In this document: piece by piece, positions 1 to 64,000 of the stretch
How the letters are laid out: the number at the start of each line of letters is the position of its first letter
How positions within the stretch are numbered: the stretch's first letter is position 1
From: Candidatus Peribacteria bacterium
GTDB lineage: Bacteria; Patescibacteriota; Gracilibacteria; UBA1369; LOWO2-01-FULL-3
Reading direction: 5' to 3'
NCBI GenBank assembly: GCA_943357285.1
Contig: CALRGJ010000007.1
Coordinates: 56-64,055 of the forward strand
Length of the DNA stretch: 64,000 bases
Made by a program: the position numbers and the translations under genes
Notes under the pieces: model-generated
What the model saw: only the letters and a program-made list of their open reading frames with translations
What the model was told of the DNA's origin: nothing
Database searches by the model: none

Positions 1-2
1 CT

Positions 3-422
3 GTCACGGTAAAAGCAGTTTCAGATTCAGGTAACGGAAGCACTATAACTACCGCTTCAACTTCTTTGCCATTTTCAATGCCAAGTGTTTCTCCTGTGAA
101 AATAACGCAATGCTATTATGACAGTTATTCTAATTCATCCGGATCTATCACTTGGACAACAACCACCAACTCTAGCTATTCTTATCAATTGAATTATACG
201 ACGGATAGTAATGTGAAAAAAACAATAACTGTTTATCCAACGACTGATACTACTCATAAAGTTAGCGACAATGATTATGCACCATTTGCAAAAATGACCG
301 ATACTCATGATGCAGATATTTATAACCTCAATTACGGCGGAGATGTTAAAAGTGTTTCCCTTACACCCACAGACTCAAACGGAAAGGTTTTAGATGAATC
401 TGATGCCTGCTTACTCCAATAA
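3..422 (+). CDS. C-terminal part of a Ser/Thr-rich extracellular beta-sandwich (FN3/Ig-like) protein, truncated by the window edge
   Basis: Frame is open from position 3 (VTVKAVSDSGNGSTITT...) to TAA at 420-422; S/T/Y-rich beta-strand pattern. Confidence 0.55.
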   Translation, partial: VTVKAVSDSGNGSTITTASTSLPFSMPSVSPVKITQCYYDSYSNSSGSITWTTTTNSSYSYQLNYTTDSNVKKTITVYPTTDTTHKVSDNDYAPFAKMTDTHDADIYNLNYGGDVKSVSLTPTDSNGKVLDESDACLLQ

Positions 423-423
423 A

Positions 424-2727
424 TTATTTATAGATAATCTCGGTTTCTCCCTTTGCAAATACCCACATCATACTTGGCGTAGCCCAATAGATGGTGGTTT
501 GAGCGCCTTTTGCCTTCCAGTCGGGGAAATAGGAGTAGTTTATCAATGTACCTCCCTGAGTATCAAATTTAACGGTCATATCTTCGACTACATTTGCCAC
601 AACCTTTTCTCTTACAATTTGGTCACGATTAAATGCCAGCAATGACCTCAACAAAATATCACTTCCAATATTCACCCCAAAATCTTTAATGAATTCCACG
701 TCGCTGCTTTGGCCATTTTGTTTAAATTCCGCAGCCAATTCAGCATCAGGAGTTGCATTGAGCAGTATCAGCTTTTTCCCACTATTAAGCCATTCCTGAT
801 AGTGATTTTTGGACACTAAGCTGCCACTTGGCATACTGACTATGTAGCCACTCATTTGCTCAATTTCTTCTTTAGGAATCATTGCCAGTTTTTTCTTTGT
901 ATGAATTACCGGCATTTCAAAAAGTGCTGGTTGCTTAAACCATTCCTTGCTGAAATCCAAAAATTCCATCCCACCATTATCAATAAACAGAAGTGGTTTA
1001 TAATTAGTGGTCTCAATGAAAGGCCTAAAATCCTTCAACTCCAAGACGCTGAAATTACCCTTATCCACCAGTTTGGCAATTAGCTTTTCATCTACAGTAT
1101 CGAGAATTGTATCAGCTCCATCTTTTGTCTGTAAAATATACTGAACATTATATAAACCTAAGCGCTTAATCATAGAATTCATATCCTGCTCACTAAAGCC
1201 TGAATCCTCAAGCAACGAAGTATTTCCCCAGTTTAATGAGCTACCAACTTTTGCTATCGTTGGCAAAACAAATTGAGTGGAAAGAGCCGACTCCGCCAGT
1301 AGACCAGGAATGACCGAAATTTTATAATTTAGAGGTAAAAATGTAGCGAAGAAATGTGGCGACCCCAACGTGAATTGCAAGCTTGGTAGGCTAGGCACCA
1401 CTACACGGTTTTTGATCTGTAAACCACCTAGGTAGTCCATGACCTTCTGAGCATCGGCATTTTCCGAATATTCAGAGAAATTATATTTGTGAGTATAGTT
1501 TCTAGGATTGTCAGAAAGGTTGAATTTATCAATGTAACTTATCATCAAGGAAATGATTACAACTCCGACCAAAAGACCCTTGAAGGAATCTTCAGCGATA
1601 GGTTTCAGCTTTCCCAATTTTTTGACAATAAAAATCATTCCGGCAGTAGCAAGGAAAATATTCAGAGCAAAAATATGAGCCGTATAACGATAATAATGAA
1701 CCGGTAAGTCAAAATAAGAGACTAAATACTGACGCGGCAAAACAACCAGAGTAAGGATAAAAGCCACTGCCCAAAAGTCATTTTTGCTCTTAATTGTAAC
1801 GTAAATGCCGATCAGACTTGATATAAGAAGTAGAGCTGTTGGAATTGAGGCAAGAGCCAAACTCATTGAGTGGTCGCCATAATAAGAAGGGAAATCAAAC
1901 AGTACAAAAAGTGGATCGTTGGTTGCCCCCAATAGTCCCAATTTTTGACCTGAGCTAAAAGATAAATCACTTAAAAAAGGTATTAGCCAAAATGAGCTTA
2001 AAACAAGAGCCAGCACCCCCATTAGGAAAGCTGATTTCCAGATTTTTTTCCAATTCAAAAAAGTAAAAATAGCCAGCAACAAAAGAGTGAAAAGGAGAGT
2101 CATTGCATGGGTAATAATCAACATTGTCAAAAGCAATGTTCCCCAGATTATATTTGCTGTCCTTGGATTCCTTTTTTGTTTCTCAATAATCCCCAAAAAG
2201 AAAATCATCAAGCATATTGCAAAAAAACTTGTAAATAGGCCGACTGAAACTATCGAATCAATACCAACTCCCATATATGCCTTATCTTGAACAGCACATA
2301 AAAAGAAGGTTCCAAATATCATAGCAACGTAGCCTCCAATTTTATCAAACCAAACTCTGGCCGTATACCATATGGAAGCCAAAAACAAGAAAGGTAATGC
2401 AAACAGAAACAGATTAAATGATAGAGCCAGCCCAATCTTGCCAGCAGTCAAAAAGTGAGGAATAGACATTAAGATATAAGGGAAAGGTCCATAGAGCTTA
2501 AACACCGGGAATCCACCAAACCACAAACTATCATATCCACCAATCTGTCCCATCTTTAAATAGTCCACCATCTTAGTGAAAAGATAGAAGTGAGGAGTAG
2601 TGTCCCATCCTGGGATTACTCTATTTGTAAGCAATGGACTTAGCAGCCAACCCAATAAAAATATACTAAATCCCCAGATCAAGAGATCAAATTTATTATC
2701 TTTGAGCCAAGCAGTTAACTTTTTCAT
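424..2727 (-). CDS. Polytopic membrane protein, GT-C-like glycosyltransferase ('6-pyruvoyl-tetrahydropterin synthase-related' family)
   Basis: 767 aa, many TM helices, N-terminal GWDTTPH...WFGGFPVFKLYGP motif, C-terminal soluble domain with NYSYFPDW. Confidence 0.7.
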   Translation of the reverse strand: MKKLTAWLKDNKFDLLIWGFSIFLLGWLLSPLLTNRVIPGWDTTPHFYLFTKMVDYLKMGQIGGYDSLWFGGFPVFKLYGPFPYILMSIPHFLTAGKIGLALSFNLFLFALPFLFLASIWYTARVWFDKIGGYVAMIFGTFFLCAVQDKAYMGVGIDSIVSVGLFTSFFAICLMIFFLGIIEKQKRNPRTANIIWGTLLLTMLIITHAMTLLFTLLLLAIFTFLNWKKIWKSAFLMGVLALVLSSFWLIPFLSDLSFSSGQKLGLLGATNDPLFVLFDFPSYYGDHSMSLALASIPTALLLISSLIGIYVTIKSKNDFWAVAFILTLVVLPRQYLVSYFDLPVHYYRYTAHIFALNIFLATAGMIFIVKKLGKLKPIAEDSFKGLLVGVVIISLMISYIDKFNLSDNPRNYTHKYNFSEYSENADAQKVMDYLGGLQIKNRVVVPSLPSLQFTLGSPHFFATFLPLNYKISVIPGLLAESALSTQFVLPTIAKVGSSLNWGNTSLLEDSGFSEQDMNSMIKRLGLYNVQYILQTKDGADTILDTVDEKLIAKLVDKGNFSVLELKDFRPFIETTNYKPLLFIDNGGMEFLDFSKEWFKQPALFEMPVIHTKKKLAMIPKEEIEQMSGYIVSMPSGSLVSKNHYQEWLNSGKKLILLNATPDAELAAEFKQNGQSSDVEFIKDFGVNIGSDILLRSLLAFNRDQIVREKVVANVVEDMTVKFDTQGGTLINYSYFPDWKAKGAQTTIYWATPSMMWVFAKGETEIIYK

Positions 2728-2827
2728 AGGTGAGTGTGTCCAATTCTATCCTCAAATCATTTCTAAATCCACCTTTATACAATTGATTTTTGAAGCCAAA
2801 AATGGTATAATTATTAGATTTAAAAAT

Positions 2828-3658
2828 ATGAAAAAAACACAAACAAAATTAGTGGCCTTTATATTCACCTTGATTGCCTTGGGAGTTTTGAGCTCAAGTA
2901 CCTTTGTATATGCTGAGCCTCCTAGTATAAACATCGTTATTCCTGGTGATAACCCTACTCCTCCATGTACAGAGGGAGCACTTTCCAGTAATAACACTTT
3001 ACTCTGTCAAAACGGAGTCAATGTACTGTGTAATTCAAGCAAAGAAGGTACCAAGAGTATTGATGGTACTTTACAGTGTAAAACCAATAAGTGGCAGGCA
3101 GTATCTGTAAATTCTGATGACAAAAATCCATCCACACCCACCTCTCTAATAAGCAAAGTGAGCGTAGTCCCAGCATCTTTCAATCCATCTATAGACAGTA
3201 CTAAAATTAGCTACACTACTAGTCTTAAGTCGATTATTGAAGTTAAAATCACAGATAGCTTAGGAAAAACTGTAAGTACGCTAACGGACAACCAGACGCT
3301 TTCTGCCGGTTCCTATTATGTTATCTGGTACGGAACAGTAAATAACACTCAAGGAGGGACAGTGCTTCACTCAGGTACTTACAAATACAAGATTACAGCA
3401 AAGAATATTAAGACAAATAAAATTGAAGATACTAAAGAAGGTAATATTAATTTAATCTTCGCGGCTCAACAATCTCCTGTTATTGATCCAGAAACAACCA
3501 ATCCGGGTCCAACTGCAGAAGAACTTGCCGCTCAAGCGAAGGCAACTCTCGCACTCCAAAACGCTAAGAAAGGTAAGACTGCGAAAGTAGGTCCGGGAAT
3601 TCTTATCTATAGTATATTTCCAATAATCGGATACATAGCTTCACGCAGAAGAAAATAG
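2828..3658 (+). CDS. Secreted/surface protein with FlgD-like Ig domain and C-terminal TM anchor
   Basis: Signal peptide MKKTQTKL...VYA; FlgD-like PASFNP..TKISY...AGSYYVIWYG...SGTYKYKI; C-terminal hydrophobic helix plus RRRK. Start moved to ATG 2828. Confidence 0.7.
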   Translation: MKKTQTKLVAFIFTLIALGVLSSSTFVYAEPPSINIVIPGDNPTPPCTEGALSSNNTLLCQNGVNVLCNSSKEGTKSIDGTLQCKTNKWQAVSVNSDDKNPSTPTSLISKVSVVPASFNPSIDSTKISYTTSLKSIIEVKITDSLGKTVSTLTDNQTLSAGSYYVIWYGTVNNTQGGTVLHSGTYKYKITAKNIKTNKIEDTKEGNINLIFAAQQSPVIDPETTNPGPTAEELAAQAKATLALQNAKKGKTAKVGPGILIYSIFPIIGYIASRRRK

Positions 3659-3756
3659 TCATAATATAGAGGACGACTTCAGTCTTTGACAATTTCCAGA
3701 CCGGGGACTACACTCCAGACATAAGGGCTTTCCTTCGTTGTTTAACAATCAAGATC

Positions 3757-3981
3757 ATGACTATGTTCGTCACTTTGATGATTTTGATATTAATAGGCTC
3801 TACGTCACTTTGCTTAATCGTAGTAGGGCGGGTTTTTGCGTACAATAGAAAGTATAAACTTCCCGAATCCAAATACACCAAACTCTTTGGCGTCATATCA
3901 AAGGACCACGTTGTAATTGTTTACATGTTTTTTGTACTTTTAAATCTTACGATTGGCGTTTGGTACATCTTTAAAATTTGA
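3757..3981 (+). CDS. Small two-TM membrane protein
   Basis: 74 aa, two hydrophobic segments, 3 nt from the next gene. Confidence 0.55.
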   Translation: MTMFVTLMILILIGSTSLCLIVVGRVFAYNRKYKLPESKYTKLFGVISKDHVVIVYMFFVLLNLTIGVWYIFKI

Positions 3982-3984
3982 TTT

Positions 3985-4590
3985 ATGGATGATAACAAGG
4001 ATCTATACTTTAAAGGACAACAAGGAAATGAATTATTCATTTGTTTTTTTAGACATCACTGGATTTCTCTTCTGAAAGAATTTGTTTATTTTGGCATCTT
4101 CGTGGGGATAATAGTTTTAATTCTTTTGAAAACAGGTGAAATTCAAAAAATTATTCACGATAGCCGTGAACTGCGATTTCTATTCATTACAGGTTTTTTA
4201 GTTGGAACCGTTTATATTCATCGATTTTTCATGAAGCTTTTCAATCATTATTTATCAGTCTCAATTATCACAGATCGTAGACTAATTGATCACCACAAAA
4301 CACTTTTTTTTACAGACACTATGGATGCAGTGGATATGGCCCAAATTCAGAATATTGAAAGAATAGGAGAGGGGCTCCTACCAAACCTTCTCAAATATGG
4401 AGACATAAAAATATATTTAAGTTCATCAGCAGCTTTTAGAACTTTCGATTGTGTACCCAACGACAAGTTCCATTTCAGATGCATCACCAGACAAAAGGAA
4501 GCTTTGCAACAACAATTACAAGAGCGCCAACACCTAGGTATTAACACGCACGATCAAGTTATAGAACAACTCCACAAAGCAAATCCCTGA
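3985..4590 (+). CDS. Membrane protein with bacterial PH-like (bPH_2) domain
   Basis: RHHW + 2 TM + IITDRRLID...IQNIE...LLKYGDIKI pattern typical of CPR PH-domain proteins. Confidence 0.7.
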   Translation: MDDNKDLYFKGQQGNELFICFFRHHWISLLKEFVYFGIFVGIIVLILLKTGEIQKIIHDSRELRFLFITGFLVGTVYIHRFFMKLFNHYLSVSIITDRRLIDHHKTLFFTDTMDAVDMAQIQNIERIGEGLLPNLLKYGDIKIYLSSSAAFRTFDCVPNDKFHFRCITRQKEALQQQLQERQHLGINTHDQVIEQLHKANP

Positions 4591-4661
4591 GCGCAAAGCG
4601 CGAAGGCGCAGCAAGTGAAGCAAGTGGCTTCGCCACTGCTGAACGAAGCGAGCTTATAAAA
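4585..4661. repeat. REP-like palindromic intergenic element
   Basis: Small hairpins CGC-AAA-GCG and GTGGC-TTC-GCCAC; CGAAGCGAGCTTATAAAA (4644-4661) recurs with one mismatch at 17511-17528. Confidence 0.45.
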
Positions 4662-4736
4662 AGAGCAAAATTTTAGTATTGCTTTTTGGATAAATCCCGC
4701 TATTGTGTTTTGAGAATTTTTTAACCAATTCACAAC

Positions 4737-4952
4737 ATGGACAAGAATCTATTCGTAGCGTTAACAATCACACTTGGAGGAGCAATGCCTGCTTTCGCAA
4801 TTGGATGGTTAGCATCTAAAGCAATGGAAGCTATGGGAAGAAACCCAGAAGCAGCTAAGTCAATTCAGAGTGCTATGATCCTTGCAACAGCTTTCTGTGA
4901 AGCTATCGCTATCTACGGACTAGTAGTTGCTTTGATTATCAAGTTTGTATAG
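4737..4952 (+). CDS. atpE: ATP synthase F0 subunit c
   Basis: GRNPEA loop, carboxylate in FCEAIAIYG, two TM helices. Confidence 0.97.
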   Translation: MDKNLFVALTITLGGAMPAFAIGWLASKAMEAMGRNPEAAKSIQSAMILATAFCEAIAIYGLVVALIIKFV

Positions 4953-4981
4953 TAAGGAAAACCTAAAATTAATAATTACTC

Positions 4982-5482
4982 ATGGAAATCATATCCACAT
5001 TAGGTATTGATCCTAAGTTAATCCTTGCTCAGGTAGTAAATTTTCTTATACTTTTCTTTGTTTTAAAGAAACTAGTTTACAAGCCTGTCGTGGCTCTTCT
5101 TGAAAAAAGAAGAACTATGGTAGAGCAAAGTGTTCACAATTCTAAAAAAATTGAGGAACGTCTTGCTGCACTTGAAGACGAAAGAAAGAAAATTCTTTCA
5201 GAAGCTTCTTCTAACGCTATGGCCGCTATGGAACAGGCGAAGAAGGATGCCTCAGAGGAACATCATAAAGCTATGGTTACGGCTAAGAAAGAAATTTCTG
5301 CTTTGGCAGAACGCTACCGTGGTCAGCTGAAAGATGAAAAAGATCAAATGTTTGAAGACCTTAAGGCTGATGTTGCAAATCTTATCGTAACTAGCTGCGA
5401 AAAAATTCTTCGCAAGGAGTTTGGTAAAGATGATCAAAGACGTCTTGAGACAGCTATTAAAAATGAAATCAATTCTAAATGA
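4982..5482 (+). CDS. atpF: ATP synthase F0 subunit b
   Basis: LGID..LILAQVVNFLILFFVL...YKP..LLEKR followed by a coiled coil. Confidence 0.96.
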   Translation: MEIISTLGIDPKLILAQVVNFLILFFVLKKLVYKPVVALLEKRRTMVEQSVHNSKKIEERLAALEDERKKILSEASSNAMAAMEQAKKDASEEHHKAMVTAKKEISALAERYRGQLKDEKDQMFEDLKADVANLIVTSCEKILRKEFGKDDQRRLETAIKNEINSK

Positions 5483-5883
5483 AAGTTTCTTTAAGAAAAT
5501 ATGCCAAAGCGCTTTGTGAATCCTTAGATAAAGAAAAGGACGCTAAAGTTGTAAATCAAAAGATCCAAAATCTTCTTAATATTTTGACTAAGCGCAAGCA
5601 AGGCAAAATGATTAGACAACTTCCTGCCGCTTTCAAAAACTTATGGTTCAAAATGCATGACCAGATGGATGTAAAAGTTGTTCTGGCTGAAGCTCCTACT
5701 AAGGAAGAAGTAAAAAATATTGAAAAGTTGCTCAGCGCTGCTTTCGATAAAGATGTCATTATCACTACTAGTGTCGATCCAGACGTTATTGGTGGTATGA
5801 AATTGGAATTCGACGATTCCATTATTGATAATACTGTATCAGCCAACCTTGAAAAACTTAAACAACACCTAACAGAGCGCTAA
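5479..5883 (+). CDS. atpH: ATP synthase F1 subunit delta (short form)
   Basis: YAKAL N-terminus, VDPDVIGGMKL..DD.IID.TV C-terminus, operon position. Confidence 0.93.
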   Translation: MKVSLRKYAKALCESLDKEKDAKVVNQKIQNLLNILTKRKQGKMIRQLPAAFKNLWFKMHDQMDVKVVLAEAPTKEEVKNIEKLLSAAFDKDVIITTSVDPDVIGGMKLEFDDSIIDNTVSANLEKLKQHLTER

Positions 5884-5932
5884 ACGCTCAAGCGAGCCTA
5901 AGGGTGAGCCGAAATGAGCGAAGCGAAATCCC
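5875..5932. repeat. REP-like palindromic intergenic element between atpH and atpA
   Basis: GAGCG-CTAAA-CGCTC hairpin and GAGCGAAGCGA motif related to the element at 4585-4661. Confidence 0.35.
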
Positions 5933-5953
5933 AAACTAATTAACTCCCAACAA

Positions 5954-7459
5954 ATGGAAACCAAAGATCAAATTTTAGACTCACTCAAACAACAGATTGA
6001 GAATTTCAAAACATCAGCCAAAGTAGAAAAAGTTGGCCACGTTATTGAGGTGGGTGATGGTATTGCCCGTATTTCCGGTCTTTCCACTGTAGCATCTCAA
6101 GAGATGGTGGAGTTTAAGAATGGTGAAATTGGTGTAGCTTTAAACCTTGAAGAAGACACTGTTGGTGCCATTATTCTTGGTAGCGATAAGGCTATTAAGG
6201 AAGGTGATGAGGTTCGTACTACAGGAAAAATCCTTTCATTGCCAGTTGGTGAGGCATTGATAGGACGTGTAGTTGATCCACTTGGTCGTCCTCAAGACGG
6301 TAAAGGTGCTATCAAGGCGAGCAAAATGTATCCAATCGAGAAAATTGCTCCTCGTGTAATTAAAAGAAAATCAGTAAGTCAGCCAGTACAAACTGGTATT
6401 AAAGCTATCGACTCCATGATTCCAGTTGGACGTGGTCAACGTGAGCTTATTATCGGAGATCGTCAGACTGGTAAAACTGCTATCGCTATCGATACTATCA
6501 TCAACCAGAAAGGTCAGGATATGATTTGTATCTACGTAGCTATCGGTCAGAAAGAATCAAAAATTGCTAAAATTGCTAATACATTAGAAGAACATGGAGC
6601 GATGGATTATACAATCATCGTTCGTACTTCTGCTTGTGACCCAGCATCTTTGAGTTATTTGGCTCCATTCGCAGGTTGCGCTATGGGTGAATACTTCTTG
6701 GATCAAGGAAAAGATGTACTCGTTATTTACGATGATCTTTCCAAACATGCTTGGGCATATCGTGAAATTTCTTTGCTTTTGAGACGTCCACCTGGACGTG
6801 AAGCTTATCCTGGAGATGTATTCTATCTCCACTCCCGTTTATTGGAACGCGCTTGTCGTTTGGATGAAAAATATGGTGGTGGTTCATTAACTGCTTTGCC
6901 TATCATCGAAACACAGTCAGGCGACGTATCTGCTTACATTCCTACGAATGTAATCTCAATCACTGATGGACAGATTTACCTTGAAACAGATTTATTCTAC
7001 AAAGGTATTCGTCCAGCTCTAAACGTGGGTCTTTCCGTTTCACGTGTAGGTTCTGCTGCTCAAATTAAAGCGATGAAGAAAGTAGCTGGTAAGCTCAAAC
7101 TTGAGCTCGCTCAGTATCGTGAGTTGGCTGTATTTGCCCAATTCGGATCTGATCTTGATGAGGCTACAAAGAGACAATTAAACAAAGGTGATCGTCTATC
7201 AGAAATGTTGAAACAGAGACAATATTCACCAGTTCCAGTAGAAAAACAGGTAGTAATTCTTTATGCAGGTATTAATGAATATCTCGATAAAGTACCTGTA
7301 GACCAAGTACATACTTACGAACAAAAATTATACACATACATCGAGGCTAAACATCCTGAAATTTTCAAGGATATTAGAGAAAAGAAAGAAATGACTGCTG
7401 ATACGGAAGCTAAGTTGAAACACGTTCTTACAACTTTCAACGCTGAAATTAAGTTTTAA
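5954..7459 (+). CDS. atpA: ATP synthase F1 subunit alpha
   Basis: [46 protein letters not shown]. Confidence 0.99.
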
Positions 7460-7481
7460 TAGCCCTTAGGCTCCACAACAC

Positions 7482-8396
7482 ATGGCAAATTCCGTCAAAG
7501 ACATTAAGCGCAAAATTAAATCTATTCGTTCCACTCGTCAGATCACTAAGGCGATGGAATTAGTAGCTACTTCAAAAATGAAGAAAGCTGTAGAAGGTGC
7601 GGTAAATCTTCGCTCATATGGCTATCTCGCAATGAATATTTTGCTAAAACTTTCAAAAAAACATCAACATCTTCATGCTTATCTTCAGCCACGCGAAGTG
7701 AAGAATGTTCTAGTGGTTTTGTTTACAACTGATAAAGGACTTTGTGGTGGTTTGAACACAAATCTTTTCAAAAAACTTACTCAAACTGTTAGCAAGGTTC
7801 AGCAAGAAAACCCTACTGCTAAGTTGCACTTTGTGGCTTCCGGTAGAAAGGGTGCTGAGTTTATGCATCGCTCTGGCAAAGAAGTTAAGATGGCTTTCCC
7901 AGCATATTCAAATCATCCGAAATTTTCAGATATTTTCCCTATGAGTAAAGTAGCTCTAAAAGGTTTTGAAAAAGGTGATTACGATAAGGTTATCGTGATT
8001 TACCCTGACTTTGTTTCTACATTAACTCAAAAACCTGTTACTAAAACTTTACTCCCATTCTCTCCTGATGTTTTCTCTGAAATGATGCAGGAATTGGGAT
8101 CTAAATTTACAAAGATTGCTGCACCATCTGAAAAGGACGCAGATTACAAACTCGAACCATCCCCTGAATATATCGTTACTAATATCGTTCCTCAATTAGT
8201 TGAGGTTCAGTTATTCCAAGCTGTTTTGGAAAGCACTGCTTCTGAGCATTCTGCTCGTATGGTAGCCATGCAAAATGCTACTAAAGCTGCGAATGATCTA
8301 TTGGGTGATCTCGTTCTCACTTATAACCAAGCTCGTCAGGCTAGTATTACTGCGGAAATCGCAGAAATCGCGGCAAGTACGGCTGTTCTTTCTTAA
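7482..8396 (+). CDS. atpG: ATP synthase F1 subunit gamma
   Basis: QITKAMELV, DKGLCGGLN, SEHSARMVAM.NAT, YNQARQASIT.EI. Confidence 0.99.
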   Translation: MANSVKDIKRKIKSIRSTRQITKAMELVATSKMKKAVEGAVNLRSYGYLAMNILLKLSKKHQHLHAYLQPREVKNVLVVLFTTDKGLCGGLNTNLFKKLTQTVSKVQQENPTAKLHFVASGRKGAEFMHRSGKEVKMAFPAYSNHPKFSDIFPMSKVALKGFEKGDYDKVIVIYPDFVSTLTQKPVTKTLLPFSPDVFSEMMQELGSKFTKIAAPSEKDADYKLEPSPEYIVTNIVPQLVEVQLFQAVLESTASEHSARMVAMQNATKAANDLLGDLVLTYNQARQASITAEIAEIAASTAVLS

Positions 8397-8408
8397 TAAT
8401 TTATTTAA

Positions 8409-9785
<1,377 letters not shown>

Positions 9786-9798
9786 TCAAGAAAATCCA

Positions 9799-10245
9799 AT
9801 GGCAGCTAAACAAATCCAATTCAAAATAGTCACTCCAGAAAAGATACTTTACGATGCTATGGTTGAAGGTGTTTCTTTCCCCACAGTTGAAGGAGAAATC
9901 ACCGTTTTACCTCATCATATTCCTATCCTTTCCGCAGTAAAACCTGGAGAGTTGAAGATTAAGATAAATGGTAAAGAAGAATTTTTCCACGTAACTTCAG
10001 GAGTTTTGGAAGTAGATGGAGAATCAATTACATTGCTTACGGATGCGGCTGAACGTGCCAATGAAGTTAACGAAAAACGTGCTCAAGAAGCTGTGGAGCG
10101 CGCTCAAGCAATTATGTCTGAGAAACGTCATGATGAAGAAGGTTACATTGAGGCTGTTGCCGAGATGGAACGCGCATTATCTCGTATCAGAATTGCAAAG
10201 AAACATCGTCACGGAGGATCAAGGGCTTCACTTAACGATGAATAA
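9799..10245 (+). CDS. atpC: ATP synthase F1 subunit epsilon
   Basis: IVTPEK, GEITVLPHH.P, GVLEV plus C-terminal helices. Confidence 0.97.
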   Translation: MAAKQIQFKIVTPEKILYDAMVEGVSFPTVEGEITVLPHHIPILSAVKPGELKIKINGKEEFFHVTSGVLEVDGESITLLTDAAERANEVNEKRAQEAVERAQAIMSEKRHDEEGYIEAVAEMERALSRIRIAKKHRHGGSRASLNDE

Positions 10246-10499
10246 TGAAAAAAACTGAACCTAAATCTGATAAACAATGGTCACCATACAGTCTCGCACT
10301 CAACATAGGTTACATGATAGTCACACCAATTCTGGTATTTGGAATTGGAGGAGTGCTCTTGGACAGGTATTTAAGCGTTTTTCCAATCTTCACGTTCATA
10401 GGGTTCTTTCTCGCAATGACCTCAGGACTAGTGATCGTCTACAAGAAAAGTAAAGACATGATAGAAGGCATTAATTCCCAAACTACACCTAAAAAATAA
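10245..10499 (+). CDS. AtpZ/AtpI family (ATPase gene 1) membrane protein
   Basis: 84 aa, G..LDRYL...P.FT..G two-TM signature, directly upstream of atpB. Confidence 0.8.
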   Translation: MKKTEPKSDKQWSPYSLALNIGYMIVTPILVFGIGGVLLDRYLSVFPIFTFIGFFLAMTSGLVIVYKKSKDMIEGINSQTTPKK

Positions 10500-10501
10500 T
10501 T

Positions 10502-11263
10502 ATGGCAGCAACATTTGTCCCACCTACACTAGGCTCAGAAACACTTTTCCATATTGGTAGTTTTGAAGTAAGAAATACTATTATCACAGCTGTGATGACT
10601 TTGCTTTTATTAACTATAGTTGGACTTGTTTTGAGACGTAAGAAGTACGCTCTGGTTCCTGGAGGTTTTCAAAATTTCGTTGAGGCCATTATTGAAGGAC
10701 TTTTTGACTTCTTCGATAGCGTAGTTGGTGATCGCAAAAAAACTGAAAGATTTTTCCCAATCGTTGCTACAATTTTCTTCTTTGTAATTATCTCCAACTG
10801 GATGGGTCTACTTCCAGGTTTTGGTAGTATTGGTTTTTGGGCCGAACATAACGGACATACTGTTCTAGTTCCATTTTTGCGTTCCACCTTTGCCGACGTT
10901 AATATGACTTTTGCACTCGCTCTCGTATCTGTTACATCATGTCAGATCATGGGATTCTCCATGCTCGGATTGAAAGGATACGGCGGTAAGTTTTTTGTAA
11001 ATCCATTCAGAGATCCTATCGGTTGTTTCGTTGGTATCCTCGAGTTATTCTCAGAATTTTCCAAAATGATCTCATTCTCCTTCCGTCTTTTCGGAAACGT
11101 ATTCGCAGGAGAAGTTCTATTGCTCGTAATAAGCTTCTTGGTACCGGTAATAGCTCCATTACCATTCTACGGACTAGAGCTCTTCGTAGGCTTCATTCAG
11201 GCCCTCGTGTTCTCTTTCCTTACATTGGTATTCTTGAACATCGCGACTACTTCTCACCACTAG
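10502..11263 (+). CDS. atpB: ATP synthase F0 subunit a
   Basis: [41 protein letters not shown]. Confidence 0.98.
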
Positions 11264-11277
11264 GAGGTTTTACAACT

Positions 11278-11307
11278 AAAAAGAGGAGCCTTTAGGACTC
11301 CTCATTT
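11278..11307. terminator. Probable bidirectional intrinsic terminator after the atp operon
   Basis: GAGGAG-CCTTTAGGA-CTCCTC hairpin between convergent genes, A/T tracts on both sides. Confidence 0.55.
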
Positions 11308-11326
11308 ATATTTGTGATTAATCTTT

Positions 11327-11731
11327 TTACTGAGCCTTTCTAATCTCTTTTCCATTCAAGAAAAGTCTCATTTCCGGTAATGCCTGAAGCTTAGTAAGAG
11401 TTTCCTCTTCTCTTAGATCCATTTCAAATGGTTTCAAAGGAAGCTCAGCTAGTAGACCGAATAGTTTCTCTCTAGCCAAAGCCAAATCTTCCGTAGTCTT
11501 TAGCTGCATCTCTCTTAGTTTAGCGTAGAATTCAGTTTTTCTTAGCTCTCCTAATTCTTGTTCTTCAAAATCCTTCACCTGAGCTTTTAACTCTTTCAAA
11601 GCCTTCTTTAATTCCAAATAATGCTCTTCTTCAATTTTTTCCTCTTCTTTAATATCCTTCTTTACACTCTTTAGCTCCTCCTCAAATTTGCGAAGCTCCT
11701 TAATGGCCAATTGGATCTTATCGTGAATCAT
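11327..11731 (-). CDS. Hypothetical coiled-coil protein
   Basis: 134 aa, E/K-rich heptads. Confidence 0.75.
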   Translation of the reverse strand: MIHDKIQLAIKELRKFEEELKSVKKDIKEEEKIEEEHYLELKKALKELKAQVKDFEEQELGELRKTEFYAKLREMQLKTTEDLALAREKLFGLLAELPLKPFEMDLREEETLTKLQALPEMRLFLNGKEIRKAQ

Positions 11732-11850
11732 ATGTTTATATTAAAAAATCCCGCAAATTCTAACATGAAATTTTCTCGGAATATAGTCCTATGTGGCCAC
11801 TTAAGTAACAAAGCCGTTACATTTTTAATTTATGTGCTATACTATCCATC

Positions 11851-13311
11851 ATGAATCACGGAAATGTAATAATCAGCTTTGACGAGGTATCGTTTTACTA
11901 CGATCACAACAAGCCAATCCTCAATGAGAGTAGCTTCACTGTGCGTGAAAACGCTAAGATTACCATCATGGGACAGAACGGTGCAGGTAAGAGCACTATC
12001 TTCAAATTGATACTTGGAGAACTAAAGCCAACAGAAGGTAGAGTAAATATTCTTAATAAGGCTTCCATCGCCATTGGTCTTCAGGTAATGCCTAAAAAGT
12101 ATTTTGACCTAACGGTTACTGAATATTTTGAAACTGCCTTTGATGAGAAAAAATATGATATAGAAAAAAGAGTTAAAGATGTATTGGAAGTGGTAAATCT
12201 TACAACTGCGTTTGATAAGAAAATTAAAGATTTTTCAGGAGGTCAATTAGCTAGATTGCTTTTGGCATATGCCCTTATTCAGGAACCGGATATTCTTCTA
12301 CTTGATGAGCCGACTAATAATCTGGATGTTGATGGAATTAACCATCTTACTGGATTTCTCATGGGTTATGAAAAGACTGTAATTGTAATTTCTCATGATG
12401 CTGGATTTTTGAATTCATTTACGGACGGAGTTTTGAATCTAGATGTTTACACTAAAAAAGTAGAACAATATGTAGGGGATTACTTCGATGTAATTGAACA
12501 AATTGCTCAGCAGATTGAACGTGAACAAAGAAAGAATGCTCAGCTCGAAAGAAATATTCAAGATCGTAAAGATAAGGTGAATTTCTTCTCCAATAAAGGA
12601 GGTAAAATGCGTCGTCTCGCTAGTAAACTTCGTGATGAAGTAGCTGAAGATGAAGAGAATATGGTGGACGTAAGACGTGATGATAAGACTATTAGACCTT
12701 TTGTTATTCCAGCTCAACCATGGTCAGAAGTAGTCGCTAGAATTTCATCTGTTGGCATCATTCATGATCACAAACGAACAGCTAAAAAAGTTCAAATTAA
12801 ATTTTTCAATAGTACAAGATTGCAAATTGTCGGACCTAATGGTATAGGCAAAAGTACTCTTTTAAGAGAGCTAGCACTTGGCGAAAACGAGGGAACTTCT
12901 ATTACTCCAGGCGTGAGAGTAGGTTACTACCAACAAGATTTTGCCGGTCTAGATTTTGATGAGACTGTATATGACTCACTTCTCAAGATTAGTGATGATC
13001 CATCACATGAAAGAATTTACGCTACTGCCGCGCACTTTCTCCTTACTGGGGAAATGATTAGAAATAAAATTGGCTCTTTATCCGAAGGACAAAAGGGTCT
13101 TCTTTGCTACGCTCGTTTTGTACTTCAGAAGCCGGGAATTTTAATTCTCGACGAGCCGACAAATCATATTAATTTCCGTCATATTCCTATCATCGCTCAA
13201 GCGATCCAAGATTACGATGGAGCAATCATTCTTGTTTCTCATATGCCGGAATTCGTTGAACAAATTACTTTCAATGAAACTCTGGATCTCGCCGGATTTT
13301 TGAAGAAATAG
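11851..13311 (+). CDS. ABC-F family ribosome-associated ATPase
   Basis: Two ABC cassettes (GQNGAGKST, FSGGQ, LLLDEPTNNLD; GPNGIGKST, LSEGQ, LDEPTNH), no TM segments. Confidence 0.92.
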   Translation: MNHGNVIISFDEVSFYYDHNKPILNESSFTVRENAKITIMGQNGAGKSTIFKLILGELKPTEGRVNILNKASIAIGLQVMPKKYFDLTVTEYFETAFDEKKYDIEKRVKDVLEVVNLTTAFDKKIKDFSGGQLARLLLAYALIQEPDILLLDEPTNNLDVDGINHLTGFLMGYEKTVIVISHDAGFLNSFTDGVLNLDVYTKKVEQYVGDYFDVIEQIAQQIEREQRKNAQLERNIQDRKDKVNFFSNKGGKMRRLASKLRDEVAEDEENMVDVRRDDKTIRPFVIPAQPWSEVVARISSVGIIHDHKRTAKKVQIKFFNSTRLQIVGPNGIGKSTLLRELALGENEGTSITPGVRVGYYQQDFAGLDFDETVYDSLLKISDDPSHERIYATAAHFLLTGEMIRNKIGSLSEGQKGLLCYARFVLQKPGILILDEPTNHINFRHIPIIAQAIQDYDGAIILVSHMPEFVEQITFNETLDLAGFLKK

Positions 13312-13312
13312 A

Positions 13313-13618
13313 TTAGGCTTTCCACTGCGAAACTTTGAGGTCTACTTTCTCTCCATTAAAAACTACACCTTCTTTTGATAGAAGTTTTCTTTTTACATCC
13401 ACTCCACCAAAAGCATATCCCGTGAGAGCACCATCTGCTGCCACTACGCGATGACAGGGAATAAGATTGATATCAGTGTTATTTCTCATACACATTCCCA
13501 CGGCTCTGGCTGCACGAGGACTTCCAGCTAGTTTTGCTAATTGACCATAGGTCGCAACTTTTCCTGCAGGAATTTTGCTGGCAATCTCGTAAACTTTCTG
13601 ACTAAAAGATGTCTTCAT
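13313..13618 (-). CDS. O6-methylguanine-DNA methyltransferase family protein (MGMT/Ogt C-terminal domain)
   Basis: IPAGKVATYGQLA...AARAVG...IPCHRVV with active-site Cys. Confidence 0.92.
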   Translation of the reverse strand: MKTSFSQKVYEIASKIPAGKVATYGQLAKLAGSPRAARAVGMCMRNNTDINLIPCHRVVAADGALTGYAFGGVDVKRKLLSKEGVVFNGEKVDLKVSQWKA

Positions 13619-13713
13619 ATTTATACGTTATCTCATCTTAATATATCTCATAAGTAAGCCAATAAATCCATGTGAGATTAGCAGATTAATCACTTTGGTG
13701 ATAAACTGAACTT

Positions 13714-14556
13714 ATGAAAAAATATTCAAAAAATTTCGCTATCGCTTTCGCTAGTGCTCTAATTTTTGTTGGCTGTAACTCTCCTCAACCAACACCTACA
13801 CCTGATCCCATCCCGCCAGATGAAAAAGTTGTTCAAGCGGATGCTAAGGTAACAACACTGGAGGAATCACTCAAGAAATTATTTGCCCAAAATCACGGCA
13901 AAACTGTTGAGGATATCACCATTATTATTACGGAAAATGACGAGACTCATGTAAGAGGAACTATTTCTATAGCACCAGGAGGTTCAGAAAATTCAGGACT
14001 CTTCTTGGCTCTCAAAACAAAAGAAGTTTGGAAAATCGTTTACGAAGGAAATGCAGCTGTTTCTTGTAAAGAGATGGAAAAATTTGGCTTCACGGAGTCT
14101 CAATTAAATGGAATTTGCGATCCTCAGCCGTTAACTCAACCATCAAAGGAAACATCTGTCAGCACCATGATCGTAAAAGTTTATTTTAACAATCCGGAAA
14201 TCGATCCGAATTGGGATTTTGAATGTAGCAACGTTTTAGCAGTAGAAAGAACAATTCCTAAAACTGAGTCAGTAGCTGCAGCAGCGCTGACAGAATTGCT
14301 TAAAGGTCCAACTGATGCAGAAAAAGCTAAAGGATACGTGAGCAATATTAACGCTGACGTAAAAGTTCAAGGGATTACTATTAAGGATTCTGTAGCAAAA
14401 GTTGATTTCAACGATCAGCTACAATATCAGGTGGGAGGTTCATGTAAAACTTCTGCCATCATCGCACAGATTACGCAGACTCTAAAACAGTTTTCATCAG
14501 TTAAAGAAGTTGTGATTTCAATTAACGGACAGACAGAAGATATTTTACAACCGTAA
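13714..14556 (+). CDS. Lipoprotein with GerMN domain
   Basis: Lipobox FVGC; ALTELLKGPT...GGSC...QITQTLKQFSSVKEVVISING. Confidence 0.88.
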   Translation: MKKYSKNFAIAFASALIFVGCNSPQPTPTPDPIPPDEKVVQADAKVTTLEESLKKLFAQNHGKTVEDITIIITENDETHVRGTISIAPGGSENSGLFLALKTKEVWKIVYEGNAAVSCKEMEKFGFTESQLNGICDPQPLTQPSKETSVSTMIVKVYFNNPEIDPNWDFECSNVLAVERTIPKTESVAAAALTELLKGPTDAEKAKGYVSNINADVKVQGITIKDSVAKVDFNDQLQYQVGGSCKTSAIIAQITQTLKQFSSVKEVVISINGQTEDILQP

Positions 14557-14592
14557 GAAGACAAAAACTTCCCAATCTTGTATTATGCCCAC

Positions 14593-15417
14593 ATGAGTAT
14601 ATTCACAAGAAAATCAAAACGGAAAATTGTTTTGGCGACAGCCACTTTAATAGTAGCTATTTGTGCTATGGGAGTTTATCGCTTCATGAAGAGTCCTGCT
14701 TATCTAAAAGAATCTGTTCCGGCAGCTGTTAACATTCAGACTATCGCTAAAGTACCAGAGAAAGCTAAGGCTCCTGAGATCCCTGAGCCCACTATTAGCA
14801 CTCCTGTGCTTCGCAATGTACCGAAAGCTAGTATCAAGCCACTGCCAAAAGAACTAAATCTTGCTATGACTTTTTATTCTCAAGCACCTTTTGTTGATTG
14901 GAGTGAGCCATGGCAGAATGCCTGTGAAGAGGCGAGTATTCTGCTTGTTGCAAATACTTATTACAAACATGGTTGGACTAAGGAAAATTTTCGTGATCAG
15001 ATTTTGGAGCTGGTAGATTGGGAAAACGAAACATTTGGCTTTTACAAAAGCACCACCACTCAGCAGATGACTAAAATCTTAGAAGATTTCCTTCAACTCA
15101 AAACTGTGATTCACCAAAATCCGACATTTTCCGACGTTCAAACCATTTTAGATAAAGGTCATCTTATAATAATTCCACTTGCGGGCAGAGAATTGAAAAA
15201 TCCTTTTTTTACAAATGGCGGGCCTGATTACCATGTGCTGGTAATTAAAGGTTACAAAGAGGGTGAAAAAGTTATTACCTCAGACGTCGGCACTCAGCAC
15301 GGAGAGAATTATGTTTACACTTGGAAGACGATTTCAAGTGCCAACCACGACTACGCTACACCCATTAATAATGGCGATAAGTTAATGATTGAAGTTCTAC
15401 CCCCATCAGAAAAATGA
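14593..15417 (+). CDS. C39-like cysteine peptidase with N-terminal anchor
   Basis: FYSQAP..W..PWQNACEEAS, YHVLVIKGY, ITSDVGT. Confidence 0.85.
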   Translation: MSIFTRKSKRKIVLATATLIVAICAMGVYRFMKSPAYLKESVPAAVNIQTIAKVPEKAKAPEIPEPTISTPVLRNVPKASIKPLPKELNLAMTFYSQAPFVDWSEPWQNACEEASILLVANTYYKHGWTKENFRDQILELVDWENETFGFYKSTTTQQMTKILEDFLQLKTVIHQNPTFSDVQTILDKGHLIIIPLAGRELKNPFFTNGGPDYHVLVIKGYKEGEKVITSDVGTQHGENYVYTWKTISSANHDYATPINNGDKLMIEVLPPSEK

Positions 15418-16712
15418 CCCTCCCAAACTACAGCCTCAGCCTCCTTGGTAAAAAAATAGCATTTTCTGCATTTGTTCAGTTAATTGGAAAGATATTGCAG
15501 ATTGTGCTTGCGGGAGTCAGTATTAAACTTATTTCCAATTTTCTTACTCAAGAAGGTTATGGAGTTTATGCTTCAATTACCGAGTACGCTTTGTTTTTTG
15601 CCACAGTTGCAAATCTCGGAATTTTTGGGAATGTGATCCGCTTAATGTCTGATAAACCGGACGATTCAAAAATATTTGTTCATGCTCTTTTTGTTCGTGC
15701 AATTACCGGAGTATTTTTCTTCGCCTTAGCAATTCTCATTTGTTTTTTGAATGGAAGTAGCAATATTTTTATAATTGGTACGGCACTTTTTTGCAGTGCT
15801 CTCCTCTTCGATTTTCTGACTTCTGTTTGCGATGGAATGCTTCAAGCAAACTACCTCATGGGACGTGCTACCGCAGCTCTTTTACTTGGAAGAATAGTGC
15901 AGGTAGCCGTGATTTTTTGGATTGTCAAAAATATAAATTCCATGGAACATTTCTGGATTCTAGGTTCCACTCTTATTGGTAGTTTATTCACTTTTTTTAT
16001 GAGCCTTATACTGGTTGCTCAGAAAATAAAAATAAATTGGCAACTTGAGTGGGGGACGATGGTTATTTTTTTTAAGAGAAGTCTTCCGTTTGGAATAATT
16101 TCCCTAATAAATACTCTCTATTTTAGATTTATTCCCGACTATCTTGCTAACAATTTACTTACCGATGCACACTTTGCCAGCTTTAATATTTCCTTTAGGA
16201 TAAGCCAAGTACTAAGCCTAGCCTCCACTTTTATAATGTTCTCAGCTTTACCGGGACTTACTGAATATATTGATGGAAAGCATTACGAGAAAGCAAAAAA
16301 ACTTTTCTTCTCATTACAAAAAATATTTTTAATTGCAGGTCTGCTTTTAGTGCTTTTTGGAACACTTTTTGGTCCCTATGTCATCGCTTTCCTCACTCAT
16401 TCAAAATATAATATTCCCGAGCTAAGCTTCATACTTCCCATGATGCTGATTCTCGCTGCCATATCTTATGGCTACGACCTGGTAATGCTCAGTCTATTCG
16501 CCGCAAGAAAAGATGTGTGGTTCATGTGGCGTGAATTTATTGGTCTCGGTATTGGCCTCATCTTTTTCATAGCTTCCTATTTTACACCGGATATGACAGA
16601 AAAAATGATCCTGATTTTACTTGGAGCAATTGCAGGAGAGCTCACTATGGTAATTCTTGGCACATTTAAAATGCGAAAACTTTTCCGCGGTCATCCTACT
16701 ACTACATCTTAA
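15414..16712 (+). CDS. Wzx-like polysaccharide flippase
   Basis: About 12 TM helices, L..EGYGVY...ANLGI MOP-family start. Confidence 0.8.
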   Translation: MTLPNYSLSLLGKKIAFSAFVQLIGKILQIVLAGVSIKLISNFLTQEGYGVYASITEYALFFATVANLGIFGNVIRLMSDKPDDSKIFVHALFVRAITGVFFFALAILICFLNGSSNIFIIGTALFCSALLFDFLTSVCDGMLQANYLMGRATAALLLGRIVQVAVIFWIVKNINSMEHFWILGSTLIGSLFTFFMSLILVAQKIKINWQLEWGTMVIFFKRSLPFGIISLINTLYFRFIPDYLANNLLTDAHFASFNISFRISQVLSLASTFIMFSALPGLTEYIDGKHYEKAKKLFFSLQKIFLIAGLLLVLFGTLFGPYVIAFLTHSKYNIPELSFILPMMLILAAISYGYDLVMLSLFAARKDVWFMWREFIGLGIGLIFFIASYFTPDMTEKMILILLGAIAGELTMVILGTFKMRKLFRGHPTTTS

Positions 16713-17403
16713 CATGAGTGGGTTTTCTATTCACAGCAGGAGTCGAAACACTTAGCCTCCTTTGAGTATCCGCATCAAATACCGTGAGTGCTCGGCGTTG
16801 GGATTCAAGTCTTTGATACATCACCTCAAGAGGAAGCCCTTTTTTGTTTAAATCCCTATCAAGTCTTTGTTGTTCTACCAGGTCCATTTGGCCAGTCAAA
16901 AGAATTTCATAAACACGATCCGCGGTGGCGCCAACCATTGATTCAATAAATAAAGAAGAGGTAAATCCCTCAACTATTAACAGTCCATTATTATCTCCCG
17001 GAACAACTAATCTTGATTTTTTCGAGTGTTCCCCGGTGGCTCCATCATATTCCATAAAATCAAAAGAACTGACAGTTCCTTGTTTGTGCCTCAAGACTGC
17101 TTCTCTTGCTATATCTCCTGGATGATAATCGGTAATTTCCAAATCTCTTCTTTCCGATCTTGGCAAAACATCCATGTCCATAGTAGCCAGAGCAACTCCA
17201 ATTCCACGCTTGGCTATTTCCGCCATTATTCTTTCTACAAAATACGTTTTCCCGATTCCAGGAACTCCCTCTATGCTTAAGAAATGATACTTACCTTGAA
17301 GCAGCTCATTCACTACGCCTTCTACTACTGCTCTTCTTTTAATAATTAACTCTGGAGAGTCATGTCCTTGAACATCAATATCTAGAATCAATTCAGAATG
17401 CAT
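16702..17403 (-). CDS. P-loop kinase, uridine kinase/PRK-like
   Basis: SIEGVPGIGKT Walker A, MDMD, YD..TG, LLIVEG, RLDRD. Confidence 0.7.
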   Translation of the reverse strand: MHSELILDIDVQGHDSPELIIKRRAVVEGVVNELLQGKYHFLSIEGVPGIGKTYFVERIMAEIAKRGIGVALATMDMDVLPRSERRDLEITDYHPGDIAREAVLRHKQGTVSSFDFMEYDGATGEHSKKSRLVVPGDNNGLLIVEGFTSSLFIESMVGATADRVYEILLTGQMDLVEQQRLDRDLNKKGLPLEVMYQRLESQRRALTVFDADTQRRLSVSTPAVNRKPTHVKM

Positions 17404-17584
17404 GAACTAGTTATACGAAAAATCACCCATAGGTCAATGCTAGAAATCTTGCATTTACACCTGTATTTATTCCTAATACGAAAAAATCTCACCAGAAGCT
17501 CAAGTAGAAGCGAAGCGAGATTATAAAAGCTTGAGTAATATGGAGCTAATCGCGTACACTTATCTCACACTAAACTCTCAAGCT

Positions 17585-18070
17585 ATGGACCTAGTCTTAA
17601 TATTCAACTCAATTAGAGATATTCCATTCAGAATACCTTTGTCCTTAGAAGATAAATCAATTGATTGCCTCACCAAGCACAAGATGCTTTTTGATGCACT
17701 GACGAATGAAGGCCATAAGGCTAGATTCCGAATTTGTTCTTTTCTTTGGAGTGATCAGAAAATTCCAAAAGAAATTCTATCAATACCTCACGATGACAAG
17801 TGCGAACATTTATATTTAGAAATTTTACTCAATGATGAGTGGATCACCCTCGACGCAACTTGGGATCAGAAGCTTAAAAACATCATGCCTACTAGCGAAT
17901 GGGACGACAAGACAAACACCAAGCTAGCAGTCACACCCATAGAAATTTATCCTCCAGACGAGGGCAGGGAAGTCGTGCACAGCGCTAGCGAAGAAGCGTT
18001 TCTAGAAGATATTAGAAAGAGCGGAAAGTTCTACGAAGCGTTGAATAATTGGCTGGAAGAGAACAGATAG
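17585..18070 (+). CDS. Transglutaminase-like hypothetical protein
   Basis: IRDIPF, C..KH, H.YLEI, WITLDATWD (Cys-His-Asp triad pattern); start uncertain (17540 or 17585). Confidence 0.7.
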   Translation: MDLVLIFNSIRDIPFRIPLSLEDKSIDCLTKHKMLFDALTNEGHKARFRICSFLWSDQKIPKEILSIPHDDKCEHLYLEILLNDEWITLDATWDQKLKNIMPTSEWDDKTNTKLAVTPIEIYPPDEGREVVHSASEEAFLEDIRKSGKFYEALNNWLEENR

Positions 18071-18092
18071 CCACCACAATTTTAAAATAATT

Positions 18093-18167
18093 TGGCTGGG
18101 GTGGAGGGGTTCGAACCCCCGAATGGAAGCTTCAAAGGCTCCTGCCTTACCACTTGGCTACACCCCA
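18093..18167 (-). tRNA. tRNA-Gln(TTG)
   Basis: TGGGGTGTAGCCAAGTGGTAAGGCA-GGAGC-CTTTGAA-GCTTC...GGGGGTTCGAACCCCT-CCACCCCAGCCA cloverleaf, encoded CCA. Confidence 0.95.
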
Positions 18168-18266
18168 GAGAAGACTGGATAAATTTAGCAATCTAGAAGT
18201 TTTAAGTCAATTTGTAATTTATATCGTAAATAGGTTAGAATAAGTCGTTGATAAATAACAACTCCT

Positions 18267-18845
18267 ATGGACCCAATTAATCCTCAGCCAAATTCAGCTC
18301 CAACACCTGCGCCAGTTTCTCAAACTCCAGCGCCAGTTGCGACTACTCCAGCACCAACACCAGTCACTCAAGCAGCCGCTGCGCCAACCCCAAAAACCTG
18401 CAAGTGTCCTACAGTAAATGCCGCAGATTGGGACAAGAAAAAACAAATTATTAATAAAGTTTTCTTTAAAGCTTTTTCCCCTCGCATCTTTTATTATCCA
18501 TTCTCCTTCGTGATTGACGTACTTCGCGCGCAGAAAGCTGCGATCGCGAAAGGCTACAAGCCGGTGGAGAATGGAATGGTGCTCGATGATGGAGCAATGT
18601 TCCTCGGGAATGCGATGATAGAAGTTACTGGAGCAAATACTAATGATCCAGCCGTTCTCTCTCTAGAAGGAAAAGAAGTTTACACTAAAGTTTCTCGCCG
18701 TCCTTGGAATCAAATCAAATTGGATATTGATGAGCTCACCAAAGAGCTTGGCAAAAAACCTGCCCAGTTTTTTATTTGGTACACATCTTGTCCTGGTTGC
18801 ACTGAAAATAAAGAAGTGAAATCAGTGCTTATCGCTTTGCCATAA
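18267..18845 (+). CDS. Hypothetical protein, Pro/Thr-rich N-terminus plus 'bacterial hydrolase'-like Cys-motif domain
   Basis: CKCP...WD.K and WYTSCPGC motifs. Confidence 0.65.
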   Translation: MDPINPQPNSAPTPAPVSQTPAPVATTPAPTPVTQAAAAPTPKTCKCPTVNAADWDKKKQIINKVFFKAFSPRIFYYPFSFVIDVLRAQKAAIAKGYKPVENGMVLDDGAMFLGNAMIEVTGANTNDPAVLSLEGKEVYTKVSRRPWNQIKLDIDELTKELGKKPAQFFIWYTSCPGCTENKEVKSVLIALP

Positions 18846-18857
18846 TCTACTAGGCCA

Positions 18858-18933
18858 TGGTGGAGCTGACGGGATTTGAACCCGCACCTTCTAGGTGTCG
18901 AGCATAGACGCTCTACCATTAAGCTACAGCCCC
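18858..18933 (-). tRNA. Atypical tRNA: Ala-type acceptor (G3:U70, A73) with a 19-nt anticodon arm containing CUCGACAC (Val GAC-like or 4-base anticodon)
   Basis: GGGGCTG-TA-GCTT-AATGGTA-GAGC-G-TCTATGCTCGACACCTAGA-AGGT-GCGGG-TTCAAAT-CCCGT-CAGCTCC-ACCA. Confidence 0.8.
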
Positions 18934-18961
18934 ATGACTCCACCAGGCTATTTAAGCATAC

Positions 18962-19034
18962 AAAAAGATCCTCTTTTGACAAAGGATCTAATGCGACACC
19001 TAGAAGGGCTGTAACTTACAGCGTCCATACTTTC
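18962..19034 (-). ncRNA. Putative small RNA antisense to the downstream atypical tRNA
   Basis: Promoter TTGATT-18-TATAAT (19070-19041), three blocks complementary to the tRNA, terminator AGATCCT-N10-AGGATCT-TTTT. Confidence 0.6.
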
Positions 19035-19040
19035 GTCTAT

Positions 19041-19070
19041 ATTATAACAAAAGAAGCGATTTGAAATCAA
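19041..19070 (-). promoter_or_regulatory. Sigma70 promoter of the antisense RNA/tRNA unit
   Basis: TTGATT-18 nt-TATAAT with TG at the extended -10 position. Confidence 0.6.
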
Positions 19071-19122
19071 TACTTATCATCACAAAAAAGTGTTGAACAG
19101 GTCCGTTCAACACCACTCACTT

Positions 19123-19779
19123 TCATATCCTCGCACTCGGACAAATCTTCTCCAGCGGACAAATTTCGCACCTTGGTCTTCTTGCGATACAAATCGCTCG
19201 ACCATGATCTATCATGAGAAAAGAAAAAATTCCCCAGTCCTTTTGAGGAAGCAATTTTACCAAAATCTGCTCGATCTTTACCGCACTCTTCGCATCACTC
19301 ATTTTCTTCGGAACTAATCCGAGTAGTCCGCAAATTCTAGCGACGTGAGTATCCACTACAATGCCTTCATTGCGCCCAAATCCAGAACTCAACACTACAT
19401 TAGCAGTCTTTCTCGCCACGCCCGGCAGACTCAATAATTCTTCCATATTCCCAGGAACTTCCCCTCCAAAATCTTTCACGATTTTCTGCGCCGCCCCTTT
19501 TATATTCTTTGCTTTATTTTTATAAAATCCCGTCGAATAAATCAGCTTCTCTAATTCGTGCACATCGCATTCTGCAAAATCTTCTACTTCAGGAAAGCGC
19601 TTAAACAAAGCCGGTGTGACTTTATTCACTCTCACGTCCGTACACTGTGCCGAAAGAATCACCGCAACAACCAATTGAAAAAGATTGCCATAATCCAGCG
19701 CGATCTTTGAATCCGGATATTTCTTTTTCAAAATCCTGATAATTTCCGCCGCATGCGTTTTCAAATTCTTCATGTCCAC
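19123..19779 (-). CDS. nth: Endonuclease III
   Basis: ILSAQCTDVRVN, LPGVARKTANVV, VVDTHV, C-x6-C-x2-C-x5-C [4Fe-4S] motif. Confidence 0.97.
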   Translation of the reverse strand: MDMKNLKTHAAEIIRILKKKYPDSKIALDYGNLFQLVVAVILSAQCTDVRVNKVTPALFKRFPEVEDFAECDVHELEKLIYSTGFYKNKAKNIKGAAQKIVKDFGGEVPGNMEELLSLPGVARKTANVVLSSGFGRNEGIVVDTHVARICGLLGLVPKKMSDAKSAVKIEQILVKLLPQKDWGIFSFLMIDHGRAICIARRPRCEICPLEKICPSARI

Positions 19780-19788
19780 ATTCTAGCA

Positions 19789-21267
19789 TTATCTCAGCAC
19801 TTCGCTAGAAGCAGTATCAGCCTTAATCTCCTGCATGATCTGTTTGCTCCACAAATCCTGATACTCCTGAGGCAAAGTACCAATGTGCTCTTTATCCAAA
19901 ATAGTCAAAGGCAGATAGATTAATGGATCCACATGTTTTCCGTTAAACAGAACTTCGAAATGTAAGTGAGGTCCGGTAGTCATATATCCGGCACCTGGAG
20001 TACCTGGCATACCACCACTTAAACCAATTATTGTTCCCTGATTTACTTTTTGTCCTGAAGTTACAAGAATATTACTCATATGCCCGTAAACTGTCATGAA
20101 ACCACCAGCATGTGACAAGATGATATAACTATAGCCATAACCATTGTCACGCGCCACGTACACCACAGCATCTGCCGCAGCACGCACTGGAGTACTTTGA
20201 TACTGAGGAAGATCCACAGCATTATGTTGAACTCCGAATATACCGACATATCTAGAGTCATGGAAATAAGCACTGATACCACGATTTGGATCTACCGGCC
20301 AAGCAAATTGTCCGCCTTTTACGTTCATATTGCTCATTTGGAACGCATATAGAGCCTGAGTCCTATAATCTAAAATCGATTTGTATTTAGAAATATCAAA
20401 ATTATCTCCTTCCAACGCAATCTTATCTTGCAAGAAGGTGAGAGCATTTCCCAAACTCTTGATGTCTTGAACCATCTCATCTTGTTGCTGAATAGTCTGT
20501 TCAAGTAATTTCTTGAACACATCTTCCTGCCCCATAGTAATCTTCAATAAGTCCTCTTTTGACTGTTTTTGGAGATCTAGATCTTTCTTTTGGCTAGCCA
20601 AATCGGCTTGTAAGCTGGCAAGTTTTATTCTCTTTTTTTCCAGATAGTCTTTCGTGGTTTCCATGGTTCTACCGAGTTCATCTAGTTTTTCAACCATCTG
20701 TTTCCCGGCTGCATCTAGAACATTAAAGTAATCCAATTGGCGCATATTTTCGCCCACGGAACCATCCGTTAACAGAAGCTTAAAGGCATCGACAGATCCA
20801 TCCTCGCCATGAGAAAGCATCTTGTTTTCCTCCTGATATATTGTTTTTACATAATCTTTCAGCTGCGCCGCTTGATAATTCATTGCAACTTCATTTATCT
20901 CAATCTGTTCATAGAGTAGGGAAATCTCATTCTCTTTTTCAATCACATTCTTGGTCACGCTCAAAAGCTGCTTTGCCATAGAATCGACCCTTTCATCAAT
21001 ATTCTTTAATTGTTGCTGAAGAGTGACTTTCTCTTCTGTAACAAGGTCCAGACGCATCTTCGTATCTGAAACATTATTCAGAAGCTGTTTGTAATCAGTT
21101 TTATTAAGCTCAATTTGCTGCTTTACCTTATCGAGGAACTGAGCGTTTTTATCGATCTGAGGCATGGCACCTGGAGCGGCTTCATCAGCATAACCCATGG
21201 CAGTATTGGCCACCAAGAGGCTTAAAACGACTAGAATTCTGATGTATTTTTTGTTTTTAGTATTCAT
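19789..21267 (-). CDS. Coiled-coil M23 metallopeptidase (EnvC/CwlO-like)
   Basis: Signal peptide, long coiled coil, HNAVD...YGHM...[10 protein letters not shown]. Confidence 0.9.
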
Positions 21268-21435
21268 ATTTGGGTTCGACGATATCTAATTATTATAGCA
21301 CGAAACAGATCTGAAAACAACAGGGGAGAGCTGGGCCCTTCGCTCCAGACCCAGCTCCATCTGGATCCAATCTCAAAAAAGACTTGCATTTATAGACACA
21401 TTCTCCTAAAATCACCTAGCAATAACTCAAACAAC

Positions 21436-21717
21436 ATGTCACATAAGAAAGCAGCCGGTTCCACGCAAAACGGCCGAGACTCGCAAGCGAAACGCCTTGG
21501 CGTAAAGGTTTATGGAGATCAAGCAGTAAGAGCTGGTGGTATCATTATTCGTCAGAGAGGTACTAAATATTTCCCTGGAAAGAATGCTGGTATGGGTAAA
21601 GACCACACAATCTTCTCTTTGATTGATGGAAAGGTTCACTTTACACAGAAAGCGATGAAGAAGTTCGACGGACGTGTATTCAAGGATAAAGTTGTGAATA
21701 TTCTCCCAGTAGCTTAG
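21436..21717 (+). CDS. rpmA: 50S ribosomal protein L27
   Basis: [21 protein letters not shown]...IIIRQRGTK. Confidence 0.99.
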
Positions 21718-21733
21718 TCTAAACAACAATTTG

Positions 21734-21762
21734 AAAAAGTCCCCCGCTTGGGGGCTTTTTTT
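21734..21762 (+). terminator. Intrinsic terminator after rpmA
   Basis: AAAAAGTCCCCC-GCTT-GGGGGCTTTTTTT. Confidence 0.85.
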
Positions 21763-21790
21763 GTGCCTTTTCTAGTGCTATAATATACCT

Positions 21791-22525
21791 ATGTCATTAG
21801 AGCAATTTATTAGTCCGGATCAGGGAGAGGGAATGTCCGAAGCGGCGTTTGAAGCCCTGAGAGAAAGAATGGCAGCTGCGGCTGCTCAGATTGCTGCTAT
21901 TAAAAAAGAGGAAGGTAAACAAAAGAAACAGGAAGATGAGTTACTCAAAATTCTTTTGAAATTCGTGAAGACCAGCAGTAAGACAGATTTAGTTCTGCTT
22001 ATTAGTCGTGTTTTAGAGCAAAACATTCCCGCAAATTTTATCTTATCAATAATTGTACTGAGCAATCCTGAAATTCATGCCGAAGTGGGGCATTTCAAAG
22101 TGCTTGATCACGCTGGATCTGCAGCTGGTACCGATGATGCCACTCCACAGAAAAACGCTCTCGTGTTTTTCAATTCCAACGACGACACTCTTCCTCTAAA
22201 AGTAAAAATTGCTCTCGATAATTGGATGAAAAATTTGCTTCTCCAAGCTGAAGAAAATCCCCAGAAATTAATTAAGACCGCTTACGAAATTGAAATGAGA
22301 GAGTTGCCAAAAGAATGGGATTTTGAAGATCCAAAGTACGAGCGAATAGAGCGTGTGCAGCCAATTCTGGTTCAAATTATTACTTCTGTTATGCGCGAAT
22401 TTCTCGAACAGAATAATATTACCGAGCCATTTGAAAAACTTTACGACTTTGCAAAGTTTATTATCACTGGAATTTTGAACAAGACACGCGAAAACTTAGA
22501 CGACAGAAAATTGCTTAATTCTTAA
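21791..22525 (+). CDS. Hypothetical protein
   Basis: 244 aa ORF with ATG start. Confidence 0.8.
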   Translation: MSLEQFISPDQGEGMSEAAFEALRERMAAAAAQIAAIKKEEGKQKKQEDELLKILLKFVKTSSKTDLVLLISRVLEQNIPANFILSIIVLSNPEIHAEVGHFKVLDHAGSAAGTDDATPQKNALVFFNSNDDTLPLKVKIALDNWMKNLLLQAEENPQKLIKTAYEIEMRELPKEWDFEDPKYERIERVQPILVQIITSVMREFLEQNNITEPFEKLYDFAKFIITGILNKTRENLDDRKLLNS

Positions 22526-22741
22526 TTATTCTGTTAGTCCTTTTCTTTTCAACTCTTCAATCAGATCTTCTGCTGGCATATCAATGAGTTTCGATTCACA
22601 GATGTAATTTGCCACGCGTTTAAACTGAGGTGAATCCATATCGTCTATTCCTACCTGGTATATCATACTGACGAGTTTAGAAGTATCTTCAGAACTAAGC
22701 CCGTACTTCACGCTGAGGTCTATGAGGTGTTTATTTTCCAT
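22526..22741 (-). CDS. Small hypothetical protein
   Basis: 71 aa, fills the gap between flanking genes. Confidence 0.65.
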   Translation of the reverse strand: MENKHLIDLSVKYGLSSEDTSKLVSMIYQVGIDDMDSPQFKRVANYICESKLIDMPAEDLIEELKRKGLTE

Positions 22742-22779
22742 GGCAAAAATTTATCACAAATGTATTATTGGTGCAATTT

Positions 22780-23517
22780 ATGGAAATTTTTTTATTAAGC
22801 ATTTTCGGATTTGGATTGGGTCTTGTTAACGCGATCTCTGGTGGGGGAGGCATCTTCGCGCTACCTGTGTTTCTTGCTCTAGGTTTATCTCCGGCTAACG
22901 CTCTCGCACTTAATCTTATTTCAGATGTTGGTGTGCTTTTGGGGGTTATGAATAATTATTTTAGAAGTAAGGAAATTGATTGGAAGTTTGCTGCCAAAAT
23001 TTTAGTTTTTTCTTTTGTTGGTTCAATTGTTGGAGCGAAGTTGATTACTTCTTTGCCACCGGAAATAGTGAAGAACATTATTTTTGTTGGAATTTTTATT
23101 GGAATGTTTTTCATGCTAAAGCCGGTAAAGCATAGAGATGAACATGAAAAGCTATCTCCCTGGAAAATGACCCTAGGATATTTTTGCCTCTTCCTCGGGG
23201 GAATGTGGGATGGCTCCATTGCTATCGCTGGTACCACTTTTGCACTACTTATAATCGCTCACATGTTCGGAAAGAGCTTTATACAGGGAAGGATAGCTTA
23301 CGCCGCCGCTAGCACTCCTGGCACCTTTGTAGCTGCTGCGATTCTTTATTCAGAATCTACTATTAGCTGGGAATGGCCTTTGATTATTTTAATTTCAAAT
23401 TTTATTGGTGCTTGGGTCGGTTCCCACATGGCCATTAAACACGGAGATAAAATCATCAAGAGATTCATGGTGGCAATCTCGATTTTGATTGTATTGAAAC
23501 TAATCTTCTTTCCATAG
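22780..23517 (+). CDS. TauE/SafE (TSUP) family transporter
   Basis: NAISGGGG.FALP.FLALGL.P..A.A.N, G.WDG, IGAWVGS. Confidence 0.88.
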   Translation: MEIFLLSIFGFGLGLVNAISGGGGIFALPVFLALGLSPANALALNLISDVGVLLGVMNNYFRSKEIDWKFAAKILVFSFVGSIVGAKLITSLPPEIVKNIIFVGIFIGMFFMLKPVKHRDEHEKLSPWKMTLGYFCLFLGGMWDGSIAIAGTTFALLIIAHMFGKSFIQGRIAYAAASTPGTFVAAAILYSESTISWEWPLIILISNFIGAWVGSHMAIKHGDKIIKRFMVAISILIVLKLIFFP

Positions 23518-23530
23518 AAAGAAGATTTTC

Positions 23531-23608
23531 TGGGGTGAGCTATGGGATTCGAACCCACGACCCTCTGGACCACAACCAGATGCTCTAACCAACTGAGCTA
23601 AGCCCACC
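23531..23608 (-). tRNA. tRNA-His(GTG)
   Basis: G-1 plus GTGGGCT acceptor, TCTGG-TTGTGGT-CCAGA anticodon arm, C73, encoded CCA. Confidence 0.97.
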
Positions 23609-23671
23609 ACGTTTGACGATCACTAAAATCGCTTCAGCATCTTAACAGGTATACTAAAAAATTCAAGAAAT

Positions 23672-23700
23672 AAAAAAGCCCTCCCCACTTGGAGGAGAGC
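23672..23700 (-). terminator. Intrinsic terminator of the upstream ncRNA
   Basis: GCTCTCC...GGAGGGC-TTTTTT on the minus strand. Confidence 0.75.
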
Positions 23701-23707
23701 CCTTGTA

Positions 23708-23947
23708 TAGACTTAGGAATACGAACGCCCTAGAAAAGCCTTTGTAACCTAATCCTTCAAGATTATTCGAAACGGCAAGCCGCTATCGATATACTCATTG
23801 CCCTGCATTATTAGCCCGTGGCCCAGCTTTTTTGATCAGCATCACTTAATATACTTAATCCCGACTATTCGTGCAAGTTATTTTGATTAACCACTTTAGT
23901 TTCCTGTTGCGAAGTTCCTGAATAGTTACAGAAGGAAGCTAAGCCCT
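23708..23947 (-). ncRNA. Unassigned ~240-nt structured RNA (6S-like long hairpin candidate)
   Basis: Consensus promoter upstream, terminator downstream, no ORF, nested end-to-end pairings. Confidence 0.6.
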
Positions 23948-23948
23948 A

Positions 23949-23976
23949 ATTATAACACAATGATGGATAATGTCAA
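23949..23976 (-). promoter_or_regulatory. Consensus sigma70 promoter
   Basis: TTGACA-16 nt-TATAAT with TGn extension. Confidence 0.8.
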
Positions 23977-24230
23977 ATGGAAGGGGATTTATCTCCTTTA
24001 GCTTTAGCTAATCCGTCCACCATCATCTTGTATTTGAGCTCAGCCCGCTCTTGTTTTTTATTCAGCTTTTCCATTTTTTCGTGCTCTGTACTTAGAGTTT
24101 TGTATAAAGTATCAAGCTCCACTTCGCTCATCCCAGGTAAAAGAATCTGAATCATACTCTTTTGATGATCAGTGAGAGAGGAAGATGGAATAAATCTCAA
24201 TATAGCTTGTTGTAAGTCCTCCTTATTCAT
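23973..24230 (-). CDS. Small hypothetical helical protein
   Basis: 85 aa, 9 nt downstream of the previous minus-strand gene. Confidence 0.65.
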   Translation of the reverse strand: MNKEDLQQAILRFIPSSSLTDHQKSMIQILLPGMSEVELDTLYKTLSTEHEKMEKLNKKQERAELKYKMMVDGLAKAKGDKSPSI

Positions 24231-24239
24231 GAGATAAAT

Positions 24240-25229
24240 TTACGCAGCCTTCTTTCCTGTGAGGATTTCAATCAAAAATTTCATATCTCTGTCGTCGATG
24301 TTGAATACCAGGTCGGTAAAAGTTTGATTATCTACATGATCAGGTTTTTCGACTATCAACTTATTTGCAATTTTCATTACATTCTTAATTTTTGATTCTT
24401 CAGTATTTGGGAATATAGATTTTTTAATAATCGCAGCAATCTCCGCCTCATTTTCTATTGGTTGAGACTTGAGACCTTTTAACTTCAGCGCATCTCCCAT
24501 AGAAAGCTTGAAGCTATCGAGAAGTTTCATTCCATCACCTTTTTCGGATATACCAAGGGCATCTCCCACTGCTTGAATACCTTCACCGGCCATATCAATT
24601 TTAACTTTAAATATTTTTAGAACCGGTGTGCTCAAAAGTTTTTTCAAAGGATAGGCTGATGAGTCGGAAATTTTATCCAATTTATCGAGAGCTTCTTTGA
24701 ATTTCACAGGATCATTATATTTTGCTTTTAGTTTTGATATTGTGAGTAGAGTAGTAGAGCCCAGAGCTTTTACTTCATCAAGAGTGGAGTCTTCTACAGA
24801 TTCACCCTTAACAGCTTTTTCCAATTTTCCTCTGCCGGAAATAAATGCATCTCTCATTTCGATAGGCAACTCATTTCCTGCTGTCACTCCCATAGCTAGA
24901 GCTTCATCAAAAAATTCTTTATCTGCCGCCGGAGTTTTTTCATCCAATTTTGCAGCGGCTCTGGCGTCGGCCATTTTTGCATCTATGCTTTTAGCAGCAT
25001 CAGCCTTAGCAGCCTCAGAAGTTTCCTTTTTTTCTCCTTCTATACTATGGATTTCATTCCAAAATGTTTTCGCAAAAATACTGATTTTTTCAAACCATCC
25101 CTTGTCACCAGATTTTTTTACTTCATCCAACGCCTTAGAAAAAGCACCAGGTATTTTTTCAATTTTCAATTTACCTTCTTCCTTTGGTTTTTCTTGCGAC
25201 GCTGTTTGTTTTTGCTCTTCTCCAGCCAT
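24240..25229 (-). CDS. Hypothetical K/E-rich helical protein
   Basis: Likely start MAGEEQK at 25229; ends in KKAA. Confidence 0.75.
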   Translation of the reverse strand: MAGEEQKQTASQEKPKEEGKLKIEKIPGAFSKALDEVKKSGDKGWFEKISIFAKTFWNEIHSIEGEKKETSEAAKADAAKSIDAKMADARAAAKLDEKTPAADKEFFDEALAMGVTAGNELPIEMRDAFISGRGKLEKAVKGESVEDSTLDEVKALGSTTLLTISKLKAKYNDPVKFKEALDKLDKISDSSAYPLKKLLSTPVLKIFKVKIDMAGEGIQAVGDALGISEKGDGMKLLDSFKLSMGDALKLKGLKSQPIENEAEIAAIIKKSIFPNTEESKIKNVMKIANKLIVEKPDHVDNQTFTDLVFNIDDRDMKFLIEILTGKKAA

Positions 25230-25366
25230 ATTTTTGTTTTTTATATCTATAATTATACCATTTTTCAGTCTTTTTTGCAAAAGCTAGCTTTCCTTAAAAT
25301 GTCAGCCAGTAGTATTGACAAAACTGTAAAATGAGGGCAAGATGAAGAACTCATAATAAACACAAT

Positions 25367-26926
25367 ATGAATATCAGGAATTTAGGGCTTGCATTAGCGA
25401 CAGTTGGTGCTTTGGGTAGCTCTCCAGATGGATCCAAATTAGATGGGCAAAGAGGCAATAATATTGATAATGATATTCCAACAGCTACAGCCCCGGAAAT
25501 CACAAAATCTAAGGATATTATTGGTGATAAAATTAAGACTGCAGCTGCTGAAGAAACAAATCAGACTGAATCAGATGATTCTCTTCAAACTACAGAGGCC
25601 CTCATTGCTAAAATTCAACTGGATTGTCCAGATCACGCTAGCATGTTGGCCCAAAATGAACCTGAGTTATATGCCTTACTTCAGGCCGAACATCCCCAGA
25701 TCTTACAGGCCAGTATTTTAACACCTATTCTTGAAACTGCTGGTGCTTTCTTGAAGCTACTTTATGGAGTACTTGGATCTGAAGGTACTATTGTCGTGGC
25801 AATCTTGATGTACATATTTGGAATTGGACCAGTTTTGAAGAAGGGTTTGCAGTTTGGTAAATGGAGCCTTGATAAGGCAGGAAATAAAAAGAAACCCGAA
25901 GAATTAGGAGAAATAATTCCAAAGAAGGAGTTGCCAGCTATGAATTCAGTACTTGGAGAATTGGTTGCTGATCCAGCAGTAGCATTAGCCGCACTTTCGC
26001 CGATCAATAAAGGAAATCTAGATAATCACTATACTTATATAGTTTCCCAGTTTGATAATCTAAGATTTGAGGATAAAGCTGAAGGTTTAGAAATTTTCAA
26101 ATTGGCAATAAAGGAACGCTATTTGGATTTAAGACTAACTGAATTACAAGATGTGCTTAGTGGTCCAGGAGTAGCCGCTTTAGCCCCTGCCGACGTTGCT
26201 TCAATAGAAGCAGAATTAGCCGACCTTATCACTAAGGAAGGGCACATAGCCCAAGAAGTGGCAGCCAATGAACTTAAAATTTCTTCTGTGCGTAATGGCA
26301 AAGAAGAATCTTTAACAAGAGGCCTTCAATCAAGAGTAAGAGACGCAATGAGAAACGCAGGTAGAACAACAACATCAATAAATGAATCCAACAGGGGAGT
26401 TGAATCTATCATTATGATCCCTCGTTTGCATAAGATGGAGAGCAATATTAGAGAAATTCGTATTTTGGAAGCCAAGCTCAAAATTTGGAAGGCACGCTAC
26501 GAAGCAGATTTACGTCTCGCTGGTCCTGGGACTGCACCAATCATGATAGTAGCATCAGCAGTAGAACAGCAACAATATAAGCAAGCTACGACTTTCATTT
26601 CAATTTATGAAAATTTACAATTAGCTTTGCGCGATAAATTAGATGAAAGAGCTTTACACGAAAAAGCTATTCAACAAATTGATAGAGTGCTACCTACAAG
26701 CCCAGGACGTCGTACATTTATGAAGCTTGCACTTACTGGTGGAGCTATATATGGAGCAACATGGGTAGCCAGAGGATTAGGAGCGGCCAAGGATGCTATT
26801 TTACCTCCTAAGGAAAATACTCCCAATAAAAATGGCCCATCGGAATCTGATATACTTGAATTAAAAGACAAAGAGGATTCATTCAATAAGTCTCAAAAAG
26901 CAATTGAGGATCTTGATGATAACTAG
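25367..26926 (+). CDS. Hypothetical membrane-associated protein, paralog of the C-terminal part of the 2098-aa protein
   Basis: 519 aa, hydrophobic segments, shared motifs (see findings). Confidence 0.8.
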   Translation: MNIRNLGLALATVGALGSSPDGSKLDGQRGNNIDNDIPTATAPEITKSKDIIGDKIKTAAAEETNQTESDDSLQTTEALIAKIQLDCPDHASMLAQNEPELYALLQAEHPQILQASILTPILETAGAFLKLLYGVLGSEGTIVVAILMYIFGIGPVLKKGLQFGKWSLDKAGNKKKPEELGEIIPKKELPAMNSVLGELVADPAVALAALSPINKGNLDNHYTYIVSQFDNLRFEDKAEGLEIFKLAIKERYLDLRLTELQDVLSGPGVAALAPADVASIEAELADLITKEGHIAQEVAANELKISSVRNGKEESLTRGLQSRVRDAMRNAGRTTTSINESNRGVESIIMIPRLHKMESNIREIRILEAKLKIWKARYEADLRLAGPGTAPIMIVASAVEQQQYKQATTFISIYENLQLALRDKLDERALHEKAIQQIDRVLPTSPGRRTFMKLALTGGAIYGATWVARGLGAAKDAILPPKENTPNKNGPSESDILELKDKEDSFNKSQKAIEDLDDN

Positions 26927-26928
26927 TA

Positions 26929-29900
26929 TTACAACTTATTAAGTAAGTCCCTTTTGCTATTACCGGTAGGTTTAACAACCTTAGGTTTAGAATTATTTTC
27001 TTTTGTAGCCTCTTCGTTCTCAGCCTTAGGAGGTGTCTCTCCATCAATATAGTCTGAATCCTTCATTTCTTTCTCCACCTCAGGAGTAGGAGCTGGCTCA
27101 TCATCCATAATACTTTCAATTGCCCTCATGGATTCATCTTCAGAGTCTTTATCATCCTTTTCTTTTTGTTTTTCAGACTCAGAAGGTGGCTTAGGAGGTT
27201 TTGGTACTTCTGGATTAATAATTTTCCATCCAAAATACATACTTGCAGCCAAAGTAGCAGCAATTGCACCTAGCACCAATTTCCTAGCTGTAGGATTTGA
27301 AGGTAATGCCTTAGAAAGTGACAATTTTATTTTATTTTTTACTCCTTTCACGTCCCCAGCTTCTCTGTCATGACTTTGTTTTAATCCCTCAAATAATTTA
27401 ACTGTAGTTTCTGCATCTTCAAAAGCCTTCACTTCAATCAGTGGCGAATCAGGTGCCAAAGGAGTTTCAGTAAGTTTTTTTGCTTTATTATAAGCTGGTT
27501 CTAATGCCTTAAGCCTTTGACTCATTACTCTTACACTTTCTATGTCGGCCATTATCTCAGGGTATCTATGTAACAAATTAACTATGTCTCCTATTGCAGC
27601 TTTTACAGGCTTAATTTCTTTTGCATTGAAACCTTTTGCTCTCATTTCTACATCAATATAGCTCTGTGCCAAATTAGACATATCAACTCTACCAGCCTCG
27701 CTCACATAGGCAATTGATTCAGGAATTGCAGCAATTTCCGGCTTCAGGTCGTTTCTTATTTGTGATAACGCACTCAATTCATGCTCGTATTTAGTTTTAA
27801 GTTTTGGATCTAAAGTTTGTATCTCCAATACGTCTGTTAATTCTTTAATTCTCAAGTTGGCGTATTCCCATTTTACTAAATTAGAAAGAATATTTTGCGC
27901 CTCTGTTTCAGTATTAAATCTGAGACGAGTACTGAAAAGATCTCTCAATTTTTCATGAAGCTGTGACAAACTTTTTTGGTTCTCAGCATTCTTGCTTTTC
28001 AAGGCATTACGAGTTGCTAAATCAATTGACGTATCAGCACAAACATCCTCTAAACCTGGGTACCCATCAGCTAGTATATTTCCTTTGCCAAGCAACCCAG
28101 GAAGCTTATCTTTATCAACCTGTACACCAGGCTTATGATCTAATTCTTTTGGTTTCTCACCCTTTCCAGTCTTTCCAGACTCGCTATTAGGATCTTTTGG
28201 TAAACCTAATTTTTCAGTTAAACCATATTTATCAGAAAGTTCCCATGCTTTTTTTGAACGCCAAATCATCAAAAGAGGAAGAAGCCAACTTATTCCCATA
28301 TTGTGAGGGTAGGGAATTACGTTTCCAGCAATAGAATCCAATATATCTCCGGCCCAGCCTGGTATTGGAGTATGACCTAGTGCAGCTGCATACCAAAGAG
28401 CTAAAACAATTCCAGGAGCATTACTGCTTGGTCTTTTCATTACATTAAATAATCCCGAAATCATTCCTAAAATAGCTATAATAGGAAATCCAGCTTGCAT
28501 CACTTTTCCAGGTACTACCTGAGCCATTATAGCATCATGATCACTTGCTTTCACGAGACCAATTTCACTAAATTCACTAAACATTTTTTCAGCTTCTACT
28601 CTCGCTGCCGACATAAACCCTTCCTGATCAACTACAACGTAAGGTGTTTTATTGTTAGTATCTGCATTAGCAAAAATTCTTACATATGGTTTTACCGCAT
28701 CAGGTAAACTGTCGAAACTATTTTTGATATTATTCACAACATCTTTTGGCGCATTAGCTTTTTCAAGATCTCTGATAATTGCTGATTGGTCAGCATTAGC
28801 ATCCTTTGTGAAAATATTTTTAGCTTTTTCGGCACTCCATTCTTTTGCTTGAGCTCCCTCAGTTACCACAAAGCGAGAACCATCTTTAAGTTCTGGCATA
28901 GTATTGAATTCTTTAGCACTAATAGTACTCACAATACCTGGTCTTTCAACTGGCTTATCCAAAAATTTAGGTTCACCATTTAGCGCTGAAGCTAAAGCTA
29001 AAGCCTGTAGTGGGCCCATAAGAGCATCTTGCCATCGACTTACTCTCATTCTTTGCAAAACAGTTGGATTATTAGTTGTATCTATTTTTGGTTTGAAACT
29101 ATCAGGCACATCTTTAATTCCCATAGTGCCAACAGTATCCATGAAATATCTTGTCTGAAGTCTTGTCATTTTTGGAGCACATGCTTCCAAAAACTCTACA
29201 CGTTCAATGTCCGTCAACTTAGAAGCCACTACCAAAACCTGATTGGCAGATAAAAGTAATCGCTTGGAAGACCTGATTAACCCAACACCCTCTTTGAAAT
29301 TCATTTCTTTAGACATTCCCAAAAGTACATCTCTCAGACCATCTGAGCCTAAGAAATTACCTTGTTTATCAACATAGTGATTATAGAAATGTTGTCTCAA
29401 CCATCTAGGCATTAAGCGCGCAATTTTTGATGGAACGAGGAAATCCCCCAACTTACGTGGAGCGCTTAGTTCTAGCTCAATTCTCGCAATTTCAGCACGT
29501 ATTTCAGTCAATTTAGCTTCAACCTTAGCTCTCATAGCAGGGGAATCTTTCAATCCCTCGATATGTTTCACTAGCTCTACTTCATTAGTTTTTAGTGCAG
29601 GAAGAGTCTCCTCAATAGTATCTGCATTTATCTTCTTGTGCACCCATTTACCACCTATTTTAACTACAGTGAATGCACCTCTAAAGGCAGCAGCCATAGT
29701 AATCATTTCCATCCAAGTATTAGCACTTGTTAAATCCATTTCTGTCTCCAAATCCTTTGGAACAATCATGTTTTTTGCAATGCTACCCAATATCATTGAA
29801 AGTACATCAAACTTCAAATCTTGCAATAAAAATTCGCACACTTTCTTCAATGGTGAATTAGGTTGACCAGGAAGTTTCTGAATTATTTTTGCATAACGCT

Positions 29901-32900
29901 CACGCATCTGACTCACATCACCAATTCCTTGTTTTACTAACACAGAGACTTCATCAGGCAATTTTTGATAGGTTTTTCTTCCCATCAATTTTACACCTCT
30001 ATTCATAATAATTTCTAATGCCTTTACTGCCTCTTCTGGGCTCTTAGCCGCTGCCGCTGCAATAGTTTTTTCCACCGCTTCGGCCATTTCAGGATTAGTT
30101 ACAGCAAGCTTCATTAAGCCCCTGCCAACTGTCCCTTGTTTCATAAAACCATTAACCCAACTCACGCCATGAGCAATTCCGAAGAAAGCCATTTCTCCAC
30201 CTAGCAATTGAGCGAATTTTTTGTATTCACCCTTTTCCAATAAATTGTTTAAAGTTTTTTCTCCTCTCAAACCGGCAACAACATCATGAAAAACAAAGGC
30301 TTCAGCACCAAGCTTAGTAAAGGATATTCCTCTTTCTAAACCCCTGGCAATTACAGCAAATCTATCTAAATTTAAAATCAATTTTCCGTATCTAAGGATT
30401 CTTGCAACAGCAGCACCTGCTAGCATACCGGTGAGCATAGCTAATCCATTTATTGCCAACTCCTTAGCAATTGTTTTAAATGCTGAAAGTGATTCATCGC
30501 TCCAATTCCAAGAGTCATTGTTTGGATCAATGGAATCCATAAAATCTGCTTTAATAAATTGATCAGCTTTATCAGCATGACCAAAAAACTCAAAATAATT
30601 GGACGAAAGAGCTGTATGATCTAAAAACGTTTTATACAGAATTTCAGTTTGCTGCTCAATCATCGCATCGTAAAATTGAGAATAAGTTGACCCAACAAGT
30701 TTGTCCAAATCCACATCTTTAATATCAGGACTGTTTTGCTTAATGGAATTTCTAATTCCATAAATTAACTTATCCGCATTGTTGCCACTGCCTAGATAAT
30801 TTCTTACATCACGAGAGGCTCTTTGATGTGCTTTCTCATGCCCAGATCTTGTAAGTGACTCGTTTCTGTTTCTCAAATTATCTCTGGATTTAGCCATGTG
30901 AGGCTGCAACAACTTTGCCATCAAAATTCTAGAAGAGATGTAATCCTTAAAATATTCTCTCTCAAGTTTCACGACAATAACTCCGGCATATTTTATTGTC
31001 TCCATGCTTAGATTGTCTCCTCCTTGTAGAACTTGCATCAACGAATCATAACATCCCTTGAATTTATTTCCGTCTCTTGCGATTTGTGATGAAAACAATC
31101 TTAAGTCTTGTACGCTTCCATTTTTATCTACGTAACGCTCAAATTCAGAATATCCAACATTTTTAATCACAGGGAAATCTTTTTTTGACCAGCTTGGAGT
31201 AAGTAGATTTTTTAATCCAACCAAGAAGTTTTTAAATGCAGTTTTAGAATTGAGATTCTCATCTAATTTAAATGGAGTCACACCATCGTAGCTATCATGT
31301 TTATAGTAATTCAACATATCAGATTGAACGGCATTCAAATCATTAATTATTGGATCAGCATAAGATTTATCTTCATCATCAAGATTCTCAGTATGCAATA
31401 TAGTTGTAGCCAAACTTCTAATAACTTCAATTCTATTTAATTGTCTATTCATCGCCTCTGGTATTTCGAAAGATTCATTAGCTTCATCCTTAGATTCAGC
31501 AACATCTATCATCGGAGAATACTGATACTCATTTGCCTCTTCTCTATAAAAAGTATCATCATCCTTTAACCTAAAAGGAGACGAAGAGTTAGTAGAAACC
31601 GGTGGAATTCCAAGAGCTACAGCTCTATCTAAATAGAGTTTTCTCGCCCTCTCCAAGGTGATTTTATATTTTCCAACTGCCTCTTTTGGTAAATATGAAC
31701 AAAATCTCAAGACATTGTATGTATGTTTCAATTCACTGAAATCTGTTGCCCAATCTTTTTCTTTCAAAGCAGCAGACTCATCTATTTTTTTCTCAGACGT
31801 AGCAAGAACTAGAGTATTTTGAAGTGCAACGGCAAAAGCCTCATAGTAATTAATGGATTTTTTTATACTATCTTTAATTGTCGGATTTAAAGATGTAATT
31901 TGATCAAATCCGTACAGAGACTTTAACTCCTTTCTCAAAACATCCATCTTAGCGTTTAGTTGATCATCCAATCCACTCTGATCGTTACCATTTAGGCTTT
32001 CTATGATACCTACCTTTAGATTTTGAATATCAGATTCTGCCGTAAATAGGTTTCCGGCAGTGCTAACCAACTCTTTTGAGGGATTAGTTCCAAGTTTAAA
32101 ATCAGGAAGATGAGAATTGGTATCAGCAGACATTTCTTTTGCAATCTTATCCGCTTCACCAGTTACATTTGAGCCATCAATGATGTCTTCCGAAGCTTCA
32201 TCCCCAAGTTTTGATCTTTCAATTATTTGAGAAACATCGCTTGGCCTTAATTCAGGAAAATTATCATAAACATCATTATGAGCATCATGAACAATTTTTG
32301 CTGCGGGTAGAGCAACATCCTGATTTATATTTGTTGTAAGAGATTTATAAAAAGACCATGCTAGGGCCATATAGATACCTTGTGGGGCGTAATACAGTGG
32401 ATCATCTTTATCAACTGAGCCAGATGTATTTAAATTACCTGCCATAAGAATTTCTTTAACAAGGCTACTATTTTCAGGATTAGTTCCAAGTTTTTTTAGA
32501 ACATCTTCAAACTCAGACCTGGATTTTAATGAAGCTCCTTGAGACTGTAGTTCAGCTAAAATAGTTCCTAATCGGTTTTTAGAACCCTCAGGTAAATTTG
32601 AAACAAGATTATTGCTTGTCTCTATTTCATAATGATCTTTATTATAATTTAACCATCTCTGGAATTCCTTATCATTAATTTCACTACCACTAATTAATGA
32701 ATATTTCTGAGAACTCACTGCTCTTAAAAAATACTGCGCATATTCCTCGGATTTATTTACATCCTGAAAAGCATAAAAATCTGCAACGATAGTTATATCA
32801 TTTGCAAACGCCCTAACGGCTGATTCATCCCATTTGATCGAACCATCAGCCAAAACACGTGTTGCAAAATCAACAGGATCAGCCAAAAGATTTAATCGTT

Positions 32901-33225
32901 GAACAATTGAAGCATGGTAGCTATCAATTGAAGAAATTGTTTTTAAATCAAAAGTATCACGCATTTTCTGAAACAATTTCATGAAGAAATTTCCTCCATC
33001 ATATGAGGCAATTATACCATTCTGACTCTTGCTCAAATCCTCATAAATTTTTAAAGTTTCCTTGAAAATCTGTTGCAACTTTAAAGGATCTTTTTTTGAT
33101 TTATCATCAAGTGCAACAATTTTTGCATTTAATTTCTCATAAGCCTTTTTTCCGTTATCAATCGCATCAATTTTTTCTGAATGAGATTCAGGTGGTCTAT
33201 TTTTATAAATCAATCTATTTTCCAT
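26929..33225 (-). CDS. Giant (2098 aa) orphan helical protein with internal hydrophobic segments
   Basis: Uninterrupted ORF, N-terminal MENRLIYK. Confidence 0.85.
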   Translation of the reverse strand: MENRLIYKNRPPESHSEKIDAIDNGKKAYEKLNAKIVALDDKSKKDPLKLQQIFKETLKIYEDLSKSQNGIIASYDGGNFFMKLFQKMRDTFDLKTISSIDSYHASIVQRLNLLADPVDFATRVLADGSIKWDESAVRAFANDITIVADFYAFQDVNKSEEYAQYFLRAVSSQKYSLISGSEINDKEFQRWLNYNKDHYEIETSNNLVSNLPEGSKNRLGTILAELQSQGASLKSRSEFEDVLKKLGTNPENSSLVKEILMAGNLNTSGSVDKDDPLYYAPQGIYMALAWSFYKSLTTNINQDVALPAAKIVHDAHNDVYDNFPELRPSDVSQIIERSKLGDEASEDIIDGSNVTGEADKIAKEMSADTNSHLPDFKLGTNPSKELVSTAGNLFTAESDIQNLKVGIIESLNGNDQSGLDDQLNAKMDVLRKELKSLYGFDQITSLNPTIKDSIKKSINYYEAFAVALQNTLVLATSEKKIDESAALKEKDWATDFSELKHTYNVLRFCSYLPKEAVGKYKITLERARKLYLDRAVALGIPPVSTNSSSPFRLKDDDTFYREEANEYQYSPMIDVAESKDEANESFEIPEAMNRQLNRIEVIRSLATTILHTENLDDEDKSYADPIINDLNAVQSDMLNYYKHDSYDGVTPFKLDENLNSKTAFKNFLVGLKNLLTPSWSKKDFPVIKNVGYSEFERYVDKNGSVQDLRLFSSQIARDGNKFKGCYDSLMQVLQGGDNLSMETIKYAGVIVVKLEREYFKDYISSRILMAKLLQPHMAKSRDNLRNRNESLTRSGHEKAHQRASRDVRNYLGSGNNADKLIYGIRNSIKQNSPDIKDVDLDKLVGSTYSQFYDAMIEQQTEILYKTFLDHTALSSNYFEFFGHADKADQFIKADFMDSIDPNNDSWNWSDESLSAFKTIAKELAINGLAMLTGMLAGAAVARILRYGKLILNLDRFAVIARGLERGISFTKLGAEAFVFHDVVAGLRGEKTLNNLLEKGEYKKFAQLLGGEMAFFGIAHGVSWVNGFMKQGTVGRGLMKLAVTNPEMAEAVEKTIAAAAAKSPEEAVKALEIIMNRGVKLMGRKTYQKLPDEVSVLVKQGIGDVSQMRERYAKIIQKLPGQPNSPLKKVCEFLLQDLKFDVLSMILGSIAKNMIVPKDLETEMDLTSANTWMEMITMAAAFRGAFTVVKIGGKWVHKKINADTIEETLPALKTNEVELVKHIEGLKDSPAMRAKVEAKLTEIRAEIARIELELSAPRKLGDFLVPSKIARLMPRWLRQHFYNHYVDKQGNFLGSDGLRDVLLGMSKEMNFKEGVGLIRSSKRLLLSANQVLVVASKLTDIERVEFLEACAPKMTRLQTRYFMDTVGTMGIKDVPDSFKPKIDTTNNPTVLQRMRVSRWQDALMGPLQALALASALNGEPKFLDKPVERPGIVSTISAKEFNTMPELKDGSRFVVTEGAQAKEWSAEKAKNIFTKDANADQSAIIRDLEKANAPKDVVNNIKNSFDSLPDAVKPYVRIFANADTNNKTPYVVVDQEGFMSAARVEAEKMFSEFSEIGLVKASDHDAIMAQVVPGKVMQAGFPIIAILGMISGLFNVMKRPSSNAPGIVLALWYAAALGHTPIPGWAGDILDSIAGNVIPYPHNMGISWLLPLLMIWRSKKAWELSDKYGLTEKLGLPKDPNSESGKTGKGEKPKELDHKPGVQVDKDKLPGLLGKGNILADGYPGLEDVCADTSIDLATRNALKSKNAENQKSLSQLHEKLRDLFSTRLRFNTETEAQNILSNLVKWEYANLRIKELTDVLEIQTLDPKLKTKYEHELSALSQIRNDLKPEIAAIPESIAYVSEAGRVDMSNLAQSYIDVEMRAKGFNAKEIKPVKAAIGDIVNLLHRYPEIMADIESVRVMSQRLKALEPAYNKAKKLTETPLAPDSPLIEVKAFEDAETTVKLFEGLKQSHDREAGDVKGVKNKIKLSLSKALPSNPTARKLVLGAIAATLAASMYFGWKIINPEVPKPPKPPSESEKQKEKDDKDSEDESMRAIESIMDDEPAPTPEVEKEMKDSDYIDGETPPKAENEEATKENNSKPKVVKPTGNSKRDLLNKL

Positions 33226-33228
33226 AAA

Positions 33229-34314
33229 TTATAGTGAGTCAATTAAAGCTTTTCTACTCTTGGTTGAATTTTGCTGCACTCTTGTCTTATCAACAAAATC
33301 AAAACCAACTAAATCTCTTGGTGCTCCTAATGCCTTGAAATTTTTAGTACTAATCCCATTTTTTATTTCTTTAGCCTTAGTATCAATCTGATTCTTCAGT
33401 CCGATTCCTTTCAACTGAAGCGCTGGGGACAAACCATTGAATAATTTTTGAGAATGATAATCTAATTTTTCCATTTCTTTCTCATATTTTTTGATCAAGA
33501 TAGCGTATTTCTTTTCTCCATTATCCTTCATCCAATTATATAAATCTCTTATACTTAATTTAACTTTTAATCCTGTATTAGGAAGAAAACGATCGCAGGG
33601 GATGCCGGAGGCTCTTGGATATTCTGTTGGCTGAATCTGTGGTTTATCCCAATCAACGATATACGAAAGATATGCCTTCATTTGATCCCTAGCTTCTCGA
33701 AATTTAGCCAAATCAGAAACTAATTTTGCTCTACGTGGATCATTTGACAAAAGCGTGTTTCCCTTCAATGCAGCTTCTGTTCTAGATACATCTCTGTCTA
33801 GCTGAATAAACCTGTCTCCCAATTGTCTATTTCTATTATATATTTCTTTTCTCATTGATTCTACTCTTTGAAATTCGTTCAAGAATGGTTGATTGAAAGC
33901 AGTTAACTCCTTTATCTTAATTTCAAGAAAAGCCATTCTTCTATATCCCTCAACTGCTGTATTCAATTTTGCATCACCAGTATCATTAGCTTTTGGAATG
34001 TAATTTGGACTACTTGAATTAGATAATTCAGAATATTCTTCTAGCTTTTCTGGAGAGCCAGGGTTTTCTACCCATTCAGTTATTTTTCTTACCCCGCTTT
34101 CACCCATTGAGAATCCCTTTTCTACTAAGTGTACAGCTTTACCGACAATATCTGTGGAAAGAGTAACAAGCTTTGTAGCAGCATCCAATAATTCAACACC
34201 TGCTGCCTTTAATTTATCTCCTAAATCCTCAGGTCCATCAAAAATAAACCTATTCTCTTTAATAGAGAAATCAGACTTGTGTAAACATTGTAAAACTGAT
34301 TTTTTGTTTCGCAT
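33229..34314 (-). CDS. Hypothetical coiled-coil protein
   Basis: 361 aa, N-terminal ENRFIF motif, 3 nt from the next gene. Confidence 0.8.
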   Translation of the reverse strand: MRNKKSVLQCLHKSDFSIKENRFIFDGPEDLGDKLKAAGVELLDAATKLVTLSTDIVGKAVHLVEKGFSMGESGVRKITEWVENPGSPEKLEEYSELSNSSSPNYIPKANDTGDAKLNTAVEGYRRMAFLEIKIKELTAFNQPFLNEFQRVESMRKEIYNRNRQLGDRFIQLDRDVSRTEAALKGNTLLSNDPRRAKLVSDLAKFREARDQMKAYLSYIVDWDKPQIQPTEYPRASGIPCDRFLPNTGLKVKLSIRDLYNWMKDNGEKKYAILIKKYEKEMEKLDYHSQKLFNGLSPALQLKGIGLKNQIDTKAKEIKNGISTKNFKALGAPRDLVGFDFVDKTRVQQNSTKSRKALIDSL

Positions 34315-34326
34315 TTTTTATAATTA

Positions 34327-37300
34327 TTAACCAAATAACCACAACTTAAAGTCGTCCCATTTTTCACTTACCCAACCAGGAACCGTAGTTCTCTCAAAGT
34401 AAGTATCAAAATTATTTTTATCAGTTATTGATTGCTCAAGTATTCTATAGATTCTGGCATTTATTAATTCCTCCTGGTAACCTCTAGTGACAGTTCTTGT
34501 TCCAGAAAGTTTATTCTCAATGTCTTGAATTTCGACAGCAAGACTTGTTGGAAGGAAAGTCGTGCCACTTTCATCTGGAAGACCAAATTCGGAATGAATT
34601 AAATCAGTATTGGTATCGTCACCCTTCGCATTATAGTGCAATTGATATTGCAGCCTAAGCTGACTGAATGCACCGTCTTTCAAATTACCTTTGAATTTCG
34701 ATTCTAGCTGATCAAGAGCATCCCTCATTCTGTTTTGGAAAGCTTCTTCTAATTTGGTTAATTTTTTTATTGGATCATTCTTCTCGACACCATCGGCTGT
34801 TAATAATTTTTTAAACAAAGCTCTCTGTGGAGATCCAGCAGGTAAACTTAAAGGACAGCTATGTCTAGGCAATATAATTTTATCTTCAGGAACGTTATCA
34901 TTGGATGGATCAGTGTCGGCTAATCTATTCAAATATTCATCAAACTCCACAAAGTCTTTTTTGCTTGTAAGAACCTCTCTTGTATCCACAAATTGTTCAG
35001 CTGACGGCTTAGGAATCCAATCTTTGAAATTTGTAATAGCCCAGAAAGATCCAGGAGCAGGAATTGTCTCAACATTCAATAAATCTTGATTACGTTTCAA
35101 ATTAATCTGACCAACAACATAATCAACATATTGAGAATGATTTTTATACTTTTCTGCTTTTTCATATTCCTTGAAAGTAGTATTAACAAAGTCTTCAGTT
35201 ATTGTAGTACTACCTGAAGCCGCAATGATTTCCGCACTAGTAGGATTCTTTTTGCCAGAATCTACCAAAGTCTTTTTTGCTCTAGTCAAAATATCTACAT
35301 TTGCCTTTTCCGTTGAGGATAAGCTCAAATTCAAATTTGCTCCATCCATACTTGGATCATCTACAGCCGATGTATAGTAAGAAAATACTTTTACTAAGTC
35401 CGCAGCTTTTACAGCATTTCCTTTTCTCAAATCATCCATGCCATAATGAGCATATGTTTGGTCAACAAATTGTCTGTACCATGACTTATAATCATTGCTC
35501 TGAATTCCAATTTCACTGATTTTACCGAACACTCCTGATTTAAAATCATCACCCGTATAATGATCTCCATCTGCACGTTTCTGAGTGATCTGAGCACTGA
35601 ATATATCTCTCTGTTGTTCTAGATCTTTTAGAGCCGGAGTATAAATAGTATTAATTTTATCTGCTACTTCTCCCAAATTAGTTGTAGATTCAATAGATCC
35701 AACCAACTTTGAAATAACCAAAGCTTTCTGAGTTTCAATTAATCCTAATGTGTAATTTTTAGGAATAGAACCAGTAAATCCTTTCAATCCCAATCCACGA
35801 GTAGGATCTGCTAATGTAGCCTTCGTGAACCACTCAGGAATATTTTGGAATAAATTGAAGAAATATGACTCTGGTGCATTTTCTATTAATTTTTTCCATG
35901 AATCAGTAACATTAACCATCTCCTGATTATCTTTCATGACATCACCCAATTCCTCTGCAAATCCACTTCCACCTTTTAACAGTGATTGTTCTTGAGAAGA
36001 AGGCTCAAAGCTAAATTGCTTAGAGTCCTTGTCATATTTTATAACCGCTTCAATACCTTTTTTACCAATTTTTACTTTAAATAATCCGTCTTCTGGAGTT
36101 CCTTCGTCAATTTTTAATTTTCCAGCAGTAGCAAAATATCCAAGGGCCTTAAATTCTCTTTGCTCAATTAATCTTCCCAATACATTTCTCTCAACATATT
36201 TCTCAGCAGAAGTTTCTCCATCCAAAATCAACATCTGACCTAATTCATCAGGCTTCACAATCGTCGATGCATTTTCCTTTTCAGTAACACCCAAATCCGC
36301 TGCACCTTTAAACTTAGTAGTTGCCTTCCATTCACCTGATTCATAGGTCAAGCCACCGATATTTTTATTTTTCTCCTGCAATTTCTTCAATAATTCTCCC
36401 ATCCTATCCTCAACTTTCTTCACTGCTTCCTCAGCACCTCTCTTTCCACCCTCAAGTGGAATAAATTTAAATTTAGTACCAGGTGTAGCATTGTATCCAA
36501 GCTTGTCATTGTAATCGCTCTGTAAATAAATTCTGTAACCTTCCTTCACGGCAACAACCACGATAGGGAAGCCTTTCAAATGTCCGGCAATATGGCCACT
36601 TCCAGGTTTCAACTCAGTAGTGTTATCTAAGGTAAATCCATTGTTTTCCAAAACTTTATCAGTTCCAGCCAACATTTTATCTTTAATTTCTTGTGGTTTT
36701 TTGCCTGACAAGAATCCGGAACCAACACTTTCTGGAGCGTACTGTCTAGCAGCCTCCAAAAGTTTCCAAACTCTCAAGTCACTTCTTCCTGGATCTGTCA
36801 GCATCATCTCGTAAGTAAGTCCTGTATATTTTGGATGATCCTTAAACAAAGTCTTTTCATAAACCACAGGCAACGCCAACGCCAATTTATACAACTGGTG
36901 TCCAACGCGCGCGTATTCTCTTTCAACAGCATCTCCAGGCTTATTAATATCCTGATCTTTTTTAAAAGGCCAAGCATTTTTTAGATCCGGGAATAAATCC
37001 GGAAATTCTCTAGGATGAATAAATTTATCAACTCCACTTGTCTTTGAGCTCTTTAAAAAGCTATCAAGATCAGTAAGTTTTTGTTCAGACATTTTAAGTA
37101 CAATTCCGTAATCCAAATCAGCAGTTTCCTTAGCAACGGCACTCTGACTCAAAATATTTTGCATAGACTCCATTGGAGTTCCTTTTACTTCAGAATTCAT
37201 ATCTTTAAATCCAGCCATCTTTAATACATCGTAACCGGCATTTTTCAAAAGTTTATCAGCCCCATAAATTGCGGCACCCCACATTGCCCAAGTCTTAATA

Positions 37301-38325
37301 TCAAATCCGCCACCACCGCCATGAGCACCGTGAGCATCACCATGTCCACCGCCACCAAAAAGTTTGGCACCAACAGTTTTCCATAATGCATATGCACCAA
37401 CGGCATAAATACCAAGTGTTGAATAATCTCTATCTCTTGCGGCTTTTTGTAAAACTGAAATATTACTCTTAACAAAATCCACAGCTGTAGTTCCAATAGG
37501 ATCCACTCCTTGTTTTGATTGAGTTTCGCGAGTATTTCTCGCGCCTGTATCTTGAACCATCGCTCTTGCTCTTACCTGAGTCAATGACTCGAAAGCTTTT
37601 AAATATGCTTCACCACCCAAGAAGTTTCCTTTAGCAGCTAAGCCAGAAATGTCTGCTTTGCTTTTGTCAGAAAGAGAATCTTTAAATGCTACAATATATT
37701 CACCATTATTTTCTGCAAAATATGGATTACTTTTATCGGCAGCTCCATAAAGAACGGCAAACATTGTACCATAATATTCAGCATCCTTCGGGTAATTCAT
37801 AATACCTAGATTCACAAAATCTTTTTTGATTTTATCCAATCCTTCAGTAGTAGAGTGATCCCATGTTTGAGCATTGATTTTTGAAGTATCAATTCTCAAC
37901 CAATCAAGTTTATTAGTCTGCTCAGTTGCATCCTTTTCCAAGAATTCTTTAACCGGCAATTTTACTTCGATTGATTCTTTAAATTTTTTCTTAGCTTCCT
38001 CATCTTTTGCTTTCTGTTTACGTTGTTCTTCAGTATCAACTTCTATACCACGTCTAGGAAGTCTTTCAGCTTTTCTCAATTGTTCACGTCTTCTTTCGCT
38101 TACATTTTTCACGCTGCCCATTTTTGTTTCTACTTTTGCTTTCCCAATCTTTTCTCCAACTTCTATTTTCTCTGCATCGTCTGGTTTTCCATCTTTATCG
38201 TCTTCGTCAGTATCATCTGTTCTTGTCTCATCCTCAGCGCCTCTTGGCGCAGTCTTATAAACAAATCTCGCTTCATGAAAGAGCGAATTTAAAACCCTAA
38301 ATGTGTGCAATATTTTCTTTTCCAT
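34327..38325 (-). CDS. Large (1332 aa) orphan protein with two hydrophobic segments flanking a Gly/His loop
   Basis: Uninterrupted ORF, N-terminal EARFVYK. Confidence 0.85.
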   Translation of the reverse strand: MEKKILHTFRVLNSLFHEARFVYKTAPRGAEDETRTDDTDEDDKDGKPDDAEKIEVGEKIGKAKVETKMGSVKNVSERRREQLRKAERLPRRGIEVDTEEQRKQKAKDEEAKKKFKESIEVKLPVKEFLEKDATEQTNKLDWLRIDTSKINAQTWDHSTTEGLDKIKKDFVNLGIMNYPKDAEYYGTMFAVLYGAADKSNPYFAENNGEYIVAFKDSLSDKSKADISGLAAKGNFLGGEAYLKAFESLTQVRARAMVQDTGARNTRETQSKQGVDPIGTTAVDFVKSNISVLQKAARDRDYSTLGIYAVGAYALWKTVGAKLFGGGGHGDAHGAHGGGGGFDIKTWAMWGAAIYGADKLLKNAGYDVLKMAGFKDMNSEVKGTPMESMQNILSQSAVAKETADLDYGIVLKMSEQKLTDLDSFLKSSKTSGVDKFIHPREFPDLFPDLKNAWPFKKDQDINKPGDAVEREYARVGHQLYKLALALPVVYEKTLFKDHPKYTGLTYEMMLTDPGRSDLRVWKLLEAARQYAPESVGSGFLSGKKPQEIKDKMLAGTDKVLENNGFTLDNTTELKPGSGHIAGHLKGFPIVVVAVKEGYRIYLQSDYNDKLGYNATPGTKFKFIPLEGGKRGAEEAVKKVEDRMGELLKKLQEKNKNIGGLTYESGEWKATTKFKGAADLGVTEKENASTIVKPDELGQMLILDGETSAEKYVERNVLGRLIEQREFKALGYFATAGKLKIDEGTPEDGLFKVKIGKKGIEAVIKYDKDSKQFSFEPSSQEQSLLKGGSGFAEELGDVMKDNQEMVNVTDSWKKLIENAPESYFFNLFQNIPEWFTKATLADPTRGLGLKGFTGSIPKNYTLGLIETQKALVISKLVGSIESTTNLGEVADKINTIYTPALKDLEQQRDIFSAQITQKRADGDHYTGDDFKSGVFGKISEIGIQSNDYKSWYRQFVDQTYAHYGMDDLRKGNAVKAADLVKVFSYYTSAVDDPSMDGANLNLSLSSTEKANVDILTRAKKTLVDSGKKNPTSAEIIAASGSTTITEDFVNTTFKEYEKAEKYKNHSQYVDYVVGQINLKRNQDLLNVETIPAPGSFWAITNFKDWIPKPSAEQFVDTREVLTSKKDFVEFDEYLNRLADTDPSNDNVPEDKIILPRHSCPLSLPAGSPQRALFKKLLTADGVEKNDPIKKLTKLEEAFQNRMRDALDQLESKFKGNLKDGAFSQLRLQYQLHYNAKGDDTNTDLIHSEFGLPDESGTTFLPTSLAVEIQDIENKLSGTRTVTRGYQEELINARIYRILEQSITDKNNFDTYFERTTVPGWVSEKWDDFKLWLFG

Positions 38326-38431
38326 TTGTACAATTTTTATTTTTGTATCAAGTCATTATACCAAAAAACGCCCCCTTTTACAATCCTGGGGGGTCATATA
38401 CTTACACACATTCAGTTGACAGAAATTCAGT

Positions 38432-38806
38432 CTATGATGCTTGAATTTCGTTGAATTTCTTAATAAAATTTTGGAAAAACACCGTCATTCCGGCATAAAT
38501 TTTTTCCATCAAATTTGGATACATCATCGCAAATTCAATCAAAGTATCTTCATGCTTCATCCATGGCATTGTTACAGCCGTCTGATTTATGAATTCACGC
38601 AAACGCTTCGCCATTTCGTCATCAAGATTATTCCAAATACTGAAAATTAGGTGATCTTTAGTTTGACGCTTCAGCATGCCCATTACTAGGGCTTTATACA
38701 CCTCATCGCGAGGGTCAATATTCAGCTGCGCAACAACAGCTTCGTACAAACTATCAGCATCCTGAAATATTTTTGCAGCGTCTTGTTGTGATTGATTATT
38801 ATTCAT
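38432..38806 (-). CDS. Hypothetical protein
   Basis: 124 aa, 14 nt downstream of the 1252-aa gene. Confidence 0.75.
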   Translation of the reverse strand: MNNNQSQQDAAKIFQDADSLYEAVVAQLNIDPRDEVYKALVMGMLKRQTKDHLIFSIWNNLDDEMAKRLREFINQTAVTMPWMKHEDTLIEFAMMYPNLMEKIYAGMTVFFQNFIKKFNEIQAS

Positions 38807-38820
38807 TTGAATTTTTAGTA

Positions 38821-41800
38821 TTATGCAGCTTTCTTGTGATCATCATGTTTAGCATGATCATCTACTTTCGCGGCATGCGCATCTGGCTTAGCATGGTCGT
38901 CCTTTTTCTCACCATGCGCATCATGTGCACCATGAGCAGCATCATGAGGCTTAGCATGATCATCTTTCTTTTCTTCATGACCTACTTTTACTTCAGCTCC
39001 ATGTGGAGCATCGATCTTAATTCCAAGTGCCGTAGCGACCATATCAATTTGCTTCTTGTATTTAGCCAAATCAACAAATGGAGAATCCGGAACTTCAATC
39101 GCTTCTAAATCAGATTTAGGTTCATGAATTTTCATTAACTCTGCACGTTCATCAGCTTTTTTCTTATTTCTATCTGCGTACCTAGTATCTGCATATTTTA
39201 CTTTGCCCCATTCGCCACTCACAGTACCTGTCACCGTTTCTGCTGTACCTTTCGCTACGCCGCTAGCTTTTTCTTTCGCATAGCCCATGATTCTTGCAGT
39301 GTCATTTTTCACTGAATCTCTAAGCCCTGGCAATGGAGTCCATTTATTAGCTCTGAATAAGTTAATGAAACCAACTAATGGTTTCGCAGCTAAAAGTAGG
39401 GGATACTTTGCCGCTCTCACAGGTAGTAGGGCAGTTTGGAAACCAAGAGCCGTTCCGAGCTTAGTCGCGCCCCAGACGCCTTTACCAGCGATCTTGAGCG
39501 GTGCGAATACACCAGCCGCAAGAGCCTTTTTGCCTACGAATGAACCGGCATCATGTAATTTATCTTTTAACCATTGAGCATATGGCGAATTCCAATATTT
39601 GGCACCAGCACTGTCTGCAGAAAATTCTACGTCTACTTCGGCTTCTTTTGCCTCTTTAATTAAAGATTCCAATTTATGATCATATATTTCAGAACTAAAT
39701 TTTCCAGATCTAAATTGATCATTCAGATCTTCATATTTCATGTCTAAAACCTTCTTTTTGTTTTCTTTCGCTTTCCCTCCTTTAGTTTCCACTATTGAAA
39801 AATGCGCTTTCATTATTGGCTTAATTTTTTCCATCTGAGCCTTGAATGCATCATCTACGACTTTGCTGATTCCAGCTTTATCCATGTGCGCATCCACTCC
39901 CATTTGTTTAGCCAAAAGTGTTTTTAATTTTTTCTCGAGCTTCACAGATTGAATAGACTTAACGTCTCCATCAAAATCTTGGAACGCCACTAATACAAAG
40001 AAAGCATTTTTATAGTTTAATTTACCGAATGTGAAAAGTTTTTCTATACTTTCCCAATCCTTCAAGTCATCAGGCTTGATGCCTTTTAACGGCTGAACAA
40101 CTTTATCTCCTTCTTTATATTTAAAGTTTAGGAGTCTCTTTCTTACATTTGCAAATTTCGCCGTTTCCATCGCCTCAGCAGTTCCACGTTGCGCCAACTC
40201 CGCATATCCTTCATCCGTCTGCAAAGTCGCCACATCCTCCGCAAGAATCATCGTCACAAGCTTATTGTGATCCATAGGGGACATGTCTGGGAATTGCTCA
40301 CCAACTAGAGCTCCAATAATACGTTTAGCAGCATCAGCATCAGTGAAGTTTTTTTCTTTCTCTGACTTGGCTGTTTCTTTGTCCAATTCTTTCTTTGCAT
40401 CTTTTGTCGCTTTTGATTTTTCAGCAGAAGCAGCATCGAAGTCCGCTAGCAAGCTTTGGACCCTATCACTATCTCCAAACAGGCCATGAAATTCTCCATA
40501 TAAATTGATCAGGTCTTGAGGATCAAAATTGCCATTATCCAAATTGATTTTCTGTAACTTTGAAGAAATTGAAGCTGCAATACCATGATGACCGCCATGT
40601 TCTGCATTAGCATGATGAGCACCACCAATATGCTTACCAATATCAATATCCAAATGCTCAGCCTTTACAGACTTTATAACTAATTTTGTTAATTCATCTT
40701 TAAATTCCTTTGCTTTTGAAGCAATTAAAGTTAAACGTTTATGTTCGTCTTTTAGTGCACCAAGGTCTTCAGCTTTTTTTTCATTCTCGTTCTCCATTAT
40801 TTCCCTTTCTTTCTCGCGAACAAAATCATCCTTTTTAAGCTTACCCATTTCATTCAACGCCCTTTCTATCGAATCGCTAGATCTAATGGATGTTTTTTTA
40901 AGAGAAATTTGTTCATCTAAATAGGCAATTCTAGCATTTAATCCCAAACCTGATTTTTCCTTTTGCTTTAGTAATGAGGCCTTCTCTTCTTTTAATTTTT
41001 CCAGTTTCTTTGGATCAGATTCCTTCCCAATTTCCTTCTCCTTTGCATCAAGGCTATTTTGAAGTGATTTCGCCCCCTTATCCTTCTCTGCCTTCCAGTC
41101 TCCAATTGCCACCGCCAACTGGCTTCCACCCTCCACTACATTGGTGAAACTATCATGACTCGAAAAATATTTATAAACATCCTGTAGTTCGTGTTCTTTA
41201 TGCTCAGCTTCATGATGCAATCTTTCTAAACGCTTCATTTCAGCTCCACTTTTCTTTTTAGGGAACGCAGCGTTGATAATCCAACTTTCAAAAGTAACCA
41301 TTTTTGCTGCTTCAAGCTCATTTTTTGCTTTTACCTCTTCTTCTTTTACCTTTTCAAGATTTGATTTTGGCTGCTGTAGTATTTTTTCAAACTCTTTGAC
41401 GAAAACATCAAATCCAGCAGTGATAAATTCAAGCAATTCTCTATCGTTTTTTGAACCCTTAAATTTAGCCAAAAAATCTTTGCATAGTTTTTTTGACTTG
41501 GCTTTATTTTCATCATTGCTCGCATCTATTTCGCTAAAACTATCGTTAAGGTGAGACACCTTCTCCTCAATCTCACTGGCTAGCTGCATTCTATCTGTTG
41601 ATATGCCACCAACCTCTTCAACTGTTGCCTCCAATTTTGTTAAAAAATCTCCAAGTTTATCACTGTAAAATTCTTCAAGAGCATCAGCATCTCCATGCAA
41701 GTTTCTATAAGATTCCAAATGCACCTTACACAAATTTCTTACGTTTGAATCAAAACTTTCATCTTTAGCAATTAAAGCAATTTTTCTTTCTACGTATGCA

Positions 41801-42579
41801 AGCGTAGCTCTATAATCTTGTTTCTCAGACTTTAAATAATGGTCACGCGCATCTAGAAAAAGATTATTCAGCTTTTCTTGTTTTGATACATCATTCTTTA
41901 ATTGACTCAAGCCACTTGCTTCAAGGAATTTTAAACCTAACGGCTTTAAAGTTTTAAAATCTTCGGCAGCTTTGCTATAGCTAGAAAGAACTGCACTTTC
42001 TGATGCAACTTTACCCCTAGCTTTGGCATATTCGTCCTCAGCAGCGAGAATTTTTGCCTTAATTTTAGGCTTAATTCCTATTGTATCTGATTCAGAAGCT
42101 GCTTTAAGTCTACTAAATGCAGATTTCAATTCTGACCTGCCTTTTAATTTATCCTTATCCTCAATAGGGAATTTCAAAATACCTTTCAAAAGGTCAGCAC
42201 TAGACTTACCAATAGTATCCAAAGCATCATCATTACCCTCAAGCATAAATCTTCCATATACCATTCTGAATGCTTCACGGAAGGCTTTAGCACGGGCAAT
42301 TTTCTCCTTATCTTCAGCAGTCTTCTCGGTGTCATCCTTCATTTTTGTTAAAGCTGCAGTCTTTGCATTATCAAAAGTTTTTTTGAAGGAAGTACCGAGA
42401 GCCTCGCTCAAAGCTTTATCGCCTTTTATTTTTTCAACCACGTCGTTGGAGATCATTCCAATCTTTTCCGCAGACGCCAAAACTTCCTCAATATTTTTGG
42501 GTTCATTTGGAATTTCCAATGCACTTAATTGAGCATCTTCGAACTGTTGTCTTTTTTTGTCCAAACCTCCGTCAGCCAT
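38821..42579 (-). CDS. Large (1252 aa) coiled-coil protein with amphipathic/hydrophobic region and His-rich tail
   Basis: Uninterrupted ORF, DDHAKP repeats at the C-terminus. Confidence 0.85.
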   Translation of the reverse strand: MADGGLDKKRQQFEDAQLSALEIPNEPKNIEEVLASAEKIGMISNDVVEKIKGDKALSEALGTSFKKTFDNAKTAALTKMKDDTEKTAEDKEKIARAKAFREAFRMVYGRFMLEGNDDALDTIGKSSADLLKGILKFPIEDKDKLKGRSELKSAFSRLKAASESDTIGIKPKIKAKILAAEDEYAKARGKVASESAVLSSYSKAAEDFKTLKPLGLKFLEASGLSQLKNDVSKQEKLNNLFLDARDHYLKSEKQDYRATLAYVERKIALIAKDESFDSNVRNLCKVHLESYRNLHGDADALEEFYSDKLGDFLTKLEATVEEVGGISTDRMQLASEIEEKVSHLNDSFSEIDASNDENKAKSKKLCKDFLAKFKGSKNDRELLEFITAGFDVFVKEFEKILQQPKSNLEKVKEEEVKAKNELEAAKMVTFESWIINAAFPKKKSGAEMKRLERLHHEAEHKEHELQDVYKYFSSHDSFTNVVEGGSQLAVAIGDWKAEKDKGAKSLQNSLDAKEKEIGKESDPKKLEKLKEEKASLLKQKEKSGLGLNARIAYLDEQISLKKTSIRSSDSIERALNEMGKLKKDDFVREKEREIMENENEKKAEDLGALKDEHKRLTLIASKAKEFKDELTKLVIKSVKAEHLDIDIGKHIGGAHHANAEHGGHHGIAASISSKLQKINLDNGNFDPQDLINLYGEFHGLFGDSDRVQSLLADFDAASAEKSKATKDAKKELDKETAKSEKEKNFTDADAAKRIIGALVGEQFPDMSPMDHNKLVTMILAEDVATLQTDEGYAELAQRGTAEAMETAKFANVRKRLLNFKYKEGDKVVQPLKGIKPDDLKDWESIEKLFTFGKLNYKNAFFVLVAFQDFDGDVKSIQSVKLEKKLKTLLAKQMGVDAHMDKAGISKVVDDAFKAQMEKIKPIMKAHFSIVETKGGKAKENKKKVLDMKYEDLNDQFRSGKFSSEIYDHKLESLIKEAKEAEVDVEFSADSAGAKYWNSPYAQWLKDKLHDAGSFVGKKALAAGVFAPLKIAGKGVWGATKLGTALGFQTALLPVRAAKYPLLLAAKPLVGFINLFRANKWTPLPGLRDSVKNDTARIMGYAKEKASGVAKGTAETVTGTVSGEWGKVKYADTRYADRNKKKADERAELMKIHEPKSDLEAIEVPDSPFVDLAKYKKQIDMVATALGIKIDAPHGAEVKVGHEEKKDDHAKPHDAAHGAHDAHGEKKDDHAKPDAHAAKVDDHAKHDDHKKAA

Positions 42580-42750
42580 AAATATATTATTTTATCTGGA
42601 TATTCTATCACAAATGTGGCTTAAAAACAATTGCCAAAAGGGTTTCTGGCCTGTAAAATCCTCGCAGTTCGAGTATTCAAATATACTCCAAAAGGGAAAA
42701 TAAGCAAGACTCAAATCATCAATAAACAGCTACACATAACCACAACCCCC

Positions 42751-44028
42751 ATGGACTACAAGATCAAGAAATTGCCAAAATCTTTGGTAGAAATCACTGT
42801 TACTATCACTGCTGAGGAAATGCCGAAATATGTGAAGAAGGCGACAGAAGAAATTGCTAAGGACATTGAGATCAAAGGTTTCCGTAAAGGTCACGTACCT
42901 CCACACATTCTCGACCAGCACATTGATAAAAAATTCATCACAGCTCACGCTGAAGAATTAGCTGTTCGCGAAACATATTCTGAAGTTGCTACAAAAGAAG
43001 GTCTTTACGTTGTGACTCGCCCTGAAGTGAAAATCGAAAAAGAAGAACCACTTACTTACGTAGCTACTGTAGCTGTAATGCCAGAAGTTGAAATCAAAGA
43101 TCACAAATCTATTAAAGTTAAAAAAGAGAAAATAGAAGTAAGCCCAAAAGAAGTAGAAGAGGTGATTGACGATCTCAAAAAGCACAACACTATTTTCCGC
43201 GATGCTGAAAAAGAAATTAAAAAAGGAGACAGAGCAGAAATCGATTTCGAAGGTTTCGACGAAGAAGGTAAATCTGTAGAAAATACTAAGAGCACAAATC
43301 ATCCACTTATCGTAGGTGAGGGGACTCTTATTCCAGGTTTTGAAGAAAATCTTATCGGTCTAAAGAAAGAAGACAAAAAAGAATTCGACATTGTTTTCCC
43401 TGAAGACTATCACAAAAAAGATTTCCAGAAGAAAAAGATGAAATTCAAGATCGAAGTGAAGAGAGTGGAAGAGCCAATCGCTCCAGAATTGGACGAAGCT
43501 CTTATCGAAAAAGCTACAGGCAAAAAGCACTCAGTAGATGAATTCAAAAAAGAACTCGAATTAAACATTCGCAATAAAAAAGAAGACGAAGCAAAAGTAA
43601 AACAAGAAAACGAATACATCGAAAAAGTTATCAAAGCTATGGAAGCAGAAATTCCAGAAGCTATGATCACGGAAGAAGCTCACTTCATGATGGACGAAAT
43701 TAAAGAGGAAGTTCAATCTAAAGGAATTGAATTCCACAAATTTCTAGAACAGGCTAAAACTTCTGAAGAAGATATTCTCAAGAAATACACTCCTGAAGCT
43801 GAGAAACGTGTAAAAATCCGTCTCGCTCTTCAATTCCTTCTCAAGGCAGAAGAAATCAAAGTAAGCGACGAAGACCTACAAGCTGAATTAGACAAAATCA
43901 AAGCAATGTATCCGGAAGCTGAACACAAAAAAATTGAAGGAGACTTTGCAAGCGGTAGATTATCTACTCAAATCGCAAACAGAATGGCTATCAGAAAGCT
44001 ATTCGACAAAGTGTTGAAAGAAGAATAA
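42751..44028 (+). CDS. tig: Trigger factor
   Basis: IKGFRKGHVP signature, FKBP domain (IDFEG, LIPGFEE, FPEDYH); start moved to ATG 42751. Confidence 0.97.
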   Translation: MDYKIKKLPKSLVEITVTITAEEMPKYVKKATEEIAKDIEIKGFRKGHVPPHILDQHIDKKFITAHAEELAVRETYSEVATKEGLYVVTRPEVKIEKEEPLTYVATVAVMPEVEIKDHKSIKVKKEKIEVSPKEVEEVIDDLKKHNTIFRDAEKEIKKGDRAEIDFEGFDEEGKSVENTKSTNHPLIVGEGTLIPGFEENLIGLKKEDKKEFDIVFPEDYHKKDFQKKKMKFKIEVKRVEEPIAPELDEALIEKATGKKHSVDEFKKELELNIRNKKEDEAKVKQENEYIEKVIKAMEAEIPEAMITEEAHFMMDEIKEEVQSKGIEFHKFLEQAKTSEEDILKKYTPEAEKRVKIRLALQFLLKAEEIKVSDEDLQAELDKIKAMYPEAEHKKIEGDFASGRLSTQIANRMAIRKLFDKVLKEE

Positions 44029-44036
44029 TTAAGAGA

Positions 44037-44270
44037 TCAAAATCCATCATCAGTTCTACTGCCAATGAACGCCAAAAGCGACATCGCATAGAAGAATCCG
44101 GTAATCGCTCCTAGAAGGGCGATTATTAGGATTATGAAGAATGGTTTCAAACCATCAGCATTTGTGAAAAGAAGAAGAAAGTCACGGGTAGTCGCCGGAA
44201 TATTTTCAAAAGCCAAAATCAAAATTGCGAAAATCGCCAAGACAGAAATTGATAAATAAAATTTTTTCAT
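44037..44270 (-). CDS. Small two-TM protein, LapA/DUF1049-like
   Basis: ILAFENI after TM1; paralog of the neighbouring gene. Confidence 0.65.
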   Translation of the reverse strand: MKKFYLSISVLAIFAILILAFENIPATTRDFLLLFTNADGLKPFFIILIIALLGAITGFFYAMSLLAFIGSRTDDGF

Positions 44271-44295
44271 AGGGATGATTTAAACATTCTAAGGT

Positions 44296-44532
44296 TTACA
44301 TTGTGTCCTCAGGTATTTCTTTTTTGCCTGGGGTTGTAACGTACATTGTAGCGAAAAAACCAGCTATAAAGCCAATAAGTGCGATGCCAATTACCACGAA
44401 GAAAATATTGGTTCCATCCATGGAAGCAAAGAAAAATGCTGATTTTGATAGTGTAGAGTTAATATTCTCAAACGCAATAATGAGAATTACAATGGTCAAA
44501 AAGAATGATGCTCCAAAATAAAAACCTTTCAT
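44296..44532 (-). CDS. Small two-TM protein, LapA/DUF1049-like
   Basis: IIAFENI after TM1; paralog of the neighbouring gene. Confidence 0.65.
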   Translation of the reverse strand: MKGFYFGASFFLTIVILIIAFENINSTLSKSAFFFASMDGTNIFFVVIGIALIGFIAGFFATMYVTTPGKKEIPEDTM

Positions 44533-44624
44533 GAAATGATGGTAAACACTACTGATGACATCATAGAATGTTCCTCAATATTTATCAAGAATTATTTCAC
44601 TGAACAACAATTTGTAACAAAAAC

Positions 44625-44653
44625 TTGCCAAGCGTATACAATTTGTATACATT
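44625..44653 (+). promoter_or_regulatory. Promoter overlapped by a palindromic operator
   Basis: TTGCCA-17-TACATT; GTATACAA-T-TTGTATAC at 44634-44650. Confidence 0.6.
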
Positions 44654-44681
44654 ACCTCTGGGCACGAACTAAAACTAGGGC

Positions 44682-45260
44682 ATGTTAAAAAGACTTTTTA
44701 CGTCCAATACGCGTATCAAGCTGATGACAGTTTTCTTAATGAATCCTGCAGAGGAATATTTTATTAGGGAATTGACTCGTAAACTTGATGAACAAATTAA
44801 TTCAATTCGTCGTGAGTTGGATAATCTGAAACGTGTGGGACTACTCAAAACCCGTACAAAAAACCGAAAAAAGTATTACTACGTTAATACTGGTTTCATT
44901 ATATATGAAGAATTAAAGAGCATTATCATCAAGGCAGTCTCTTCTAATGAGAACCTTATAAAGGATATACAGAAGATGGGTGAAGTCATTGTTTTAGCCT
45001 TATCTGGCCAATTCGTTGATAGACCTACTACTAGTGTAGATATGCTTATTGTGGGCAATGTAGACAGAGAGAGACTCACTCAATATATCAATAATGAGCT
45101 TAGAACTAAGAGACCAATCAAGTTTACAGTGATGAATGAAGAGGACTATCGCTACAGACAGAGCTGCAAGGATAAGTTTGTATCTGATCTGATGAATGAC
45201 GAAGATAATCAGATCGCAATCAACAAAATGACACTTGCAGATGTGGATGTGCGTTTGTAA
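44682..45260 (+). CDS. Winged-helix transcriptional regulator with nucleotidyltransferase-like C-terminal domain (CPR-conserved)
   Basis: LFTS.TRIKL...YFIRELTR...INSIRREL.NL...GLL; C-terminal LSG.F...VDMLIVG. Confidence 0.8.
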   Translation: MLKRLFTSNTRIKLMTVFLMNPAEEYFIRELTRKLDEQINSIRRELDNLKRVGLLKTRTKNRKKYYYVNTGFIIYEELKSIIIKAVSSNENLIKDIQKMGEVIVLALSGQFVDRPTTSVDMLIVGNVDRERLTQYINNELRTKRPIKFTVMNEEDYRYRQSCKDKFVSDLMNDEDNQIAINKMTLADVDVRL

Positions 45261-45283
45261 CCTAAAAGAAGCCTAAAAATCAC

Positions 45284-45312
45284 TTGCCAAATAACCTGAG
45301 CTTATATATATT
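45284..45312 (+). promoter_or_regulatory. rplS promoter
   Basis: TTGCCA-17-TATATT. Confidence 0.55.
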
Positions 45313-45401
45313 GCTCGAGCTAGCAGACACAAGCGAAGTGCAGTGTCAGATAAGCAAAAAGTTTTGACTAAGGTCAAAACACCATATCCCAAATACATCA
45401 T

Positions 45402-45848
45402 ATGACATTATTACAAGACGTACAAAGATTAGCAATGAAGAAGAAGGTTCCAGATTTGAAACCTGGTTACACTGTTGCAGTTCACCAGAAGATTAAAGAA
45501 GGTGAAAAGGAACGTGTTCAGATTTTTGAAGGACTAATTATCGCTATTGGTAGCGGACATGGTGCTGATAAGACTTTTACAGTTCGTAAAGTAGTTGAAG
45601 GTATTGGTGTTGAAAGAATTTTTCCTCTTTATTCTCCAAGAATCGAAAAGATTCAGGTGAAAAAAGAAGGTAAAGTACGTCGCGCTAGACTTTATTATAT
45701 GGCTAAGAGATTCGGTAAGTCTGCTAGACTTAAAGAGACTTTTGTTAGCGAAAACGAAATGGAGAAAGAAGTAGCTGCCCTAGCTGAAAAAGTTGCAAAA
45801 GAAGAAGCTAAAAAAGCTGCCGAAGAAGGTACAACAGTAGAAGCATAG
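45402..45848 (+). CDS. rplS: 50S ribosomal protein L19
   Basis: KIKEGEKERVQIFEG...TFTVRK...GVERIFP...VRRARLYY. Confidence 0.99.
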   Translation: MTLLQDVQRLAMKKKVPDLKPGYTVAVHQKIKEGEKERVQIFEGLIIAIGSGHGADKTFTVRKVVEGIGVERIFPLYSPRIEKIQVKKEGKVRRARLYYMAKRFGKSARLKETFVSENEMEKEVAALAEKVAKEEAKKAAEEGTTVEA

Positions 45849-45883
45849 TAAGAGTGGCCAATAGGCCGATAAATTCAAATTAT

Positions 45884-45910
45884 AAAGACGATCGAAAGGT
45901 CGTCTTTTTT
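45884..45910 (+). terminator. Intrinsic terminator after rplS
   Basis: AAAGACGATC-GAAA-GGTCGTCTTTTTT. Confidence 0.85.
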
Positions 45911-45942
45911 GTGCTAATATCGCCACGTCATTACCTCATCTC

Positions 45943-46575
45943 ATGGCCAGCTCCAAACCTCACAAATTTTTCCCCTTAGAATCTCGGCTCAAAAAGCAGG
46001 GTTTTAATCTGATTGCTGGTATGGACGAAGTGGGTCGTGGACCCCTAGCCGGACCAGTCGTTTCCGCAGCAGTAATTCTCAAGGATAAAGCTAAACTTCC
46101 GGGACTAAATGACAGCAAAAAACTTTCAGCTAAACAGCGCAACACTCTCTTCAATCTAATTCTAGATAACTGCCTCGACTATTCAATCGCCGCTGTCTCT
46201 CATGAGTTGGTGGATGAGTGCAACGTCCTTCACGCCACACGCTTGGCCAACGACCTCTGCATCTCAGAATTAAGCCATAAACCGGACATTGCCGTGATAG
46301 ACGGTCATGACAGCCAAATCCTCGACATTCCTTTTATCACGGTGGTAAAAGGCGATTTCCATATTCGTTCTATCGCTGCAGCATCCATTCTCGCCAAGGT
46401 GGTGAGAGATGCCATTATGTATCGCTACGCTGAGGAATTTCCAGAGTATGGTTTCGAGAAACATGTGGGCTATGGTACACGACTGCATCGATCCTGCTTA
46501 GCAAAACACGGAATTTGTGCTATTCATAGAAAGTCATTTCAATTATTGAAACATGAAGATAGTAATATGTGGTAA
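45943..46575 (+). CDS. rnhB: Ribonuclease HII
   Basis: AGMDEVGRGPLAGPV, LNDSKKLS, KGD, SIAAASILAKV.RD. Confidence 0.97.
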   Translation: MASSKPHKFFPLESRLKKQGFNLIAGMDEVGRGPLAGPVVSAAVILKDKAKLPGLNDSKKLSAKQRNTLFNLILDNCLDYSIAAVSHELVDECNVLHATRLANDLCISELSHKPDIAVIDGHDSQILDIPFITVVKGDFHIRSIAAASILAKVVRDAIMYRYAEEFPEYGFEKHVGYGTRLHRSCLAKHGICAIHRKSFQLLKHEDSNMW

Positions 46576-47671
46576 TTATGGCGCCGAGAATTTGGGTGAT
46601 GAACTCATTCTAGAAGGGATGCTCGAAACTCTAAGAGCTGTATCTCCCGATGCAGAAATTACCGTCATGAGCGGAAATCCAAAGGAGACAAAATGGCTCT
46701 ATAAGGCAAGATATGGCATGGAGGCAGTTGCTAAGTTTCCATCAGGAATTAGAAGCTTTTTGAAATCTATTTTTCCAAATTCGCCTACAAAGGAAGCGGT
46801 AGATAATTGCGATTATTTTATTCTTGGTGGTGGTGGACTTTTCAATAATTTAAATTGGCACGCCAGTATTATTTGGGCTATGCAAGCCCGCCAGGCTCTC
46901 AGGAAAAATAAACCTATTATCATTTACGGACAAAGCATTGGACCACTTAGCAGTATGGGAGAATTTTTCGTCAGAAGGATTTTTTCCAAGGCTAGTTTTA
47001 TTGGAGTAAGAGATGAGGATTCAGCAGCCCTATTAAAAAATCTGGGAATTACAAAGGAAATTACCGTAACTCCGGACCTAGCTTTCCGCGTACCTGTGCC
47101 AGCTCCCAAGCCTGCCCCTGTACTCACTACTCCCACTGTAATTATCTCTCTTCGCCAGCTCAGCAACATAAAAGATAAATCCATCGAGGAATTTTCAAAG
47201 TTCTGTAATTGGCTTATTGAAGAGCGAAAGTGCGTTTTGAAATTTATGGAATTTCAACAGGGAAGTGAAGGCGACAGAAATTTACACCAAAAAGTAATTT
47301 CTCAAATTAATCAAAGAGACAAAGTAATTAATATAAATCCAGCGATAGATCCCGAGGCACTTTTCAATCATTTTCAAAAAGCGAGTTTTGTTTTTGCTAT
47401 GAGAATGCACGCCACTATCTGCGCCATGAAAACTTGTAAACCATTCTTAGCCATCAGTTATTCCAAGAAAATCGATTCACTGATAAAGGATTCTGACCTG
47501 GGAGAATACATCATTAGCCACAATGATATCAGCTTCGATAAACTCAAAGCACACTTTATTTCTTTAGATGGAAAAAAGGATAATGTAAAAGAAAAACTCC
47601 AAGTTCTAAATAGTGAGAATTTGGAAAAACTAAAATCAGCCGAGCTTAAATTGAAAAATCTTTTGAAGTAA
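46553..47671 (+). CDS. Polysaccharide pyruvyl transferase family protein (CsaB-like)
   Basis: GNYGAENLGDE, GGGGLF, QSIGP, VRDEDS, PDLAF, MRMH. Confidence 0.9.
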   Translation: MKIVICGNYGAENLGDELILEGMLETLRAVSPDAEITVMSGNPKETKWLYKARYGMEAVAKFPSGIRSFLKSIFPNSPTKEAVDNCDYFILGGGGLFNNLNWHASIIWAMQARQALRKNKPIIIYGQSIGPLSSMGEFFVRRIFSKASFIGVRDEDSAALLKNLGITKEITVTPDLAFRVPVPAPKPAPVLTTPTVIISLRQLSNIKDKSIEEFSKFCNWLIEERKCVLKFMEFQQGSEGDRNLHQKVISQINQRDKVININPAIDPEALFNHFQKASFVFAMRMHATICAMKTCKPFLAISYSKKIDSLIKDSDLGEYIISHNDISFDKLKAHFISLDGKKDNVKEKLQVLNSENLEKLKSAELKLKNLLK

Positions 47672-48560
47672 TTTTGTGCTTCTGCGTACCTCTTTCTGCT
47701 ATCACTAAGGCAGCCATTTTATTGGCTTTTTTACATGACATTTCTATATTCATGCCATTCACATATCCACTCAAAAATCCTGCGCGGAAAGCATCTCCAC
47801 AACCGGTCGTATCCACCACCTTCACTCCGGCAACAGCAGGGACGTTTATTACATCTCCATTCTCGAAAATATCACAGCCTTTTTCTCCAGTAGTTTTAAT
47901 TAGGAAGCCGCATAAGGAAGCCAATTTATCCTCGCTAAGATCCAGCTTTTTCATCAACATTTCTACCTCGTAATCATTTGCAATCATGCCCACAGACTTC
48001 TCAATTAATTCCAAAATTTCTTCTTTGCTCAATGCCGGAATTGCCTGGCCGGGATCAAAAATAAACTTAATTCCAACACTATTAAAATATCTGCCAAAGT
48101 GCATCATTCTTTTAGGAGGTTCCGGCGCAATAATTGCGCAATCAATAGTACTAGGATCTACTCCCTTTAATTCCAGCCCATCTTCCAAATTATCCATCGC
48201 TCCAGGAGAAAAAATAGAAATTTGATTCTGTTTATTATCACTCAAAATGTAGGCCGAAGCAGTTAGTTTCCCACCATCCACAGCAATCTGACTCGCAGAA
48301 ATTCCATTCACATCCATCCATTTTTTATATCTTTCAAAATCCATTCCCGCCACGCCAAGAATGACAGGTTCACATTCCAAAAGCTTCAAGCTATAGGCAA
48401 TATTTCCTGCGCATCCGCCAAATTCATAGTCATGAGTTTTTGCCAAAAAAGACACGCTCAAATTCTTAAGCTGATCGGCAATAAGCGAATCGGAAAATTC
48501 ACCATCAAAGGTCATCAGGTGGTCGTAGGCAATGGATCCCGTTACCAGAATTTTTTTCAT
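47646..48560 (-). CDS. PfkB family carbohydrate/nucleoside kinase (adenosine kinase-like)
   Basis: GSIAYD, FGGCAGNIAY, FDPGQ, NDYE, DTTGCGDAFRAG. Confidence 0.92.
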   Translation of the reverse strand: MKKILVTGSIAYDHLMTFDGEFSDSLIADQLKNLSVSFLAKTHDYEFGGCAGNIAYSLKLLECEPVILGVAGMDFERYKKWMDVNGISASQIAVDGGKLTASAYILSDNKQNQISIFSPGAMDNLEDGLELKGVDPSTIDCAIIAPEPPKRMMHFGRYFNSVGIKFIFDPGQAIPALSKEEILELIEKSVGMIANDYEVEMLMKKLDLSEDKLASLCGFLIKTTGEKGCDIFENGDVINVPAVAGVKVVDTTGCGDAFRAGFLSGYVNGMNIEMSCKKANKMAALVIAERGTQKHKITSKDFSI

Positions 48561-49390
48561 TTTTGCTTAGTGAAAACATCTACTTCTTCACGATCTAGTA
48601 GATTCTTGTGTGGACGATCGGTAGATTCAGTAACCTTATCAGCAGGAATAGCGAGAGCCTCATCTATATGCGCCAAACGGCTCTTCTGAATGAGTTTGCC
48701 GCTCTCCATTAAACTATCAAATGATTCGCCACAATCGCCCCAGAAGCCCTTCAAAACTTCATGCTTTAGGGTTCCTTGTTCTAGATAGAAGTTATTTACG
48801 TCAGTAATTTCCAATTCATTACGACCAGATGGTTTTAGACCCTTAATCACATCAAAAACTTGAGGGTCATACATATAACACCCAACCACCGCTAGATCAG
48901 ATTGAGGATCTTTAGGTTTCTCCACGATCTTTGTTATTTTTCCATCTTCAAGCTCGGCCACACCATATGATTTTGGATTTGCTACAGGCTTCAATAAAAC
49001 CTTCGCTCCACGAGGTAAAGCCCTGAAGTCTTTTACCGCTTCAACAAGATTGTCTTCAAATATATTATCTCCAAGAATAACAACTATTTTTTCATTATTA
49101 GAAAAGTCTTCAGCTAAGCTCAAAGCCTGAGCAATTCCACCGGCTTTTTCTTGTACTTCATAAGAGATCTTTAAACCAAACTGAGCACCTGAACCAAGTA
49201 GTTCCAAGAAGCTTCCAGCGTGGCCAATACCAGATACAATCATGATATTTGTGATACCAGCTTCCTTCATCGCAAAAAGCGGATAATAAATCATCGGCTT
49301 ATTGTAAACCGGAAGCAAATGCTTATTTGTGACTTTTGTCAGAGGAAACAGTCTGCTACCCGTACCTCCAGCTAGTATTATTCCTTTCAT
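48557..49390 (-). CDS. rmlA: Glucose-1-phosphate thymidylyltransferase (RmlA/SpsI-like)
   Basis: GIILAGGTGSRL.PLT...NKHLLPVY.KPMI, LGDNIF, EKP, RNELEITD. Confidence 0.9.
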   Translation of the reverse strand: MKGIILAGGTGSRLFPLTKVTNKHLLPVYNKPMIYYPLFAMKEAGITNIMIVSGIGHAGSFLELLGSGAQFGLKISYEVQEKAGGIAQALSLAEDFSNNEKIVVILGDNIFEDNLVEAVKDFRALPRGAKVLLKPVANPKSYGVAELEDGKITKIVEKPKDPQSDLAVVGCYMYDPQVFDVIKGLKPSGRNELEITDVNNFYLEQGTLKHEVLKGFWGDCGESFDSLMESGKLIQKSRLAHIDEALAIPADKVTESTDRPHKNLLDREEVDVFTKQK

Positions 49391-49474
49391 AGGCCAGATT
49401 AAACACTAAATTTGGAGAAAAAGCAAGTTTTAAAAGAAGAGGCATGAATAAGGTGAAATTTAGACATGGAGGCA

Positions 49475-49503
49475 TTGACAAAATATGGCATATATGTTAC
49501 ATT
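49475..49503 (+). promoter_or_regulatory. Promoter of the GC-rich cassette
   Basis: TTGACA-17-TACATT with TGn; ATGGCA/TGCCAT inverted repeat (49485-49508) overlaps the -10. Confidence 0.7.
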
Positions 49504-49509
49504 GCCATG

Positions 49510-49855
49510 CTTGATTTGCGTGACGGTCTCAGCCGCAGCACAAACCAAGACCTAGTAGGGTTGCTAGGATGGTACTTAAAGGTCAGTAATCGCTGACTCG
49601 GATGGTGTCATCTTCCCCGACCGGTCATGGTTGCGGAAGGAGACAAGTTCCAAGTCAACGATATTTGACAACTGGTACTCAACAATTCAAAGGGTAATCC
49701 GAAAGTCGGAGCTACCTCAAGAAATTCAAGTTTTTCTACAGGAGAATATTAAGGAACCTAGGGTGGTAAAGAAACCACCCAGTTCATTTTCGTTCTCAAA
49801 ATTAACACCCCACACATAGAGCTGGCCAAGGTTGGCACAGGCTCAAAAGGATAGT
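49510..49855 (+). ncRNA. Long structured 5' leader
   Basis: Multiple hairpins (CCTAGTA/TGCTAGG, GTCAG/CTGAC, GGGTGGT/ACCACCC) and the 5' arm of a long-range stem. Confidence 0.5.
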
Positions 49856-52046
49856 ATGTCGCTAGAACTGAATCGGGCGCTCGAAAGGGCGCGGACCGCA
49901 GAGCAGGAGAGCGCAAGTCTCCAGCTCCGCATCGACAACAACCTTCAGCCAGAGATCGATCGCCTCCGCAAAGAGCGTGATCAAGAGGAGCAGGAGAAGG
50001 GCAAGGCGAAAGCCGAAGCCCGGACCCAGAGCTCCGCTCGGCAGGATGCTGAGTCCAAAGCCGACGCCCGTGCGCGTCGCATCGCTGAACTCGAAACCGA
50101 GGTGGAAGAACTTCAGGAGCGGATCGCCGCCCTGGACCCCACCGAGATCGAGAAGCGTCGGCAGCAGGCCGAGCAGCAGCGACTCGCGCACGAGCAGCAG
50201 GTTCGAGAGGACGAAGAAGAGAGAAAACAGGCCGAAGAGAGCGTCAAGAGTCGCGAGACGTTCTGGATGCAGCTCAAGGTCGCTTCGATCGTCTCCATCC
50301 TGACCATCATCGGTTTCGTCATTCTCTATCTTGCCAAGGTGGAAATGACGTGGCTGGTGCGTGGCCTGGGTGGCGGCATCGTCGTAGTGCTCGCGTTCTT
50401 CGCGCCGCAGATTCTTCGATTGGCCCAGCAGGTGGCACCGCACGCAGCGGCCCACTCGTTCGGAGTCAGTCTCGGATTCGCGGCGACGATCTCGGCCCTC
50501 GTGGTATCCCTCGGTCTTCCGTCGGGTCTGGCCCCTTGGGCTCAGGTTCTGATGTGGATCGGTGCATTCCTCGGCTACACCCTGCTGTTTCAGGGTGCGT
50601 TTCTATCGGTTCGACAGCTCCTCACGGAACAGCGTGCGGGGACCGATACCACCAACGTTCGTAGCAAGGTGGCCCTCGGTTACATCACCTCCTTCCTCCT
50701 TGGGTTGATCGGCGCCGGTTTCTACGAGTACTCCGACTCGGCGTCATCATCAGCCCCCCGCTACCTCGTTCAGGTCCTCATCGGCATGCTCCTCTCAGGG
50801 GTTATGTTCCTGATTTCGATGATCGCCAACTGGGCAGCCCAGCACATCGCGGCTCATTCGACCGGCCTCTTCGCTCGCGAGAGCAAAAAGCTGTCCAAGA
50901 TCGATAAGTGGCTACGGGCCTGTAAGTCCGTTGCCGCCATCGTCTCGGTTTTCGTCGGATGGATCGTGGGGTCCGGGTACGCCTACGCCAACGGGCACAC
51001 TTCGGTGAGCTCGCGGGCAATGGCCATCGGCATCGGGTTCGGCGTCACTGTCGTCTTCTACTTGATCGAAGGCAAAATCCTCGAAGCGTGTTTCCATCGA
51101 CGGTACCACGGGGCGGTTCTCGCCATCCTGGTGCTGTTCGGATCACTCTTCGCGGCCGCTACGGCGTACCTGAGCTTCGGCAAGGTGTACTTCGTGGCGA
51201 GTGAAGGGCCTCGGTTCGCCGAAGCCCAGAGCGCCCTCGTGAAAGCGGAAAACGACTACCTCGCGGCGAGCGAGGCGACCTGTCGCATGTTCGCGGAACG
51301 GCAGGACGACGTCGTCAACAACCCCTACAGCGAAAGCATCAAGGGAATGCAGATGGCTACCGAGATCGCAGGTCGGGCAACTGATCGTAGCGAACTCGTC
51401 GAGTCGGCTCGGCTCTTCCAGGAGTCGGGTTCCAAGGCTTCGAACTGCTTGAACAAGGCGGCTCGGGCTAAGAACCTGCTCTCGTCGGTGGTGGTCTTTT
51501 CGGAGCCCACCCCGTCGGACCTCAGCTCGCAGTACTGGTTCGGGACTGACATTCCCGGCACCAGCGTCCACTCCGGTTCAGCGCGGCAGGCCATCGTGGC
51601 CGTGTGCGTGATCGACTTTCTGATCGTCATTCTCTCTATCTTCGGGTGGTTCTTCGGAGCTCCTCGTCGTGATGAAGAAAACGTGAAAGAGTCGGCCGCC
51701 CATGGCCGCATCGTTTCGATTCGTTCGAGCGATGGGGTCTGCTTCGTAGCAACCGGACTCGAGAGCGGTGTACAGTTTGATGATGTCCTCAACGTCAGAA
51801 ATGACGAAGGAAAGATGGTGGGATCGCTCACAGTCTTGGACATCGACAGTTTTGGCGAGGGCCTCTGCCTCGCCCGTCCCGCTTCCGAGAAGATGATCGT
51901 CACGGTCGGCATGACTGTGGCACTCGCGAACTGAGAGTAGGCGAGGGCACGTTTCGCCGGCGTGCCCTCGCTTCCCTCTTCTCCTCCTCCCTCTCCTCCA
52001 ATCCCAAAAAGGAGGAGGCAACTTGAACCCATGAGTACCAGTTGTC
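49667..52046. repeat. 15-bp perfect inverted repeat enclosing the GC-rich gene
   Basis: GACAACTGGTACTCA (49667-49681) / TGAGTACCAGTTGTC (52032-52046). Confidence 0.9.
49856..51934 (+). CDS. GC-rich orphan polytopic membrane protein (N-terminal coiled coil, ~10 TM, small C-terminal beta domain)
   Basis: Single long ORF, strong GC3 bias, ATG 49856 preceded by AAAAGGA. Confidence 0.85.
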   Translation: MSLELNRALERARTAEQESASLQLRIDNNLQPEIDRLRKERDQEEQEKGKAKAEARTQSSARQDAESKADARARRIAELETEVEELQERIAALDPTEIEKRRQQAEQQRLAHEQQVREDEEERKQAEESVKSRETFWMQLKVASIVSILTIIGFVILYLAKVEMTWLVRGLGGGIVVVLAFFAPQILRLAQQVAPHAAAHSFGVSLGFAATISALVVSLGLPSGLAPWAQVLMWIGAFLGYTLLFQGAFLSVRQLLTEQRAGTDTTNVRSKVALGYITSFLLGLIGAGFYEYSDSASSSAPRYLVQVLIGMLLSGVMFLISMIANWAAQHIAAHSTGLFARESKKLSKIDKWLRACKSVAAIVSVFVGWIVGSGYAYANGHTSVSSRAMAIGIGFGVTVVFYLIEGKILEACFHRRYHGAVLAILVLFGSLFAAATAYLSFGKVYFVASEGPRFAEAQSALVKAENDYLAASEATCRMFAERQDDVVNNPYSESIKGMQMATEIAGRATDRSELVESARLFQESGSKASNCLNKAARAKNLLSSVVVFSEPTPSDLSSQYWFGTDIPGTSVHSGSARQAIVAVCVIDFLIVILSIFGWFFGAPRRDEENVKESAAHGRIVSIRSSDGVCFVATGLESGVQFDDVLNVRNDEGKMVGSLTVLDIDSFGEGLCLARPASEKMIVTVGMTVALAN

Positions 52047-52111
52047 TTCTCCCCCAAGTTTTATAAATTTTACAAGACTTAGGGGAGAAGCACCAACATA
52101 GCTTTTCAAAG

Positions 52112-52140
52112 AAAAAGGCTCACTAACCCAGAGCCTTTTT
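52112..52140. terminator. Bidirectional intrinsic terminator
   Basis: AAAAAGGCTC-N9-GAGCCTTTTT between convergent units. Confidence 0.8.
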
Positions 52141-52171
52141 CACAAATCTAAATTTAAATAATCACCGTGAT

Positions 52172-53707
52172 CTATTTTCCAAGAGTCTCCTCGTAGGCTT
52201 GTGATAAAGAAGCCTTTAAAAACAGATCAGGGTTAACACTCTTTTTATCATTTTTATCTCCAACTAGAACCTGGCCACCTTCTGTTTCACCACTATAACC
52301 CAAATCTTTAGAAACTTTTATTTCGAAAGTATAATTAGCTGGTGCAGAAATAGAATGATCCTTTGAACTTTCAATCTGATAATTTCTTACTGTAACCTTA
52401 TAAGTATTATCTTCATAAGCTGCATTAGTTATAGGATCGATACCAGTAAGTGGTGTCAATTCTATGGTAGGACTAGGGTTATTTGCACCAGGATTTTTAA
52501 GTACCACGTTAGCAAGATCAGACACCATAGCTTTCAACTTATCAGCAATAGCTGCATCTAGATCTGTTTTAATTTTCATTGCATTTACGTTTTTACCCTC
52601 CACCGCCGGTCTTCCATCTGGTAAATTTACCATCTTAAAACTGTAAACGCCTGGAGATTCAAATGTTACATTTAAGCGTTTTTCACCATATTGCGCATAA
52701 ACTGTTTCACCAAATTTAGTTGGAATTCTATTAACAACAATATTTAATGAGCGAAGTTCACCCTCCATAGCAGCAAAATTTTCTTTAGGTTTTTCAATAG
52801 GTTTAGCAGGTTCAACAGGTTTAGCAGGTTCAGCAGGCTTAGCTGGTTCAGCCTTTGGTTTTACTGGTTCAACAGGTTTAGGTTTAGTCTCCTCTTTCTT
52901 CTTAGGTTCTTCTACTTTCTTTACCTTAACTTCAACAACTTTACCAAATCTATCTTTTTTTCTATTACCACTCTTTTTTGCAATTTTTAGCTTAATTTTA
53001 TAAATCACTGGAACCTCAACATCATTTCCATCAACGTCCTTGCCGATAGCGATAGTAGGATCCTCTGTAAGGTCAATATTTCCAACAGCTCTATTGAAAG
53101 ACAAAAGAAGATTGTAAGCTCCTTCTGGTCCATAAATTTCCTCTTCAGTGAATTTATTTTCTTCAATCATTTTAGCCCAGGCTGCATCTGTAAATTCAGT
53201 CATCCCCGCAATGGCAGTCATAATGGCAGTCATTCTTTCCTTTTTTTCTCCATCTTCCATTGTAGAGAAGCCATCAGCATCAATACGATCAGAGAAAGCA
53301 ACGAAATTCTGAGCTGTAGCGGCTGCGTCTTCATACCAACTTACCTTATGTTCCTTACCTTCTTTATCATTGTATTTATATGCAACCACACTTTCACGCT
53401 TAATCTTTTTATTGAAAACCGTTCTATCAACACCACCAGTCATGAAGTAGACAGCCTCTTTAGCTTTTATTTCCGGCTTTTTATCTGCAAGATATTGACC
53501 AAGCTCAAAATTTTGAGCCCACACAGATCGTGGTGCTTCAAATGGACTCTTCTCTTTGTCCTTCAAAACAACCAAGTCCTTAGAAGGATCAGCTTTTTGT
53601 CTTTCGCTAGTATATTTATCAAGGGTCTTTTTAAAATCCTCGTAAATACCATCAAGCAACCCTGCGGGGTCTTTTTCAACTTCAGGAGCATTTTTTGTTT
53701 CTGCCAT
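52172..53707 (-). CDS. Hypothetical protein with a K/P/E-rich linker
   Basis: 511 aa; KPAEPA/KPVEPA repeats separate two domains. Confidence 0.8.
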   Translation of the reverse strand: MAETKNAPEVEKDPAGLLDGIYEDFKKTLDKYTSERQKADPSKDLVVLKDKEKSPFEAPRSVWAQNFELGQYLADKKPEIKAKEAVYFMTGGVDRTVFNKKIKRESVVAYKYNDKEGKEHKVSWYEDAAATAQNFVAFSDRIDADGFSTMEDGEKKERMTAIMTAIAGMTEFTDAAWAKMIEENKFTEEEIYGPEGAYNLLLSFNRAVGNIDLTEDPTIAIGKDVDGNDVEVPVIYKIKLKIAKKSGNRKKDRFGKVVEVKVKKVEEPKKKEETKPKPVEPVKPKAEPAKPAEPAKPVEPAKPIEKPKENFAAMEGELRSLNIVVNRIPTKFGETVYAQYGEKRLNVTFESPGVYSFKMVNLPDGRPAVEGKNVNAMKIKTDLDAAIADKLKAMVSDLANVVLKNPGANNPSPTIELTPLTGIDPITNAAYEDNTYKVTVRNYQIESSKDHSISAPANYTFEIKVSKDLGYSGETEGGQVLVGDKNDKKSVNPDLFLKASLSQAYEETLGK

Positions 53708-53901
53708 AAATTTTTTGTTATTTGGTTTTTATTTGTATATATAATACCACATTTGGGCAATTTTATCAAATCGAAAGAGTCAGGAATTTAAGAAAATTTT
53801 AGGTTTGGAGAATATAAATTTGGCAGAAATAGATTTTTTGTCTAGGCGCATGAATAGAAAAAATATTTTTAAAATAATAATATAACAATCCAAACAAACT
53901 T

Positions 53902-54279
53902 ATGGCTAAGAAAAAAATACAACTAGAAGCAAAAGTGGATCAGATTCTAAATAAGATTGATACCATGGATAAGAAATTTGACACCATGGATCAGAAATTC
54001 GATGCTATAGATCAAAGATTCGATTCCATGGACAAGAGAATCGATCACGTCCTAGTTTATGTACAGGAGGAATTTGATACGGTACATCAAAGGTTTGATA
54101 GTATGCTCAGCAAAAAAGAGTTTTACGAGTGGACATACAGATACGACGACCTTCTGCAAGAAATGCGTGACGCACGCCAAAATCGTCTACTATTTGAAAA
54201 ACAATTTGTGGATCTCGATGACACGGTAGCCCAGCACGAAAATAGAATTAAGAAACTCGAGCACAAATCTAAAGCTTAA
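53902..54279 (+). CDS. Small coiled-coil protein with heptad repeats
   Basis: DTMDKKF-DTMDQKF-DAIDQRF-DSMDKRI. Confidence 0.8.
   Translation: MAKKKIQLEAKVDQILNKIDTMDKKFDTMDQKFDAIDQRFDSMDKRIDHVLVYVQEEFDTVHQRFDSMLSKKEFYEWTYRYDDLLQEMRDARQNRLLFEKQFVDLDDTVAQHENRIKKLEHKSKA
53959..54042 (+). repeat. Four degenerate 21-bp coding tandem repeats
   Basis: GATACCATGGATAAGAAATTT / GACACCATGGATCAGAAATTC / GATGCTATAGATCAAAGATTC / GATTCCATGGACAAGAGAATC. Confidence 0.7.
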
Positions 54280-55148
54280 TTATTCAAATACGTCTCAACC
54301 GCCTCGATCCACGACCTCATGGCAGGCATTTTTGAGTTCAAAAGAATTGAAAAATTAGGTCGCTTCGCCGGTCTAGGAAATTCAGCAGTTGTTACCGGTA
54401 AAACTTTCACTTCCATCTTTTTTATCTCAAAAATCTTCTTCGCAAAGTCATACCAACTGCACACGCCAGAATTAGTCAGATGATAAATTCCAAAAGGCAA
54501 AGGTTTGCCGTCCTCCAAAGGTTCTACAATCTGGCCAATTACCGCATTCACTAAATCATGAGTATAAGTAGGGGAACCAATTTGATCATTTACCACCTTC
54601 ATCTCTGTTCCATTTTGTATGGCCGCTGCACCGTACTTCAACATAGTATCAACGAAATTCTTTCCATTTTTTCCAAATAGCCAAGAAGTGCGCACTATAT
54701 AATATTTTCCCATACTCTCATTAATCAATTTTTCTCCGGCCAATTTTGATTCACCATAGACATTTATCGGAGCGACAGCATCACCCTCCACATATCCAGC
54801 AGACTTCATTCCATCAAAAACATAATCCGTGCTGAAATGAATCAGCGCCGCATCAATTTCCTTACAAAATTTTGCAACATTTCCCACCGCTTCCGCATTA
54901 AGCCTAAAAGCTGCATCTCTGTTCTTTTCCGCATCATCTACTGCAGTATAAGCCGTGCAATTTATTACCAAATCCGGCTTTATTTCCAAAAACTTCTCTC
55001 TCAATTTCACCGCATCAGTGATATCCAAATCCGCATGCCCATAGGCATGCAAATTCAAACCCACCATCCCCACAAAAAAATCCATGAAGCATGAGCCAAG
55101 CATGCCAGACTTACCCAGAAGCATAATTTTAATACGTGGATTTTCCAT
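54276..55148 (-). CDS. rmlD: dTDP-4-dehydrorhamnose reductase
   Basis: G.SGMLG, NCTAYTAVD.AE, STDYVFDG, YGESKLAGE, DQIGSPT, RPAKRP; start set at MENPRIK. Confidence 0.95.
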   Translation of the reverse strand: MENPRIKIMLLGKSGMLGSCFMDFFVGMVGLNLHAYGHADLDITDAVKLREKFLEIKPDLVINCTAYTAVDDAEKNRDAAFRLNAEAVGNVAKFCKEIDAALIHFSTDYVFDGMKSAGYVEGDAVAPINVYGESKLAGEKLINESMGKYYIVRTSWLFGKNGKNFVDTMLKYGAAAIQNGTEMKVVNDQIGSPTYTHDLVNAVIGQIVEPLEDGKPLPFGIYHLTNSGVCSWYDFAKKIFEIKKMEVKVLPVTTAEFPRPAKRPNFSILLNSKMPAMRSWIEAVETYLNN

Positions 55149-55156
55149 CGAAAGGA

Positions 55157-56860
55157 TTAGGCAGCTAAAAACTTCGCGATTTCTTTTTTCAAATCTTTTA
55201 ACTCCACAATTTTCGCATCCTTTTCGCTTCTTGCTTTCCATTCCACGCTCTCTTTCTCAAGCGTACGTGAACTGATTACAATTCTCAAAGGAATACCAAT
55301 TAAATCAGCATCGTTTAATTTCACGCCGGCGCTATCATCTCTATCGTCATAAAGAACTTCCACACCTTCTTCCAATAATTCTTCGTAGAGTGCATCAGCT
55401 CTCTTTACAACGCTTTCATCCTTGCCGAGCACAACTAACTCAACCGTGAAAGGTGCGACCGCCTTAGGCCAAATAATACCCTTATCATCATGAGAAGATT
55501 CTACGATTCCGGCAATAAGACGAGTGATACCAATTCCATAACAACCCATTACTAGTGGTTTGCTCTTACCGTCATTATCTACGTAGTTTGCTTTCATCCA
55601 TTCAGAATAACAAGTTCCAAGTTTAAATACATGACCCATCTCAATAGAATTCTTCACTGCGAGTTTTCCTTTGCCACAAGCGGCACAAGTGTCGCCCTCA
55701 TTTGCTTCACGAATGTCCGCAAACTCAGGAGTAGGGAAGTCTCTATCGAAATTTACATTCACATTATGGCTATGCAATTCATTCGCACCAGCCTCAAAAT
55801 TTATACGATCTTTACAGCTCAAATCCGCCACCACTCTCACGTTTGCAGGCAAATTCACCGGACCTACATAACCTACCTCAGTACCTGTAACTTTCTTCAC
55901 CATATCAGGTGAAACTAAATTCAAATTTTTGCAGCCTAGATAATTGCGAAGTTTTGTCTCGCTCACATGGTAATCACCACGCATCATCACCGCCACCACA
56001 TCTTTATCAGCTTGGAAAAGTAGAGTCATAGTAGTGCTATGAACTGGCACGCCAAGATGCGCCGCCAAAGCCTCCACTCCAATAATTCCTTCACCGGCCA
56101 CTTTAGCCATCGGCTTCATTTCCTTATCTTGTTCTTGTGCTTCAAATTTAGATTCAGCTTTCTCAATGTTTGCTTTGTAATCACAACTATCACAAATCAT
56201 AATTTTATCTTCACCCACGTCAGAAATTACCCCAAACTCTTGAGAATCAGACCCACCCATAGTTCCGCTATCAGCTTTTACAACCACCACATCAATTCCA
56301 ATACGGTCAAAAATTGCATGGTAGGCAGCCACCATTTTATCGAAACTAATATCAAGACCTGCTTTATCTCTATCGAAACTATAAGCATCTTGCATTAAGA
56401 ATTCACGAGTACGAAGAAGTCCACCAGTCGCTCTAATCTCATCACGATATTTCCATTGATTTTGATTCAAAGTCACCGGCAAATCTTTGTAAGTACGAAT
56501 GTATTTACGAGCAAGGTCAGTCACAGTTTCCTCATGTGTAGGCGCAAGAACGCAATCTGTTCCACGAGCAGAAGTAAACTTTAGCAGCACATCCACTTTG
56601 TCATAACGACCAGTCTCTTTCCAAAGAGAAGCCGGATGAACAAGCGGCATCAATAAATGTTGAACTCCTTTCTTTGCGAGCTCTTCTTTAATAATTTTAT
56701 CAATTTTTGTAAGCACATTGAAACCAAGCGGCAAAAATTCATAAAGACCTGCAGCCAACTGATGAACAAAGCCACCACGCTGAAGATATTTGTGACTTAC
56801 GGCCACAGCTTCCTTTGGAGTTTCTTTCTGAGTCTTACCGAAAAATTTTGAGTAACGCAT
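55157..56860 (-). CDS. proS: Proline--tRNA ligase (bacterial type with INS domain)
   Basis: LWKETGRY, LAPTHEE, KYRDEIR..GGLLRTREFLMQDAYSF, MGCYGIG..R. Confidence 0.98.
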   Translation of the reverse strand: MRYSKFFGKTQKETPKEAVAVSHKYLQRGGFVHQLAAGLYEFLPLGFNVLTKIDKIIKEELAKKGVQHLLMPLVHPASLWKETGRYDKVDVLLKFTSARGTDCVLAPTHEETVTDLARKYIRTYKDLPVTLNQNQWKYRDEIRATGGLLRTREFLMQDAYSFDRDKAGLDISFDKMVAAYHAIFDRIGIDVVVVKADSGTMGGSDSQEFGVISDVGEDKIMICDSCDYKANIEKAESKFEAQEQDKEMKPMAKVAGEGIIGVEALAAHLGVPVHSTTMTLLFQADKDVVAVMMRGDYHVSETKLRNYLGCKNLNLVSPDMVKKVTGTEVGYVGPVNLPANVRVVADLSCKDRINFEAGANELHSHNVNVNFDRDFPTPEFADIREANEGDTCAACGKGKLAVKNSIEMGHVFKLGTCYSEWMKANYVDNDGKSKPLVMGCYGIGITRLIAGIVESSHDDKGIIWPKAVAPFTVELVVLGKDESVVKRADALYEELLEEGVEVLYDDRDDSAGVKLNDADLIGIPLRIVISSRTLEKESVEWKARSEKDAKIVELKDLKKEIAKFLAA

Positions 56861-56861
56861 A

Positions 56862-57893
56862 TTATCTGCTTGTTGTTAATGGGGTCTTGCTGACCACTTT
56901 ATGTTTTCTCTCTTCTATTTTTGACATTAGTTTTTCCGCCCATTCTTTATGAGCTTGGTACCAGTCAAAAGTTTTTTGAATACCTTCTGTAAAATTCACA
57001 GATGGTTTCCAACCTAATTCATTTTGTATTTTAGTTGAATCAATTGCATAGCGTCTATCATGAGCACGTCTGTCATCCACATAAGTGATAAGGCTCTCAT
57101 CCTTGCCCAAAAACTCTAGTAAGAATTTAGTGATTTGCAGATTAGTTCTCTCATTATTTCCACCAATATTATAAGCATCTCCAATTTTTCCTTTTTCAAG
57201 AATCATATCAATCGCACGGCAGTGATCAATCACATACAACCAATCGCGAACATTTTTTCCATCACCATATACTGGCACCGGTTTATTCTCAGAAATTAGA
57301 CGGAAGAAATAGGGAACTAGCTTTTCTGGGAATTGATAAGGTCCATAATTATTACTGCAACGACTAATAGTCACCGGCATTTCATAAGTTTCAAAATAAC
57401 TGCGAACCAAGAGATCAGCAGATGCTTTCGAAGCAGCATAAGGACAGTTTGGAGAGATAGGTGTGTGTTCGGTAAATAAATCCGTCGTATCAGTACCGAG
57501 ATCACCATAAACCTCATCTGTCGAAACTTGATGATATCTCTTCACGCCATTGAGACGCGCCGCCTCCAATAAATTATGAGTACCAACAATATTAGTCTGC
57601 ACGAAAATCGAAGGACCAGTAATGCTTCTATCTACATGAGTCTCAGCGGCAAAATTCACCACAGTATCAAATTTCTCTTTCGCAAAAAGGTCTTCCACAA
57701 AAGCTTTATCGGCAATGTCTCCTTGGACGAAATGAAAACGCGCCTCTTTCAAAAGCTCAGAAATATTATCGAGATTTCCTGCGTAAGTCAGTTTATCTAA
57801 AACATAAATCTCATCCTGGGAATGATTTTCAAAACGATAATGGGCGTAATTGCTGCCGATAAATCCGGCGCCGCCTGTAATTAATATTTTCAT
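56862..57893 (-). CDS. rmlB: dTDP-glucose 4,6-dehydratase
   Basis: TGGAGFIGSN, DKLTYAGN, FAAETHVDRSI, STDEVYG, NNYGPYQFPEK. Confidence 0.97.
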   Translation of the reverse strand: MKILITGGAGFIGSNYAHYRFENHSQDEIYVLDKLTYAGNLDNISELLKEARFHFVQGDIADKAFVEDLFAKEKFDTVVNFAAETHVDRSITGPSIFVQTNIVGTHNLLEAARLNGVKRYHQVSTDEVYGDLGTDTTDLFTEHTPISPNCPYAASKASADLLVRSYFETYEMPVTISRCSNNYGPYQFPEKLVPYFFRLISENKPVPVYGDGKNVRDWLYVIDHCRAIDMILEKGKIGDAYNIGGNNERTNLQITKFLLEFLGKDESLITYVDDRRAHDRRYAIDSTKIQNELGWKPSVNFTEGIQKTFDWYQAHKEWAEKLMSKIEERKHKVVSKTPLTTSR

Positions 57894-58294
57894 TTTGCTT
57901 CTTTAATAAATTGATCTAAATCATAAATATAATCTGTCGGAACATAGTTTACTGAAGAAATTGCCATCAGTACAGCATCAGGAGAAAAATCATAAAAATC
58001 ACGGAAACACATGCCGTTCATTAGAATCGCATCGTCAGGTCCGGACAAAGAAAACTCATTCCATTTCTCACCATCGTGAAGACGAGCTTTGATTGTACCT
58101 TTCTGACAAATGTACATTTTTTTCTCATGACGTACGGCATGCCCACCGCGCGGCTTCGTCACATCAGTAAGATAATAAACGCGCTCCACTTTCCAATCCA
58201 CATAGTCTTTAATCTCAATCGCCGTCAAAACGCCGCGCTCATCCGTAAAGCTCTTTAACTTTATTTGCTGAACTTTTGCGCTAGCGTCACTCAT
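57890..58294 (-). CDS. FdtA/QdtA (WxcM-like) sugar 3,4-ketoisomerase cupin
   Basis: DERGVL, RVYY, RGGHA, DAVLM, DYIYD. Confidence 0.85.
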   Translation of the reverse strand: MSDASAKVQQIKLKSFTDERGVLTAIEIKDYVDWKVERVYYLTDVTKPRGGHAVRHEKKMYICQKGTIKARLHDGEKWNEFSLSGPDDAILMNGMCFRDFYDFSPDAVLMAISSVNYVPTDYIYDLDQFIKEAK

Positions 58295-58305
58295 TCAAAA
58301 TTAAT

Positions 58306-60480
58306 TTAAAGTTTTCTTTCACGTTTCTCCTCTCTGTAAGCCTCGAAAATATCTCCTTCACGCACATCTAGATCGCCGGTAAATCTAATACCGCACTCAT
58401 TTCCTTCTTTTACTTCATGGATTTGTTCATCCACTTTACGTAGAGAATCAATCACACCCTTGCCCACGATATTATCCTCATCAGCGGCAGTAACACCTCT
58501 GATAATTCTGATTCTTGCTTTCACTACCAATTTTCCAGAGAGCACACGTGCTCCAAGAATTACTTCTTTTTTCTTTGTTAAGAAAATCTGTTTAATCTGC
58601 GCTCTTCCTAGAGTTACAGACACCACCTCAGGCTCAAGCAATCCAGTCAAAATCTTGCTAATATTCTCAAGCAAGTCATAAATAATTGTATATTTTTTCA
58701 CTTCCACTCTTTCTCTTTCAGCAGTTCTAATTACATTCGCAGAATCATAATCAGTATGGAAAGCCACGATCATACCTTTGCTCGCTGCCGCCATCATCAC
58801 ATCAGAATCAGAAATCAAACCAACTCCGCTGTGGATAATCTTCACCGCAACTTCGTCATTCTTAATCTTCGCGATAGATTGTTTAATAGCTTCAAGAGAT
58901 CCCTTAGTATCAGCCTTGATAATAATTTTGAGAACTTTTTCTGCCTTCACTTGAGAAATCAACTGATTAGAAGCAGACATTTGCTCTTCCGTCTGAGTCT
59001 TATTCAACAATTTAATTTGTTCAGCTCTAGCACGTCCCACTCTTTCATCTTTTACTACCTGTAAAATATCTCCACTCTTTGGTGTCTCACTAAGACCGGC
59101 AATGCGTACAGGAGTAGATGGACCAGCAACTGTAATATGTTTACCTGTATGGTCACGCATCAATTTGATACGACCATAAGTACTTCCCACAATCACGTTA
59201 TCAGATAATTTAAGAGTACCCGTATTTATGAGCACCGTAGCAATAGGACCCAAATTATGATCAAGATTAGATTCAATTACTGTACCAATAGCCTCACGAT
59301 CTGGATTCGCTTTCAAATTCAACATTTCTGCCGTCAAAAGAATCATATCTAGTAATGTATCAATACCTGTCTTCGCCACAGCAGAAACTGGCACTACCAC
59401 AGTAGTTCCACCCCATTCCTCAGGCTGAAGTCCATGTTCACTCAATTCTCCTTTTACACGTTCCGGATTAGCATCAGGCTTATCCATTTTATTCAAAGCA
59501 ACGATAATTGGCACACCAGCATCCTTAGCATGATTCAAAGCCTCAATAGTTTGAGGTTTCATACCTTCATCAGCCGCTACCACCAAGATCGCAATATCTG
59601 TAACTTTAGCACCACGAGCTCTCATCGCTGTAAACGCTTCATGACCAGGAGTATCCAAGAAAGTAATCAATTTTCCTTTCTTAATAACCTGATAAGCACC
59701 AATGTGCTGAGTAATACCACCGGATTCACCGGCAACTACATTTGTCTCACGAATTGAATCAAGCAATTTCGTCTTACCATGATCTACGTGTCCCATTACA
59801 CAAACAACCGGAGGACGTTCTTTCAAAGTCGCAGAATCATCTTCTTTTACTAAGTTTGAAATATCTCCACTCATTAACTCTTGAGCATCAGCAATTTCTC
59901 TGATTCTCTTGAGCTTTACGCCCATATCGTCAGCAATAATTTGAGCCGTATCAAAATCAATTAACTGATTAATGTTCGCCAAAATTCCATTTTTCATCAA
60001 TTCTCCAATAATCTTCGCTACCTTAATACCAGTTTTCTCCGCAAACTCTTTTACGGAAATAGTTTCTGGAATTCCAATAGGACCACTAGGAGCAACAACC
60101 GGAGTATAAGTTCTATGTTCAGGCTTTTTATCTTTTCCAGTATCTTTACCGGCAGTTTTTTTACGCTGACTTTTTACAATTTCTCTTTCACGTTCTTCAG
60201 AAATCATTTCATCATAAATTCCAGCAATATCATCAGGACCTTTTTCTGCATCAATCAATGGTTCATCCACAATTTCTTCTTTTGCTACAGGCTTTGCAGC
60301 CACTTTTACTTCTTTCACTTCTGGTTTAGCTTTCAATTCATCTTCCACCAAAGTCGCGATATCATCTTCAATCACGCGCGCTCTCGGAGCTACTTCTACT
60401 CCAAGCTTCGCGAGCTTCTCTTTTAGTTCTTTTGTACTAATTCCTAACTTTTCAGCCAAATCGGCAATTTTTGTGGACAT
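58306..60480 (-). CDS. infB: Translation initiation factor IF-2
   Basis: RPPVV.VMGHVDHGKT, GGITQHIGAY, DTPGHEAF, NKMD. Confidence 0.99.
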   Translation of the reverse strand: MSTKIADLAEKLGISTKELKEKLAKLGVEVAPRARVIEDDIATLVEDELKAKPEVKEVKVAAKPVAKEEIVDEPLIDAEKGPDDIAGIYDEMISEEREREIVKSQRKKTAGKDTGKDKKPEHRTYTPVVAPSGPIGIPETISVKEFAEKTGIKVAKIIGELMKNGILANINQLIDFDTAQIIADDMGVKLKRIREIADAQELMSGDISNLVKEDDSATLKERPPVVCVMGHVDHGKTKLLDSIRETNVVAGESGGITQHIGAYQVIKKGKLITFLDTPGHEAFTAMRARGAKVTDIAILVVAADEGMKPQTIEALNHAKDAGVPIIVALNKMDKPDANPERVKGELSEHGLQPEEWGGTTVVVPVSAVAKTGIDTLLDMILLTAEMLNLKANPDREAIGTVIESNLDHNLGPIATVLINTGTLKLSDNVIVGSTYGRIKLMRDHTGKHITVAGPSTPVRIAGLSETPKSGDILQVVKDERVGRARAEQIKLLNKTQTEEQMSASNQLISQVKAEKVLKIIIKADTKGSLEAIKQSIAKIKNDEVAVKIIHSGVGLISDSDVMMAAASKGMIVAFHTDYDSANVIRTAERERVEVKKYTIIYDLLENISKILTGLLEPEVVSVTLGRAQIKQIFLTKKKEVILGARVLSGKLVVKARIRIIRGVTAADEDNIVGKGVIDSLRKVDEQIHEVKEGNECGIRFTGDLDVREGDIFEAYREEKRERKL

Positions 60481-60589
60481 TGATGAATATAAGTAAACAC
60501 AATAAAAAACGTTTGAAGTCTACGCAAAAACAGTTTCAAAGTAAAGGAGAGTTAGTGTATTTTCATTAATACATAATCCCTACAATTCC

Positions 60590-61696
60590 ATGGAAAATTT
60601 AATTATCGTCATAGGTATAGGCATTCTCGCTGCCCTTATCTATATGATCTACAAACAGCAAGGTGGGAAAATCGCCCCAGACGAGCAAGAGAATAAGATG
60701 CTTTTTGAGTATATTGAGTCACTTCGCAAGGAAATTCGCGAAGGACAACACATCAATCGCCGTGAGACCGATGATAAACTCGATAAAATCCACGAAAGAT
60801 TAGCCAAAGGACTAGAACATTCCTCCACGACTTCCCAGAAACAATACGAGCAAAGCGTGAAATTAATCACTGACGTTACCGAAAGACTTACAAAATTGGA
60901 CGAGACCAATAAACAAGTACTAAGTTTTTCCGAACAAATGCAAAATCTCGAAGACATTCTCAAGAATCCTAAGCAAAGAGGTATTCTTGGGGAATATTAT
61001 CTCGAAACTCTTTTGAAGAATGTTCTCCCAACCGGATCTTTCCAGATGCAATATCCATTTAAGGATGGAACTATCGTTGATGCTGTGGTTTTTGTGAAAG
61101 AGAAGGTGATCCCAATTGATTCCAAATTTTCTCTCGAAAATTATAATCGCTTAGTGGCCGAAAAAGATCCTGTCGAACACGCTAAATTAGAAAAACTTTT
61201 CAAAGCCGATCTCAAAAATCGTATCGATGAGACTGCAAAGTACGTGAAGCCGTCAGAGGGGACTATGGATTTCGCTTTTATGTTTATTCCACATGAAGCA
61301 ATTTATTATGATTTATTAGTATCCCAGGTCGGTGCGCTCAAGGTAAATACTCGCGACCTTATCGAATATGCGTTCAAAGAAAGACACGTGATTATTGTGT
61401 CTCCTACTTCTTTCTTGGCTTATTTGCAGACAGTGCTCCAAGGCCTCAAGGCTCTCCAAATCGAAGAATCTGCTAAGGAAATTCGCAAGAATGTAGAACA
61501 GCTCGGCAAACACGTCTTGAGCTACGAAGAATATTTGCAAAAACTCGGCGGCCATCTCGGCACGACAGTAAATATGTACAACTCTGCTTACAAAGAATTC
61601 CGCAAAATTGACAAAGACATTTTCCGCATCACTGATGGCGACGTCGGCGGCAAGGCCGAGGCATTACTTATAGACAAACCATCCCTCGAAGGATAA
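60590..61696 (+). CDS. rmuC: DNA recombination protein RmuC
   Basis: N-terminal TM, coiled coil, K.RG.LGE..LE, IPIDSKF, T.DFAFMFIP.E, VSPT. Confidence 0.93.
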   Translation: MENLIIVIGIGILAALIYMIYKQQGGKIAPDEQENKMLFEYIESLRKEIREGQHINRRETDDKLDKIHERLAKGLEHSSTTSQKQYEQSVKLITDVTERLTKLDETNKQVLSFSEQMQNLEDILKNPKQRGILGEYYLETLLKNVLPTGSFQMQYPFKDGTIVDAVVFVKEKVIPIDSKFSLENYNRLVAEKDPVEHAKLEKLFKADLKNRIDETAKYVKPSEGTMDFAFMFIPHEAIYYDLLVSQVGALKVNTRDLIEYAFKERHVIIVSPTSFLAYLQTVLQGLKALQIEESAKEIRKNVEQLGKHVLSYEEYLQKLGGHLGTTVNMYNSAYKEFRKIDKDIFRITDGDVGGKAEALLIDKPSLEG

Positions 61697-61799
61697 CCGG
61701 GCGCTTGCGCTCTAATATCAAAAAAAGAAAAACAAATTTTCTTGCATCAAATCATCCTGGTGGAATAGTATATAAAAGTTAAATTTTTAATTCAATCCC

Positions 61800-62297
61800 A
61801 TGGAAGTCCGCACAAAAGCTTTAGTTACTGTTTTATTAGTTGGCGCACTTGTTGGCGTTTACAGCTTACAAGCTTCAAATCCAAATCTTTTCAAAGGTGA
61901 ATTAATTAAGAGGGACGCCGCTCCTGCAGTTACTGATTCTACAGCTGTGCAGACACCTGATTTGACAGCAGACCTAGTAATAGTCGCTCCTGCTGAAAAA
62001 GGCGGAGACATCAGCGCAAAGGTAACAATTTCAAACAAAGGTCCAGGCAATATCGACGGCAAGAAACCATTCAAATACAGCGTCTACATCAACAAAACTG
62101 AAGTTTTCTCAAACACAGATTCATACAGCACAATGACAGCAGGTGATTCATTCAGCTTCACTTACCCAATCTCAAAAGCTGTATACCAATACGCAGACTC
62201 CGGCACTGCAAAAGTCGTAGTAGACACAGACAATGCCATCGCCGAAGGTGACGAGAACAACAACTCAAAAGAGGTGAGCTATAATTTAGCTAAATAA
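61800..62297 (+). CDS. Secreted CARDB-domain protein
   Basis: PDL...ISN.G...VVVD..N.I.E.DENNN. Confidence 0.8.
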   Translation: MEVRTKALVTVLLVGALVGVYSLQASNPNLFKGELIKRDAAPAVTDSTAVQTPDLTADLVIVAPAEKGGDISAKVTISNKGPGNIDGKKPFKYSVYINKTEVFSNTDSYSTMTAGDSFSFTYPISKAVYQYADSGTAKVVVDTDNAIAEGDENNNSKEVSYNLAK

Positions 62298-62357
62298 GTT
62301 GGAATAGTAGAGTCTAAATTTTTGACATTTTTATTAAACCTTTGATACAATAAGTGC

Positions 62358-62444
62358 GGCGTTTGGAGGGTTCGCCCTCTCACGGCTTCTAAGCTGTAGC
62401 CAAGCGCCAACTAAGAATCTGCTTCAATAGAAGCGGATTTTTTT
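62358..62444 (+). ncRNA. Putative small three-way-junction RNA with its own promoter and terminator
   Basis: TTGACA-18-TACAAT (62322-62351); P1 GGCGTTTGG/CCAAGCGCC, P2 AGGG-TTCG-CCCT, P3 ACGGCT/AGCTGT; terminator 62413-62444. Confidence 0.6.
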
Positions 62445-62920
62445 CAATCCTCTTCTGGCAATCCATCATGCAGCAATCTACTCATAGTCTTTTTATTCAT
62501 GCCCCAAAACGGAATAATGCTCCAGAAAAACTTATGCCCATTATCTATTTGCTTAACAATTACTCTGACGCGATTTCTTTTAACTACTGCAATAAATTCA
62601 TAGTATTTTACTGGCTTCATCACTGTTTCAGTTCGACCATGCATTCGTATTCTCTCAAATTTATTAGTTTCAAGTATTCCTTGCAAAGTATGAGAACACC
62701 TTAAAATTTCCGGCACAAGACTGAGTAGTTTAAATCTCATGTATTGATCCTGTTCAGAGCGAGCCTTTTCACGTCTTTTAAACTTAAGATGTTCTAATCC
62801 ATGTGAACCAAAGGATATTTTTTCCTTAAAATAAGGACAATGGACTTCCAGTAAAGATTTGTATAGCGCTTCGCCCTTTTCTTTTATTTCTCTGAATTGC
62901 TCATCACTAAATTTTAGCAT
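62444..62920 (-). CDS. Hypothetical basic protein, possible BECR/RelE-like ribonuclease
   Basis: CPYF...GLEHL...R...Q..RF.LL...VRVIV......FFWSIIP pattern. Confidence 0.65.
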   Translation of the reverse strand: MLKFSDEQFREIKEKGEALYKSLLEVHCPYFKEKISFGSHGLEHLKFKRREKARSEQDQYMRFKLLSLVPEILRCSHTLQGILETNKFERIRMHGRTETVMKPVKYYEFIAVVKRNRVRVIVKQIDNGHKFFWSIIPFWGMNKKTMSRLLHDGLPEED

Positions 62921-62976
62921 TTTAGTCGAATAATAATATTTCTGAACCTGTAAGGAATCCTTACAAGTTCATGCTT

Positions 62977-63005
62977 ATTATAGGTGAGCATACACTCACC
63001 GTCAA
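62977..63005 (-). promoter_or_regulatory. Promoter with a palindromic spacer (operator)
   Basis: TTGACG-17-TATAAT; GGTGAG-N6-CTCACC between the boxes. Confidence 0.7.
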
Positions 63006-63018
63006 CAAATTAGATAAC

Positions 63019-63120
63019 AAAAAATAGTCCGACTAGCGGACTACTCCCGACCACGTTCCTAGGCTGGTTGTCCCAGTCACGCCACCATCCGGTGACAGTT
63101 CAGAATACAGGTCTTTGTAC
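63019..63120 (-). ncRNA. Putative ~100-nt structured small RNA
   Basis: TTGCTT-17-TAGACT promoter (63154-63126), internal hairpins, terminator TAGTCCG-CTAGT-CGGACTA-TTTTTT. Confidence 0.5.
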
Positions 63121-63185
63121 TTAATAGTCTATATATTGAATTATCGAAAAGCAACCATTTTCTTGGCGCTCAGTAAATGGTCATA

Positions 63186-63956
63186 TCAAAACAACCTCCC
63201 TTGCGCCCCTTTCCCATTCACCGCCGCCACATACGCGCAATAATCACAGGCCTCACCAGCACCCGGAATCTCCTCACCCCGCAAGCACTCATATATCTCG
63301 CCAATCTTTCCCTCCACCCACGAGTCATCTCCCTTATACGGAATCAGCTTCACCGTAAAATCCAACCTTCCATCAAATCCCGCCTTATCCGTCACACCAT
63401 TGCAATACACAAAATATCCCACCTCCGACACCGCAAATCCATTCTTACGAAAGAGCCACTGATACACCTCCATCTGTCGCTTGTAACCATCCTGCCACTC
63501 GGCATCAAGACTCACTTCACCATCCTTAGAAGTCGCTTTGTAATCCACAATTATGAGCTCGCCTCCCGTAGCCACCCACACATCATCCACGCCACCGGTC
63601 ACTAGGAGATTTGTTTCCGGCACTTGATAGGTGATACCTCTGCGCATGGAATCGCGCCACTCATCCATTTGCGCATGTTTGAACGGCACGGCATTTACAC
63701 CCGCCGCTTTCATTAGGGGATGAGCCTCACCTTTGGCCCTATAGCTATCAAACTCTTTTTTGAGCAACGTATCCACAGCCGAATTCAACGAAAACGGAAA
63801 ACTCGGCGGCTGCCCCACACCCAATCTGCGATCTAGATAAAAACATCTCGAACACTTGATGAACAAATCAATCTTCGACCGACTCAGGCGAAAAGGCGAG
63901 GTAGCCGTCGGATTATAAAGATTCCGTGTGCGTTGTGGTTTGTAGTATTGGGACAT
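63186..63956 (-). CDS. PD-(D/E)XK nuclease family protein (Cas4/AddB-like, 4 Cys)
   Basis: LSRSKI..F..C.RCFY, GGVDD, IVDYKAT, Q.E.Y, C-terminal CDYC. Confidence 0.88.
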   Translation of the reverse strand: MSQYYKPQRTRNLYNPTATSPFRLSRSKIDLFIKCSRCFYLDRRLGVGQPPSFPFSLNSAVDTLLKKEFDSYRAKGEAHPLMKAAGVNAVPFKHAQMDEWRDSMRRGITYQVPETNLLVTGGVDDVWVATGGELIIVDYKATSKDGEVSLDAEWQDGYKRQMEVYQWLFRKNGFAVSEVGYFVYCNGVTDKAGFDGRLDFTVKLIPYKGDDSWVEGKIGEIYECLRGEEIPGAGEACDYCAYVAAVNGKGAQGRLF

Positions 63957-64000
63957 GGGGAATTATTTAATTACATTTTATTTTTTTTGGAGCCTTGTCT

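Follow-up and report, generated by a model that had tools for sequence, protein, structure and literature searches.

Transfer RNAs that carry the body of one amino acid and the anticodon of another have been described as tRNA-ProX in Streptomyces and Kitasatospora, as tRNA-Ser(CAG) in Candida and as anticodon variants of human tRNA-Ala (PMC10404621, PMC11415595, PMC12084884). According to one of these reports, natural mistranslating tRNAs often have odd anticodon loops, with G33 or A33, and these are thought to limit decoding (PMC11415595). A tRNA gene in the genome of a Candidatus Peribacteria bacterium, found in a stretch of 64,000 nt that we call the window, shows the same kind of mismatch. 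Like the described dual-identity tRNAs it is additional to the canonical set and its loop is unusual, through an extra nucleotide here and through A33 or G33 there. It differs from them in its Ala identity, in the Val and Asp anticodons of its family and in an anticodon arm that is 2 nt longer, and mistranslation is putative here. tRNA-ProX comes with its own ProRSx, whereas a search of this genome found a single AlaRS gene and no dedicated second synthetase. The locus also encodes an antisense small RNA and a leader that masks the CCA end, neither of which is reported for the dual-identity families.

Enlarged anticodon loops are likewise known. In SufB2, other suf alleles and engineered quadruplet decoders one extra nucleotide gives an 8-membered loop, as is most likely here (bioRxiv 10.1101/2020.12.31.424971, PMC9094753); those are laboratory mutants or designs, whereas the present tRNA belongs to a natural family found across genera. 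It further differs from frameshift suppressors in that the stem is also lengthened or bulged, and we found no frameshift-dependent gene. The yeast mitochondrial tRNA-Thr1(UAG) shows that an 8-nt loop with an insertion on its 5' side can decode triplets in frame, and the Ashbya mitochondrial tRNA-Ala(UAG), with a 7-nt loop, shows that G3:U70 combined with a foreign anticodon can bring Ala to non-Ala codons (PMC3113583, PMC3874161). As these sources describe them, both are the sole decoders of reassigned codons, whereas here GUC stays Val and the canonical decoders persist.

The elements of the locus are listed in table 1.

Table 1. Features of the tRNA locus, in positions of the window.
Feature	Position	Strand	Basis and remarks
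Non-canonical tRNA gene	18858..18933	(-)	Ala acceptor, canonical D and T arms, 4-nt variable region, 19-nt anticodon arm
Anticodon arm UCUAUGCUCGACACCUAGA, tRNA nt 26-44	18890..18908	(-)	4-bp outer stem, U30 mismatch or bulge, G31 with C39 or C40
8-nt loop CUCGACAC	18895..18902	(-)	GAC at 18897-18899, then A and C as in tRNA-Ala
5' leader AGCCUGGUGGAGUCAU	18934..18949	(-)	Leader/3'-end "panhandle" by complementarity
tRNA promoter-like site TTGTCA-16-TATGCT	18955..18982	(-)	Consensus scan, predicted; -10 box directly after the small-RNA U-run
Candidate small RNA ("anti-tRNA"), ~70 nt	18961..19034, ends approximate	(-)	Consensus structure of relatives
Seed (antisense segment) CCUUCUAGGUGUCG	18994..19007	(-)	Inverted repeat I1, 100%; contains codon mimic GUCG
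Small-RNA promoter-like site TTGATT-18-TATAAT with TG	19041..19070	(-)	Consensus scan, predicted; 10/12 matches

Read on the minus strand from 18933 to 18858, the tRNA is GGGGCUG-UA-GCUU-AAUGGUA-GAGC-G-UCUAUGCUCGACACCUAGA-AGGU-GCGGG-UUCAAAU-CCCGU-CAGCUCC-A-CCA. The first-pass annotation had described it as an Ala acceptor identity joined to an enlarged Val-like anticodon arm, and this structural reading is upheld. The acceptor with G3:U70, A73 and an encoded CCA is present in the letters, its stem being that of the genome's tRNA-Ala(UGC) and tRNA-Ala(GGC); the D and T arms are normal, with GG in the D loop and UUCAAAU as the T loop; and the arm is indeed 19 nt long. An NGC anticodon is absent from the loop CUCGACAC in both registers, which excludes a tRNA-Ala that decodes GCN. 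ARAGORN calls a tRNA at exactly 18858-18933 (-), and the Rfam tRNA model (RF00005) scores it at 58.6 bits against a gathering score of 29, which makes it a member of that family; in the Rfam alignment 11 nt stand where the consensus anticodon hairpin has 9. Folded as a single sequence the tRNA alone gives no cloverleaf, and covariation was used instead; such failure of a lone tRNA in single-sequence prediction is common.

A 2-nt assembly error in the arm, considered in the first-pass annotation, is excluded, as contigs from two other studies agree with the window without indels: run X3 supplies a 1165-nt contig that differs from 18702-19100 only by a substitution at 19012, and in run X5, from a third study, 18700-18991 is matched by a contig without any difference. 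In run X6 the arm of a variant contig differs by three substitutions; two of these turn A29:U41 into G:C and are compensatory (one contig, depth 2.3). The same enlarged arm occurs in homologues from many independent genome assemblies, far beyond chance. The contigs of one metatranscriptome (X19) placed nothing on the locus, which counts neither for nor against expression.

The 19 nt of this anticodon arm do not fit the canonical geometry of 17 nt (5-bp stem, 7-nt loop, U33, purine 37). They can form a mismatched 6-bp stem that leaves a 7-nt loop (CUCGACA) with C37, or a 5-bp stem with a bulge that leaves the 8-nt loop. Both folds had been proposed at first pass, and the comparative data favor the bulged or mismatched stem with the 8-nt loop presenting GAC, while the 7-nt reading with CGA and C37 fits less well. 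The 8-nt loop has its closing pair in 25 of 26 family members (GC in 15, GU in 6, AU in 3, CG in 1), as against 21/26 and 17/26 for the alternative pairs, although the 6-bp stem fits better in one member (L053). Relatives with an 18-nt arm (L101, L110, L112) combine a clean stem of 5 bp with CUCGUCAU as an 8-nt loop, and those with a 17-nt arm and a 7-nt loop (L107, L113, L114, L115, L054) have GUC at positions 34-36 followed by A37. Most likely the loop is the 8-membered C-U-C-G-A-C-A-C, in which the extra pyrimidine C directly 5' of the Val anticodon GAC could also yield a quadruplet CGAC.

Across 30 distinct members the loop follows the consensus N-U-Y-G-N-C-A-C, with U2 in 27, G4 in 28, C6 in 30, A7 in 28 and C8 in 29. 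Position 5 is the sole freely varying one (A 16, U 12, C 1, G 1), and the triplet before A-C is GAC (Val) in 14 members, GUC (Asp) in 12, AAC in 2 and GCC and GGC in 1 each; the syntenic orthologue in genome G004 has AAC, likewise a Val anticodon. Tools that classify by the anticodon mislabel genes of the family as Ser, Val, Asp, Leu or Thr.

The body points to alanine. G3:U70 in the acceptor stem is the major determinant for AlaRS (PMC3874161), and the sequence has G3:U70 and A73 together with G1:C72 and G2:C71, as expected of an AlaRS substrate. With this complete identity set and the canonical L-shape core, the tRNA is most likely charged with alanine in the cell. The Ser label given by ARAGORN derives from the 7-nt-loop reading. 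Ser tRNAs are recognized by a long variable arm and a Ser-type acceptor; the variable region here is 4 nt, against the long extra arms of the genome's five Ser tRNAs (90-93 nt), and the CGA register would also require C37, so this label was rejected. ValRS recognizes A35, C36 and A73. In the favored register the tRNA offers GAC and A73, but it has the extra loop nucleotide and an Ala-type body, unlike the genome's Val(GAC) at C11:14231. On these features ValRS might also charge the tRNA, which would remove the missense. The first-pass annotation had asked whether normal Ala and Val(GAC) tRNAs are present elsewhere; genes for tRNA-Ala(UGC), tRNA-Ala(GGC), Val(GAC), Val(UAC), Ser(CGA) and Asp(GUC) of canonical form are all found in the genome.

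The family is restricted mainly to Candidatus Peribacteria/Peregrinibacteria (CPR bacteria): it occurs in 15 of 151 genomes of the order and in 5 of its 19 families, with up to 3 copies per genome, and one further copy was found in Poribacteria. It descends from tRNA-Ala(GGC). G1:C72, G2:C71 and G3:U70 are each kept in 26/26 aligned members, A73 is nearly invariant, and GG in the D loop and UUC in the T loop are conserved. Base pairing is kept in 93.6-95.7% of the cells of the family alignment. Changes on both sides are seen in 10 pairs, compensatory changes occur in every one of the four helices, and the covariation score was not reached in any of 500 shuffles. Orthologues of the tRNA within the genus share 77-82% identity, as compared with 0-2 nt differences for the canonical tRNA-Ala(UGC) of the same genomes, and the family evolves fast while retaining its shape. 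A canonical-type tRNA-Asp is present in 9/9 genomes with Asp-type members (four by ARAGORN, five by 87-100% identity), the family tRNA always being an extra gene beside the canonical decoder.

The genomic surroundings are varied. The neighbors of 37 family loci are heterogeneous housekeeping genes among which no recurrent protein partner was found; the scan covered 73 of the 116 listed ORFs, the remainder being shorter ORFs and four ORFs of the G000 locus, the G000 neighbors having been scanned separately. In a relative (G021) nth and tRNA-Gln lie 832 nt apart and the family model finds no such tRNA between them. A search of IMG/VR for phage carriage with the D-arm pattern gave 7 matches, none of them a family member.

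Some copies are clearly damaged: the 5' acceptor strand is mismatched in L004, U70 and CCA are missing from L105, and L006 and L069 have an insertion of ~47 nt in the 3' acceptor strand. Such copies would fit a decaying tRNA-Ala duplicate, or a sequencing or assembly artefact, an explanation whose probability for the gene described here is close to negligible. The window copy is intact, independent contigs agree on it, the enlarged arm is kept across five families with compensatory changes, and a dedicated partner RNA, described below, co-evolves with it. Covariation, the independent contigs and the tracking of the anticodon by the partner's seed refute decay or artefact for the window copy, and the decayed canonical tRNA suggested at first pass as an alternative is excluded. 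Judged by its sequence, the gene is an intact supernumerary tRNA gene and not a decayed copy.

The first-pass annotation mentioned an antisense control of the tRNA only in passing, and this remark is its most important point, borne out by a conserved upstream small RNA whose sequence complements that of the anticodon arm and changes along with it from member to member, in orthologues and paralogues alike. The small RNA lies on the tRNA's own strand, about 60-75 nt upstream. In its predicted structure the hairpin GCUGUAAGUUACAGC (19008-19022) sits within a 5' stem, the seed is left single-stranded, and the terminator hairpin at 18966-18989 carries a U-run. Of the 17 pairs in the consensus drawn from 22 family members, 11 show compensatory changes. 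The position of its promoter-like site is conserved in relatives, and a TGTAT-type box, where the predicted -10 box of the tRNA stands, follows the U-run in most family members. No conserved ORF was seen in it across relatives, and there is no Rfam match in 18940-19090 at E<=1.

[quoted passage not shown] No second copy of the 14-mer exists in the 1.21-Mb genome. An upstream small-RNA gene is present for each member with a 19-nt arm. The longest upstream antisense run is at least 9 nt in 29 of 42 family loci (maximum 15), against a maximum of 8 in 39 control tRNAs, and the cognate 5-mer seed is found upstream in 26/30 members as compared with 17/90 for variants with a non-cognate middle base. 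The three small RNAs compared in genome G005 each have their own tRNA as best pairing partner, and small RNA-tRNA duplex energies, a crude measure for long sequences, are best for the cognate pair in 8 of 10 rows. The upstream small RNA is absent from the Poribacteria copy and from subfamily L108-L114, where three loci have possible downstream partners.

The other end of the tRNA is also addressed by complementary RNA. A segment of the 5' leader, UGGUGGAG (18938-18945), is complementary to C69-A76 (CUCCACCA), and GCC in the leader is able to pair with GGC in the trailer. The 8-nt exact complement is unique among the genome's 40 tRNAs (the others have at most 6), and the leader duplex energy has a family median of -20.2 kcal/mol (n=40), against -6.1 for the genome's 39 other tRNAs. 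With the seed on the anticodon and the leader on CCA, both functional ends of the tRNA would be masked by dedicated RNA.

T-box riboswitches contact a tRNA twice, through a codon-like element at the anticodon and through UGGN at NCCA, and the RNA sequences at this locus address the same two points of a tRNA. They differ in that the pairing at the anticodon reaches 14 nt into the stem, in that the regulated "gene" is the tRNA itself, and in that the UGGUG element comes after the terminator, within the leader of the tRNA. The T-box covariance model gave no Rfam match in the window at gathering score, nor in 18940-19090 at E<=1.

The close match of the two RNAs raises the possibility, which we consider unlikely, that they form a purely riboregulatory pair, the tRNA-like RNA serving as sponge, decoy or structured partner of the small RNA (or the reverse) and decoding nothing. 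In plasmid antisense systems pairing starts loop-first at U-turn loops, and the anticodon-like loop would on this explanation be a U-turn recognition loop for fast RNA-RNA pairing of that kind. It would account for the constant match of the partner's seed to the one loop position that varies freely, as pairing-driven co-evolution predicts, and for triplets that switch among Val, Asp, Gly and Ala with no change of amino-acid identity; the small RNA is of classic form, with hairpin, single-stranded seed and terminator, and has this tRNA as its sole long target in the genome. However, G34 and C36 are conserved and do not drift with compensation, the AlaRS identity set is intact (the three acceptor pairs in 26/26 members, A73 and CCA nearly invariant), and the canonical elbow is kept with G18, G19, T-loop UUC and A58. 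An intact identity set and elbow are difficult to account for without processing and aminoacylation of the RNA.

What a charged tRNA of this kind would do on the ribosome can be approached through the genome's codons. When G000 ORFs were aligned to the loci of relatives, GUC was found with V in 63/143 cases and with A in 9/143, like other Val codons, and codon reassignment was rejected; GUC sits at rather conserved Val positions. UCG was aligned with S in 18/44 and with A in 7/44, within the range of other Ser codons, and GAC with D in 110/294. There was no avoidance of in-frame GUC followed by G (604/1780, in the middle of the range of NNC codons), so that strongly harmful activity at such sites has left no trace.

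An 8-nt loop that carries its extra base on the 5' side of the anticodon is how quadruplet decoders are built, and the seed matches the extra base in 23/30 members. Both features would suit a programmed +1 frameshift decoder needed by particular genes that are interrupted at GUC-G (in relatives, at GAC-R and comparable sites), but this is very improbable. A whole-genome scan for +1 junctions at GTCG gave 6 sites against ~3 expected, and the five distinct junctions inspected look ordinary, being adjacent or overlapping genes or non-coding frames. The lack of GUC-G avoidance speaks against such a decoder as well, as does the absence of the family from most relatives of the same gene content.

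Staphylococci, which have Fem transferases, likewise have a supernumerary isoacceptor, the non-proteogenic tRNA-Gly, and retain dedicated genes for it; these Fem-donor tRNAs keep a Gly anticodon, have UGC or UGU for UUC in the T loop, have lost G18/G19 and bind EF-Tu weakly (PMC7826273). By analogy, the present tRNA could be a non-ribosomal donor, charged by AlaRS and feeding Ala to FemX/MurM-type transferases for a peptidoglycan side chain; its distorted anticodon arm would bar it from the ribosome, and the small RNA and leader would only tune supply. We regard this as distinctly unlikely. The genome does encode two FemAB-family proteins (351 and 345 aa), and Weissella FemX is described as requiring the acceptor stem alone (C71, C72, ACCA), which is fully conserved here (PMC2175331). 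A few family copies adjoin genes for MurG, Ddl, a D-Ala-D-Ala carboxypeptidase or a Mur ligase; such cell-wall neighbors, however, number 4 in 37 scanned loci against an estimated 2 or so expected. FemAB is present in 144 of the 151 genomes of the order and the tRNA in 15, which shows no specific co-occurrence and, FemAB being near-universal, makes co-occurrence uninformative as a test. An unused loop should drift, yet 7 of 8 loop positions are conserved and the partner RNA changes with the anticodon. Both elements lost from the staphylococcal donors, the T-loop UUC and G18/G19, are kept, and the tRNA departs from the staphylococcal type in its normal elbow, its altered anticodon arm and its partner small RNA. 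Two other non-canonical uses, Ala-lipid synthesis and RqcH-type Ala-tailing, are unsupported, since LPG_synthase_C was not found in the genome and NFACT_N/RqcH gave nothing above the cut-off, with one 15-bit match only.

The explanation we favor, tentatively and at somewhat less than even probability, is that the tRNA is an Ala-charged, attenuated reader of Val codons or of GUCG that is kept masked by a codon-mimic small RNA. Val-to-Ala mistranslation, +1 frameshifting and a non-ribosomal Ala donor had all been put forward as possible functions at first pass. The tRNA gene would be one half of a two-RNA module whose other half is the upstream small RNA with its own predicted promoter and terminator. 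The anatomy of this module, its conservation, the covariation and the uniqueness of the pairing are observed, whereas charging, expression, decoding and harmfulness are inferred. The seed, mimicking the codon GUCG, would pair with the anticodon together with A37, C38 and the 3' half of its stem, and the tRNA's own 5' leader would pair with the CCA end. Once expressed, matured and free, the Ala-tRNA may read GUC and GUU as Val-to-Ala missense, or GUC-G with a +1 shift, in either case inefficiently and harmfully. The antisense small RNA and the leader would hold it inactive, with activity arising only when the small RNA is scarce. The outcome might be regulated mistranslation, or an all-RNA module resembling toxin-antitoxin or abortive systems.

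The second of these outcomes has described parallels. In type I antitoxins and in the type VIII CreTA system an adjacent, seed-bearing small RNA neutralizes a neighboring RNA, and CreT sequesters a tRNA in the toxic step (PMC8501985, PMC10767807). Here the neutralization would be analogous, the presumed harmful RNA being the tRNA itself and the antidote mimicking its codon. The complementarity supplies an adjacent, specifically pairing antidote RNA of type VIII-like kind, toxicity being putative. Patchy distribution, multiple copies and fast evolution are shared with all-RNA toxin-antitoxin pairs; the module differs from CreTA and type I systems in that its genes are in tandem on one strand and do not overlap, and in having no CRISPR component. 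That the tRNA is in fact the toxin of an all-RNA toxin-antitoxin or abortive-infection module is rather unlikely. A long-lived Ala-tRNA would then corrupt translation once its short-lived codon-mimic antidote is no longer made, through Ala misincorporation or +1 slips from the Val or Asp anticodon in the 8-nt loop. The self-complementary leader would slow maturation and act as a second safety catch, and the module would spread and diversify like addiction or defense modules, patchy, multi-copy and fast-evolving and reaching Poribacteria.

Our search of mainly open-access literature found no published description of such tRNAs or of a codon-mimic small RNA that targets a tRNA. Even on the most cautious reading, the small RNA is new and conserved, and the locus defines a class of antisense control aimed at a tRNA that is likewise new. 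It also carries a warning to annotators, as anticodon-based labels of the genes of this family are unreliable. If the tRNA is indeed a masked reader of Val codons or of GUCG, this would be the first natural case known to us of a tRNA with mismatched identity and anticodon that has a dedicated codon-mimic RNA to cage that anticodon, and tRNA would join the list of RNA toxins. Its combination of an 8-nt-loop tRNA, a codon-mimic small RNA and a CCA-masking leader would be a natural orthogonal design of interest for genetic-code engineering. For the ultra-small CPR bacteria themselves, it would mean that mistranslation or slipping of the frame can be a regulated or weaponized activity.

Read on the minus strand from 18933 to 18858, the odd tRNA is GGGGCUG UA GCUU AAUGGUA GAGC G UCUAUGCUCGACACCUAGA AGGU GCGGG UUCAAAU CCCGU CAGCUCC A CCA. 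The observation of an alanine-acceptor tRNA with an enlarged anticodon arm, made in the first-pass annotation, was confirmed: ARAGORN calls a tRNA at exactly 18858-18933 (-), labeled Ser(cga) in keeping with a 7-nt-loop reading, and the Rfam tRNA model matches at 58.6 bits (threshold 29), with an anticodon hairpin equal to the Rfam consensus plus 2 nt. An assembly error inserting 2 nt into the arm, the artifact that annotation had envisaged, is ruled out by contigs of two other studies, which cover the gene with no indel; a strain variant in a third run changes the A29:U41 pair to G:C. The same genome (G000; 1.21 Mb, 25 contigs, 38% G+C, 40 tRNA genes, and one tmRNA) encodes normal tRNAs for both of the identities combined here: canonical tRNA-Ala(UGC) and tRNA-Ala(GGC), which have the acceptor GGGGCUG/CAGCUCC-A-CCA in common with the odd tRNA, and Val(GAC), besides Val(UAC), Ser(CGA), and Asp(GUC). 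It also encodes a type-A RNase P RNA and a single AlaRS (L128, C2:21425-22810), which lies inside a 627-aa open frame; typical bacterial AlaRS has ~870 aa, so this enzyme may be without C-terminal parts. For the tmRNA (C5:7260-7687), the predicted tag, ATTFVDKMAAKLAAREFGFQPAFAYAA, is unusually long.

Related loci were found in assemblies of Candidatus Peregrinibacteria or Peribacteria. BLAST of relatives, a D-arm pattern applied to a single genome for each GTDB species (52 hits), and a covariance model searched against 151 genomes of the order each returned tRNAs that join an Ala acceptor to an enlarged anticodon arm; 34 further regions, the listed model hits of at least 60.1 bits outside the loci already collected, were fetched. 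Among listed hits at or above this score, the family occurs in 15 of the 151 genomes, from 5 of the order's 19 families, and a genome may carry as many as three copies. G1:C72, G2:C71, and G3:U70 are invariant in a 26-member alignment, in which 93.6-95.7% of cells are paired, ten pairs show two-sided changes, and the covariation score was reached by none of 500 shuffles. Orthologues inside the genus are 77-82% identical, whereas canonical tRNA-Ala(UGC) differs by 0-2 nt in the same genomes: the family is fast-evolving, with shape and alanine identity retained. Its apparent source, by sequence, is canonical tRNA-Ala(GGC), of which two genes (L106, L111) share its short D-loop type. The distribution is patchy and multi-copy with heterogeneous gene neighborhoods, and family tRNAs are always extra genes beside the canonical set; a canonical-type tRNA-Asp is present in all nine genomes with Asp-type members. 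The order tRNA-Gln(UUG), 192-aa ORF, odd tRNA, nth is conserved in six relatives; in one relative nth and tRNA-Gln lie 832 nt apart, and the covariance model detects no family tRNA there.

Several members depart from this picture. Two Poribacteria MAGs (L083/L087) hold a member with a 19-nt arm and loop GUUGACGC, as in locus L007, flanked by sulfotransferase genes and with CCA not encoded, which suggests transfer between phyla. The syntenic orthologue in a relative's genome, G004 (L006/L075), and a locus of another, G005 (L069), share a conserved ~47-nt insertion that interrupts the 3' acceptor strand behind position 68 and forms its own hairpin with a ACCAUCCUUCGGAUGGU core, before the sequence resumes ..UCCACCA; this motif was absent from the G000 genome and every other locus collected. 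In locus L101/L074, a second tRNA-like sequence without D arm (2303-2373, minus strand) lies ~730 nt from the family member; its acceptor is Ala-type, its loop is that of the family (CUUGACAC), and its T arm is normal.

The arm can be folded with a 6-bp stem, internal mismatch, and 7-nt loop (CGA, C37), or with a bulged 5-bp stem and 8-nt loop. The pair closing the 8-nt loop is formed in 25 of 26 members, by four pair types, versus 21/26 and 17/26 for the alternative pairs. In relatives with an 18-nt arm the 5-bp stem is clean and the loop reads CUCGUCAU, and those with a 17-nt arm have UUGUCAC, placing GUC at 34-36 followed by A37. Among 30 distinct 19-nt-arm members the loop consensus is N-U-Y-G-N-C-A-C (U 27, G 28, C 30, A 28, C 29), the fifth position being the sole free one (A 16, U 12, C 1, G 1), and the triplet preceding A-C is GAC in 14, GUC in 12, AAC in 2, and GCC and GGC in 1 each. 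Every syntenic orthologue of the odd tRNA has a Val triplet: five read GAC and one reads AAC. Together, these comparisons favor a Val-like anticodon register, probably with an additional pyrimidine preceding the anticodon; the 6-bp fold better suits one member, L053.

Upstream of the odd tRNA, on the same strand, we predict a small RNA containing the segment CCUUCUAGGUGUCG, which is complementary over 14/14 nt to tRNA nucleotides 34-47, spanning the quadruplet CGAC, A37, C38, the 3' stem strand, and the start of the variable region; this 14-mer has no second occurrence in the G000 genome. All six syntenic orthologues possess the element, altered in step with their own anticodon arms. The longest upstream antisense run is at least 9 nt in 29 of 42 family loci (maximum 15), with a maximum of 8 for 39 control tRNAs, and the 5-mer complement of G-N-C-A-C occurs upstream in 26/30 members (17/90 for variants with another middle base). 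The seeds GUCG, GUCA, GUUA, GACA, GACG, GACC, and GGCA face CGAC, UGAC, UAAC, UGUC, CGUC, GGUC, and UGCC, respectively. Alignment of 22 upstream regions predicts a hairpin within a 5' stem, followed by a single-stranded seed and a terminator, with compensatory changes in 11 of 17 pairs; the region matched no Rfam family and contained no conserved ORF. The element is missing from the Poribacteria copy and from the 17- and 18-nt-arm members of one family of the order, three of which have possible downstream partners. In this subfamily, matches of 10-13 nt to the anticodon arm lie downstream of L110, L113, L108, and L115. The L115 match, at +69, is antisense on the tRNA's own strand; the other three are direct repeats, which would be antisense in a transcript of the opposite strand. 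In these loci the partner may have another position.

Features of the odd tRNA locus and its surroundings (window coordinates)
Feature	Position	Strand	Remark
Promoter-like site of small RNA	19070-19041	-	Upstream scan, predicted
Antisense segment CCUUCUAGGUGUCG	19007-18994	-	Between first promoter-like site and terminator
Terminator hairpin and U-run	18989-18966	-	Upstream scan, predicted
Second promoter-like site, for odd tRNA	18982-18955	-	Upstream scan, predicted
192-aa ORF, Pfam PF20603 (Bact_hydrolase)	18267-18845	+	Convergent, ends 12 nt from odd tRNA's 3' end
tRNA-Gln(UUG)	18093-18167	-	
Rfam DUF3800-IX RNA match	63045-63113	-	50.4 bits vs. gathering 36.8

A second complementarity involves the 5' leader, which carries UGGUGGAG, the complement of C69-A76; in the other tRNAs of G000 such leader/3'-end matches reach at most 6 nt. 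The duplex of leader and 3' end or trailer has a median of -20.2 kcal/mol in the family (n=40) versus -6.1 for 39 other G000 tRNAs, and 29 of the 40 members exceed the best control. It also co-varies: the leader-trailer helix of the Poribacteria copy is of other sequence and still complementary. In the predicted fold of the flanked transcript, the leader covers the CCA end (z = -4.1). As the odd tRNA here lacks its own U-run, transcription may continue from it, antisense, into the 3' end of the PF20603 ORF.

As to function, the first-pass annotation had read the gene as a chimeric Ala/Val-like tRNA serving Val->Ala mistranslation, +1 frameshifting, or non-ribosomal donation of alanine. This is supported in part: family comparison favors the Val-like register, and the proposed activities left no codon-usage footprint, which argues that any such activity is low or rare. 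GUC codons of G000 align with Val in relatives, as do its other Val codons, and UCG codons with Ser; GUC is its rarest Val codon (8%), yet found at conserved Val positions. Scanning the whole genome for 0/+1 ORF junctions at GTCG turned up 6 sites versus ~3 expected, of which five distinct sites, on inspection, were all ordinary-looking, and no depletion of in-frame GUC before G was found in G000. The missing footprint leaves room for a purely riboregulatory role and likewise for that of a cell-wall donor, for which G000 has two FemAB-family genes; this family is, however, present in 144/151 genomes of the order and thus does not track the odd tRNA. Staphylococcal cell-wall tRNAs have lost G18, G19, and the UUC T-loop, according to PMC7826273, whereas the odd tRNA retains all three. 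Neither an aminoacyl-lipid synthase domain nor RqcH was found in G000.

Sporadic tRNAs of other phyla likewise join an Ala acceptor to an Asp or Val anticodon, in an ordinary loop, so the identity mismatch may be a wider, overlooked phenomenon. Those with G3:U70, A73, and an ordinary-length arm are L152, L164 (=L054), L185, L193, L173 (=L068), L042, L048, and L077; GUC is seen in an Actinomycetota MAG, Acidiferrales, Ignavibacteriales, and Dehalococcoidales, GAC in a Saccharibacteria MAG, and, by hand reading, AUC in two copies and GUC in one in Candidatus Hakubella. A phage tRNA-like gene on an IMG/VR contig (L198) has an Ala-type acceptor (G3:U70, A73) and an anticodon loop left unassigned by ARAGORN ("tRNA-???"). 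Within the family, GUC lies in a 7-nt loop in L113 (G082), where G3:C70 has replaced the wobble pair, and L107/L076 (G086) keeps G3:U70 with G73, the Asp-type discriminator; on these substitutions, both may be steps of an Ala to Asp identity switch.

Among the closest known counterparts of the odd tRNA are the tRNA-ProX mistranslators, +1 frameshift suppressors, the 8-nt-loop mitochondrial tRNA-Thr1 and Ashbya tRNA-Ala(UAG), and the staphylococcal non-proteogenic tRNA-Gly; antisense or type VIII RNA pairs are among those of the two-RNA module, and the T-box addresses the same two tRNA contact points. None of these combines the module's features, and a literature search reaching few subscription journals returned no account of the tRNA family or of an anticodon-dedicated small RNA. 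PMC11415595 describes crippled anticodon loops as frequent among natural mistranslators.

Our comparisons show a tRNA whose identity is fully that of alanine and whose enlarged loop presents a Val-type anticodon, together with a predicted small RNA that co-evolves with it as a codon mimic, and a leader predicted to mask the CCA end. The odd tRNA would be charged with alanine and enter the ribosome poorly, there inserting Ala at GUC/GUU or slipping +1 at GUC-G; this activity would be mostly unwanted and held down by two masking RNAs, the small RNA and the leader. Such an arrangement resembles regulated mistranslation and, by analogy only, an RNA-RNA toxin-antitoxin pair like CreTA (PMC8501985, PMC10767807). 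The odd tRNA is a non-canonical tRNA, its role inferred from sequence, inside a previously undescribed two-RNA module.

Follow-up and report, generated by a model that had tools for sequence, protein, structure and literature searches.

The window analysed here, a 64,000-nucleotide stretch of an AT-rich Candidatus Peribacteria genome, contains one GC-rich gene (gene A) that has its own promoter and terminator and lies between two complementary segments. This raises the question of whether, and how, a single protein-coding message could be built like a ribosomal RNA (rRNA) precursor. The locus comprises the following features, in window coordinates:

49427-53766, unstranded: two-gene module (4.3 kb), present here and absent from sister species G004
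49475-49503, forward strand: sigma-70-type promoter TTGACA-17-TACATT, TG-extended, 10/12 matches
49508-49677, forward strand: structured leader RNA with two small hairpins and one long one, fold z-score -5.3
49660-49672, forward strand: boxA-like element GATATTTGACAAC, its 3' part shared with the beginning of the 5' arm (GATATTTGACAA at 49660-49671)
49667-49690, forward strand: 5' arm of the enclosing helix, perfect core at 49667-49681, arm duplex -33.2 kcal/mol
49761-49790, forward strand: terminator-like hairpin with T-rich tail in the 5' UTR, between the boxA-like element and the start codon
49847-49851, forward strand: Shine-Dalgarno site AAGGA of gene A
49856-51934, forward strand: gene A, 692-aa protein, GC 0.60, GC3 0.75
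51940-51972, forward strand: GC-rich hairpin right after the stop codon, then a C/T-rich tract, -26.1 kcal/mol
52023-52046, forward strand: 3' arm of the enclosing helix, perfect core at 52032-52046
52046-52090, forward strand: hairpin abutting the 3' arm (CTTCTCCCCCAAGT...), -21.0 kcal/mol
52111-52141, unstranded: A-tract/stem/T-tract terminator common to both convergent genes, resting on folding (-15.9 kcal/mol) and not listed by the consensus scan
52172-53707, reverse strand: gene B, the convergent AT-rich partner, 511 aa, GC3 0.24

All coordinates that the initial annotation gave for the GC-rich ORF were correct, and the promoter and terminator were found where it had placed them. The ORF runs from a TTG at 49832 or an ATG at 49856 to 51934, the protein length being counted from the ATG. 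GC content is 0.56-0.63 along 49850-51950 versus 0.33-0.44 in the flanks and 0.38 genome-wide. By codon position, GC1/2/3 of gene A are 0.62/0.44/0.75; the GC3 of neighbouring genes is 0.24-0.39. High GC content is essentially limited to the coding region and the short 3' hairpin and tract, while the promoter, leader, arms, terminator and co-inherited partner gene are host-like in composition. Gene A is single-copy in this genome, for which translation table 11 holds (frames of at least 150 codons cover 88% of it, and a tRNA with anticodon UCA is absent). Eleven DNA sequencing runs, lake and wastewater among them, contain the stretch whole or in part, and the listing included no RNA run.

We determined whether the complementarity around gene A exceeds chance. 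The 15-nt complement between GACAACTGGTACTCA (49667-49681) and TGAGTACCAGTTGTC (52032-52046) is perfect, extends to 24 nt at 83%, and is the longest Watson-Crick run between the 5' and 3' UTRs. None of 300 shuffles reached 15 nt, and only 1 of 1500 random intervals of the genome had a flanking run of at least that length. These longest-run tests were used because the unrestricted RNA duplex energy of the whole UTRs was a poor, uninformative statistic (z -1.3 to -1.9). The core of the 3' arm lies about 100 nt past the stop codon. The segments once suggested to prolong the helix, TTCAAGTT (49725-49732) and AACTTGAA (52020-52027), do exist, but the best duplex instead uses UUCAA at 49686-49690.

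An enclosing complement was present at the homologous place in all three loci for which both ends are available, namely this genome (G000), L020 and L004. In L020 it spans 13 nt (GACAACTGGTAAG/CTTACCAGTTGTC; 0/300 shuffles) and in L004 17 nt with one G-U (2/300 shuffles). Past the common core, the extension of the arms changes on both sides (CTCA/TGAG vs AG/CT), and the L004 arms are wholly different in sequence, with that single G-U. Since the complement recurs at two distant homologous loci with compensatory changes, it is not due to chance. G000 and L020 are near-identical in the core GACAACTGGTA and in the hairpin that follows the 3' arm (L020 fold -18.4 kcal/mol), although their gene A proteins share only about 27% identity. 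This suggests a sequence-specific reader, as pairing alone is insufficient to explain it. L020 also has the same terminator arrangement, and L004 likewise has a hairpin between stop codon and 3' arm (read by eye). The terminator-like hairpin in the 5' UTR is not conserved in L020. A 3'-module pattern had no matches in species genomes, and leader and arm DNA patterns had none in viral contigs.

The leader is conserved as well. It is about 81% identical in G005 and gave a weak covariance-model match in G002 (25.9 bits), and in all three genomes it lies downstream of rmlA. G005 keeps the promoter -35 region and spacing, and a similar promoter precedes the G002 leader. The consensus fold of the three leaders predicts 49 pairs, three of them with changes on both sides, and places part of the boxA-like element in a local pairing with GGGTTG.

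This element lies between the promoter and the ATG, within the leader as predicted to be transcribed. ATATTTGACAACT has three mismatches to the 13-mer (ATCCTTGAAAACT) in the 23S leader of this genome, and because 909 such matches occur genome-wide, the element is weak by itself. Its counterparts occupy the same place in L020, L004, G005 and G002, and in these and in G000 an element of the type YYTTGA(A/C)AAC opens the 5' arm. The element of this locus and the 23S element each depart from the published gamma-proteobacterial consensus GYTCTTTAANA (PMC5725501) at 3 of its 10 specified positions.

The likeness to boxA and the enclosing stem, both pointed out in the initial annotation, are conserved, and together they mirror the genome's own rRNA design. 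In both the 16S and the 23S-5S unit, the 5' strand of the leader-trailer helix contains boxA. The 23S leader GATCCTTGAAAACTAGTGGC pairs with the trailer past the 5S gene (-30.1 kcal/mol), the 16S leader CCTTTAACATCTAGAATG... pairs with its own trailer (-53.2 kcal/mol), and the 23S leaders of G005 and G055 carry the same kind of element. NusB (C11:1117-1524) is encoded adjacent to RNase III (C11:666-1055). The RNA-binding domain of Rho was not found in this genome, which is 99% complete; the classical reason for boxA is the blocking of Rho, and this reason may therefore not apply here. RNase III prefers about 20 bp, and the helices described here have 13-17 bp. What the helix encloses at this locus is a conserved protein-coding gene and not rRNA, so that it would work like a leader-trailer helix, yet outside the rRNA class. 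Both halves of the design have precedents, namely the regulation of protein-coding genes by boxA elements (PMC5725501) and the leader-trailer helices of rRNA (PMC10250234).

The initial annotation read the message as transcribed but untranslated. This reading is unsupported, since a Shine-Dalgarno site precedes the start codon in 5/6 loci seen (it is weak in L004), and the protein family, though rare, is conserved along its full length. The protein has an N-terminal coiled coil (residues ~1-135), about nine hydrophobic segments within 142-439, a hydrophilic stretch, and a last hydrophobic segment (579-597) followed by a C-terminal domain of ~95 aa. Neither gene A nor gene B could be given a fold or function from Pfam, PHROGs, NCBIfam, PDB sequences or the ESM Atlas, where coiled-coil matches were the sole hits. 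There was no Rfam match at the locus or in seven other GC-rich islands, and no tRNA or tmRNA match at the locus. Gene A patterns at the protein level confirmed 0/73 candidate stretches in a scan of 185,579 species genomes; the 16-sequence family alignment was too divergent to serve the pattern search. Predicted structure in the gene A mRNA exceeds that of synonymous-codon shuffles in G000 (z -4.4) and L020 (z -4.6), though not significantly in L004 (z -1.5); gene B has a z of +0.6. We infer that the cell itself translates the message, and that the product, a polytopic membrane protein with a coiled coil, acts together with gene B.

A convergent AT-rich partner accompanies gene A at the loci seen. 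Gene B contains no hydrophobic segment, has a Pro/Lys-rich repeat linker and received no family assignment; a homologue at 91% identity is labelled Candidatus Gracilibacteria. In L004 a gene B homologue adjoins gene A (32% identity over 170 aa, E 8e-18), and a partner of this type does so in L021 too (read by eye). In G004 the flanks abut at the empty site, with 47600-49426 matching at 89% identity and 53767-54300 at 85%. An empty-site allele, which the initial annotation had coupled with mobile-element ends, thus exists in form, but the ends of 49427-53766 do not lie at the arms. No target-site duplication was visible where the module meets the empty site, and no transposase or integrase was found among the neighbouring genes scanned, both in line with the initial annotation. 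An insertion sequence, MITE or transposon was rejected on these grounds: the gene is single-copy, the neighbouring genes scanned include no transposase, no duplication is seen, and the inserted DNA is not the repeat-bounded segment.

Other cassettes of this kind, which the initial annotation proposed to look for, exist in the genome. A boxA-like element and an enclosing complement were found in 7/8 GC-rich islands examined, three of which (C1, C3 and C6b) had only 10-nt perfect runs, a length that also occurs in 396/1500 random intervals. Island C6a had neither feature. Judged against the same number of random intervals, the enclosing complements measured 14 nt and 13 nt in C8, 12 nt in C4 and 11 nt in C16. 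In a test fixed in advance, the 23S 13-mer was found in the sense 5' flanks of the eight islands twice at up to two mismatches (0.108 expected, P 0.005) and five times at up to three (1.2 expected, P 0.008). C4 and C16 hold copies with one and two mismatches. Arm sequences differ between islands of the same genome, and BLAST revealed no flank sequence common to the islands. Their genes encode mostly envelope proteins, including polytopic membrane proteins, lipoproteins and a transporter-like protein. G004 and G005 both have the C8-type cassette, with a nucleotide identity of 68-78%, a GC3 of 0.73-0.76 and both arms kept. Since two sister species retain GC3 and arms, the GC-richness is maintained and does not reflect fresh horizontal transfer.

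With moderate confidence, we suggest that an rRNA-operon-style unit of transcription and processing was co-opted for a protein-coding gene, and that gene A is expressed in this form. A strong promoter would drive the structured leader, at whose end the boxA-like element would open the 5' strand of the long-range helix. After transcription of gene A, the trailer segment past the stop codon would pair with this strand and enclose the whole message, the hairpin would stack on the 3' arm, and the intrinsic terminator would follow. NusB/NusE may load at boxA and modify RNA polymerase, which could then read through the GC-rich structured payload and the terminator-like hairpin of the 5' UTR without coupled ribosomes. 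The leader-trailer helix may be a substrate of RNase III, or may at minimum act as a clamp that protects the ends and sets message lifetime. Nus loading, read-through and the RNase III or clamp role are suggested by analogy with the 16S and 23S-5S units of this genome, and the reason for the GC-richness is likewise inferred.

A narrower reading, possible but considerably less probable, is that the helix between 5' and 3' UTR acts on the RNA, through end protection or control of translation or decay, and that no Nus complex is involved. The conserved and compensated helix is consistent with this, as are the weak boxA match at this locus, the missing Rho and the local pairing of part of the element in the leader consensus. 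It requires the likeness to boxA to be incidental, however, and this is difficult to reconcile with the element opening the 5' arm at five loci, with the close copies of the 23S element in C4 and C16, and with both own rRNA units joining boxA and helix alike. Alternatively, the arms could be DNA sites, acting as inverted repeats for site-specific inversion that turns gene A on or off, or for exchange of payload cassettes. We regard this as improbable. The gene does lie between inverted repeats with the promoter outside, the arm core is conserved between distant loci, and the G005 and G002 contigs stop shortly past the leader. Moreover, homology between G000 and G005 ends 10 nt into the arm, where a different GC-rich ORF follows; this sharp end need not be a recombination joint, since the two are too distant for unconstrained sequence to align. 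Against this reading, the genome has no serine recombinase (no Resolvase-family match) and only one full-length tyrosine recombinase, far off on contig C2, with none beside the locus. That arms differ among islands, that the sole L004 mismatch is a G-U on the sense strand, and that the rRNA units are laid out alike, where the role of boxA and long-range stem in RNA is established, all argue for RNA rather than DNA.

Recent horizontal transfer from a high-GC donor, with the repeat arising by chance, is close to refuted. Its appeal lies in the contrast between gene and genome, in the absence of the module from G004, and in a family GC3 of 0.57-0.92 that could be read as stages of decay. Yet no relative was found in a GC-rich context in the scan of species genomes, and 5/5 genomic contexts seen of the family are AT-rich. 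GC3 is 0.70-0.92 in the three complete loci and the G005 fragment, with 0.57 in the partial L003 copy. The confinement of GC-richness to the coding region and its short 3' hairpin and tract, the compensated recurrence of the repeat in three loci, and the GC3 of ~0.75 that the second cassette keeps across three species point the same way. The initial view that the gene is not ordinary transfer debris is therefore supported.

A bolder extension of the rRNA-operon-style reading is that GC3-extreme genes are "rRNA-mimic" messages. They would be made by Nus-modified polymerase without coupled translation, excised by RNase III and kept as stable end-paired RNAs. Their inverse codon usage would suit a high-GC partner of this probable CPR episymbiont, a cell to which they would be handed over and in which they would be translated. 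Composition, structure and wrapper prompt this idea, which we consider very unlikely.

If the rRNA-operon-style reading is correct, tiny AT-rich genomes apply the rRNA transcription and processing machinery to a defined set of protein-coding genes, which hold a GC3 of 0.7-0.9 against the mutational drift of the genome across species. This would widen the known reach of boxA/Nus regulation and provide a cis-signature for such genes (GC3 outlier, boxA and enclosing helix). It would also account for their tendency to lie at contig ends and their possible loss from binned genomes, and raise the testable question of why a message is built like rRNA. The titles and abstracts that literature searches listed contained neither boxA with a leader-trailer helix around protein-coding genes nor GC-rich CPR gene cassettes; the supplementary tables of putative boxA-associated genes in PMC5725501 could bear on this.

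Among known systems, invertible segments and cassettes (Hin/Gin-type inversion, integron cassettes) share with gene A the inverted repeats that end a gene-sized segment, the promoter outside and a payload that varies at one site in sister species. Gene A differs from them in that no recombinase lies beside it and no serine-type enzyme is encoded in the genome, in the lack of an attC-like single-site palindrome, and in arms that differ between cassettes of this genome. In RNase III-processed or end-paired mRNAs, such as phage T7 early messages and the 5'-3' UTR pairing of icaR, double-stranded RNA in the UTRs sets ends and stability, as proposed here. Those cases involve local hairpins or pairing with the ribosome-binding site, and they are not known to combine boxA with a helix enclosing a whole gene.

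The boxA-regulated protein-coding genes covered in PMC5725501 (suhB and others) resemble gene A in having a candidate NusB/E-type site in the mRNA 5' UTR. The search in that paper covered sites no more than 50 bp from the start codon, and suhB is repressed there, whereas in G000 184 nt separate the gene A element from the ATG downstream. The passages on those genes describe no enclosing helix, while the present element is part of one with the 3' UTR and, unlike theirs, is tied to GC3-outlier genes. Compared with an rRNA operon, gene A differs in its protein-coding payload with a Shine-Dalgarno site, in its shorter type of helix (13-17 bp vs 19-30 bp at 16S), and in its leader, where no boxB or boxC was identified, in a genome in which Rho was not found. 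It resembles the rRNA operon in its promoter, structured leader and boxA-like element, in a leader-trailer helix that encloses the payload with a terminator next, in a payload that exceeds the rest of the genome in GC content and structure, and in the presence of NusB and RNase III genes in the same genome.

Gene A, the GC-rich ORF under study, encodes 692 aa at 60% GC and lies between rmlA and an rmlD gene in the window (bases 56-64055 of contig C7; genome 1.21 Mb, 38.2% GC, 25 contigs, 99% complete). Its GC1, GC2 and GC3 are 0.62, 0.44 and 0.75, against a GC3 of 0.24-0.39 in neighbouring genes, and its codon preferences run opposite to theirs (CTC 38 vs 2, TCG 24 vs 2, CGG 15 vs 0). The GC-rich stretch approximates the coding region, together in this genome (G000) with a short GC-rich hairpin and a C/T-rich tract past the stop codon. 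The promoter, leader, arms, terminator and partner gene are host-like in composition. The initial annotation had described a 60% GC ORF with a promoter-like site, a terminator and an exact 15-nt complement, and this held in every detail.

Features of the gene A locus
48557-49390, minus strand: rmlA
49475-49503: promoter-like site 5' of gene A
49761-49790: terminator-like hairpin upstream of the gene A coding region
49856-51934: gene A
~52111-52141: terminator 3' of gene A (-15.9 kcal/mol)
52172-53707, convergent to gene A: gene B, 511 aa, AT-rich, with a Pro/Lys-rich linker

Elsewhere in the window, 63045-63113 (minus strand) matches the DUF3800-IX RNA motif of Rfam (50.4 bits; gathering score 36.8).

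The N-terminal part of the gene A protein is a coiled coil, followed by about nine hydrophobic segments (residues 142-439) and a hydrophilic stretch; one final hydrophobic segment (579-597) precedes a small C-terminal domain. Searches of the libraries gave it no family or fold. Family members are few: 24 proteins matched at E <= 0.001 among 1.84 billion representatives (12 at <= 1e-30), and three relatives, all on contigs of 3.3-4.3 kb, were found among 5.8 billion clusters. The family profile matches 7 of the 205 genomes of the order, in three of which (G000, G055 and G023) the match extends past the coiled coil.

Gene B contains no hydrophobic segments; 9-nt periodic direct repeats at 52782-52881 encode its Pro/Lys/Glu/Ala-rich linker. 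A homologue lies beside gene A in G055 (32% identity over 170 aa, E 8e-18), and another, read by eye, accompanies gene A in metagenome locus L021. The partner genes of L021 and of the G055 locus, L004, have a Pro-rich repeat resembling that of gene B. A homologue 91% identical to gene B is labelled 'Candidatus Gracilibacteria bacterium' by its source, which hints at the lineage. From the sister species G004 precisely 49427-53766 is missing, a stretch covering both genes and their promoters, and no duplication was found at the joint. Genes A and B thus form a two-gene accessory module. Its neighbours vary, being rmlA in G000, rplJ/rplL in locus L020 and a RelE-like gene in L004.

The complement between 49667-49681 and 52032-52046 is exact over 15 nt and 83% when extended to 24 nt. 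Such a run was reached by none of 300 UTR shuffles and by the flanks of one of 1500 random G000 intervals. In all three independent loci with both gene ends available, the longest UTR-to-UTR complement occupies the homologous place. The arm core is kept between G000 and L020 even though their proteins share only about 27% identity, and both sides of the arm extension change together in a compensated manner. Directly 3' of the 3' arm, these two loci share a sequence-conserved hairpin followed by a terminator. Chance origin of the stem is excluded.

Arms, and boxA-like elements at the start of the 5' arm, in gene A loci
G000: 5' arm GACAACTGGTACTCA, 3' arm TGAGTACCAGTTGTC, 15 nt, reached by 0/300 shuffles; boxA-like element GATATTTGACAAC
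L020: 5' arm GACAACTGGTAAG, 3' arm CTTACCAGTTGTC, 13 nt, reached by 0/300 shuffles; boxA-like element GTTCCTTGACAAC
L004: 5' arm GACACAACGGATACTTC, 3' arm GAAGTATCTGTTGTGTC, 17 nt with one G-U, reached by 2/300 shuffles; boxA-like element GATCTTTGACAC
G002: boxA-like element GTTCATTGACAAC

The promoter and 170-nt leader (49508-49677) are about 81% identical in the same-genus G005, and a covariance model found the leader in G002; in each of these genomes its position is downstream of rmlA. BLAST found it in 2 of 56 genomes of the family and the covariance model in 3 of 151 relatives. Its predicted fold is much more stable than that of shuffled sequences (z -5.3 and -3.8), with thin covariation (both-side changes at 3 of 49 pairs in three sequences). 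Homology ends at ...TTTGACAACTGGT, past which G005 has a different GC-rich coiled-coil ORF. In L014 (G005:C31:12018) and L017 (G002:C17:16116) the contig breaks off 55-460 nt past the leader, where the GC-rich payload begins. Assembly or binning may often lose such payloads, so that the family may look rarer than it is. Translations read by eye suggest that each relative has a different toxin-antitoxin-like pair just 5' of the conserved promoter and leader: a nucleotidyltransferase/HEPN-like pair (L008 2308-3133, G005), an AbiEii/AbiEi-like pair (L017 3-1377, G002) and a RelE-like gene (L004 17-304, G055). This site looks like an insertion hot spot.

Regions with 500-nt windows above 52% GC form nine islands in the genome. 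Eight were examined, the weakest (C11, maximum 0.526, with a Pro/Gln-rich ORF) being left out. Both a boxA-like motif and an enclosing stem were found at seven of the eight, gene A included.

boxA-like elements and helices at the other islands
C8: boxA-like element and 5' arm GTTCCTTAACAACTCGCAAGGT, 3' partner ACCTTGCGAGTTG (13 nt), and a second, inner 14-nt pair
C3: boxA-like element and 5' arm TTTTGACAACAAGG, 3' partner CCTTGTTGTC
C6b: boxA-like element and 5' arm ATTTGACAACAAGGGTAGTAA, 3' partner TTACTACCCT
C16: boxA-like element and 5' arm GATCTTTGAAAATTAATATCCGCTC, 3' partner GAGCGGATATT
C4: boxA-like GTTCCTTGAAAACT ~100 nt upstream of a separate 12-14-nt helix
C1: boxA-like GTTCTTTAAAAA upstream of a 17-nt imperfect helix
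C6a: neither element found

The longest flank-to-flank runs were 15 nt at gene A, 14 at C8, 12 at C4, 11 at C16, 10 at C1, C3 and C6b, and 9 at C6a; of 1500 random intervals, 3, 41, 134 and 396 had runs of 14, 12, 11 and 10 nt or more, respectively. C1, C3 and C6b would not stand on the helix alone. A test set in advance searched the sense 5' flanks of all eight islands (3200 nt of 2.43 Mb) for the 23S 13-mer and found enrichment (P 0.005-0.008): one match with at most one mismatch (0.008 expected), two with at most two (0.108) and five with at most three (1.2). The motif [CT]TT[GA]ACAAC, picked post hoc, occurs 28 times genome-wide, four of them in the island flanks. Readable payloads are mostly envelope proteins, namely three lipoprotein-like ORFs, a transporter-like protein and gene A. 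Two islands of about 800 nt with TTTGACAACAAGG-type arms (C3:665-1552 and C6:68899-69727) contain only small sense ORFs (94 and 86 aa) and had no match in Rfam; they could be small proteins or unknown RNAs. A literature search at the level of titles and abstracts yielded no description of such GC-rich boxA and helix cassettes.

Fresh horizontal transfer combined with chance is a most improbable explanation. GC3 of gene A is 0.92 in L020, 0.88 in L004, 0.70 in the G005 fragment and 0.57 in G023, all in AT-rich flanks. In G004 (78% nucleotide identity) and G005 (68%) the C8-type gene occupies the syntenic position, with GC of 0.60-0.62, GC3 of 0.73-0.76 and both arms conserved. A pattern search of 185,579 species genomes, the own genome possibly excluded, confirmed no relative among 73 candidates. 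Taken together, these results do not fit recent transfer from a high-GC donor; something holds the third positions of the GC-rich genes. Predictions give the gene A mRNA about double the stability of native messages per 150 nt, and at two of the three loci its predicted stability also exceeds that of synonymous shuffles (z -4.4, -4.6 and -1.5, compared with +0.6 for gene B and -1.3 for the rml genes). An open frame of 608 codons antisense to gene A in L020 (2555-4381, minus strand) is not conserved in G000 and is probably a by-product of the GC3 of 0.92. DNA inversion or cassette exchange, in which the arms would act as DNA sites, is improbable too, since the genome gave no serine recombinase match and a single full-length tyrosine recombinase, far away on contig C2, and the arms differ from cassette to cassette.

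Taken singly, the boxA match at gene A is weak. An RNA helix operating without Nus involvement is a rather unlikely alternative. What the sequence shows is the layout of the unit, the conservation of that layout, its resemblance to the rRNA units, and genes for the factors. NusB and RNase III are encoded next to each other on the same strand (C11:666-1524). We consider an rRNA-style reading of the gene A unit as a whole somewhat probable. NusB/NusE would load on the boxA-like RNA, and the modified polymerase would carry on to the end of the structured payload, which would be translated slowly; in G000 it would also pass the terminator-like hairpin at 49761-49790. The trailer would next pair with the leader, and RNase III would trim the helix, or the helix would shield both ends. 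A search of G000 for the Rho RNA-binding domain found none; as Rho thus seems absent, any gain from a Nus complex would have to come through pausing, intrinsic termination or folding. The initial annotation had proposed an untranslated message, perhaps meant for a host. Judging from its sequence, the cell itself translates the gene A message: five of the six loci seen have a Shine-Dalgarno ahead of the start codon, which is weak in the sixth, L004; tRNAs for G-ending codons are among the 40 present; and the genetic code is the standard one.

The published gamma-proteobacterial boxA consensus is GYTCTTTAANA (PMC5725501), and boxA and leader-trailer helices are established parts of pre-rRNA (PMC10250234). 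The 16S and 23S genes of G000 (C3:49619-58384) are separated by 4.3 kb, and the 23S unit takes in the 5S gene; each unit has its own promoter-like site, boxA-like element and leader-trailer helix. The 23S leader GATCCTTGAAAACTAGTGGC pairs with GCTAGTTTTCAGG past the 5S gene (-30.1 kcal/mol), and the 16S leader CCTTTAACATCTAGAATGTAATAGAG... pairs with its own trailer over 19 perfect nt (-53.2 kcal/mol). The 23S leaders of G005 and G055 carry the same kind of element. In both rRNA units of G000, as at gene A, the boxA-like element is itself part of the leader-trailer helix.
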